Below are positions 1-36,898 of a stretch of 36,898 bases of DNA, in pieces. This DNA is from a virus (taxonomy: Duplodnaviria > Caudoviricetes). The stretch lies in IMG/VR virus record IMGVR_UViG_3300038608_000010, positions 1 to 36,898 of that record; one strand, written 5' to 3'. The notes under the pieces are model-generated. The model was not told the origin of the DNA, did not search any database, and saw nothing but the letters and a program-made list of their open reading frames with translations. Made by a program: the position numbers and the translations under genes. Position 1 is the first letter of the stretch. Each line of letters begins with the position of its first letter.

Positions 1-1
1 C

Positions 2-52
2 GAGACCATCCCCTGCACGGAGGCCGCGAAGGAGAGCATTCATGGGGCCTAA
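2..52 (+). CDS. 3' end of a truncated phage ORF (DUF6948-like C-terminus)
   Basis: Frame 2 reads ETIPCTEAAKESIHGA*. This resembles the IPCT-ending phage proteins that usually precede Gly-rich repeat ORFs. Stop overlaps the next ORF. Confidence 0.5.
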   Translation, partial: ETIPCTEAAKESIHGA

Positions 53-314
53 CGCCGGCTCCGGCGACGGCGACGGCTCCGGCTCCGGCTACGGCGACGG
101 CTCCGGCGACGGCTACGGCTACGGCTCCGGCTACGGCTCCGGCGACGGCTCCGGCTACGGCTACGGCTACGGCTACGTCTACGGCTACGGCTCCGGCTAC
201 GGCTACGGCTCCGGCTCCGGCTCCGGCTGCGGCTCCGGCTGCGGCTCCGGCTCCGGCGACGGCTCCGGCTATGGCGACGGCTGCGGCTACGGCTACGGCG
301 ACGGCTCCGGCTAA
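42..314 (+). CDS. Gly-rich (Gly-X)n low-complexity phage protein
   Basis: 90 aa of GSG/GYG/GDG/GCG repeats; AAGGAG upstream. Confidence 0.6.
   Translation: MGPNAGSGDGDGSGSGYGDGSGDGYGYGSGYGSGDGSGYGYGYGYVYGYGSGYGYGSGSGSGCGSGCGSGSGDGSGYGDGCGYGYGDGSG
54..311. repeat. degenerate tandem hexamer GGC-NNC (GGCTCC/GGCTAC/GGCGAC/GGCTGC)
   Basis: Directly visible tandem repeat, about 43 units. Confidence 0.9.
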
Positions 315-336
315 CCAATCAATCAAGGGGAACATC

Positions 337-681
337 ATGAGCAACTTTGACACGAACGAGGACGAGGGCAGCCGCCGCGACGCCGAACTAGAGTCCCGGT
401 ATGAGCGCGAGGAAGCGGCGCGCCGCGAGCTGGCGGACCTGCTGGCGGTGACAGTCGGAAGTATGGCGAACGATGGCCGCACGATTGTCTCCGAGGCGCT
501 GACCGATTGTTCCTCGGCCGGAAGCACACAGCGCTGCATCGCCAACATCGTGATGGCGGCGATCATGGACGACTCCGACAATGACGATGCTGATCTCGGA
601 CGGATCGTGCGCGAGGCGGTCACGGACTATGCCCGGCAGGTGTTGGCGGCGCGCGTTGCGTTTAGCAAGCTGGGCGGCTAG
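337..681 (+). CDS. hypothetical phage protein
   Basis: ATG 337 after AAGGGGAA RBS; MSNFDTNEDEG... Confidence 0.7.
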   Translation: MSNFDTNEDEGSRRDAELESRYEREEAARRELADLLAVTVGSMANDGRTIVSEALTDCSSAGSTQRCIANIVMAAIMDDSDNDDADLGRIVREAVTDYARQVLAARVAFSKLGG

Positions 682-683
682 CC

Positions 684-926
684 ATGCACGACCAGCTCAT
701 CGCCGAGGCCCGCCAGCTCGCCCACGTCTGGGAGCCGCATCCGGTGGGGCGGCTGCTGACCAAGCTGGCGGAGGCGCTGGAGGCGGCGGAGACAAACGAC
801 GCGCGGTACTGTTGGCTGAGAGAAGGCAATGCATACGTGCCGGAGGAAAGCGGCGTCAGAGGCGGTGAAGAGCTTGACGTCCTCCGTGACGATGGCATCG
901 CCGAACAGACGAAGGACTACCAATGA
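684..926 (+). CDS. hypothetical phage protein
   Basis: Packed between neighbours; DARYCWLR resembles the DAxRYRWLR motif of phage early ORFs; ATGA overlap with next gene. Confidence 0.65.
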   Translation: MHDQLIAEARQLAHVWEPHPVGRLLTKLAEALEAAETNDARYCWLREGNAYVPEESGVRGGEELDVLRDDGIAEQTKDYQ

Positions 927-1606
927 AAACACGCGAAGAGGAATGGCCGGAGAAGGCCGACAAGATCAACCAGGCGCAGCCGACCGGACTGGCGTTGTTA
1001 CGGGCGCCGTTCCCCGCCCACCAGATTTCCAAGCGACCGATGGGCAGCAAGGCGCAGAACGAGTGCCCGAACGATCAGAAGGTCAACTGCAACATCTGCG
1101 GCGGCTGGCATCACCCCCGGATCATCCATCTGGATTATGTCGGCCACGCGGCTTTGACCGACCGCCTGCTGGATGCCGACCCGCTGTGGACGTGGGAACC
1201 GCTGGCGCTGCGGGAGGGATTGCCGGCGTTTGACGAGGGCGGCGGCCTGTGGATTCGGCTGACGGTCTGCGGACATACCCGCATCGGCTACGGCCACGCC
1301 GCCAGTTCGTCATACAAGGACATTGGGTCACGGGAAAAGGAAGTCATCGGCGATGCCATGCGCAACGCTGCCATGCGCTTCGGCGCAGCCCTGGAGCTGT
1401 GGCACAAGGGCGACTTGCATCTGCCGCCGGCCATCACCGCCGATCAGGCGGCGGAGCTGGCCCAGCTCTGCGCCAAGAATGGCCGCGATGTCGGCAAGCT
1501 GGCGGAGTTCTACAAGGTGGCGTCGCTGCTGGAACTGCCGGAAGACCTATACGAAACCGTCAAGGCTCAGGTCAGCCAACCGAAGAAGGGCAATACCCAT
1601 GGCTGA
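923..1606 (+). CDS. Rad52/Rad22-family (Sak-like) single-strand annealing protein
   Basis: Motifs LDYVGHAALTDRLLDADPLWTW, LWIRLTVCG and KEVIGDAMRNAAMRFG; adjacent to an exonuclease. Confidence 0.8.
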   Translation: MKTREEEWPEKADKINQAQPTGLALLRAPFPAHQISKRPMGSKAQNECPNDQKVNCNICGGWHHPRIIHLDYVGHAALTDRLLDADPLWTWEPLALREGLPAFDEGGGLWIRLTVCGHTRIGYGHAASSSYKDIGSREKEVIGDAMRNAAMRFGAALELWHKGDLHLPPAITADQAAELAQLCAKNGRDVGKLAEFYKVASLLELPEDLYETVKAQVSQPKKGNTHG

Positions 1607-2354
1607 AATCGCTCAAGAATCCGGGCACTGGTATGACCGCGCCGGCACTCCCGCCTACACCGTCATCGGCAAGAACGGAAACAAGCGCAACACCACTCTG
1701 CGGGACGCCCGTCAGCACGGCTACTGCCCGTCTGTGACAACTATCCTTCGCTGCGCTGCCAAGCCGGCCTTGGACCTGTGGAAACAGAATCAGGTACTGC
1801 TGGCGGCGCTGACGCTGCCCCGGATCATCGGCGAGACCGATGAGGCGTTCTGTGCTCGGGTGATGGAGGATTCCAAGCGGCAAGCCAAGGAAGCGGCGGA
1901 GACCGGCTCCTCCCTGCACGCGGCCATCGAGCTTCACCTGCAGGGGCGAGCGATTGATCCGCGCTGGACGCGCCACGTCGTCGCCGTGGAGGAAACGCTG
2001 CTGAACCACGGCATCCCCCTGCGGCAGGGCAAGGTCGAGCACAGCTTCTGTTCTGCCAAGGGCTTTGGGGGGAAGGTGGACTGGCATTCTGGCGTCGCGG
2101 TGCTGGACTTCAAGTCTAAACCGAAGATCGACGCCAAGACCGCCGCCTACGACGAGCATCTAATGCAGCTGTCCGCTTACGGCGACGGGCTGGGGCTGGA
2201 ACTGCCGCGCATGCTCAATGTGTTCGTGGGTGTTCAGGATGCCCAGGTTCTGGTGCACGAATGGAGTCAGGATGACGGCTTTCGCGGCTGGACCATGTTT
2301 GACTCGCTGCTCAAGTACTGGAAGGCCGCGAACAAATACGACGGTGCCGCATGA
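1599..2354 (+). CDS. PD-(D/E)xK exonuclease (lambda-exo/Cas4-like phage recombination nuclease)
   Basis: PSVTTIL, GSSLHAAIE, FGGKVD...VLDFKS and QLSAY motifs; start ATG 1599. Confidence 0.85.
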   Translation: MAEIAQESGHWYDRAGTPAYTVIGKNGNKRNTTLRDARQHGYCPSVTTILRCAAKPALDLWKQNQVLLAALTLPRIIGETDEAFCARVMEDSKRQAKEAAETGSSLHAAIELHLQGRAIDPRWTRHVVAVEETLLNHGIPLRQGKVEHSFCSAKGFGGKVDWHSGVAVLDFKSKPKIDAKTAAYDEHLMQLSAYGDGLGLELPRMLNVFVGVQDAQVLVHEWSQDDGFRGWTMFDSLLKYWKAANKYDGAA

Positions 2355-2485
2355 TCTGGCTCGCCATTCTCCTCGCCCCTCTGGCCTACCTCCTGCTGAC
2401 GCTGGCGATCCGCTGGTGCGTGGGGAGGCAGCACCGCGGAGACATGAGCGCCGCAGAGTTGCTGAACGGCAGAGACGCGAGATGA
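2351..2485 (+). CDS. small membrane protein
   Basis: MIWLAILLAPLAYLLLTLAIRWCVG...; ATGA overlaps at both ends; not in the ORF track. Confidence 0.55.
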   Translation: MIWLAILLAPLAYLLLTLAIRWCVGRQHRGDMSAAELLNGRDAR

Positions 2486-2820
2486 ACAATCTCAACAACG
2501 ACGACCACGAACCGAAGAACGCCGCCTATTGGACGAGGCAGTGTAGGAAGTTGACTGCCGAGGTTGAGCGGCTGACGCACGACGAGCGCCGCCTCAACTG
2601 GCTGGCCGACCCGAGCAACCTCATCGGTTACGTGCAACTGCCGACCGCGTGTGTTGAGGCACACTCGACCGACATGCGGGCGGCGATTGATGCGGCCATG
2701 GTGATTGGCGACATTTATGGACGACATCGACGGAGCGATGAAGTGACGCCCGGGCCTTGCCCGGCATTGACGCCCAACGCCCAGGTTAAGGCCGCGCCGG
2801 GCACCGGCGTCGAGCCTTGA
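2482..2820 (+). CDS. hypothetical phage protein ending inside attC1
   Basis: MNNLNND...; DERRLNWL and MRAAIDAAM are common in phage early ORFs; C-terminus TPNAQVKAAPGTGVEP is encoded by the attC. Confidence 0.7.
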   Translation: MNNLNNDDHEPKNAAYWTRQCRKLTAEVERLTHDERRLNWLADPSNLIGYVQLPTACVEAHSTDMRAAIDAAMVIGDIYGRHRRSDEVTPGPCPALTPNAQVKAAPGTGVEP

Positions 2821-2834
2821 ACCTGTTGTTATGC
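2772..2834 (-). repeat. attC: attC recombination site 1 (63 bp)
   Basis: - strand: GCATAAC-AACAG-GTTCAAGG...CCTTAAC-CTGGGC-GTTGGGC. This is R'' (RYYYAAC-like), 5-bp spacer, L'' with extra base, GC-rich stem, L', 6-bp spacer, R' (GTTRRRY). Confidence 0.9.
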
Positions 2835-2989
2835 CGGCTCGCCTCAATAGCGCTGCTGCGGACGAACTTCGTATAGGAGACGCCAGCAGCATCCGCTGTG
2901 CGCTGGATGGATTCACGCTCCGACTCAGTAAAGCCGATCTGGAGCTTGTAGGACTGCCGTTCGTCGGCTGGTTTCTGGGGGCGTGCCAT
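2786..2989 (-). CDS. small ribbon-helix-helix-like DNA-binding protein (MobC/DUF1778-like) in cassette A
   Basis: MARPQKPADERQSYKLQIGFTESERESIQRTADAAGVSYTKFVRSSAIEAS has an RHH strand-helix-helix pattern; stop lies in attC1. Confidence 0.7.
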   Translation of the reverse strand: MARPQKPADERQSYKLQIGFTESERESIQRTADAAGVSYTKFVRSSAIEASRHNNRFKARRRCPARP

Positions 2990-2996
2990 TTGGTTA

Positions 2997-3032
2997 TTGC
3001 ATGTATGGAAATGTGCCGTTATGATACATGCA
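2997..3032 (+). promoter_or_regulatory. sigma70-type promoter with overlapping inverted-repeat operator
   Basis: TTGCAT (2997-3002), 17 bp, TATGAT (3020-3025); inverted repeat TGCATGTAT (2998-3006) / ATACATGCA (3024-3032). Confidence 0.75.
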
Positions 3033-3049
3033 CAAACGGAGCACGGCAA

Positions 3050-3370
3050 ATGGCAAACGCACTCTACTTCACCACGATCAACGGCGAGCCGGTCTAGCTT
3101 CAGAATGTCTACTACACCGCTCGCGACCCGGCCAAGCGCGCCGGCTATGAAGCCAGTCTCGGCAAGTCGGAGACTGGCCGCAGTGTGCGGTCGGACTCTT
3201 TCTCGCTGGCTGTTGGTGCCGTGCCTGATGGCCGGAAATTTGAGGCCGACCGTCTGATTTTCCGCAAGGCGGCACCTAGCAACCACAAGTGCGGCGCAAA
3301 GTGCCGCCACGCCAAGGGCGGCCAGTGCGAATGCGAGTGCGGCGGTAAGTACCACGGAGCGGGCGGATGA
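3050..3370 (+). pseudogene. Cys-rich (zinc-binding-like) protein interrupted by an in-frame TAG at 3095-3097
   Basis: GGAG RBS and ATG 3050; MANALYFTTINGEPV* continues in frame LQNVYY...HKCGAKCRHAKGGQCECECGGKYHG. Confidence 0.65.
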
Positions 3371-3633
3371 CAGCCCTTCGTGCCGCTATGCACGAAGTTG
3401 CCGAACGCGCGCGCCGCCAAGGTAAGCCGAACTGCTACTACTGGTCGGCGGTTTGGTGGCGCCTGCATGCTAAGGAAAGCGCTAACAATGCGGAGTGCCG
3501 CCGCTACAGTGAGAACCAGCGGCGTCTGTTTTTTGACATGATGAACCGCCCAGAGCATTACACGAGCCGACAACGCCCTGAAAGCGACACCGACTGGCAG
3601 TGGTCCTCCATAGGAGTTGCGAAAGATGCTTGA
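3367..3633 (+). CDS. hypothetical protein (cassette A)
   Basis: ATGA overlap with the upstream ORF. Confidence 0.6.
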   Translation: MTALRAAMHEVAERARRQGKPNCYYWSAVWWRLHAKESANNAECRRYSENQRRLFFDMMNRPEHYTSRQRPESDTDWQWSSIGVAKDA

Positions 3634-3991
3634 ACTAATAGTTATACCACCGGTACGCGACCCATGGTCTACACCGAAGAAGCGTAGCCGCCTCCGCGCG
3701 CTGGCACTGCGGAAGTGCCCAACACCGGCAGACATCCGCTGGTATCCGCAACTGCCGCCGGCTGACGCTTCCGTGTGGGCGATCTTCAGAAAGGGCCATT
3801 GCGGCGAGGTTGTTTTCTTGGGGGGGTGGACTTACAAGTCCGGCAGCGAGTTTCTATACGACATGCCGATTGCATGGACGCTCTTGAGGCATAACGCCAA
3901 GGTTCAGGCGCGTCCTTGTCGCCAGAAGGGCGGCAAGGACGTCGCACTGGAACCTGTTGTTGGGCGACAGCGAACGGAGGAAGGGGCATGA
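3626..3991 (+). CDS. hypothetical protein (cassette A) reading through attC2
   Basis: AGGAG upstream; C-terminus HNAKVQARPCRQKGGKDVALEPVVGR is attC-encoded. Confidence 0.6.
   Translation: MLELIVIPPVRDPWSTPKKRSRLRALALRKCPTPADIRWYPQLPPADASVWAIFRKGHCGEVVFLGGWTYKSGSEFLYDMPIAWTLLRHNAKVQARPCRQKGGKDVALEPVVGRQRTEEGA
3889..3965 (-). repeat. attC: attC recombination site 2 (77 bp)
   Basis: - strand: GCCCAAC-AACAG-GTTCCAG...GTCCTTG/CAAGGAC stem...CTGAAC-CTTGGC-GTTATGC. Confidence 0.9.
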
Positions 3992-4269
3992 ACGAGCCTG
4001 TTCGACACGAGGACAACGAATTTTCCGGCACCTGCCCGACGTGCGGCCAAGCCTACGCCGGCCGGGAGATCGACCGGCTGCGCCAGGCTATAGTTGACGC
4101 AATCGAAGCTGGAGAAGATGGTGATTGGCAGAGCGCCCGCCGTGGATTGATGGCCGCTTTGACGCCCAACGCCCAGGTTCAGCCGCGGCCTTGCTGCCCG
4201 AAGGGCGGCAAGGACGTCGCGCTGGAACCTGTTGTTGGGCGACACGGAACGGAAGGTGAAGCGCGATGA
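3988..4269 (+). CDS. hypothetical protein (cassette B, CPTC motif) reading through attC3
   Basis: GGAGGAAGGGG before ATG 3988; ATGA overlaps at both ends. Confidence 0.65.
   Translation: MNEPVRHEDNEFSGTCPTCGQAYAGREIDRLRQAIVDAIEAGEDGDWQSARRGLMAALTPNAQVQPRPCCPKGGKDVALEPVVGRHGTEGEAR
4164..4240 (-). repeat. attC: attC recombination site 3 (77 bp, close copy of attC2)
   Basis: - strand: GCCCAAC-AACAG-GTTCCAG...CTGAAC-CTGGGC-GTTGGGC. Confidence 0.9.
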
Positions 4270-4373
4270 AAGTGAAACTCACGAAAGAGTGGTGCGAACG
4301 CATGGCAAAGGCTGAAGGTAGCGCGAGCATTGGGGCTGGACACGGAGTCAAGGCGCTGCAAGAACCCCCATGA
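4266..4373 (+). CDS. small hypothetical protein (cassette C)
   Basis: MKVKLTKEWCERMAKAEG...; ATGA overlaps at both ends; not in the ORF track. Confidence 0.55.
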   Translation: MKVKLTKEWCERMAKAEGSASIGAGHGVKALQEPP

Positions 4374-4600
4374 GCGAAGAACCAGCTGGCACGGTACTGC
4401 TCGGCAGCATCGAGAAGCGTGCCTATCTCTACGTTGTGCAGACTTGTGAGCGCATGCGGTTGGAGCACGCGAACGCACGCCAGCACGGCATTCAAGACCC
4501 GCACGATTACGTGTTCGTGCTGGACGGGCATAGGTTCGAGATTTCGCATGAAGGTCTGTTGAGTGCGCTGCTCAACGCACGCGCGCAGGATTTGATATGA
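4370..4600 (+). CDS. hypothetical protein (cassette C)
   Basis: 76 aa; translationally coupled at both ends. Confidence 0.6.
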   Translation: MSEEPAGTVLLGSIEKRAYLYVVQTCERMRLEHANARQHGIQDPHDYVFVLDGHRFEISHEGLLSALLNARAQDLI

Positions 4601-4650
4601 CGCCGAACGCCGAGGTTAACCGGGCCTCTGGCCCCAAGGAAAAGCCATGA
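4597..4650 (+). CDS. 17-codon coupling mini-ORF across the left arm of attC4
   Basis: MTPNAEVNRASGPKEKP*; ATGA overlap with 4370-4600 and with 4647-4862. Confidence 0.45.
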   Translation: MTPNAEVNRASGPKEKP

Positions 4651-4704
4651 ATGAAAAGACGAACGCCGCAGGGCCAGAGGGTCCGGTTGAACCGCTGGTT
4701 GGGC
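4602..4704 (-). repeat. attC: attC recombination site 4 (103 bp)
   Basis: - strand: GCCCAAC-CAGCG-GTTCAACC...CCTCTGGCCC/GGGCCAGAGG stem...GGTTAAC-CTCGGC-GTTCGGC. Confidence 0.9.
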
Positions 4705-4862
4705 GACCACGCGCATGGCTGCTGGAGCCGAAAAAACAGAGATACCCAGATCGATATTTGATCCGTGGCTGCTACACAACAGAGCCGACGAAGGAACAGC
4801 TTGAAATAGCTGAACTGGACGGCGACCGTTATGTGCCGCTCTACGAACTGACGCCCAACTAG
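4647..4862 (+). CDS. hypothetical protein (cassette D); starts in the attC4 loop, stops in the attI-like site
   Basis: AAGGA RBS and ATG lie in the attC variable region; ends YELTPN-TAG. Confidence 0.65.
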   Translation: MNEKTNAAGPEGPVEPLVGRPRAWLLEPKKQRYPDRYLIRGCYTTEPTKEQLEIAELDGDRYVPLYELTPN

Positions 4863-4871
4863 GTGTTATCC
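4853..4871 (-). other. attI: attI-like simple recombination site
   Basis: - strand GGATAAC-ACCTA-GTTGGGC: L box, 5-bp spacer and GTTRRRY R box, located at the head of the attC array in the same orientation. Confidence 0.7.
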
Positions 4872-4917
4872 GACACGTGTAGTACGTACTACCACCCGGA
4901 ATGGAAGGAAATAGAAC

Positions 4918-5082
4918 ATGACCCACGACGAACTGCAGGCGGAGTCAAGGCGATTGTGTGGCCGTTGCTCTGCTGGCCGGCCCGTCAGTGTCGATGATCT
5001 TGCAGGCCACATCGCCCGCCTCGCCGAGGCCCTGGAGCCGGCGCTCGCTGCATTGTCCGCGTATGCGGACGAGACCAACTAG
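4918..5082 (+). CDS. small hypothetical protein
   Basis: GGAAGGA RBS; MTHDELQAESRRLCGRC...ETN*; not in the ORF track. Confidence 0.6.
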   Translation: MTHDELQAESRRLCGRCSAGRPVSVDDLAGHIARLAEALEPALAALSAYADETN

Positions 5083-5085
5083 GCG

Positions 5086-5208
5086 ATGGATGAGCGCGGC
5101 ATCCGGAGGATGTGGATGGAGCCTGATAGTCATACACCAGACTGTTACGCTGGGTATGAACTCGCGCAGAAGGCCATCGCCGAGCAGAAGGAGAATCAGC
5201 CATGCTGA
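5086..5208 (+). CDS. small hypothetical protein
   Basis: MDERGIRRMWMEPD...; fills the gap and overlaps the next start. Confidence 0.4.
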   Translation: MDERGIRRMWMEPDSHTPDCYAGYELAQKAIAEQKENQPC

Positions 5209-5411
5209 AAGCTGGAGTTTTAATTGACGCGTGGAAGCTGCCGATCTTCGAGCGGCATTTATCAGATGCGGGATTCTCGTACGAGCAAGCCCCTGGCGTT
5301 ACGCCCGACACCATCACGCTGCGGATCATGACGGCTTCAGCTTCAGTGGAGGGACTGAGGACCGTCGTGCGCGCCGCGAACGCCGAAGCCGCAGCGAGGA
5401 ACAAGAAATGA
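5202..5411 (+). CDS. hypothetical phage protein
   Basis: AAGGAG RBS; MLKAGVLIDAWKLPIFERHL... Confidence 0.7.
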   Translation: MLKAGVLIDAWKLPIFERHLSDAGFSYEQAPGVTPDTITLRIMTASASVEGLRTVVRAANAEAAARNKK

Positions 5412-5914
5412 GCAACGTCACGCTGACCGACCCCGACAGCCTGCAACGGATCATCGCGGAGATGCGTGACGTTGCCAGATTCGGTACCTTGTTCGGCCGA
5501 GAGAACGGCGGGGGAGAGGCTGCTCTACGAATATGGGCCGACCGTCTTGCCGCGCTCCCGCCCGCTGCTGCACCTCCGCACGCGACCGAACTCGCGGCGC
5601 TACACGCAATCGTTAAAGCCGATCAGCTGTATGGGTACACGGCGACAAGTGGCGGGGCGGCGGTATGGCATGACGGGCCGTGTGCTGAGATTGCGCGGGC
5701 CGCGGTGGTGGCAACGCACGACGGGATACAGGTCATACGCAGAGAAGGCGCCGACGCATTCAATGCCGGTGTGGATCGCTCAAGAAACCCATATCAATTC
5801 AACAAGGCGAAGTGGTGGGACGATGGCTATCTTTCAGCAAGCAACGCCCACAACCAACGGAGAAACAATGATGACGACGCCCATGAAGACACCGTTGACG
5901 GACCTTCTGCGTAA
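5408..5914 (+). CDS. hypothetical phage protein
   Basis: ATGA overlap; C-terminal GADAF...NPY...WDDGY motif (Rmf/CrpP-like fold, tentative). Confidence 0.6.
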   Translation: MSNVTLTDPDSLQRIIAEMRDVARFGTLFGRENGGGEAALRIWADRLAALPPAAAPPHATELAALHAIVKADQLYGYTATSGGAAVWHDGPCAEIARAAVVATHDGIQVIRREGADAFNAGVDRSRNPYQFNKAKWWDDGYLSASNAHNQRRNNDDDAHEDTVDGPSA

Positions 5915-6620
5915 GGTGCCCGCCGACACGCATATTGATTACGAGAACGACCAGCACTACCACAGCCTAATCCCTGTGGGCCGCCTTTGTGCCGAGGCAT
6001 TAGCCGAGATTGAGAGATTGCAGAAGGCAGCCATTGCTCTCTACAACCACGACATCGAGCCTGTGTGTATGCAACCGATGACGTTCAACCAACTCTGCAA
6101 GGGCTGCACCGCCGAAGAACGCAAGGCGCTGGCCGAGCATCTAGCGCTTCTGAGGATGCAAGCTACGCTCGAATTAGGGAAAGAGCCGCCTGCTGCGCCA
6201 GTTGTCGATCATGTATGCGATTTCCGCAGCTCCGGCAACATGACCGGAAAGCGCGGCAACTATTGCGTTATCTGCGGTGAGCGTGAGGGATTCAAACTGG
6301 CCGCTGCTGCGGGGGATGCGCAGGTGGTGGCGCTGTCAACACAAGCGATGAAGTTCATCGACACTTGGGCCGTGGAAACGTGCGGGCTTGATCCGCACGA
6401 CGCTGGCATTGCGTATGCGTGCAAGCAGATCAAATCCATGCTCGCATCCGCCTCACCTCCGCAGGAGCCTCAGGATGTGACTGATGCGATGGTAAAAGCC
6501 AGCTTCCGTGCGTATGAGGAAGCAACTGGAGAGCGCCTGCCGGATGCAGATGGCGCTGATTACAAGATCATGCAGGCCATTCTGGAAGCCGCACTGGCCC
6601 AACGGGAGCAGAATGGATGA
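5868..6620 (+). CDS. mosaic Ea/Ead-like early phage protein
   Basis: GGAG RBS; AEIERLQ and VTDAMVKA...AILEAALA modules typical of phage early ORFs. Confidence 0.65.
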   Translation: MMTTPMKTPLTDLLRKVPADTHIDYENDQHYHSLIPVGRLCAEALAEIERLQKAAIALYNHDIEPVCMQPMTFNQLCKGCTAEERKALAEHLALLRMQATLELGKEPPAAPVVDHVCDFRSSGNMTGKRGNYCVICGEREGFKLAAAAGDAQVVALSTQAMKFIDTWAVETCGLDPHDAGIAYACKQIKSMLASASPPQEPQDVTDAMVKASFRAYEEATGERLPDADGADYKIMQAILEAALAQREQNG

Positions 6621-6904
6621 TCACAAACGAGAGATACCTGCAGCTGGCGCTGGAGTGCGACGGTGACCCAGACCAGTGGGCCATCACTGAAGATGACCTC
6701 CTCGCCCTCTGCGCCCGCGTCGCCACCGAGGCCCGGGCGGAGCAGATCAGGATAGATGCGGGGATTTGTGATGCGCTGTACAACAAACGCGATGGCCGGA
6801 ATCTGACAGATCAGGAGCAAGGCGTTCTGAACGGGTTGGCGCAGGCCGAAGATTCGATCCTCGCCCAGCTCCCCGAGAACGAACGGGCGGGAGGTGAGGG
6901 ATGA
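6617..6904 (+). CDS. hypothetical phage protein
   Basis: ATGA overlaps at both ends. Confidence 0.65.
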
Positions 6905-7086
6905 GCAAGCAGAAACCGGAGCAGAAGCCGCTCTATTGCAGCTTCTGCGGCCTATCGGATAACGAGGTCGCGGCGCTGATCGCGGGGCCATGCGTCTACA
7001 TCTGTAATAAGTGCGTGGCGGTGTGCTTTGACATCTTGGCCGACCACGCCAGCACTCTGTCGCCGAAAAAGGAGCATACGCCATGA
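6901..7086 (+). CDS. ClpX C4-type zinc finger protein
   Basis: YCSFCG...[16 protein letters not shown]. Confidence 0.9.
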
Positions 7087-7457
7087 GTCCCGCAACGCTG
7101 CGGAAGGTGCGGGAGGCGCTGGAGTGGCTGCTTGAAACTGTGGAAGATCAGCGGCTCCGGATCGACGGCATCATGCAGGGCTGCGCCGACCGCGGGATCG
7201 ATGGCACGACGCCGGCGCTGCTGCTGATCGCGCGACTGGAAATGGAGCTTGAACGGCTGCGCGGCCCGATCCGCACCTCAGAAGCCGTGGACTGGAGCCT
7301 GTCATCTGCCGAAATCGACCAGCAGTTTCGGGCCCTGGTCATTGAGAATGCGCGGCTGACTGCCGCGGTTGCATCATTAGCAGGCACTGCGCCAGCAGCA
7401 GGGCCGAGACCCACGGATTCGGCGGAAACGCCCACACCCACGGGGAGATCCCGATAG
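7083..7457 (+). CDS. hypothetical phage protein, last gene of the early operon
   Basis: AAGGAG RBS and ATGA overlap; converges on the late operon. Confidence 0.6.
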
Positions 7458-7584
7458 CGGCGGCGGCCGTGCCGAGCCCAGCGATCAGCCAGCGTACCGG
7501 CCAGCGGGTCTCCAGATCCATCCGATCCAAGCGGCAGAATGCCGCCCATACCAGCCATGTTGAAGCGAGCAACTGCAGCATCAT
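7339..7584 (-). CDS. small membrane protein (lysis region)
   Basis: Several hydrophobic segments; coupled to the upstream gene. Confidence 0.6.
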   Translation of the reverse strand: MMLQLLASTWLVWAAFCRLDRMDLETRWPVRWLIAGLGTAAAAIGISPWVWAFPPNPWVSALLLAQCLLMMQPRQSAAHSQ

Positions 7585-7919
7585 TTCCGGGCCTTCTGGA
7601 CCAGCCAGTCGCGGATTTTGAACCAGCCATCCCCGACAAAGGCAATCAGGAAGGCTACAGGGAGCAACAGGGTATTGATCGGCACATCGACCTTGGTCGC
7701 CAGATAGGTCGATGCCAGCATTGCGGTAAACGTGGAGATGGAGACGGCGCGGAAGATGAAGGAGGCGCCGTTGATAGTGCCGAGCTTGGATTCTCGCGAG
7801 AGGGCGACAAAGGCCCCGAACAGGGCCGCCAAGACGATCAGGGCGTATTGGCCGGCAACGGTGGAGGACGCCCCTATGATGCCGGCGGCGATGGCGGTTT
7901 TCTGGGGGTCTTGACCCAT
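7581..7919 (-). CDS. holin-like membrane protein
   Basis: MGQDPQKT...; about 3 hydrophobic segments and a basic C-terminus (QKARK). Confidence 0.6.
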   Translation of the reverse strand: MGQDPQKTAIAAGIIGASSTVAGQYALIVLAALFGAFVALSRESKLGTINGASFIFRAVSISTFTAMLASTYLATKVDVPINTLLLPVAFLIAFVGDGWFKIRDWLVQKARK

Positions 7920-8245
7920 AAATAGCCCACGGCGGCGAGCGCCATCACGAGATAGGGAGCGATCCCGAACTGTTCCAAGCACAAGCCTGACCACAGCGGA
8001 ACCAAGGATTCACCGCTGGCCGTCATGCCGCAGACAGCCGTTTGCGATTCCTCGAACACTCCCAACCAACAGGCCATCAAGGCCACCGGGGTATTAACCG
8101 TCCTGGAGACGAGGAAGAACAGACAAGCCCCTTCGATGCCCCGCAGGACGTAGAATGTCCACGAGGCCTCAGCGGGGCCGTCAGCAAAGAAGGGATAGCC
8201 ATAGTGCGTGGCAAGCACCAGCACTAGCAGCAGGGCGGATTTCAC
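7874..8245 (-). CDS. membrane protein (lysis region)
   Basis: Multiple hydrophobic segments. Confidence 0.6.
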   Translation of the reverse strand: MKSALLLVLVLATHYGYPFFADGPAEASWTFYVLRGIEGACLFFLVSRTVNTPVALMACWLGVFEESQTAVCGMTASGESLVPLWSGLCLEQFGIAPYLVMALAAVGYLWVKTPRKPPSPPAS

Positions 8246-8337
8246 GCCTTGCGCTTGTAGGGGTCGCCCTTCTTGTAGGGGCCTTTGGGACCGGGACCTG
8301 GACCGCCGCCGCTGCCTTTCTTGCTGGTCTTGCTCAT
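8242..8337 (-). CDS. 31-aa Lys/Gly/Pro-rich cationic peptide
   Basis: MSKTSKKGSGGGPGPGPKGPYKKGDPYKRKA*; 4-bp overlaps at both ends; not in the ORF track. Confidence 0.5.
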   Translation of the reverse strand: MSKTSKKGSGGGPGPGPKGPYKKGDPYKRKA

Positions 8338-8549
8338 CGTTTTCTTTCCAGTTGTTGTACGCGCGTTTCCAAGCCCTCGGCGTAAATCAGCAGATGTTCA
8401 CTCGCCGTGAGCGACTGTTCAATGATACCGGCAACGTCTGAAGAACGCATCAGCATCAGCTTGGGGAGCGAGATTTTCTCGCCGAACACCGAGCGGATAC
8501 GCTGCCGCAAGCCGGCCAGATCCTGCCGTACCCTAGAGAGCGGTTCCAT
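8334..8549 (-). CDS. hypothetical coiled-coil protein
   Basis: MEPLSRVRQDL...LETRVQQLERKR. Confidence 0.55.
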   Translation of the reverse strand: MEPLSRVRQDLAGLRQRIRSVFGEKISLPKLMLMRSSDVAGIIEQSLTASEHLLIYAEGLETRVQQLERKR

Positions 8550-8697
8550 CTTGCTTGAGCAGCGCGGCGAGGCCGAAGAGAAAGGCGGGGATGCCGGTGG
8601 CATAGTCGCCCTCGAGAATCTGGCCTACCGCGATGATGATCGCGCCGATGCCAGCATGGGAGGAGGGTTCCTTCAGACGGTAGAACAGGTAGCTCAT
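8533..8697 (-). CDS. small two-TM holin-like protein
   Basis: AAGGAG RBS; MSYLFYRLKEPSSHAGIGAIIIAVGQ... with an RLKEPS motif; not in the ORF track. Confidence 0.6.
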   Translation of the reverse strand: MSYLFYRLKEPSSHAGIGAIIIAVGQILEGDYATGIPAFLFGLAALLKQDGTAL

Positions 8698-8945
8698 GGT
8701 TTCTCCTTCAACAGCTGGTCCAGCTCGGGAATTTCAAGCTTGCGCCGGCCGCTGACGAGCTTCACCGCGCCGTGCAGCTGGATCACGGCGCCGGTGAGGG
8801 TTTCCACCCGCTGGCGGTCCTTTCGATTCTGGCGTTCGCATTCCCGGCCTCGGTAGAACAGGTAGGCGATGAACACGAAGCTCAAGAGCGTGCCGCCGTA
8901 GTTGCTGGCGAGGAAGCTGAGGACGGCATGCAGGAGATCGCTCAC
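8694..8945 (-). CDS. single-TM protein next to the endolysin
   Basis: N-terminal hydrophobic helix; overlaps the endolysin stop. Confidence 0.6.
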   Translation of the reverse strand: MSDLLHAVLSFLASNYGGTLLSFVFIAYLFYRGRECERQNRKDRQRVETLTGAVIQLHGAVKLVSGRRKLEIPELDQLLKEKP

Positions 8946-9331
8946 GGGTTGAAGACCCGGCGCTTACTGGCGGGCGGGACGATCTGTGCGTGCAGCCAGG
9001 ATTGTGTCCGCTCGGGGCTCTCGATCCACAGCCCAATCCGCGCCAGCTCCGAGAGGTTGTCCAGGCACCAGCGGCCCAGGTCGCCCTTGGGATCGGCGAG
9101 GTCAATTGCCTGCCCGGTCATGTGCTTGCTCTTCGGTGCGCCTCCAGCTTTGGCGTTGATCGCCTTCGGCCGCCAGCCGCTGTTGACCTTGGCGGTCATC
9201 TTCGCGGCGGCGAGCAGCTGGTTGGCACACTCAACGGTGATCTTGGCCTGTGCACAGATTTCGCGGGTGAGTTCGTCGCGGTGAGACTGGTCTCTGCCCA
9301 TATAAAACTCATTCAGGGTGATAACCATCAT
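8942..9331 (-). CDS. endolysin, peptidase M15A family
   Basis: VNSGWR...N...GGAPKSKHMTGQAID and WLH zinc-peptidase motifs. Confidence 0.9.
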   Translation of the reverse strand: MMVITLNEFYMGRDQSHRDELTREICAQAKITVECANQLLAAAKMTAKVNSGWRPKAINAKAGGAPKSKHMTGQAIDLADPKGDLGRWCLDNLSELARIGLWIESPERTQSWLHAQIVPPASKRRVFNP

Positions 9332-11031
9332 TCCACCTCGTAGGTCACGGTGAAGATGAACAGCGGCGTACCGCCAGAGGCTACCTGTGTCGTGGCGAGA
9401 TTGACGTTTGCCACCCCGGAGCCGCTGGCGAGAAAGTTCACGATGGTGGAATTCGCCGCGACACGGGCCACGACGCTGGGCGTTGTTGCCGCAGTCACCC
9501 CGGCATACTGACAGGCGCCACAGTGCAGCACGTTCGACAAGTTGCGGGAGGTGAACGGCAGTCCAGAGATACGAATGTCCCCGCTGGCGGTGGTGTGGGT
9601 GAATGCGGAGGTAATGACCGAGACCGAAATCGTGCAGCGGTTGCCGATGCGGGTATAGCGGCCGATTTGCGCCGAATACGTTACCGCTACATCCCCTGGT
9701 GTAGAAAACGTCAGGACTGGCGTGAATGTGCCTTCCTCGTACCAGTCCAGCGTCCGCGTATCCGATGCGGCAACGTTGCTGAGATACACACCACGACCGA
9801 TTCCGCTAGCCGCAGTGCTCTGCAAACCGAGCATGACGGTGCCGGTACCATTATCAGTGATTGATCCCGTTACTACGCCGCCGTGGAAGGTGTTATAGCT
9901 CGCCCCGGCCTCAAGGTGGATTTCATCACCGCTGTTCGATTCCGAATCGCCGCCGAAGAAAAAGTTATAGTCCGCTCCGGCGCCGAGGCTGATGCCGCGC
10001 CCCGTATTGGATTGGCTGACGATGTTGTAGAAGCTGTTGAGCTGGGCGTTCGTGATTCTCAGCCCTGCGTCGGTATTGGACTGCAGGTCCGCCCCAAAGA
10101 TGGCGCCGCCGTTGGCATCGGCCAGCGTCGGCGAGGTCTTATCGCTCAGGTGAACGCCGTGGCCGCCGTTACTCTTGCACTTGATGTTATAGAACGCGAA
10201 CACGTTAGCGTTGACGCCCGCGTCGGTGCCGACGCGGATGCCATCCCCGCCCATTGAGTAGACGCACACGTCATTGAGATAGAAACGACCAGCCGAGACC
10301 TGAATACCGGCGCCCGTGTTGCCCGCCTGTCCCTTTAGGCCGATGTGCTCCATGCCGCAAGCGCCTGCCGTCACCTCCACCAGTTCTGAGGTCATGGTTG
10401 ATTTCTTTACCAACAGCGTCGGTGTCACGTCGGCCGCCAGTAACGAGGTCCCGGCGCCGATGAACAGAACACGCTTGGACAACACCAACTTGGAACTGAC
10501 CAAGTACTGCCCAGGGGGACAATAGATGCTGCCGCCGTTGGCCGGCAACGCGGTAATAGCGTTCTGGATCGGCGAGGTCACGTCTTCCGCCAAGGTGCCC
10601 GCCTGCACGTCGGCGATCTGCGCTACCGTCATGAAGTCGAAGGCGTTGACGGTATCCCGCAACCGGGATTGCAGAGTTCTGGCTACGGCCCCGGAACCCG
10701 ATTGAATCCAGCCGACGTTGGACGAGCCAGAGCTGCCGGACAGCGACGCCGTGCTCAGCGGTCCGACGATATCGTCCTGCGTCCATACCGTGACATCCGC
10801 TGCGGTCTTCAGCACGAATTTGTAGTTGGTCCCCGCCGTCAGGAACAGCACCGCCTCCCCTCGGGCATTGAGGCCGATGGGATTGGTGTTGGCGACGGAC
10901 CCGGCAGCATCCTGGTAAGTCGTCTGCGGCGTGGTGGTGCCGGCGGCATAGGTGTAGAGCTTGCCGGAGACCAGCGGGGCGCCGACAGCATCCTCGGAAC
11001 TGAACAGCGGGCTCAAAAATGCTACGGCCAT
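9328..11031 (-). CDS. tailspike / receptor-binding protein with a pectate-lyase-like beta helix
   Basis: N-terminal virion-binding domain (GAPLVSGKLYTYAAGTTTP); ARTLQSRLRDTVNAFDF; PIQNAI...IYCPPGQY; C-terminal YEEGTFTP...GRYTRIG. Confidence 0.85.
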   Translation of the reverse strand: MAVAFLSPLFSSEDAVGAPLVSGKLYTYAAGTTTPQTTYQDAAGSVANTNPIGLNARGEAVLFLTAGTNYKFVLKTAADVTVWTQDDIVGPLSTASLSGSSGSSNVGWIQSGSGAVARTLQSRLRDTVNAFDFMTVAQIADVQAGTLAEDVTSPIQNAITALPANGGSIYCPPGQYLVSSKLVLSKRVLFIGAGTSLLAADVTPTLLVKKSTMTSELVEVTAGACGMEHIGLKGQAGNTGAGIQVSAGRFYLNDVCVYSMGGDGIRVGTDAGVNANVFAFYNIKCKSNGGHGVHLSDKTSPTLADANGGAIFGADLQSNTDAGLRITNAQLNSFYNIVSQSNTGRGISLGAGADYNFFFGGDSESNSGDEIHLEAGASYNTFHGGVVTGSITDNGTGTVMLGLQSTAASGIGRGVYLSNVAASDTRTLDWYEEGTFTPVLTFSTPGDVAVTYSAQIGRYTRIGNRCTISVSVITSAFTHTTASGDIRISGLPFTSRNLSNVLHCGACQYAGVTAATTPSVVARVAANSTIVNFLASGSGVANVNLATTQVASGGTPLFIFTVTYEVE

Positions 11032-11046
11032 GGAGGCTCCCAAATG

Positions 11047-11066
11047 GAAAAACCCCTACAGGGGCT
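11047..11066 (-). terminator. probable intrinsic terminator
   Basis: - strand AGCCCCTGTAGGGGTTTTTC: hairpin plus U-tract. Confidence 0.5.
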
Positions 11067-11086
11067 TGTGGTGTTATGCTGCGGCG

Positions 11087-11329
11087 ATGGATGACCAGAC
11101 CTTGAGCCTGATAATCCGCGTCGTCGGGACGGCGCTCGTTCTTGCGTGGTTACTGCCCCGCAGGCAGCGCTGGCAGAACCGCAGCGGTGAGGGGTACGCC
11201 TCCATACTGGCGCGCAAGCTGGGCCGCTGGCTCGGCTACCGCCGGGCGTTGCGCAAGCAGCAGGCGCAACAGCGCATTACCGGGCTGGCTGTAGACCCCA
11301 GCGCCAGCCACAAGCCCCGCCGGGATTAG
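11087..11329 (+). CDS. small antisense membrane protein (moron-like)
   Basis: MDDQTLSLIIRVVGTALVLAWLLP...; one TM; opposite strand; overlaps the 3' end of the injection gene. Confidence 0.4.
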   Translation: MDDQTLSLIIRVVGTALVLAWLLPRRQRWQNRSGEGYASILARKLGRWLGYRRALRKQQAQQRITGLAVDPSASHKPRRD

Positions 11330-12829
11330 CGGATTCACCGCATAGCTGCCGCCCAGCGTCAGTGCGTTGATCAGCGCCCGCGTAGTTGTTCCGGATTCGG
11401 GGATGGTAGACGGCAGCACGCCACGAGCGGCATCTGACAAGTCCTGCATCTTGGCTTGGCCGGTGGCAAAGCGCCCTTTGCCTACCGACTTGTCCGCCGC
11501 CCTTACCGCCCCTTGCAACTGCGGGGCGGTAAATACGCCTTCCGTTGCTCCAACGCGCGATGCGGCATCCCTGAGCACGGCGTAGATGGCGTACCCTTCG
11601 TTGATCTTCGCCAGCCGTTCGGCGTGGGCTGGATTCGCGCGCACCAAGGTCTGCCGCGCCGAGTTCACTACCGACGCCAAGGCATCGCCAAGGCGACGCT
11701 GATCAGCATCCGCTGCGCCGCGATAGGATTTCGCCAGCCGGCCGATTTCGGATTCCGCCAGCTTGAAAGACTCACCGCTCATGTTCCCCTGCGGGGTCAT
11801 GTTGTTGATGAGCTTGTCGCGCAGGATGTTCTGGAACTGCTGCGCCTGCGTCGGCGGCAGGCTGGATGCCATCTGGCTGAGCTGCTGAATCTCGGCCGAG
11901 AACTGCTGATCGGGCTTGAACTGTAACTGCGGCAAAAGCTTGTTATATGCGGCAGAGAGCTTGTCCTTGACCTGTTGCACCGTTTCCCGGCCGGCGCCGG
12001 TCGCTTTCTCACCAATCGGCGCCAGCGCACGATTAGCGGCTGCGGTGTTCATGCTTTCCAGAGACCGCCGCTGCGCCCCTCGAATCGCATCCCCGAGGAT
12101 GGGGACCGAGGTTGCAGCATCTTCCAGCCGTTGCGCAAATCCCCCGAGAAGCTGCCCAGGCGTCAGCTGTACGCCTTCGCTCATGAGCGTCTGTTGCAGG
12201 CGATTGAGCTGGGGCTTGATGACGCGGGCGAGACCCGCCGCGCCCAATTCCGCCAAGGGGCCAGTGGCTGCACCAATTCCGATTTGCTCGGCCTTTTCTT
12301 CCCCGAAATCGCCTTCCGTCACCGGTTGCAGGGCGCCGACCGCCGCGCCGCCGGCAGCGCCACGCGCCAGAATCGACGCCAGACGGTTGCCGATCTGCGG
12401 GACGGCCGCCACTGCGCGACCGGCGACGGCAAGATTGGCTGGGCTCAGGATGTTTCCGCCGAGACGATAGGCGTCAATGCCTTGCTGTCCCGTTGCTTCT
12501 CGGGCCGCCTGCAGTTCCTGCTCCGCTCCTCGTCCCATCTGATCGACGCGCTGCGCTTCGGAGCCGAAGAAGTCAGAAACCGGATTCGGGGCCATGCCGC
12601 CAAGGCTGGTCAGCTGCTGCAAGCCGCGCGGCAGCAGCTGGGCCCCGGCATCAATTGGATCTCGAAGCCCTTGGAGGATGCGCCCGCCCCGGCTGGAGAG
12701 CATTTCCTGCCGCTTCGTCGGCTCCGCATAAACTCTAACGTCAAGCGGAGTGGCCCCATCCCATGCGATCTGCCCCGGATCAATGGCGTCCGGCTGATCC
12801 CACTGGACTTGCGCGGGATCAATGGCCAT
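11150..12829 (-). CDS. DNA injection / internal virion protein
   Basis: Ala/Gly/Gln-rich helical protein, third of three genes between head completion and tailspike (P22 gp7/20/16 position). Confidence 0.7.
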   Translation of the reverse strand: MAIDPAQVQWDQPDAIDPGQIAWDGATPLDVRVYAEPTKRQEMLSSRGGRILQGLRDPIDAGAQLLPRGLQQLTSLGGMAPNPVSDFFGSEAQRVDQMGRGAEQELQAAREATGQQGIDAYRLGGNILSPANLAVAGRAVAAVPQIGNRLASILARGAAGGAAVGALQPVTEGDFGEEKAEQIGIGAATGPLAELGAAGLARVIKPQLNRLQQTLMSEGVQLTPGQLLGGFAQRLEDAATSVPILGDAIRGAQRRSLESMNTAAANRALAPIGEKATGAGRETVQQVKDKLSAAYNKLLPQLQFKPDQQFSAEIQQLSQMASSLPPTQAQQFQNILRDKLINNMTPQGNMSGESFKLAESEIGRLAKSYRGAADADQRRLGDALASVVNSARQTLVRANPAHAERLAKINEGYAIYAVLRDAASRVGATEGVFTAPQLQGAVRAADKSVGKGRFATGQAKMQDLSDAARGVLPSTIPESGTTTRALINALTLGGSYAVNPLIPAGLVAGAGVYSQPGNALLRLLLAQRPAVAEPAAQLARQYGGVPLTAAVLPALPAGQ

Positions 12830-14052
12830 TACTGTGCCTCCTCAATCGTGCCGTCGGAATACTGGACCACCTTACGGCCATTGTGCGTGCCAGTGCGGAC
12901 AACCGTGCGCTGATTGGGGCCTGCAGGCTGACCAATCCGCAGATTCTTTCCGTATTCCTGCTCCACCACTGACAGCGACTCATCATGCAGCGCCTGCAAT
13001 TGCTCCTGCGCTGCCTGAACGGAATCCAGTTGCATCAGGATCGCTTTCGGGTCATTAGTGTCCGGCATCATCGCGTCCATTGCCCGTTTGGCGTCTCCTT
13101 CGGTCTGCACGCCTTTGGACAACAGCAGGTAGTCGCCGCGCAGCTTTTCCTTGAACCGCTTCAGCTCCAGCAGGCCGCGAGAGTTCTCGCTGCCAGCGCC
13201 GGTAAACTGGCGAACGGCCGCTCCCGCGCGGCTGAGCGGATCGGTCTGTACGCCAGCTGGCGCTGTGCCGGGCGCGGCCTCGCCTTGGACGAGCTGCCGC
13301 ATCTTCTGGATGTTGGCCGACATGGATTCCGCTGCGCGCAAGGCTTCGCGACTGTCCGTGGCCTGCTTCATTATCGTGGCGGGAAGCGGGCGTTCTGTCG
13401 GTGTCTTCGCCGGCAACGCCCCGCCATCCGCCAGCGTCACCGGCCGTGCGGTGCCCTTGAGAGGATCAACCATTACGCCACGCGACGGGTCGTACTGGCC
13501 TTTGTCGAGATCGTAGCCCTTCTGCTTCCATTCCTGTTCGAGCTGGTCCTTGACCGACATCGCCCTCAGTTGCCCAGCATCAACCGCCGCCGGATCGTAG
13601 GTCGGCGGCAGTTTCCCCGCCATCTCGGGATATTCCTGTTCGATCAGCGCCACGGCCTCCGGGTATGACGCAGGGTTTTGTTTTACCCCCGACATGACGC
13701 GCCCAACAAAGTCGAAGCGACCCAAAGTGGATTCCAGCCGCGCTTTGTCAGCGGCGCGCTCTGCCGTCTGCTGCTCGCTGCGCTGCTTCACCAGTCCGGG
13801 GATGGCGCTGCCATAGCCCGCCTTTGCCGCCCCCGGCAGCAGCTTGGAATAGTCAATGCCGCCTTCGGGCGTGTTCGCCATCTGGTAGAGGCGGTTCAGA
13901 CCCTGCGTCTCATCGGATTTCCGCTGTGCTTCGGAGAGCTGCAACTGAGACAGCGCATTCTGCTGTTCGCCCAGCGCTTCCTGCTGGCGCAGCTGCTTGC
14001 CCTGCAGGAAGCTCGTGAAGGGGTTGATCGGCTGAAGTTCTGGCAAAGCCAT
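12829..14052 (-). CDS. DNA injection / internal virion protein
   Basis: Probable start MALPELQ at 14052 (GGAGGG RBS); Gln-rich; synteny. Confidence 0.7.
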   Translation of the reverse strand: MALPELQPINPFTSFLQGKQLRQQEALGEQQNALSQLQLSEAQRKSDETQGLNRLYQMANTPEGGIDYSKLLPGAAKAGYGSAIPGLVKQRSEQQTAERAADKARLESTLGRFDFVGRVMSGVKQNPASYPEAVALIEQEYPEMAGKLPPTYDPAAVDAGQLRAMSVKDQLEQEWKQKGYDLDKGQYDPSRGVMVDPLKGTARPVTLADGGALPAKTPTERPLPATIMKQATDSREALRAAESMSANIQKMRQLVQGEAAPGTAPAGVQTDPLSRAGAAVRQFTGAGSENSRGLLELKRFKEKLRGDYLLLSKGVQTEGDAKRAMDAMMPDTNDPKAILMQLDSVQAAQEQLQALHDESLSVVEQEYGKNLRIGQPAGPNQRTVVRTGTHNGRKVVQYSDGTIEEAQ

Positions 14053-14054
14053 GG

Positions 14055-14900
14055 TTAGCCCCTCCAATTCAGGGAACCGCCACCGCTGCCGGCGGTTCCG
14101 GGCATGTTGTACTGATTGACCTGCGGCTTGTTGCCGCCAAAGTAGTAACCCGCCGCTTGCCCAAGCTGGTTCAAGCCACCGCCAATGGCATTGGCTTGGT
14201 TGATGTACCCGGAGGCGCGAGCATTGCCGGCGTTCTGGATGTTCTGCCCGGCCTGATTGGCGAAATTCTGGCCATAATTGCCAACATTGGTTGTTGCCGT
14301 CTGTCCGGCCCCGGTGAGACCCGCCAGACGGTTCCAGCGGCTGCCGAATTCCTGCGAGGCGAGGTCCTGCGAGTACGCGGCAGTATCTTTCAGCGCCCGG
14401 CCGGACATGAGGCCGCCGCGTGCTGCGGCAGAGCGTTCCAGCGCCTGCTGGCCCTGCTGCATGCGGAACTGATAGCCCGGATCGGCCGCCAGCTGTTGCA
14501 TAGCGGTCCCGGAGAAGGTTGGAAGTCGATAAGACCCAAAAGTCGCTTGAGGCGATTGTTGCGGCTGCGCAATGCGACTGGCGATGCCGCCCCAAAAACC
14601 GCCCGGGTCTGCAACCAGCGGTTTGGCCGGAACAGCGCTTGTGTCAGTCCCAAGGAACTGATCGATATTCGCGGAGGTGACCTGCGGCAAGCCAGCTAGA
14701 GCAAGCAAGGCATTGTTCGCCGAATATCCGCCGAGCTGGAACGGCGCCTGATCGGCGCGCGTCTGCTCGAACATCTCCCGCTGGAGTTGCGTGGCCTTGT
14801 CGGCGCTTCGCGCCTGCTGTTTGCCGGCTTTCCGGGTAGCGCTGCTGCCGATCAAAGAGCTGCCGACTGAGGCGCCTATCGCTACTACGCCCCAGCTCAT
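14055..14900 (-). CDS. DNA transfer protein (P22 gp7-like)
   Basis: DPGYQFRMQQGQQALERSAAARGGLMSG motif. Confidence 0.8.
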   Translation of the reverse strand: MSWGVVAIGASVGSSLIGSSATRKAGKQQARSADKATQLQREMFEQTRADQAPFQLGGYSANNALLALAGLPQVTSANIDQFLGTDTSAVPAKPLVADPGGFWGGIASRIAQPQQSPQATFGSYRLPTFSGTAMQQLAADPGYQFRMQQGQQALERSAAARGGLMSGRALKDTAAYSQDLASQEFGSRWNRLAGLTGAGQTATTNVGNYGQNFANQAGQNIQNAGNARASGYINQANAIGGGLNQLGQAAGYYFGGNKPQVNQYNMPGTAGSGGGSLNWRG

Positions 14901-15397
14901 GACAGCACCTTCATGATTTCTTGTTTCAAGGCTTCAAACTCCGGTTCAGGTTCGATGTGGTCGGCTTCAATGACAACCAGATCCTCGGTATTGGTGGGGT
15001 TGAGATGGACCGTGACGAAGACGCAATCTTCATGAGCTAGCACCACGCGCTTTGCCCCAGGTTGCGAGACATGAACAAACCCCGCCTCAATTTCGACGCG
15101 ATCAAACTCCGTGATAACGGTGGCCCGGCCCTTCGACAGCATCATCAGATGCGCATGCTTGTGGGTCTTGCCAACAACCAACATCCCAGCCGGCATGCAG
15201 AACCGCCGACCATACATTCCTGGCGCAAAGAAATGCTCGGCCTCCGGCATTTCGCATTGGATGGGCAGCATCGCCGCCTGTAGCTGTTCGATTTGTGGCC
15301 GAGTCGGAATTACAGGTACTTCAATATTCGGCGACAAGGTGACGGAATAACTGATCCCATCGGCTTCATATTGAGCAATGGGTTCTAGGTCGTTCAT
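14897..15397 (-). CDS. cupin-like phage protein
   Basis: HFFAPGMYGR...GKTHKHAH...PGAKRV...TVH. Confidence 0.7.
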   Translation of the reverse strand: MNDLEPIAQYEADGISYSVTLSPNIEVPVIPTRPQIEQLQAAMLPIQCEMPEAEHFFAPGMYGRRFCMPAGMLVVGKTHKHAHLMMLSKGRATVITEFDRVEIEAGFVHVSQPGAKRVVLAHEDCVFVTVHLNPTNTEDLVVIEADHIEPEPEFEALKQEIMKVLS

Positions 15398-16236
15398 GCA
15401 TCCACCAGCGCCAGATCGTAAAAGCAGGATGCGAGGGTGTCATTCTGGTTCGCGCTACAGGTGAATTTGATATCGGTCTTGGCCGCCAGCACGCTCGGCG
15501 CGAATAATTCAACGGTGACGAAGCTGCTGGAGCTGGTGGAAAGTTCTACGCGTTCGGCCAGCTGGAAGACGCCGCCGAATGGCCGCAGCCACGCCTTGAT
15601 TTCCGCATTCTTGTCGGTGCCCGCCGCCTTGCCGATGGAGAGCGACGCCGACATAAAGAACGCGTTCTTGCCCAGGGGCACCGTGAAATGCGAACCTCTG
15701 GAGCGGGCTTCGCCGATCTGGATGGCGCCTTGTGTCGCGGCCGTCGTCACCGAAGGCTTGACGGTGATGGTGCCGGCATTGGTCGCGCCACTTCCGGCCG
15801 TGGCCACCGATAGCCGGTGTAGTCGGATATAGCTATTTGCCGTGGTGACTTGGGTCGTGCCATTCATCGTCACCGTTTCGGAGATTTCGGCGTAGGTGCT
15901 GTCCAAGCCTTCGACAATGACCGTCCGCGCCCCCGTCCCCGCCGAGGTATCATTGGCGCTGGAGGATTCCACCGTCAGTGTTTCCACCGAGGCCAAGTAG
16001 GTTAGGGCGCCGCCGACGTTCCAGATGTCTTCTTCTGCTGCCATATCCACATCGGCATTCGAGCCCGAGCCACGGAACCTAGCCCATCCCGGAATCAGGC
16101 CCTTGGAGAGCATGATCGGGAAATGGTGCATCGTTCCGATCGCCGATTGGCTATAGCCGAGGGTGAAGCGGGTTCTGCCGGAGGCCGAGGCAATCGATGC
16201 CAGGGCGCTGGCGATTTCTTCCCACGGCTTAGCCAA
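15394..16236 (-). CDS. virion structural protein (beta-rich)
   Basis: SSSANDTSAGTGARTV.VEGLD motif, seen in phage virion proteins. Confidence 0.65.
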   Translation of the reverse strand: MAKPWEEIASALASIASASGRTRFTLGYSQSAIGTMHHFPIMLSKGLIPGWARFRGSGSNADVDMAAEEDIWNVGGALTYLASVETLTVESSSANDTSAGTGARTVIVEGLDSTYAEISETVTMNGTTQVTTANSYIRLHRLSVATAGSGATNAGTITVKPSVTTAATQGAIQIGEARSRGSHFTVPLGKNAFFMSASLSIGKAAGTDKNAEIKAWLRPFGGVFQLAERVELSTSSSSFVTVELFAPSVLAAKTDIKFTCSANQNDTLASCFYDLALVDA

Positions 16237-16564
16237 CGGGGTACTCCGTGCCGGTCACGCGGACGGAAATTACGTCCACTGCACTGGATACCGCGATGAT
16301 CTTCTCGCCGGAGTTCATACTCTGTCCGATGATGCCGTAGATATCGATGGTGTCATTAGGGGCGATGGATTGAAGGAACCGTTTGGTCGCATTGGTCGCG
16401 CTGGCGCCGAGCCAGATCGTTAGGGTGCGGGCCGTGGTATCGGTGTTATGGGCCGTTGCGGCAGTAATCACCGTCCGCGTATCACCGGTAACGGTGTAGA
16501 CATCCTCGTTCGAGGAATTGATGAGTTCTCCGACTTCAATCGGTTTGGGAGGATTCAGCGCCAT
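16229..16564 (-). CDS. small virion protein
   Basis: Synteny; beta-rich 111 aa. Confidence 0.65.
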   Translation of the reverse strand: MALNPPKPIEVGELINSSNEDVYTVTGDTRTVITAATAHNTDTTARTLTIWLGASATNATKRFLQSIAPNDTIDIYGIIGQSMNSGEKIIAVSSAVDVISVRVTGTEYPVG

Positions 16565-16881
16565 TATTGCCTCGCGATCAATTCAGAGACGTAGCCTTCC
16601 AACAGCTGCACGCGCTGTTTCAGGTCGTTATAGGTGGTGGGTTCAATGTGCTGTTCCGGCTTGCGGACTGATTGCTGAGCCAGGATGTTCAGCACCATCG
16701 CGCCGAAGGCATTGGAGAACATGTCGATCTCGCCATCCGACGCTTCTCCGCCGACTCTGGCAACCAAGGCTTGAAGGGCTCTAAGAAATTCGCGGGTGGC
16801 GTAGACCGGCGCCGAATCCTTGCCGACTTTGGCCGATCCGATGGGGATGCGTTCCGGAAAGAGGATGACGGGATCAGTCAC
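16564..16881 (-). CDS. hypothetical virion protein
   Basis: Directly follows the gp10-like gene. Confidence 0.6.
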   Translation of the reverse strand: MTDPVILFPERIPIGSAKVGKDSAPVYATREFLRALQALVARVGGEASDGEIDMFSNAFGAMVLNILAQQSVRKPEQHIEPTTYNDLKQRVQLLEGYVSELIARQ

Positions 16882-18296
16882 GTCTCACCTACGGTGGCGT
16901 TCACCGAGGCGCCATAGACGATGAACTTGACCGGATCCGTGAGCGAGATTTCCCATACTCGGGAACGTCCGGCTCCCAGCCGGTTCCACTTGCAGCGAGA
17001 GCCGTATTCGCCGATTTTTCCAACGGTGGCGGTCAGCTCGTTGCTCCATGTGTTCCCGCGATCATTGGAAAATCGCAGCATCATCACCGGGTCGGAGCCC
17101 TGTCCCGTCGCCAGTCCGACGCCGGCTTCCAGATCCAGTTGCAGCGAGTGATAAAACACCCGCTTCAGATCATTGTCATCCGCCACCGTGGACCGCAACC
17201 GCTTGATTGTGGCGCCGTTGTCAGTGTAGGTGTCGAGGTCCAGCGCGTAGAGTTTGCCGTTCTCGTAGTCTCCGACGATGTGTTCGCCGTTGAAGAATGC
17301 AACGCAATTGGAGCGGTGGCGCTTGAACGCGCCGTTGGAGAATGCCAGCCACTCGTGCCATTCTTCCGTTGCCGCGTCGTAGACCCACGTCGCATCAGCC
17401 GTAGGGAAGACGAGCACATAGAACGAATGGCCTTCGATCTGGTAGGTGTAGGCGAAGGCGTCAGAAATGGTGGAATAGCCGCCAATGGCGAATTCCACGC
17501 CGTGGGTCGAGATACGCACCGGGCGATAACCGTCGGCACGCCAGACGGTTCCGTTCCCGCGCTTGTCGCCGCCCAACCAGATGATGGTGTTATCAAGCTT
17601 TACCAAGGACATCGGTGCGACGATGCCGGTCTCCATGAATGCATTGCCCGAGCGTTCAATCGGGAACGTGGCGTTGCCGGTGTTGTACCAAACCTCGCCA
17701 GAGTTCGAGCCGAACAGGAACAATTCGCGGTGATCGACAATTCCGGATGTGAGGTTGTCGGGAGCGGCTTCCGCCGAGGCGAACTCGGTTCCCACCCAGA
17801 TCGTGCCATCGGCAAGTTCGGAGATGTAGAACCGTTCCGTCCCATCGCCGCCAACGATGAAATAGTTATCGAGATAGTCGCCCCACGTCACCCCATCAGG
17901 GAAGTCCGTGTCGGCAATCGTCGTCAGGCTCGCCGCTGCGACATTGATGATATAGCCCGACACACCGTCCACGATAAGGATTTGCGTGCGGTTTGCCGTC
18001 ATCGATACACGGCCGGTTGCCGAGCCAATCGTGCCAAGCAAGGTCGAGGTAAACCCAGTCGAAACCTTATAGACCTCGTTTCCGGAAACAACGTAGTTGA
18101 AGCTATCGACGACGATTTCCCCCCGGATCGGACCAGTGCCAACGGTTGCGCGCAGAATCAACCCGGGGGTTCCGTAGAGCGTCGCTTCGGTGCGGCCGCC
18201 ACGTTCCGTGCGTTCGAGAAAGCAATTCACCGAGCGCTGTGCGGATTGGCCGACGCCGCGCGTGCGATAGGCGGGGCCGATAAAGGGCAGACGCAT
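16878..18296 (-). CDS. packaged DNA stabilization protein / tail hub (P22 gp10-like)
   Basis: 472 aa; LYGTPGL, FASAEAAPDN, TWVYDAATEEWHE and GEYGSRCKWNRLG motifs. Confidence 0.9.
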   Translation of the reverse strand: MRLPFIGPAYRTRGVGQSAQRSVNCFLERTERGGRTEATLYGTPGLILRATVGTGPIRGEIVVDSFNYVVSGNEVYKVSTGFTSTLLGTIGSATGRVSMTANRTQILIVDGVSGYIINVAAASLTTIADTDFPDGVTWGDYLDNYFIVGGDGTERFYISELADGTIWVGTEFASAEAAPDNLTSGIVDHRELFLFGSNSGEVWYNTGNATFPIERSGNAFMETGIVAPMSLVKLDNTIIWLGGDKRGNGTVWRADGYRPVRISTHGVEFAIGGYSTISDAFAYTYQIEGHSFYVLVFPTADATWVYDAATEEWHEWLAFSNGAFKRHRSNCVAFFNGEHIVGDYENGKLYALDLDTYTDNGATIKRLRSTVADDNDLKRVFYHSLQLDLEAGVGLATGQGSDPVMMLRFSNDRGNTWSNELTATVGKIGEYGSRCKWNRLGAGRSRVWEISLTDPVKFIVYGASVNATVGET

Positions 18297-18652
18297 TAGA
18301 AGTACGTCGCCTCAACCGGCGCGTCGTCGCTACCTGGCAGTACCGACCGGCGCAGGGTGCGAATCCCGTCCGCCCACAGCTCCGGGCCGACCTGCCGCCC
18401 GAATTTCCGCCCGACCCGAAACCCCACCATGTCAATCAGGGCATGGAACATGCGGGCCGGGATTACGCTATCACCGGACCCCGCGCCAGCGCTGAAGGTC
18501 AGGATGCTTTCGTCCTCCAGATACTCCAGAAGATTTTGAATGGCGTTATCCACCACCACGGCATCATTGCCGCTGGCGGTTTCTCCCGCCGCAAGCACGC
18601 CAAGGTCGATCAGCGCTTCGTTACGAAGGTCGATCTTGCTGCGATTGGTCAT
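18296..18652 (-). CDS. head-tail adaptor (P22 gp4-like)
   Basis: EALIDLGVLAAGETAS motif; directly upstream of the gp10-like gene. Confidence 0.75.
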   Translation of the reverse strand: MTNRSKIDLRNEALIDLGVLAAGETASGNDAVVVDNAIQNLLEYLEDESILTFSAGAGSGDSVIPARMFHALIDMVGFRVGRKFGRQVGPELWADGIRTLRRSVLPGSDDAPVEATYF

Positions 18653-19398
18653 TTCAGCACCACCGTTTCCGTGAGACTGACTTCAATGCCGGCTTCCACC
18701 GCTCTGGCGACCTTGGCCATGCGCTCATAGGCTTGCAGCGCCCCGGAGTGAATGCGGATGGAGTCTTCCAGCTGCTTGATCTGTGCTTCCTTCTCCGCGA
18801 CCTTCTGGCTGTGCATCTGCGCCAGCTCGCGGAAGGCGTGCTCGGTGAAGGGAGGCTTGGCAAAGTCCGGCTTGCCGCCGCCGTTACGGCCCTCGACATA
18901 GGTCGATTTTCCAACCGGCGACACCGGCGGGATCGTCACCTTGATCCCCCGGCCCTTGGCAAAGCCAACCCAAGCTTCCAGGCATGGGCGCTGCCAGAAA
19001 TATTCGTGGTCATCGACACTCATATCCGAGCCATAGACGCCGATTTCCGTCGCACCTTTCAAGATGGCGAGCGCCATCATGTAGGCTGTGGAACTGGTCA
19101 GATACTCCGCGCCGTAGAGTTCATGTGAGGCCTTGAACGGGAAAGTCTCCACATGCTCGGCCGTGACGGGGAACGATGCCCCGACCGTCATCGGAATCTT
19201 CTGCGCGACCAGCCATCGAGCGTAGGCGAGAGCATCGCCGTGCTCGCTGAGGTCGTCGTGAATCTCGAAGATGCGGCTGACTCTGCGCCCAGCATGTCGA
19301 TCAAGCCGATTGCCGAGCACCCAGATTTCCCACTCAGGCTCGGCGAAGGGGGCCAAGTCACAGGACGACGGGGCGCCGCAGACGATGGCGATCTTCAC
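18649..19398 (-). CDS. Rossmann-like enzyme (sialyltransferase/DUF115-like, tentative) with coiled-coil tail
   Basis: KIAIVCGAPS...EIWVLGN and SSTAYMMALAILKGATEIGVYGSDM. Confidence 0.55.
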   Translation of the reverse strand: MKIAIVCGAPSSCDLAPFAEPEWEIWVLGNRLDRHAGRRVSRIFEIHDDLSEHGDALAYARWLVAQKIPMTVGASFPVTAEHVETFPFKASHELYGAEYLTSSTAYMMALAILKGATEIGVYGSDMSVDDHEYFWQRPCLEAWVGFAKGRGIKVTIPPVSPVGKSTYVEGRNGGGKPDFAKPPFTEHAFRELAQMHSQKVAEKEAQIKQLEDSIRIHSGALQAYERMAKVARAVEAGIEVSLTETVVLK

Positions 19399-19955
19399 CA
19401 GTTCAATTCCTTGATACAGCCATTGATGCCGTGATGGAAACCATCCGGCAGTAAGTGGGACAGCGTGTCCAGGTCGCCGAAATCCTGCTTCAATAATGGA
19501 AGGTACATCGGCCGTTTCTGCACGATCACACTGACGTTGTAGCCATAGCTCTTGATCGATGCATCACGGCAGTTGAAGCCCGCCAGGACCAGTTGATACA
19601 GCAGAATCCCTGCATTCCACAGCGTGACGTGACCGCCGACGATCTCGTCCTTACGGGGCGGAACCGTCACCGCCAGCCAGCCGCCCCACTTCAGGTCGGC
19701 ATGGCACTTGTCCAGAAATGCCCCGGGATTGCGCTGGTGTTCCAGGACGTGACAGACCCACAGGCAGTCGAATTTCCCGAGGTCTGATTTCAGATAGTCG
19801 CCGACGTGATCCGCCGGAGGCTGTAGGTTGATCGTAGTAACCCGTTTCCCGGCATCGGCCAGGGCTTTGGCATAACAGCCATCACCAGAGCCGATGTCGA
19901 GAACGGTTTCAAAGTTGCGGCGCAACAACGCCGTCAGCGTTTCCTGCGCCTTCAC
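19395..19955 (-). CDS. class I SAM-dependent methyltransferase
   Basis: VLDIGSGDG and FDCLWVCHVLEH...LKWGGWLAVTVP. Confidence 0.9.
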   Translation of the reverse strand: MKAQETLTALLRRNFETVLDIGSGDGCYAKALADAGKRVTTINLQPPADHVGDYLKSDLGKFDCLWVCHVLEHQRNPGAFLDKCHADLKWGGWLAVTVPPRKDEIVGGHVTLWNAGILLYQLVLAGFNCRDASIKSYGYNVSVIVQKRPMYLPLLKQDFGDLDTLSHLLPDGFHHGINGCIKELNW

Positions 19956-19957
19956 CT

Positions 19958-20446
19958 TTAGTCGAGCGCGTAGAGGATTTCGCAGGACACCGTACCGGTC
20001 GCCGTGGTGGCGGCGTCACGGATGGTGCCCTTGACGATCAGCTCGCCGCCCGGATCGGTGGTCTGTCCGTTGACGAACTCCCACGCTCGTTTGCCGGCGT
20101 TGGCGAAGTCCTTGACGACGAACTCGCCGGCCTTTGCGGTGGACACCGCCGAGACCGCGAGACCATCATTCAGGGCGTCGTCATCCGCCGTGATGTTGGC
20201 ATTGACCGGAAACAGGCCAATATCCAGCGTCGGCGAACCGGAAGTCGCAAGGTCATCGAAGTACACGCGCGACGCCTGCAGGATGCGCGCATTCGACGGG
20301 ATGCGGAAGAAAGTGACCGTTGACGAGGAATCCGATGCGGCGACTTCCTGCGTCGCCACTCGGTGCTTGACGCCGCCGCCGCCGTAATTGGTGGTCTGGC
20401 CGGTGACGTTGACCCGCTCAGTCGCGGTGTAGGTGTTGACAGCCAT
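19958..20446 (-). CDS. capsid decoration/cement-like protein
   Basis: Immediately after the major capsid gene; RIPSNARI...TLDIG. Confidence 0.65.
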   Translation of the reverse strand: MAVNTYTATERVNVTGQTTNYGGGGVKHRVATQEVAASDSSSTVTFFRIPSNARILQASRVYFDDLATSGSPTLDIGLFPVNANITADDDALNDGLAVSAVSTAKAGEFVVKDFANAGKRAWEFVNGQTTDPGGELIVKGTIRDAATTATGTVSCEILYALD

Positions 20447-20458
20447 GGTTTGCTCCCT

Positions 20459-21601
20459 TTACTCGACGTGGCTGGTGTAGTGGGTGAAGACGCCCCACTG
20501 CTTGTTGTTCGCATAGTTCTTGCGAACCCCGCGCATTTCCATCACGCCGACGCCCTTGCGGAACTGGTAGTCGGTGCCGCCTTCCTGATTGACGGTGGAT
20601 TTGACGCGCTGCGCCCATGCCAAACCCAAGCCCTGCGCGCCGCAGAGGAAGCCCGGGGCCACGTCGATGCTGCCGGCGCCGACGTTGTTGATGTACGGCA
20701 ACTCCGGGATTTCGGTGACGATCACGCCGTCATACACCGCATCACCGCCGCGCATCAACGGGTTGCCTTCGCTGTTGCCCATCATCGGCACGCCACGCAC
20801 CCAGCTTTCACGGGTGGCCTGCGAGAAGGTCGAATCGGCCTTGAGGTTGCGATAGGCGATGGAGTTGGCGAAGTAGATGAACCACTCCTCCTGCCCCTTG
20901 GTCTTCACCGGCCGGATACGGCTGTCGGCCTTCTTCGCCAGACGCTTGGCTAGCGACAGGGTCGTCGCTGTGAGCTTGTCGGCGGTGTCATCGATGTTGG
21001 CCAGCGAAGCCGAATGGTCATTGCTGGAGTTGTTGGACACGGCCGCACCGAACAGCACGCGGTCGCTGTTGTTGGCCGTCCAGCTGTCCTTGACCGCCTC
21101 GGTCGCGTCGCGGTACATCGAATAGGTCGTGCCGTCGTAGAACGACATGAGGTTGTCGATGATGCCGAACTTGCCGGAGGTGGCGTCGGTCGAGGCTTCG
21201 TCGGTGGAACCGCCGCCGCGGAGCTTTTCCATGGCCCAGAACTTCAGCATCTCCCGGCCAGCATTGCGCAGGTCGATGGCGTTCTTCTGCTCCTCGAAGT
21301 CCGTCACAACGACGGCATTGCGGAGCACGTCCACGGGGATTTCAAAGCCGTAGTTATCGAGGGCTTCCTCGTTGCCTTCCAGCACCGAATTGCCGGTAAC
21401 GCCGGAATTGGTCAGGCGGGTAACGAAGGGCAGGACGATACGGTCGCCCTTCTTCTTGGTCAGATCCTCTTTGACTTGGATGATGGAATTCATCGCCGTG
21501 CCCATGTACGGCGAGAACTGATTGTCACGGACGTATTCCGCGAAGAACTCATCCTCCCACTGCTTAACGGTCAGTGCGGAGGGGGTGGTAGTGTCAGCCA
21601 T
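20459..21601 (-). CDS. major capsid protein (DUF4043 / N4-gp56-like)
   Basis: DLTKKKGDRI, LEGNEEAL, DLRNAGREML and GAQGLGLAW motifs; follows the scaffold. Confidence 0.9.
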   Translation of the reverse strand: MADTTTPSALTVKQWEDEFFAEYVRDNQFSPYMGTAMNSIIQVKEDLTKKKGDRIVLPFVTRLTNSGVTGNSVLEGNEEALDNYGFEIPVDVLRNAVVVTDFEEQKNAIDLRNAGREMLKFWAMEKLRGGGSTDEASTDATSGKFGIIDNLMSFYDGTTYSMYRDATEAVKDSWTANNSDRVLFGAAVSNNSSNDHSASLANIDDTADKLTATTLSLAKRLAKKADSRIRPVKTKGQEEWFIYFANSIAYRNLKADSTFSQATRESWVRGVPMMGNSEGNPLMRGGDAVYDGVIVTEIPELPYINNVGAGSIDVAPGFLCGAQGLGLAWAQRVKSTVNQEGGTDYQFRKGVGVMEMRGVRKNYANNKQWGVFTHYTSHVE

Positions 21602-21604
21602 TTG

Positions 21605-22333
21605 TTACCTCTTGAGAATGGAGTCGAGACTGCTGGGCCCTGACCATGCGGGCGTGGATTCCACGCGGCCACCATGGGCAGAGGCCAAGCTGGGGGGAGG
21701 GGTCGGTCGCTGGTACTTCTGCGCAATCTCCTGCTCGACCTTCGCGCGAATCTCCGCTTCCTTCTGGCTGATCCACGTATCGGGATCGTCGCCCATCTCC
21801 TTCGTCAGCTTCTGCGACTTCGCCCACTTCATCAGCCACCCGTAGGGGTTGCGTTCGGAATAGAGCTTGTTCACGAGGGCCGGGTCTTGCTGTGCCGCCT
21901 GTCCGAAAAGCTCCTGGGCTTCCTCCACCGCTTCATCGCCGTGCTTGTCACGGACCATTGATTCGGAGAGGTTTAGGCGCTCATTGAGCAAGCTGGACTG
22001 CAAGGTCTGCTGGAGGTGGGCTTGATACCCGTTCGGGTCTTCCTGAAGGTTGGGCGGAGGATTGCGCTGGGTCTCAAGCTCTTGGAGCCTGCGTTCCAGT
22101 TCCTGGCGCTTCCGACGTTCCTCCTGAACGGCCTTGAGTGGCACGAATTCAGGATCAGGCTTTCTCTTTTCCGGTGCGGCTGGCGTCTCCGCTTTCGGTT
22201 CCGGCTCGACTTTCGTCTCCACCGTCTCCGTTTCGCCCTTGGCAAAACGCCCCTTATCATCCCGTAGACGTTCAGCCTTCTCGGCTTCGGTCTCGGTGGG
22301 GGTTTCGCCTTTCAGAATCGAGTCAAGTTCCAT
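21605..22333 (-). CDS. capsid scaffolding protein
   Basis: RDDKGRF and VPLKAVQEERRKRQELE; acidic coiled coil directly upstream of the capsid gene. Confidence 0.8.
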   Translation of the reverse strand: MELDSILKGETPTETEAEKAERLRDDKGRFAKGETETVETKVEPEPKAETPAAPEKRKPDPEFVPLKAVQEERRKRQELERRLQELETQRNPPPNLQEDPNGYQAHLQQTLQSSLLNERLNLSESMVRDKHGDEAVEEAQELFGQAAQQDPALVNKLYSERNPYGWLMKWAKSQKLTKEMGDDPDTWISQKEAEIRAKVEQEIAQKYQRPTPPPSLASAHGGRVESTPAWSGPSSLDSILKR

Positions 22334-22346
22334 GATTTCCTTTCCA

Positions 22347-22387
22347 TCGCCCGTCCAGCGGCGTCCTGTTCGCCCGATCTAGCGGCG
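22347..22387 (-). promoter_or_regulatory. tandem repeated hairpin in the scaffold leader
   Basis: CGCCGCTAGATCGGGCGA and CGCCGCTGGACGGGCGA just upstream of the AAAGGA RBS. Confidence 0.45.
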
Positions 22388-22389
22388 GC

Positions 22390-24546
22390 CTATTTCCTCA
22401 CCGTCAAGGCGAGGAGTGCGTCCAAATCTTCTTCAATCACCCTCTGGCGTTCGATGACTTCCGCCATCACGTCCGATGGGGTGAGGTTGATAATCTGTAC
22501 TTCCAGCTGTTGCAGCTTGGGAACGATGGTTTCCAGCCGATGTATTTGCGTTTGCAGCGGTGCCAGGTCCACTTTCTCCACGGCCGCTCTCTGCCGGACT
22601 TGTGTTTCTAGCGTCCGTACCTGCTCGCTGAATTTCTTGTCAAGGTTCCCAAAGCCATGGCTCATCCGACTCAGCAGCGCTGAGGCCATGTCGCCAGACC
22701 CGCCCGTATTCGGCGCCTCATCATGACGGTGGTTGCTGGCGGTCATTTCTCGCGGGGTGTATTCCGCATACGGCGTGCCGCTGATCTTCAGTGTCGCATT
22801 GACCGCAACGATGTCATTCAGGCCCCAGCCGCTGGTGGCATTGAGCGTGGTGATAAAAGTCACCCCGTCCCCGGCATCGGCCATGGTGATGCCCACGGCG
22901 GCCGTCGTCGTGCCGATCCATTCGGCCCATGTCGTGCCGTCCGCCTGCAGGTATTCAAAGCGATCCTGCGCTTCGCTCCAGCGGATCAGTGTCAGCACGA
23001 CGGTGCCGGTATCCGGTGTTAGACGCTTGCGCGTCTCAGTGCTGAACGCCGTCACCGTGGCCTTGAGCCGGTCGCCGGGTTCCAGATGCCGGCCCGACGA
23101 ACCTGGACCGGCCTGCCCCAGGTACACCACCACCCGCACCCGAGGATCAACCGCCAGCAGCGTGTAAACGTCGGTGCTATTGACCAGATGCGTGTCGGCG
23201 TCGATATCTGACGGCGCCGTCACATCAACGGTTTTGTTCCAAGTGCCGCCGGGCTTGGAGGCGGTCCAGTCCAGACGCCCGCTGACTCCAGCCTGGCTGT
23301 CCTGCGTGCTGGTGGTGTCGCTGGCGGTGATGGTCGTTCCCGCTGCAACCGGGTCCAGCGTCTGCGTTACTGAAAGGCTGTTAACCCCTTCGGTTCTGGC
23401 ATTCTTGATGATGGTCCACAGAAACCCGCTCTGCGTCGCCAGCATCTGGTTGGTGTTGTCGTCCTTGGACAACCCGAACACATCATCGTCGGTCTGGAAG
23501 TGATGCGTGCAGGTCAGTCGCGGATCGATCGTCAGGCCGCCCGCATCCCGTACCTGAGATTCGCTGACCTGCGTATAGGCCGCATCGTGACTGTTGTCGA
23601 AGATGATCCATGACCGCTGCGAGGCTGTTAGGCCGTTGACCGTGGCAACGCCATCTAGGCCGGGTTTCTGCCCTGCCGGCGTGCTGGCGTTGCCGAGCGT
23701 GGCGTTGATTCCGACCTGCAGGAAATGATCCGCTGACGCCGCCGCAAAGACCTCATCAACGTTGTAGGTGCCGGTGATCGTGCCCGTGCTATTCGGCGTT
23801 ACATCGACAGACTTCTTGACCGTCGACCCGGCCGCATCCGTGGTAACGGCCAGCCGGACCTGCTTCGAGTTGATGAAGTTCGTCCCACTGGTCGATGGAT
23901 CGAGATTCAGCGTAATTGTCGGCTGGTCGGGATAGGCTTGATTGTCGGCTGGCGAGACCGTCAGGCCAGAGGCCGGCAGCTTTGCCCGTCTCCCGACCCA
24001 GCCGTCACGTTTGGTGGTGATCGTTTCGCCGATGACGGCGCCGCCGTAGGCTTCGCTGCCATCGGAATCCGCGTGGAACTGCTGCGATGGCGCGCTGGTA
24101 TCGACTCCCGCGCGGCGCCGGCAATTCGAGACCGTGCGCCCGGAAATCACCACCAACCGCATGGTTCCGGCCTTGGTGAGCGCGGCATTCAGAGCTGCGA
24201 CGCCGGAGCCGTCGCCGAGCACGAAGGTCTGGCCGCCAACGACGTCGGCAGCGCCAATATCGCGGTAGGCCAAGACTCCAGCACTGAGCGCGGTCTCGGC
24301 AACATTGGTAAAATCACCATTGACGTCGGTGTTGTCCTCCACCAGCGCCAGCGCCATCTGGATGCCGCCGCTGTTGGTTCCCGTGGAGACCATCGAGACG
24401 CTAACCGTGGTGCCGGCGATATGACCCGCCGGATACGTCACCGTGGCGCTCAGTTCTGCCCGTTGCCGCGCGCCTTCCAGCGGTGTCAATGCCGAATAGT
24501 CGATCTCCGCCTTGCCGTACTCGATGGATTGCGGGGTTAGCGCCAT
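22390..24546 (-). CDS. large beta-rich protein with C-terminal coiled coil, between portal and scaffold
   Basis: 718 aa; Thr/Gly/Asp-rich; starts 2 bp after the portal stop. Confidence 0.7.
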   Translation of the reverse strand: MALTPQSIEYGKAEIDYSALTPLEGARQRAELSATVTYPAGHIAGTTVSVSMVSTGTNSGGIQMALALVEDNTDVNGDFTNVAETALSAGVLAYRDIGAADVVGGQTFVLGDGSGVAALNAALTKAGTMRLVVISGRTVSNCRRRAGVDTSAPSQQFHADSDGSEAYGGAVIGETITTKRDGWVGRRAKLPASGLTVSPADNQAYPDQPTITLNLDPSTSGTNFINSKQVRLAVTTDAAGSTVKKSVDVTPNSTGTITGTYNVDEVFAAASADHFLQVGINATLGNASTPAGQKPGLDGVATVNGLTASQRSWIIFDNSHDAAYTQVSESQVRDAGGLTIDPRLTCTHHFQTDDDVFGLSKDDNTNQMLATQSGFLWTIIKNARTEGVNSLSVTQTLDPVAAGTTITASDTTSTQDSQAGVSGRLDWTASKPGGTWNKTVDVTAPSDIDADTHLVNSTDVYTLLAVDPRVRVVVYLGQAGPGSSGRHLEPGDRLKATVTAFSTETRKRLTPDTGTVVLTLIRWSEAQDRFEYLQADGTTWAEWIGTTTAAVGITMADAGDGVTFITTLNATSGWGLNDIVAVNATLKISGTPYAEYTPREMTASNHRHDEAPNTGGSGDMASALLSRMSHGFGNLDKKFSEQVRTLETQVRQRAAVEKVDLAPLQTQIHRLETIVPKLQQLEVQIINLTPSDVMAEVIERQRVIEEDLDALLALTVRK

Positions 24547-24547
24547 G

Positions 24548-26605
24548 TCAGATCGGCGCCGTCACCGCCGATGCCTGTCGTCCTGACGGCAGCGTGATCG
24601 TGGTTTGCGTGGCCTGAGCAGACTGCTGCAGGAGCGTGGAAATCCCTTGTGTCGCGGCGTTGATGGCCTGGGCCTGATCCAGGATGCTGATCTGCTGCAT
24701 CAGCGCCTGCAGCTGGGTGGTGAACTGCTGCAGCTGCTGCGCCTGCTGCTCGGCCGCCTGCTGCACGGTCGCAATCGCCTGCTGGCTTGCGGCTTCGATG
24801 CTTTGGATGATCGCGGTCGGATCGGGCATCGGCGGCAGCGCCTCGGGCGGGATCGCTTCCGGAGGAAGCATTCCGGCTTCCGGCGGCATGGGAGGCTGAC
24901 CAACTGGCGCGCTCGGACCAGCCATCGGCATCCCCGGCGCCATCGGCGTGCCCCGCATGCGCTCCAGAATCTTCTGCTTGTTGCGCAGGTTCGAGGCTTC
25001 CAGAACGATATCGAACGGGATGCCCGAAGGGTTGACCGGCGTCTGCGGGTTGGCCTGATAGGCCTGCGTCAGCAGCTCGAATTCCTCCTGCTGAATGCTG
25101 ACGGTATCCGGAACATCTTCGAGGATGATGTCTACGTCCATCTTCGAGATGTCGTTCTTGGTGCCCACCACCTGCTGCATGCGCGGATCGGACTGCACCT
25201 GCATAGCCAGCTGCTGCAGCTGTTCCGGCGGCATGCCCTGCTGCTGGGCTTGCTGCAGCATCGCCTCACCAGCAGTGAGCGGCTGGTTCAGCCCCACGAA
25301 GCGCGCATTGCGCTCATCGTCGGTGATCCTGACCCACCGCTCTGCGGTCCAGTATTGCTTGATGCGATACCAGATTTGCCGGTAGACCGCGCGCTGCCAC
25401 TGGCGAATGGCATCGAGCACCGGCCCGAGTTCCACCAGGCCGCCCTGCTGCCGCGCCATCAACGCCCGCCCGGATTCCTTCTGCTCGGCCTTGCCGGTCA
25501 GCGCCGCATTGGCGCCAACCGCGTCAATCTCCTGCTTGGCTTCCTGCAACAGCTGGAACTGCGCCGCCGCCATGTCGCCCGTCGGCAAGACGTTGAATTC
25601 CATTCCCGGCGTGGTTTCCACCCAGCCATCCGGCTTGGCTAGCTCCCGTTTGGCCTTGTTGACATCATCCACCGCGCCGCGTTCGGCCTGAATCTGCCGG
25701 CTGGAAATCAGGTGCAGGGCCTTGGATCGGCGCTTGTTGATCTCGTCCTGCGGACCGACGTACTGCCTCACCACGCCGTAGCGTTGGTTCTCGCGGTCCA
25801 CATAGCAGGACATGGCGACGATGGGATTGGTCGGCTCGCCGTCGTCGTCCAGATACGCCGAAGGAGCGGGCTCTTTGATGAACCCCGCTTTGGTGTAGAC
25901 GCAGTGATACCAAACCCCGCCCTTGCGGTAGTAGGTCTCGCAGAACTTTACCCGCTTGCGCTTGGTGTCGATCCACCGCGACGGCTTGTCGCCGTAGGTC
26001 TGCTTGGTCTCGTAGTCGTGGATCGCGCCTTCGATCAGCTCCTTGGCGCCCGGATAGAGCGCGTCGGCTTCGTCGGCGTCCATCCATACCACGATGCCCA
26101 TGTACTTCGCATCGGAAAAACTGCGCTCCTTGCTGTGCGGATCGAAGAACAATCGATCCCAGGCGATCCGCCGCAGGGTCACGTCGAGCTTCTTGTTGAC
26201 TTCAACGATGCAGGCGCCCGCGCCTTCGATCCAGATGTTTTCCGCCACATCGGAGCGGATTTCCGGGAACATCTGGTCGTCGCAGACATACTGGATGGCA
26301 TCGGACGCGGCTTTCGCCGCTTCGTCGTCCATCGGCGTGCGCGGATACGCGCGGGGATCAGTGCGGCTTGTGCGCTCCGTGCCCAGCAGGAAATCGATCT
26401 TCGGCTTGATGCGGTTGATCGTGATCGCCGGCTGGCCGCGCTTCTTCAGCGTCTCGACTTCCCCGGCGGTCCACTGCTTGTTGTCGTAGTAATCGCGATC
26501 GCGCTCCGACTGCTGGCGGGCATCGAGGGTCGCGTCGTCGGCGTCCTCGAACCAGCGCACCACCGTGGACAACATGTCGTCGTTTTCGGTCACGCTACCT
26601 TCCAA
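24548..26605 (-). CDS. portal protein (P22-like)
   Basis: DRDYYDNKQW, TINRIKPKID, YGVVRQYVGPQDEINKRRSK and SGRALMARQQGG motifs. Confidence 0.9.
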   Translation of the reverse strand: MEGSVTENDDMLSTVVRWFEDADDATLDARQQSERDRDYYDNKQWTAGEVETLKKRGQPAITINRIKPKIDFLLGTERTSRTDPRAYPRTPMDDEAAKAASDAIQYVCDDQMFPEIRSDVAENIWIEGAGACIVEVNKKLDVTLRRIAWDRLFFDPHSKERSFSDAKYMGIVVWMDADEADALYPGAKELIEGAIHDYETKQTYGDKPSRWIDTKRKRVKFCETYYRKGGVWYHCVYTKAGFIKEPAPSAYLDDDGEPTNPIVAMSCYVDRENQRYGVVRQYVGPQDEINKRRSKALHLISSRQIQAERGAVDDVNKAKRELAKPDGWVETTPGMEFNVLPTGDMAAAQFQLLQEAKQEIDAVGANAALTGKAEQKESGRALMARQQGGLVELGPVLDAIRQWQRAVYRQIWYRIKQYWTAERWVRITDDERNARFVGLNQPLTAGEAMLQQAQQQGMPPEQLQQLAMQVQSDPRMQQVVGTKNDISKMDVDIILEDVPDTVSIQQEEFELLTQAYQANPQTPVNPSGIPFDIVLEASNLRNKQKILERMRGTPMAPGMPMAGPSAPVGQPPMPPEAGMLPPEAIPPEALPPMPDPTAIIQSIEAASQQAIATVQQAAEQQAQQLQQFTTQLQALMQQISILDQAQAINAATQGISTLLQQSAQATQTTITLPSGRQASAVTAPI

Positions 26606-28035
26606 TTCGTGTCATCGTCGTCCGCGTAAGCCAAGGCCCAGCGGTCGCGCTTCGGCGTCTCGCCTTGCGGCGGCAAGATGCCTGGGTGAGCCTGATCCAG
26701 GGCCAGGGCAATTAGGGAACACATGTCCACCGTGTGATCATTCGGGCTGGCGGGGAACTTGAGCAGATCAGTCAGCACCCGCTGTCCATAGTCGTTGTCC
26801 GGCAACCAGACGCGGCCCATCGAGGCCATGCCCTGCAGGGCCCTCGCTCTCGCGGCTTTGTCATTGATCGGGGCCAGCCACTCGCAGCGTCCATGCACGT
26901 TGCGTTCGCGTCTGCGGCGGATCAAGAACGGCTCGATGGCCCTGCGGATGACGCCAGCTTCGTTGAACTCGCACATGGTCTTGTGCCGCGCGACGAGGGT
27001 CAGATATTCATCGATCCACACATCCGCCGACTTCTGCCCGCCCCAGCCGTCGAGGCATAGGTAGAGATCGCCCTTGTGGTCCACGCCATGGATGCCGATT
27101 TCCGTCGCATCGCCATCCTCGGTGACTCCAAAATCGGAGGACAGATACTTATTGCAGTGCTTCGGCGCATCCTTGTAGAACTTGAACCATTCCCGCTGGA
27201 AGAATGTGCCATCGTCCGGCGTCGGCTTCTGCAGATACAGCGCCGACCACTTGCGGGTCGGGGTGTTGGCCTTGATACGCTCCAGGGCCGGCCGGTCATA
27301 GCGTTCCGGCCACGGAGGGTCATCCAGCAGGGCCGGCAGTTCCACCACTTCCCAGGTATCACCACCGGCAGACTGTTGCTGAAGTAAGCGCCCGACTAAA
27401 TCCTGCTCATGCATCCGATGTTGGATGACGATGATCGGACTTCCGGGGCGCATGCGGTTGTAAAACGTGCCGGTGTACCAGTCCCAGACCTTGTTCCGCG
27501 TGGTCTCGGACTGCGCGTCTTCCCAGGTGGCAAATGGGTCATCGATGATGCCCAGATCACCGCCTCGACCCATCAGGGCACCGCCAATACCCACCGCGTA
27601 ATAGCCGCCGCCGTGGCTGGTATTCCAACGGCCCTTGGCCTGCGAGTCCTCCGCCAGGCTGGTGTCCGGGAACAGGTTGCGGTATTCGGTGGAGGCGATG
27701 CAGTTGCGGACTTCACGGCCGAATTCCTCGGCAAGACTCGCCGTGGCACTTGCCGAGATCACATCGATATGAGGCAGTTGCCCTAGCGTATACGCCGGAA
27801 GCCGCTTGCTGGCACAGGTGCTCTTGCCATGCTGCGGGGGGCACAACAGCATCAGGCGATCAATCTCGCGCCGCATCACGCGGTCGAGCTGTTCGCAGAT
27901 GACCTTGTGAATCTTGCCCGGGCTCCACCGAGGCGTGGTGTACTCAGTGAACTGCTGGAGCTTCCGTCTCGCCGCTCTCCGCTTCAGCAGCTCCTGCGCT
28001 GCGTCCTGTGGCGATACTGGCAAGCTCTCCGTCAC
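26590..28035 (-). CDS. terL: terminase large subunit
   Basis: Walker A PPQHGKS, Walker B IIDDP, RMHEQDLVG, and nuclease-domain FP...DHTVD. Confidence 0.92.
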   Translation of the reverse strand: MTESLPVSPQDAAQELLKRRAARRKLQQFTEYTTPRWSPGKIHKVICEQLDRVMRREIDRLMLLCPPQHGKSTCASKRLPAYTLGQLPHIDVISASATASLAEEFGREVRNCIASTEYRNLFPDTSLAEDSQAKGRWNTSHGGGYYAVGIGGALMGRGGDLGIIDDPFATWEDAQSETTRNKVWDWYTGTFYNRMRPGSPIIVIQHRMHEQDLVGRLLQQQSAGGDTWEVVELPALLDDPPWPERYDRPALERIKANTPTRKWSALYLQKPTPDDGTFFQREWFKFYKDAPKHCNKYLSSDFGVTEDGDATEIGIHGVDHKGDLYLCLDGWGGQKSADVWIDEYLTLVARHKTMCEFNEAGVIRRAIEPFLIRRRRERNVHGRCEWLAPINDKAARARALQGMASMGRVWLPDNDYGQRVLTDLLKFPASPNDHTVDMCSLIALALDQAHPGILPPQGETPKRDRWALAYADDDDTNWKVA

Positions 28036-28285
28036 TGAGGGTTTCCGCCGTTACATGTTCGGTGATGTGCTGGTCCACGGTCTGGACCGGCTTGCCATCC
28101 AAGCGGTCGGCAATCTCGCGCCACGCCTGCTGGTCGCCGTCCTGTGCGGCTTGAACCACTTTGTCCGCTATCAGGTTCAGCCCATCCGCAAGTGATCCAT
28201 TGCCAGCTCTGGATAGAGCCCTTTTAAGTGCGCTCTCCCAATGTCTGGGCTTGGCGGCGTAGCGATTTCCTTTCGGGGCGGCCAT
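27944..28285 (-). CDS. terminase small subunit (probable)
   Basis: MAAPKGNRYA N-terminus; DRLDGKPVQ; directly upstream of terL. Confidence 0.7.
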   Translation of the reverse strand: MAAPKGNRYAAKPRHWESALKRALSRAGNGSLADGLNLIADKVVQAAQDGDQQAWREIADRLDGKPVQTVDQHITEHVTAETLSDGELASIATGRSAGAAEAESGETEAPAVH

Positions 28286-28327
28286 GTGAAGATTACTTCA
28301 TCTAATCCGTTGATTGTAGACAGTTGG

Positions 28328-28543
28328 CTACCGCAGGCCCATGTTCTGCTTGGCCAGCCGTTTTATCCGGCTATCCGAGTAGTCCGGGCAGTCCGATTTC
28401 ATCACCACACCCTCCCACCACGGGTTGAATAGCGGGTGCTTGAGGTCATACTCGAACTCCCCGTCTTTCCGATTGTGGCGGGCGGATTCGATGCCTTGGC
28501 TGATGGCACGATCAATTAGCCAACTGGGGACGTAGGTCTTCAT
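28328..28543 (-). CDS. hypothetical protein
   Basis: ATGA-coupled to the upstream gene. Confidence 0.5.
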   Translation of the reverse strand: MKTYVPSWLIDRAISQGIESARHNRKDGEFEYDLKHPLFNPWWEGVVMKSDCPDYSDSRIKRLAKQNMGLR

Positions 28544-28893
28544 GACGGGTAATCGGTCGGGTTGCCGTCCACTTCGGGGTCGATGACCTTCACTCGGAAT
28601 TTCCTGACCAGCTTCTCGCCATTGCTCAGGGTCACTTGGTTCTTGAGCATCGATTCACCTTCATCAGCGGCGGTGCAGGTGATGCCCGTCACTCCAGCTG
28701 AATTGGTGCTGCTCGCGGCGGTGATGGCGGTGTTCTCGGCGGTCCATGTGGAACTGCTGACGGTCAGGCTGCTATTGAGGTAGGCATTCCAGTCGATGGA
28801 CAGGAGCGCCACTTCGTTCAGCACCATCGTCAGCGGCTTGATCCGCAGGCTGTTCTGTTTGTTGACGTAGAGGGTGCGGGGGGCGTGGCTCAT
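28540..28893 (-). CDS. small beta-sandwich virion/adaptor-like protein
   Basis: SIDWNAYL...SSSTWT...NQVTLSNGEKLVR pattern. Confidence 0.6.
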   Translation of the reverse strand: MSHAPRTLYVNKQNSLRIKPLTMVLNEVALLSIDWNAYLNSSLTVSSSTWTAENTAITAASSTNSAGVTGITCTAADEGESMLKNQVTLSNGEKLVRKFRVKVIDPEVDGNPTDYPS

Positions 28894-28985
28894 ATGCCTC
28901 GCATCCAGGTATGGAGGAGGTAGTGGCCGGCGCTGTAGACGAGAACGATGCTGACGCCGACGCCGATGAGGATTCCGGTCATCAT
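28890..28985 (-). CDS. small membrane peptide
   Basis: GGAGG RBS; MMTGILIGVGVSIVLVYS...; ATGA overlaps. Confidence 0.45.
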   Translation of the reverse strand: MMTGILIGVGVSIVLVYSAGHYLLHTWMRGI

Positions 28986-29152
28986 GCGGCCTCCAACTCG
29001 TCGGCGAAGAAGTAGTCGGTCTTGGCCTCGGCGTTGTCGAAATACCGGACTTGATACTCCGTCGCCTGCATGCCGGTGAAGATGCCGATGATCCGGCCTT
29101 TGCGTTCCAGAGGTCGGATATACACGTGAATCCCGAGAGCTAACTCGGTCAT
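28982..29152 (-). CDS. small hypothetical protein
   Basis: MTELALGIHVYIRPLERKGRIIGI...YQVRYF...ELEAA*; not in the ORF track. Confidence 0.55.
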   Translation of the reverse strand: MTELALGIHVYIRPLERKGRIIGIFTGMQATEYQVRYFDNAEAKTDYFFADELEAA

Positions 29153-29182
29153 GGCAGTCCGATCACGCCCATGGTCGCCTCC

Positions 29183-29210
29183 AAAAACAAACCCCTCGCG
29201 GGGAGGGGTC
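29183..29210 (-). terminator. probable intrinsic terminator ahead of the late genes
   Basis: - strand GACCCCTCCCCGCGAGGGGTTTGTTTTT. Confidence 0.55.
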
Positions 29211-29318
29211 TAAAGGTGCCGAGTCGCACGGCGCCGGTAGGGGGAGACTACTGGCCTTTGGGGTCATTCGGCGGCAAGCCGCACGATGCATTCAGGATAT
29301 CGTGCATTATTCACGTCG

Positions 29319-29762
29319 TCAAGCGGCAACGAGACGCAGGACGCTGGTCCCGAGTTCCCGATTCACCCCTTTGACAATGCAAGGGTTTCGGACCATGCGG
29401 GTATGCAGAGCAAGTTCGGCGCGCTGGTAGATGCGGCTGATGGTGGGCTGCGACATGCCCATACGATTTGCGATGGTGGCCTGCCCGTCCCCGAGAGCAA
29501 GCTGCGCCAGGATATGCGGCTGTGGTTGCGGTAGGTCTAGGATTATCTGATGCAGGCTGGCAGGGTAATCGTGTCCCATGCGTTCCGAGAGCAGGAGGCC
29601 GGACAGGATGCGGTCGGCATATTCCGTGTTGCCCCGGATCGCGCGCCCCGGCTCGTGGGTGGCGCCGCCGGGACTGGTCAAGTGCATCTTGATCAGCCAG
29701 TTGATCCACGCCTGCAGCGCCGCGTTCACCGCTTCCCGCATCGTGACCCGTCGCATACGCAC
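29319..29762 (-). CDS. HTH transcription regulator (sigma region 4 / Q-like late regulator)
   Basis: QATIANRMGMSQPTISRIYQRA HTH; position just upstream of the late genes. Confidence 0.65.
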   Translation of the reverse strand: MRMRRVTMREAVNAALQAWINWLIKMHLTSPGGATHEPGRAIRGNTEYADRILSGLLLSERMGHDYPASLHQIILDLPQPQPHILAQLALGDGQATIANRMGMSQPTISRIYQRAELALHTRMVRNPCIVKGVNRELGTSVLRLVAA

Positions 29763-29954
29763 CCCAGCAAGGACCGTTCCTGTATGTTAGCACAAGCTGT
29801 ATGTAGTGCGATGGCTTCCTGCTACTACATGTTGATTCCGGGCGTTCTGCGCGAACCGGCATTTACGCTGCAATGCCGGCCCATCCGGCAAACAACATTC
29901 TACGCTAATTCAGCTGTTTGCGCTCTTTCACACCTGCGCGCCTAAAGTTTACTG

Positions 29955-29983
29955 TTGCGGAATTCCACAGCCATTGCTAGGAT
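29955..29983 (+). promoter_or_regulatory. sigma70-type promoter of an antisense insert
   Basis: TTGCGG, 17 bp, TAGGAT; followed by GGAGG and ATG 30009. Confidence 0.65.
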
Positions 29984-30008
29984 TCACTCATCAACAACGG
30001 AGGCGGCC

Positions 30009-30203
30009 ATGAACGAGAACCAGAAGGCGCGGATTGTGGAGCTGGCGCAGCAGTGCGTCTCGTTCCATATGACCCTCGAAAGCGTCCTCGACGACGAAGA
30101 TTACTGCTTCACCTTCCGTGCGCTGACCGACGCTTCGGCCGAAGCCTTCCGCATCGCGCGGGAGACCGTGTCTGACCAGGCGCTGAGCGCGGCGCAGCTG
30201 TGA
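30009..30203 (+). CDS. hypothetical protein (antisense moron)
   Basis: Promoter plus GGAGG RBS; MNENQKARIVELAQQ... Confidence 0.65.
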   Translation: MNENQKARIVELAQQCVSFHMTLESVLDDEDYCFTFRALTDASAEAFRIARETVSDQALSAAQL

Positions 30204-30370
30204 CCCCCATACCAACAGGCGGCGCCCCGATGCCGCCAATCGACAGTGGTTCCATCCGTTCAATTGGAGGAATCGCATGTTTCTGCCCTACTGGTTGGCC
30301 CACTATGAATACCGTCACGTCGGCTGTCGCTGCAAGCGGTTCCTGGTCCTGTTCGGATTCTGGGTGCGCC

Positions 30371-30637
30371 ATGCCTGATCCCGACAAGATCGCTGCGGAC
30401 CGGGCTCGCGCTGCCGCTGAAGCCCGCGAACTGAAGCTGTGCCGGCTTTGTCAGGAGGAAATTGATGATCCTTCCCTGTTCGGCCCTGCCTTGGCCATAT
30501 TGATGGCCGTCCTGTTTGGTGCCGGGATTTCCTACTACTTCGGAGCGCCACCATCATCGCTGGGCTCAATCCGTTGCGGCTTGCCTGTCCACTGCCGCTC
30601 CAAGTCCTCGCGCCTGCACATGGCTCGGCCTGGGTGA
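30371..30637 (+). CDS. possible small membrane protein
   Basis: MPDPDKIAADRARAAAE...CRLC followed by a hydrophobic segment; start uncertain (30200 or 30371). Confidence 0.4.
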   Translation: MPDPDKIAADRARAAAEARELKLCRLCQEEIDDPSLFGPALAILMAVLFGAGISYYFGAPPSSLGSIRCGLPVHCRSKSSRLHMARPG

Positions 30638-30659
30638 TGCTGGCTGCATTGTGGGCACG

Positions 30660-31016
30660 TCATGTGCTATATGGTCTCACACTGACCGGCCAGCCATCGA
30701 TGCCAACCGGCTGGAGGGCGCGACCTGACTTCTCCATCGCTTGCTTGTAGGAGTCGTGGCAGGTCTTGCAGAGGGACTGGAATGGGCCGGACCAGAACAG
30801 GTGCTCATCCCCTCGATGCGGGGTGACGTGGTCGCAGATGGTAGCGGCTACGGTCTGTCCAACCTGGCGATGCATGCGGCAGAGGGGTTCATCGCGGAGT
30901 TGCTTGGCCCTGAGCTTGTGCCAGCGAGCCAAGCTGTACCAGGCTTTCCAGTAGGGAGGCTCATGGGGTGAGCCTTTGACGAATTGACCGGCCTTCGTCG
31001 GTCTCCGGCCGGTCAT
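30660..31016 (-). CDS. HNH endonuclease (phage packaging-associated type)
   Basis: WHKLRAKQLRDEPLC...ATICDHVTPHRGD...QSLCKTCHD. Confidence 0.9.
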   Translation of the reverse strand: MTGRRPTKAGQFVKGSPHEPPYWKAWYSLARWHKLRAKQLRDEPLCRMHRQVGQTVAATICDHVTPHRGDEHLFWSGPFQSLCKTCHDSYKQAMEKSGRALQPVGIDGWPVSVRPYST

Positions 31017-31149
31017 TCCGTTCTACTCCCTAGGCTTCGAGCGTCCTCGATGTAGGGATTGTCACAATGAGCGTGTGGATTTGTCAACAGTTGTGCGGCC
31101 GTGCAAAGTGCCGCTTACGATTATGCGGCGTATGTGCTGATGCTCAGAG

Positions 31150-31530
31150 GTCTTGGGAGACTTGGCCCATACCGATTTCGTTGAGAGCGGCCGGCGGTCA
31201 GAAGCACCGGCACTCGTTATCGCCTTCCGCTACGCAGTAGGGGAGCCATCGCTGGGGCCTATATGCCATTGCCCTGCGCTCTCAAGTCTAGCGGCTGGTC
31301 TACGCTTCACTTCGCCTTTCGGCCGCGGCTGCCTTTCTTGGCAGAACCAAGGGGCTCACGTGCAGCCAACCGCCAGACTTCAAAGCAGGCCGGCCCCCGA
31401 CAAAGCAGTGCCCGACCTCAGAGGCGCCCGTCTTTCCGGGCTGTCATTCGAGGTTATCCTTCACATGGGCGTCCGTACTGGTCCACCGCTTTCGCGGCCC
31501 CCACGGCATGCCTACTCGAAACCACGCCTG
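31150..31530 (-). ncRNA. candidate structured non-coding RNA
   Basis: No credible ORF; long helices with G-U pairs on the - strand and GAAA-capped hairpins (see findings). Confidence 0.45.
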
Positions 31531-31540
31531 CACTAATAGT

Positions 31541-31756
31541 TTATACCGGATGCGCCGGGAATTCATGCTCGATCAACTGCACCAGCATTTTCAGATGTTC
31601 GAGGTTGAGATTGCCGTCTACCCGAACGTAGGGTAGACCCCCCATCCAGGGTGCCGGCGGCTCAACGCTCGGGAGATCCGCAATGTCATCCCACGCCACC
31701 CATGCTTCGCAGTCGCCAAAGGATCCGCGGATTTCATCGTCGGTGTAGATTTTCAC
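31541..31756 (-). CDS. hypothetical protein
   Basis: GTGA overlap with the upstream gene. Confidence 0.55.
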   Translation of the reverse strand: MKIYTDDEIRGSFGDCEAWVAWDDIADLPSVEPPAPWMGGLPYVRVDGNLNLEHLKMLVQLIEHEFPAHPV

Positions 31757-31968
31757 TGGATGTCATCCGGCACTACGCCGCAGGCTTCATCGGCGCGCGC
31801 CCGTTGACTCCGGTCGATATAGAACTGCGTGTTACGCATCATTTCGTACAGCGCCATTGCCCCCTCCCGCTGGCGCTGCATCGCCGCCTGATAGTGGCTC
31901 TGATGCTCGGCTTTATAGCTGGCCAATCCTTGGCACGCCGCCCTTGCCACATCTTCAAATGCTGTCAC
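31753..31968 (-). CDS. hypothetical protein
   Basis: Coupled to both neighbours. Confidence 0.55.
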   Translation of the reverse strand: MTAFEDVARAACQGLASYKAEHQSHYQAAMQRQREGAMALYEMMRNTQFYIDRSQRARADEACGVVPDDIQ

Positions 31969-32366
31969 GTTGGATGCTCCAGTTTGGCGATTTCCACTTC
32001 AACCGCATAACCCTTCGCCTGCCGCTGCTCATAAAGCCAGCGGATGCGGCTATCCCCATCGTCAATGCCTAACTCCTGCGCGAGCTGGTCGCGGACCGCC
32101 TTGCAGCTCCCGGCGAGGTTGTCGCAATCCATGGTCCGCGGCCCGACGCGAGTCAGCAGCACCACCAGCGGCGGCTCTGGCAGCTTCTCCTGGCGCAGCT
32201 TGAGGATGGAGTAGGCCACCATCCAGCATTGCGCCGTGGCCCGCCGTTCGGCCTTCACGCGCTTGGCCCTAACGGACCAATGAATGCGCTCATTGAGGGC
32301 ACCATAGGTGCGAATCGGCACGGAGAACTGCAATTTAGCCGCCTTTTTGTCCAGTACGCTGGGCAT
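31965..32366 (-). CDS. RusA-like Holliday junction resolvase
   Basis: LNERIHW and MDCDNLAGSCKAVRDQLA...GIDDGD. Confidence 0.75.
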   Translation of the reverse strand: MPSVLDKKAAKLQFSVPIRTYGALNERIHWSVRAKRVKAERRATAQCWMVAYSILKLRQEKLPEPPLVVLLTRVGPRTMDCDNLAGSCKAVRDQLAQELGIDDGDSRIRWLYEQRQAKGYAVEVEIAKLEHPT

Positions 32367-32784
32367 TTTCCGGAAACTCCAGCCTCACCCCGCGCTTTCC
32401 GTACTCGGCCTGCATGTCCAGCAAGTATCTCTGGAACTGGTTGAAGTCCATCAAACTAGTCGTTGGCCAGAATTCCATAGCCATGAGCTTCTGCTGGTAG
32501 GTCAGCGGCTTGATGGCCGCATCGTAGGCGGCTCGGTATTGCGGGTCTTCAGCTCGCAGGATTGGGACGCCAAGCCTCAATTTACACTCGCAGCGCACGC
32601 CCAATGGGTTGTCCTCTTTCAGCTCGCGGGCGATCTGTTCGTACCACACGAACGAAAGTGCTGACTGATCCAGGGTCCGCTTCGCCTCGATCGTCACCAG
32701 CACGCAGCGGTGTTGCTCCCACTGGTCGTGCAGGGCCTGGACCGCTTCGCAGACGCGCTGCTCGCTGTTGACGAGGAGTTTCAC
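32335..32784 (-). CDS. NinB-like recombination protein
   Basis: KRTLDQSAL..VWYEQIA and TSLMDFNQFQRYL. Confidence 0.7.
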   Translation of the reverse strand: MKLLVNSEQRVCEAVQALHDQWEQHRCVLVTIEAKRTLDQSALSFVWYEQIARELKEDNPLGVRCECKLRLGVPILRAEDPQYRAAYDAAIKPLTYQQKLMAMEFWPTTSLMDFNQFQRYLLDMQAEYGKRGVRLEFPENAQRTGQKGG

Positions 32785-32939
32785 CGCCCCCTCCGTGCCA
32801 GCTCCTGCCGCGTCTCGGCCAGGATTCGCTCGGCAAGGTCCGCCTTGGCATGCTCGCCACGCTTGCGGTAGCCCATGATGCTACCTGGTAGGGTGCGGGC
32901 ATTGGTCAGGAGCACGGGCGGCAGCTTTTTGCGCATCAT
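32781..32939 (-). CDS. small basic hypothetical protein
   Basis: GGAGG RBS; MMRKKLPPVLL... Confidence 0.5.
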   Translation of the reverse strand: MMRKKLPPVLLTNARTLPGSIMGYRKRGEHAKADLAERILAETRQELARRGR

Positions 32940-33106
32940 GTCTGAGCCTCCAGCCGTGCCAGCGCGCTGCGCAGATACATCAGCTGATGCGTCGCCTCCG
33001 CTGCGGCCCGGCGGGCGTCTCGCTCCAGCCGCTTCATCTCGCTGATGCGGTCGCGGATGGCGCGGGCCTGGAGCCACTTCTGCAGCTGGCGGAGCTTGTG
33101 GATCAT
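32936..33106 (-). CDS. small coiled-coil hypothetical protein
   Basis: MIHKLRQLQKWLQARAIRD...; ATGA overlaps; not in the ORF track. Confidence 0.5.
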   Translation of the reverse strand: MIHKLRQLQKWLQARAIRDRISEMKRLERDARRAAAEATHQLMYLRSALARLEAQT

Positions 33107-33282
33107 GAAAGTTCCCCTTGCGGCGGCAGCATGGCCTCGATTTCCACCGCCAGCCGCTTTAGGTCTGCCGGGTTGTCGAAGTGCCAGTTTTGGCTGCTCA
33201 TGATCACCGTGGCCGAATCCAGCAACTCTAGTTCTAGAGTTCCGCCGTCTGGCTGTTCAAATGCTTTCCCGATAACCTTCAT
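33103..33282 (-). CDS. small hypothetical protein
   Basis: AGGAGG RBS; MKVIGKAFEQPDGG...; not in the ORF track. Confidence 0.55.
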   Translation of the reverse strand: MKVIGKAFEQPDGGTLELELLDSATVIMSSQNWHFDNPADLKRLAVEIEAMLPPQGELS

Positions 33283-33303
33283 GGTTCGTATCCTCCTGCC
33301 ATC

Positions 33304-33669
33304 TCATAAAACCCCCGAGTGTTGGATGAGTTTGCCAGACCGCTTGTACTTCCGGGTCGGCCGGTCCGTCGCAGCAAAATGCCACAGGTCCAGGCCGAGC
33401 CTCTTAGCGAATTCGTCCAGCATTTCCGCCTGAGTCCTGGTGTGCTTGGTCTCCCAGGTCTCATGCCCCGCGTGCAGATCGTCGTGACATTTTCGACACA
33501 GGGGGAAGACCAGCCAGTCCGACCGCTTGATCGCCTTCCCCGGCCCGAAGCCACGCTCCGTCATCGACTGGCCGATTCCGTGATGGGGGTCGGTCTGAAA
33601 TCCTCCGCAGGTCCAGCACGGATACGCCTTGACCTTTGCCCAATGGATACGCTTTTCCGTTGCGTTCAC
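33304..33669 (-). CDS. DUF968/Ref-like HNH-type zinc protein
   Basis: PCWTCG...DPHH...SDWLVFPLCRKCHDDLH. Confidence 0.75.
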   Translation of the reverse strand: MNATEKRIHWAKVKAYPCWTCGGFQTDPHHGIGQSMTERGFGPGKAIKRSDWLVFPLCRKCHDDLHAGHETWETKHTRTQAEMLDEFAKRLGLDLWHFAATDRPTRKYKRSGKLIQHSGVL

Positions 33670-33899
33670 CGATGCCCCCAGAAGTTTAACGGTCGCCCTT
33701 CTCTGGCGATTTCCAAGGCTCTCCGGTGCCGCTCTACCGCCCGCTGCTTCCTCGCTCGCTCCGCGCGGGCGGCCGCGGCCTCGTCTGGCGGAAGCTGCCG
33801 AACGTATTCCTCGAATGCCTCTTTCTCTGCAACAGCCTCCTGAAAGGCTTGCGCAAAGGCCGTCGCAGCGTTAATGGCTACAAATGCACCGAAGATCAT
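33666..33899 (-). CDS. hypothetical protein
   Basis: Coupled to both neighbours. Confidence 0.55.
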   Translation of the reverse strand: MIFGAFVAINAATAFAQAFQEAVAEKEAFEEYVRQLPPDEAAAARAERARKQRAVERHRRALEIAREGRPLNFWGHR

Positions 33900-34087
33900 A
33901 CTTCCCCCATCAGCTTCTGAAACCGCCGCCGCGTCGGCTGCCGTTGCTCACGGACGATCCGGTTCTCGACCACGAACACGCTGAAATCCCGGCAGGAGGT
34001 CTCCGACAGCTGGCAGCGGGTCTGCTGCTCGCAGCTGTCACATGGCGCTGGGCGGGAGAGAAACTGGCTGAAGGCTGAGCGGCTCAT
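33896..34087 (-). CDS. small Cys-rich protein
   Basis: PCDSC...RC....SCRDF; ATGA overlaps. Confidence 0.55.
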   Translation of the reverse strand: MSRSAFSQFLSRPAPCDSCEQQTRCQLSETSCRDFSVFVVENRIVREQRQPTRRRFQKLMGEV

Positions 34088-34842
34088 GCTGCCTTTCCAA
34101 GCATCTCGATAAACCACAAGCGGTCCACTTTGCGCAGGTCCACTGAATTAGGGTTGCCGACGACGAATATACGAACGTCGGCCAAGGTCACTTCCCATTC
34201 GTCGCCACCTTGCACCTCCGTGCGCTCAGTCCCGCGCTTGCGCGCGTTGAGCATTCCAACCCTAATCCAGCGAGTGATGGTCTTGCTATCGACGCCCATC
34301 AGGATCGCGACCTGATTGGCGCTATAGAGGCCTGCCGAATTACGCGATGCAGTCACCCCAAGAGCCTTGCGCTTGCGTTGTAGGTTGATCGCTGTGGCGG
34401 TGCGCGAATAACCACGCGCCTTGAATATACGGGCAATGACTTGGGCGTTCTTATGGGCGTGCGCGTCCAGAAGTTCCATTTCCTCATCGGTCCACGCCGC
34501 CTCCTTGAAGCGCGGCGTCACCAGTCCCAACTGCTGAGCGCGCTTACTGACCCACCAGCGCTGGCGGCCAATACGATCTGCCAGCTTGCGCACGGCTAGT
34601 TTCTCAGGGTTGTTCTCGTACACTGCGCGAATGGCATGGTCAGTGAACGCATTAATCTGATAATGCCGCTTCGGCTTTCCGGCTCGCTCCGGTCTGGAAC
34701 TAAGCCCGAGCTTTGCCGCCTGCTGATAGATCGACCCACGCGTTCGGGTCTTCAGTAGTTGCATGCATGCTTCGACGCCATGGGCCGCATAGTGCGCGCG
34801 CACAATGGCGATTTCCGGAGTGGTCCAAAAGTATCTGCTCAT
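34084..34842 (-). CDS. multi-HTH DNA-binding protein
   Basis: Repeated WT.xE (Myb/SANT-like) units and a C-terminal excisionase-like HTH (YSANQVAILMGVDSKTITRWIR). Confidence 0.75.
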   Translation of the reverse strand: MSRYFWTTPEIAIVRAHYAAHGVEACMQLLKTRTRGSIYQQAAKLGLSSRPERAGKPKRHYQINAFTDHAIRAVYENNPEKLAVRKLADRIGRQRWWVSKRAQQLGLVTPRFKEAAWTDEEMELLDAHAHKNAQVIARIFKARGYSRTATAINLQRKRKALGVTASRNSAGLYSANQVAILMGVDSKTITRWIRVGMLNARKRGTERTEVQGGDEWEVTLADVRIFVVGNPNSVDLRKVDRLWFIEMLGKAA

Positions 34843-34866
34843 TTTGATACTACAGCAAACTTTTAA

Positions 34867-35196
34867 TCAGCCGTCAAGCGAAACCTTTGCCTGGATGCCG
34901 TAGCGTACTTCCAGATGCCCGGCGTCCTCTCCCCCTGCTGTCGGGTGTACCAGCAAGTAATTCACCACGCGTTCGGCAAGGAGGGTTCTGGCCTTGTTCT
35001 CGCCGTACGCATTGAGAACTTGCCGCGCCAGCCACCAGTTCATGTAAGCGACTTTGCGAGGGGCCGGCCCTGGTTGGGCGCGGCCATTGAGAACGGCATT
35101 GTGGTAGGAGCACAACTTGCGGCCGAAATTGAGCGTCCAGCGGTTATCGCATTGCGCGCTGTGGTCGGCATAGCTGCACAGGGAGTCGATGTCCAT
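34867..35196 (-). CDS. hypothetical protein
   Basis: TAATG coupling to the replication gene. Confidence 0.55.
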   Translation of the reverse strand: MDIDSLCSYADHSAQCDNRWTLNFGRKLCSYHNAVLNGRAQPGPAPRKVAYMNWWLARQVLNAYGENKARTLLAERVVNYLLVHPTAGGEDAGHLEVRYGIQAKVSLDG

Positions 35197-35693
35197 TAGT
35201 GCGCCTTTGCCAGCCTGTAGCTGGCGTCAAAGTCCTTGCGGATGCGGTTTTCGATGTCCCACGTCGTCAACTCCCCAAGACGGTTCAGCCCGCCGAAGGT
35301 CTTGACGAGAGCGACCAGCATCGGCTCCCGGGGCATGCGGTTGTCGCGGATACACGCCCGAAACTCCATCCATGCACTAGTGGTGTCCATTCGTTCCGGC
35401 TGTTTCTTCTTGTCAACCGGAAACAATCCAGACCAGCAACGCATGGTGCTCTGGTCCAGAATTTCGTTTGGATCATGTCCCTGCTGACGGAATTGATCGA
35501 GCAGTTGGAGGGACAGTTTCTTTGCTCTTTCGGTGAGCGGCTTCTTGATTTGCTTGCGCATCTGCATGAACCCCTCCCACGCTTCTGAATCCACCCACTC
35601 TGGCAGCTCACAGAACAGTTGCACGGGCGGCCTCCTTCTTGGCATGGTGCCGCGCGCGCGCTTTGGCCAGGATCGTCGGTCGGTTGCGCTCAT
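35196..35693 (-). CDS. phage replication initiator-related protein (C-terminal-type domain)
   Basis: LPEWVDSEAWEGFMQMRKQIKKPLTERA...ILDQSTMRCWSGLF; true start may be internal. Confidence 0.7.
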   Translation of the reverse strand: MSATDRRSWPKRARGTMPRRRPPVQLFCELPEWVDSEAWEGFMQMRKQIKKPLTERAKKLSLQLLDQFRQQGHDPNEILDQSTMRCWSGLFPVDKKKQPERMDTTSAWMEFRACIRDNRMPREPMLVALVKTFGGLNRLGELTTWDIENRIRKDFDASYRLAKAH

Positions 35694-36075
35694 ACCATGC
35701 TCGGCGCGTCATCTTGGCGTGCACCGGGCTTTCCTTCTCGTAGGCACGTTTCCGCGCCGTCTCCTTCTCTTTCTGTTCTGGCGTCAGGTTATGCGCGCGA
35801 ACACGGTCGCGATGTTTCTCTGGATCGAGCCAGTAGCGTTTCCGCTGCCGGTCGTTGATTAGCCGGCGGACCGAGCAATTGGGAGATTTCGGCTTGCAGT
35901 CCATGAGCCGGCATTCGGAACAGAGCTTCCATCGAACATCCAAAGCCACCCGCTTATGGAAGTTCTGCACGGACTTGGTTAGCTCTTCCAGCGTTCTGTG
36001 TTTGCTGTTCATGCCTAGATTTCCTGAGCGGGAAGTGTGCGAAAGCATCCCGACAGAATCGAGATTCAATCGCAC
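35608..36075 (-). CDS. basic hypothetical protein with CxxC
   Basis: Arg/Lys-rich; CSEC; start uncertain (possibly MNSKH). Confidence 0.5.
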   Translation of the reverse strand: MRLNLDSVGMLSHTSRSGNLGMNSKHRTLEELTKSVQNFHKRVALDVRWKLCSECRLMDCKPKSPNCSVRRLINDRQRKRYWLDPEKHRDRVRAHNLTPEQKEKETARKRAYEKESPVHAKMTRRAWYERNRPTILAKARARHHAKKEAARATVL

Positions 36076-36522
36076 GGACGTTTCCTGGAGGGGTCCCGTA
36101 TAGCGCGGCAGGCATCTTGTTCGAGGCTGGCCCTATGCTTGCTACGGGGCCACGGATTGTTTCAGCCTCTATCCCACGGTCATCCGCTTACGATCAGGCA
36201 GCCGCTGTTATCCGCGCAGCCTGAAAGGCGGATGGGCTTACAGCAAAAGAGGATGGTTACAGCAAATGACAGCTAATCCGGCATTGCGCCAGCTTTGACC
36301 CCGACCACGTATGCCTTTAGGCATAAAGGATTTCCTTTGGTGAAACCGAGGCCCGTTGGCTTTGGGCTACATGTCTACGGATGGGACGTATTCATGCAAC
36401 TTGAAAGTCACGGTTTCCCAAAGGAAACCCTTTCCCACCTACCCTGACAGAGCGGTGCCACCCGCTTCTGCTGGCTATCAATAGCCTATTTCTTCTCGTG
36501 CATCCTGCACGCCGTGTAAATC

Positions 36523-36795
36523 TTACTTGCGCCGTTTGTACTTTGCAAGGTTTCGCTTCGCCCGCTTCTCGACCCGCTTGGCCGAGTCCTCGATCTGCCG
36601 CGCCGCCTGCAGGATCAGCGGCTCGGGAATCTGGAGCTGGTGGACCATGGCCGCGCCCAGCACCTTCAGCGAGGTATCCAGCGACAGCGGGTCGGGCCAG
36701 ATGGAGACGGCCTGCTGGGAGATGCCAAGAGCTTTGGCGGTCTCCTTCTGCAGGCCCGTGGCAGACAGCAATTCGATAGCATCGGCTTTGCGCAT
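36523..36795 (-). CDS. Cro-like HTH repressor
   Basis: QKETAKALGISQQAVSIWPD HTH; first gene of the leftward operon. Confidence 0.85.
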   Translation of the reverse strand: MRKADAIELLSATGLQKETAKALGISQQAVSIWPDPLSLDTSLKVLGAAMVHQLQIPEPLILQAARQIEDSAKRVEKRAKRNLAKYKRRK

Positions 36796-36801
36796 GGGGC
36801 C

Positions 36802-36829
36802 ATTGTACAGGGTATAGCGCGCTTGTCTA
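36802..36829 (-). promoter_or_regulatory. leftward promoter, probably giving a leaderless cro mRNA
   Basis: TAGACA, 16 bp, TACAAT, then 6 nt to ATG with no RBS. Confidence 0.6.
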
Positions 36830-36830
36830 G

Positions 36831-36859
36831 TTGTACTTTGGTAAAGAGTGCTGTACTAT
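36831..36859 (+). promoter_or_regulatory. rightward sigma70-type promoter
   Basis: TTGTAC, 17 bp, TACTAT; followed by AAAGGA and a GTG at the window end. Confidence 0.7.
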
Positions 36860-36898
36860 GGCGTCACTGGATCAACAACCAAAGGAAAGCGCGTGAAT

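Follow-up and report, generated by a model that had tools for sequence, protein, structure and literature searches.

A reversed attC array among the early genes of a P22-like soil phage

Introduction

How does an array of integron attC sites come to lie inside an early operon, that of a P22-like phage from soil, and in what relation do the genes of that operon stand to the sites? The question is raised by a linear record of 36,898 nt (IMGVR_UViG_3300038608_000010), 91% complete, the whole of which is called here the window. The earlier note had described a cassette array of the IntI type placed within a phage's early operon, and this description holds: the attC sites are real, and IntI insertion has left its footprint at the junctions. 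What that note missed is the more unusual feature, the reversed cargo genes and their fixed frame across the sites. Our reading, to which we give a probability of about 0.7, is that this is a four-unit CALIN with reversed cargo in one frame across its sites, likely built, and likely still editable, by an IntI acting in trans.

Genomic setting

Two genes lie upstream of the array in the same operon:

923-1606, plus strand: single-strand annealing protein (phrog_3290)
1599-2354, plus strand: exonuclease (phrog_298)

A capsid search for close kin of the phage returned 0 relatives, and cultivated phages are less than 50% identical to the record in terminase and capsid, so that no host can be assigned. 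With positions 2400-5100 as query, blastn against 50,697 phage records gave short chance matches only, and among 45 loci with relatives of the annealing protein (39-80% identity) attC appeared only in L007, where the layout differs. The Rfam search returned no relevant family, attC being absent among its matches, and around the array and the early promoter no LexA-box-like motif of four types was present.

The four attC sites

On the minus strand, four imperfect palindromes have the arrangement R''-5-L'' (with an extra base)...L'-6-R'; their coordinates and co-orientation are exactly as first described, and so are the unit lengths of 1117, 275, 438 and 251 bp:

2772-2834, minus strand: attC site 1, 63 bp, R'' GCATAAC, R' GTTGGGC, R1 38.6 bits
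3889-3965, minus strand: attC site 2, 77 bp, R'' GCCCAAC, R' GTTATGC, R1 41.5 bits
4164-4240, minus strand: attC site 3, 77 bp, R' GTTGGGC, R1 55.0 bits
4602-4704, minus strand: attC site 4, 103 bp, R' GTTCGGC, R1 50.0 bits

The form GTTRRRY that had been ascribed to all R' boxes suits two of the four, the other two departing from it by one base each. R1 is our own attC covariance model, trained on 42 bacterial and plasmid attC sites, and with it the covariance check proposed in the earlier note bore the sites out: they score 38.6-55.0 bits and the next-best match in the window 11.8 bits. R1 also recovers three sites of TJE1 and four of ctTUS972; being a GC-rich model it misses AT-rich sites, and in Polaribacter phage P12002L it detected no site. 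A strict structural scan gave four matches in the entire window, all minus and all inside 2772-4704, and the same scan on 100 dinucleotide shuffles a mean of 0.32 and a maximum of 2. Folded as DNA, the bottom-strand hairpins reach -19 to -33 kcal/mol, with the L boxes paired in all four; pairing of the R boxes is complete in sites 3 and 4 and partial in sites 1 and 2, which are chimeric.

Sites 2 and 3 are 88% identical to each other, and sites 1 and 4 are 49% alike. Site 1 shares 77% identity with the attC of the aadB cassette in a class 1 integron and 89% with one of a Solimonas MAG; site 2 is 86% identical to a bacterial attC; and site 3 is 88% identical over 75 bp to a betaproteobacterial attC (G001), 2.7 kb from a split intI, and 91% to one of a Verrucomicrobiia MAG. 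For site 4 the seven best matches among 273 fetched sites are all viral, at an identity of merely 62-66%. Scans with the exact attC patterns gave 0 matches in viral contigs and 0 in metagenome contigs, and the 11 matches of a one-arm pattern were set aside, none containing an attC by the structural scanner. Read from the sequence, the four palindromes are real attC sites.

A CALIN has at least two co-oriented attC sites within a few kb, and here there are four in 1.9 kb. The statement that the window lacks an integrase stood: in this linear, 91% complete record no tyrosine recombinase (PF00589) was found, and tblastn with IntI1 was blank at E 1. The adjoining intI of a complete integron is thus missing, and the array is, as far as the record extends, a CALIN, an attC cluster without its own integrase. 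Among viral contigs with these sites, 4 of 29 encode a full-length IntI, 52-56% identical to IntI1.

Reversed cargo, reading frame and crossover footprint

In the usual view the gene of an integron cassette lies on the top strand and ends at attC. The cargo genes of this array are on the attC bottom strand (plus; the top strand is minus), opposite to bacterial cassette genes, and the only ORF that ends on the top strand at its own attC is that of the ribbon-helix-helix gene listed below. That the reversed plus-strand genes are real is shown by homologues for 3050-3370, 3367-3633, 4370-4600 and 4647-4862, and the strand call for the window's units rests on such homologues and on the start/stop overlaps, not on the longest-ORF test, a crude one, which on the window's own three units called one reversed on a tie and two canonical. 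The 41 viral units comprise 26 reversed, 2 canonical and 13 unclear, and the 61 bacterial units 5 reversed, 44 canonical and 12 unclear.

Cargo and flank genes lie on the plus strand, linked by ATGA-type overlaps, and they read all five R' boxes in the window as x-x-N, with the Asn codon AAC in frame. At other viral sites 26 of 27 read-ins fit this frame; bacterial bottom strands also favour frame 0 (23 of 42), so that the bias may be partly compositional. With the reversed layout tied to one frame, the recombination site becomes a translational joint. A scan for Shine-Dalgarno and ATG predicts that the loop of site 4 carries both for the next plus-strand gene (ATG at 4647), and a start codon stands in the bottom-strand loop of 11 of 68 viral against 2 of 189 bacterial attC sites.

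The R'' and R' boxes are complementary in the circular form of the units, as in canonical cassettes: re-circularising the units between the G and the TT of GTT lowers the R-box mismatches from five in the array to one (for the three inter-attC units from 4 to 1, and for unit 4, by reading, from 1 to 0). Applied more widely, this circle test gave 59 to 23 in the 41 viral units and 102 to 38 in the 61 bacterial units, and such a decrease is the footprint of IntI insertion. The crossover is marked by the R' of site 2, GTTATGC, which matches the R'' box of site 1, and at both of these sites the sequence of one unit gives way to that of the following unit within a 13-base span containing AAC.

Cargo and flank genes

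2482-2820, plus strand: flank gene, entering site 1 in frame (L-T-P-N-A-Q-V) with its stop in L''; phrog_37882, E 1.3e-5
2786-2989, minus strand: unit 1, predicted ribbon-helix-helix regulator (NikA/TacA-like), 67 aa; PF21983, E 6.7e-6, just under the cut-off
2997-3049, both strands: unit 1, candidate divergent promoters, plus TTGCAT-17-TATGAT (2997-3025) and minus TTGCCG-17-TATCAT (3049-3021)
3050-3370, plus strand: unit 1, Cys/His-rich phage gene, interrupted by TAG at 3095-3097
3367-3633, plus strand: unit 1, gene with 47% identity in loci L329 and L335
3626-3991, plus strand: unit 1, ORF of uncertain start, in frame through site 2, stopping on the next start (ATGA)
3988-4269, plus strand: unit 2, small gene with a CxxC motif, in frame through site 3, stopping on the next start
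4266-4600, plus strand: unit 3, by translation a 35-aa ORF (4266-4373) and a 76-aa gene (4370-4600)
4647-4862, plus strand: unit 4, gene with its N-terminus from attC site 4 and its C-terminus, L-T-P-N-stop, from the simple site at the head of the array

The ribbon-helix-helix gene enters site 1 and has its stop in L', so that two convergent genes terminate inside this site; being the sole cargo gene in canonical orientation, it makes unit 1 mixed. The plus candidate promoter was read directly from the sequence, as was a 9-bp inverted repeat (2998-3006 / 3024-3032) that overlaps the divergent promoters and is a candidate operator; the minus candidate is weak (1 found against 0.7 expected in shuffles).

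The Cys/His-rich gene has 24 homologues of 91-114 aa, the best of them 89% identical and intact, and its Atlas clusters are mostly viral; in this phage it is likely a pseudogene, the premature stop fitting decay. Model attC sites accompany its homologues in 0 of 80 viral loci (the best 80 of 110) and in 3 of 80 metagenome loci (the best 80 of 343), both being lower bounds since R1 misses AT-rich sites. The gene at 3367-3633 adjoins it also at a locus without attC. The ORF 3626-3991 has no family match in Pfam or PHROGs, and the homologue search with gene 3988-4269 found only the gene itself, with Atlas leads below 0.9; a tblastn match to the latter in L209 was discarded, since what the two loci have in common is an attC that is read in frame and not the gene. 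The 76-aa protein has 16 homologues, and the stop of its gene overlaps a 17-aa ORF (4597-4650) that enters site 4. The unit 4 protein has a core of 49 residues (G19-E67) that occurs also in longer proteins and aligns at 67% identity with residues 13-61 of a 123-aa protein. Regarding cargo function, Pfam, PHROGs and Atlas yielded nothing besides the ribbon-helix-helix match.

The simple site at the head of the array

4853-4871, minus strand: simple site GGATAAC-ACCTA-GTTGGGC, 19 bp, candidate attI or attG-type insertion point; R1 8.1 bits only

The sequence that the earlier note took for an attI-like site is present, and its right half is meaningful, as it pairs perfectly with the R'' of site 4 and its TTGGGCGTCA is common to two other unit starts; the spacer, moreover, provides the TAG stop of gene 4647-4862. 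The left half fared less well: the layout with a 5-bp spacer resembles attI candidates, but the motif AAC-N5-GTT is found at 11 places in the window (4 within attC sites, 6 elsewhere). The identity of the site as a candidate attI is only half supported. Seven matches to the head-site pattern come from one unrelated phage, inside a gene, and were rejected, none being a true relative.

Evidence on mobility

The circles that the earlier note proposed to look for left no trace, as no excision joint was found in four DNA runs, nor any variant letter in gene 3050-3370; these runs are available as contigs, which drop rare variants, and belong to one study, possibly the record's own source. No close relative of the phage was found for comparing content at the array either, and with neither relative nor excised circle, present mobility is something that we infer. 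Beyond this phage, in five metagenome loci a homologue of gene 3050 lies in a reversed unit where identity ends directly after CTCTAAC, with four different sequences beyond it, and in L309-L337 identity stops at AAC with no homology after; from these alignments, a distant phage family, not this phage, exchanges its neighbours exactly at the crossover point. Locus L312, considered as an empty site, was dropped, since it appears to be another short attC. In published experiments, bottom strands of phage attC sites recombine with IntI1 (PMC9892861).

Origin of the array

In the reading that we prefer, each unit would have entered as a circle through IntI recombination between the G and the TT, the starting target being GGATAAC-ACCTA-G followed at the crossover by TTGGGCGTCA, a sequence formed by joining the head to the distal flank. 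As the crossover would fall inside the in-frame Asn codon, the frame of the incoming gene would be preserved; this gene would borrow its last residues and its stop from whichever site comes next, and the loop or far side of the following site would provide the next start. Units could in this way be gained, lost or reordered without untranslated gaps in the operon, transcription would come from the phage's own early promoter, making a Pc unnecessary, and the integrase could be supplied by the host chromosome or by a co-resident phage with intI. The cargo being DNA of phage type, phages as a pool likely produce cassettes of their own, using attC sites that they share with bacteria.

Several other origins have to be weighed against this one. 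The array could be a frozen relic, in which IntI once inserted the units and which is now immobile since the present host has no active IntI, the sites being kept as coding sequence and translational couplers. The missing intI, the four contig runs without variant or joint, the premature stop in gene 3050 and the reading frames that overlap all sites are in keeping with this; but both extrahelical-base layouts are retained in all four hairpins, whose scores are 39-55 bits, the 86-91% identity that sites 1-3 still have to bacterial attC speaks for recent exchange, and rare variants are lost from contigs, so that we consider a relic unlikely. The annealing protein and the exonuclease immediately upstream, the 88% identity of sites 2 and 3 and the 10 bases common to the unit starts would suit attC-derived repeats that serve these two proteins as homology linkers, with short homologous recombination in place of IntI. 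We find this improbable, because the switches at sites 1 and 2 are restricted to the 13 bases around AAC, sites 1 and 4 are just 49% alike, identity in L309-L337 ends at AAC with nothing homologous beyond, and hairpin symmetry would be superfluous.

It would be more surprising still if the whole block had been taken from a bacterial chromosomal integron and lay in the operon by accident: sites 1-3 are indeed close to bacterial attC, and capture of host integron pieces by Vibrio phages is on record (PMC9892861), but the cargo families are phage-type, the genes are reversed where 44 of 49 classifiable bacterial units are canonical, both flank genes are locked to the same frame and direction, and the sites nearest to site 4 are viral. 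Finally, GC-rich DNA folds easily, yet chance palindromes or terminator-like repeats are refuted by the shuffle scan and the covariance scores: four co-oriented matches stand in 2 kb against 0.32 expected per window, the strand is asymmetric, and there is identity to annotated class 1 integron junctions (aadB, VIM-2).

The reading of a CALIN edited in trans can be carried further, in a form that we put forward tentatively and that is rather more likely to fail than to hold, namely that phages may own a branch of integrons, with reversed, frame-locked cassettes whose attC sites are coding and in which IntI would shuffle not only genes but also parts of proteins. Unit 4 would then show a cassette in the act of forming, with 49 residues from a longer phage gene, a start supplied by the attC loop and a stop by the insertion site, and the early operons of phages would be one birthplace of new cassettes.

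Significance

The reversed, frame-tied layout found here and in most of the viral arrays tested stands against the textbook cassette with its gene on the top strand. It would give phages an integrase-driven route to edit their early operons, and the near-identical attC sites connect the cassette pools of phages and bacteria. It also bears on the origin of cassettes, the cargo being ordinary phage DNA and one unit resembling a gene fragment cut at att boundaries; this significance is bounded by an array that is short, a cargo of predicted genes and a mobility that is inferred.

Comparison with known systems

CALINs in phage genomes have already been published (Qi, Rajabal, Ghaly, Tetu, Gillings 2023; PMC9892861), some of them recombining with IntI1, so that the rarity of phage-borne arrays was overstated in the earlier note. 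Those CALINs are like this array an attC cluster without intI; neither reversed genes nor a fixed frame is mentioned in the main text of that paper through its conclusions or in part 1 of its supplement, figures aside. The closest likeness is ctTUS972 (MW202573), a P22-like phage of about 35 kb with four minus-strand attC sites among plus-strand early genes; this published record is also reversed. TJE1, the lead example of PMC9892861, is canonical, unlike this array, and the cargo here differs from that of the phage CALINs in that paper in being without a methyltransferase.

With the class 1 integron cassettes (IntI1, attI1; aadB, blaVIM-2 and the blaOXA-2 family) the array shares the attC anatomy and the crossover point, and its unit starts have GTTGGGCGTCAA in common with the OXA cassettes downstream of aadB and VIM-2; in contrast to class 1 integrons it is without intI, the attI1 direct repeats, Pc and resistance genes, and its genes are on the bottom strand. 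The environmental chromosomal integrons (the betaproteobacterium G001; Solimonas, Verrucomicrobiia and other MAGs) have attC sites 86-91% identical to sites 1-3, but their genes lie on the top strand, those of G001 being canonical, and intI is often adjacent. IntI is further reported to insert cassettes at GWT sites outside integrons, which may found small CALINs (Loot et al., bioRxiv 10.1101/2022.09.11.507474), and the GTT of the head site fits these attG secondary sites, SALINs and small CALINs; that report, however, concerns bacterial genomes, whereas here a symmetric AAC-N5-GTT stands in a phage operon with phage-type cargo.

The attC array and its head site

The earlier note had placed four palindromes within a phage early operon, and these do lie where it put them, each having on the minus strand the complete anatomy of an attC. 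The array (units 1–4 of 1117, 275, 438 and 251 bp) comprises the following features, its cargo genes being named by their first base.

2482–2820, plus: gene 2482, of the distal flank
2772–2834, minus: attC site 1
2786–2989, minus: predicted RHH regulator, the sole canonical gene, divergent from a candidate promoter within unit 1
3050–3370, plus: gene 3050, Cys/His-rich
3889–3965, minus: attC site 2
4164–4240, minus: attC site 3
4602–4704, minus: attC site 4
4647–4862, plus: gene 4647, of unit 4
4853–4871: simple head site

A strict structural scan returned four matches in the window, all at the array (mean 0.32 and maximum 2 in 100 shuffles). A covariance model, which differs from that of IntegronFinder and is not fully independent, as its training loci were reached via a window-derived pattern, scored sites 1–4 at 38.6, 41.5, 55.0 and 50.0 bits, on the minus strand and with exact ends, the runner-up in the window reaching 11.8 bits. 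It was trained on 42 of 50 scanner-found attC sites from bacterial loci and one plasmid, leaving out the pattern-matched anchor sites and eight sites that included the two L136 sites nearest site 1, and it recovers three sites in phage TJE1 and four in ctTUS972, counts that agree with those of Qi et al. (PMC9892861). When 2400–5100 was compared by blastn with 72,556 plasmids, 19 weak matches appeared (E 0.06–0.8); of the two examined, one is a class 1 integron's aadB attC (77% identity across 70 bases) and the other the junction following blaVIM-2, both with cassette genes on the strand corresponding to the window's minus.

The head site, previously called attI-like, has the simple-site layout GGATAAC-ACCTA-GTTGGGC, but it scores only 8.1 bits and the window contains AAC-N5-GTT 11 times. 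Its 5-bp spacer resembles candidates upstream of intI genes, and a scan with the head-site pattern gave a single unrelated phage and nothing else. It could represent either an attI or a secondary site of the attG type, for which Loot et al. (bioRxiv 10.1101/2022.09.11.507474) give a GWT consensus. Joined together, the head site and the distal flank form a symmetric empty site, and gene 2482 would then end L-T-P-N-stop. Just outside, at 4879–4892, a perfect 14-bp palindrome, GTAGTACGTACTAC, follows ACACGTGT and is possibly a protein-binding site.

Footprint of the crossover and reversed cargo

R″ and R′ are mismatched in the array at sites 1, 2 and 4, and closing the units at G|TT, the IntI crossover point, reduces R-box mismatches from 5 to 1 (for unit 4 by reading the sequence), the unit 1 circle having the perfect pair GCATAAC/GTTATGC. 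For 41 viral units treated in this way the count falls from 59 to 23, and for 61 bacterial units it falls from 102 to 38. L-box pairing at sites 1 and 2 is with the site's own unit, and the outer R′ bases are those of the neighbour, which places the crossover within 13 bases that include AAC.

The usual place of cassette genes is the top strand of attC; the cargo of the window is mainly on plus, the attC bottom strand, and homologues exist for four of these plus-strand genes. Stop and start codons overlap at 3367, 3626, 3988, 4266, 4370, 4597 and 4647, and AAC is read as in-frame Asn in all five R′ boxes. Genes 3626 and 3988 read through sites 2 and 3 to terminate on the following ATG, gene 2482 terminates within site 1, and the start of gene 4647, preceded by AGGAAAAGCC, falls in the site 4 loop.

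Pattern matching gave a comparison set of 31 viral loci on 29 contigs, from which duplicates were removed before the orientation test. By longest ORF, 26 viral units were reversed, 2 canonical and 13 unclear, compared with 5, 44 and 12 among bacterial units (80 loci with long flanks); Fisher's test gave p 2e-13 with units that are not independent, and the longest-ORF criterion, a crude one, does not work for the units of the window itself. Sufficient flank was available for 65 viral sites: 26 were entered in frame 0 and 1 in another frame, the remainder stopping at the R-box TAA (16), stopping ahead of the site (19) or having no ORF (3); part of this lean may be compositional, since bacterial bottom strands also favour frame 0 (read-ins of 23, 8 and 11 across the three frames). 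A bottom-strand Shine-Dalgarno with ATG inside the site occurs in 11/68 viral and 2/189 bacterial sites.

Full-length IntI is present on 4 of the 29 viral contigs (L062, L063/L064, L073 and L081), at 52–56% to IntI1 and next to attC sites; the majority of units in L063, L073 and L081 score as reversed. In a 38%-GC phage that shares the annealing protein (L007:5032-12395), four attC sites in both orientations are distributed to either side of that protein's gene, the nearby ORFs lying mostly on the bottom strand.

The phage and the origin of its cargo

The window takes in the entire linear record (36,898 bases, rated 91% complete), which occurs in four DNA runs of a single study, all bearing the label soil metagenome. 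PHROGs (77 ORFs) identified P22-like terminase, portal, capsid, head closure and DNA ejection genes along with NinB, RusA, an O-like replication gene and a cro-like gene on the minus strand. That the window lacks an integrase, as had been read from the sequence, is borne out by PF00589, which finds none in the record and matches 14/14 control genomes; IntI1 tblastn against the record was blank at E 1. At 36523–36898 the cro-like gene diverges from what looks like the beginning of the operon on plus, and neither cI nor an integrase was found in the record, which may represent a lambdoid phage devoid of a lysogeny module or have these genes within its missing part. Downstream of the cro-like gene, 36103–36226 (minus) is a full-length, weak match to the Rfam Betaproteobacteria-1 RNA (28.1 bits, gathering 49.4, E 0.14), a weak hint of a betaproteobacterial host. 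The early operon opens with a low-complexity Gly-Ser-Tyr-Asp repeat ORF of GSGYGDG type (42–314, plus), whose end, base 314, is the starting point of contigs from two runs. A stand-alone ClpX C4-type zinc finger (6901–7086, plus; PF06689, E 2.8e-15) is possibly a protease adaptor or decoy.

The gene 3050 family is common among phages and mostly free of attC, the model matching sites in 0 of 80 viral loci (the best 80 of 110) and 3 of 80 metagenome loci (the best 80 of 343), both of them lower bounds; genes 3050 and 3367 also occur as a pair in L329 and L335 without attC. The window's copy of gene 3050 carries a premature TAG at a position occupied by Gln or Pro in its closest homologues. Homology of the unit 4 gene to two longer proteins is limited to residues 19–67, a stretch spanning R″ to just short of the head site, which would fit a gene fragment captured between att sites, although the homologues may themselves be mosaics.

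Proposed assembly and mobility of the array

Most likely the four circles were inserted at G|TT by an IntI of the host or of a co-resident phage. With the cargo reversed and fixed in frame, every junction would both terminate the protein arriving there and initiate the following one, in whatever order the units stood; to this reading as a whole we assign a probability of about 0.7. By analogy, a plausible selective reason would be translation-dependent downstream expression, as in class 1 arrays a poorly translated cassette lowers the expression of those downstream (PMC11511950).

Searches with the annealing protein, the capsid and blastn found no close relative of the phage, and joints of the excised circles that the earlier note suggested looking for do not appear in the contigs of the four runs, so that mobility of this array is an inference. 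A reversed unit shared by a gene 3050 homologue and an HTH-like gene is found in a phage-like family of 43% GC; identity among L309, L310, L311, L312 and L337 ends at CTCTAAC with four different continuations, L310 and L312 diverging again at the next AAC. The divergence at CTCTAAC is, on sequence comparison, the pattern that IntI exchange would be expected to leave. These loci and L338 carry several reversed attC-like junctions, with neighbours differing between isolates exactly at AAC, and offer a good natural system in which to study shuffling.

It is rather unlikely that the array is a frozen relic, inserted once by IntI and no longer moving. The plus-strand early operon also encodes an exonuclease and a single-strand annealing protein (PHROGs, 77 ORFs), and we consider it improbable that the latter swaps units by homology. 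Less probable still, at a very small chance, is capture of the array en bloc from a chromosome.

The window-site pattern matches at least 120 GTDB loci, 16 of those listed having an IntI1 tblastn match, near full length in five. Among 273 sites, the best bacterial identities are 89%, 86% and 91% for sites 1, 2 and 3, while the seven best matches of site 4 are all viral (62–66%); the bacterial matches are spread over several phyla and thus do not name the host. A betaproteobacterial MAG (G001) has an attC 88% identical to site 3 over 75 bases; it belongs to an array whose genes are canonical, and a split intI lies 2.7 kb from it. This intI, adjoining the canonical array (C36:221395-222017), is matched as two pieces, model positions 1–130 and 224–314, and is probably deleted or broken.

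Comparison with known phage arrays

Phage CALINs (attC clusters without their own integrase) are already known: Qi et al. (PMC9892861) report integron parts in 21/10,705 phage genomes and IntI1 recombination for 5/6 phage sites. Our literature search, with subscription journals mostly outside its coverage, found nothing on reversed, frame-locked phage cassettes. TJE1 has canonical cassette orientation, unlike the window. For ctTUS972, the text of PMC9892861, in the part accessible, mentions only multiple ORFs between the sites, and its figures or Dryad file may show orientation; this published CALIN (2069–3738) is reversed relative to the annotated genes. In ctTUS972 (MW202573), which is P22-like, the four sites lie on the minus strand and the early genes around them on plus, the layout of the window.
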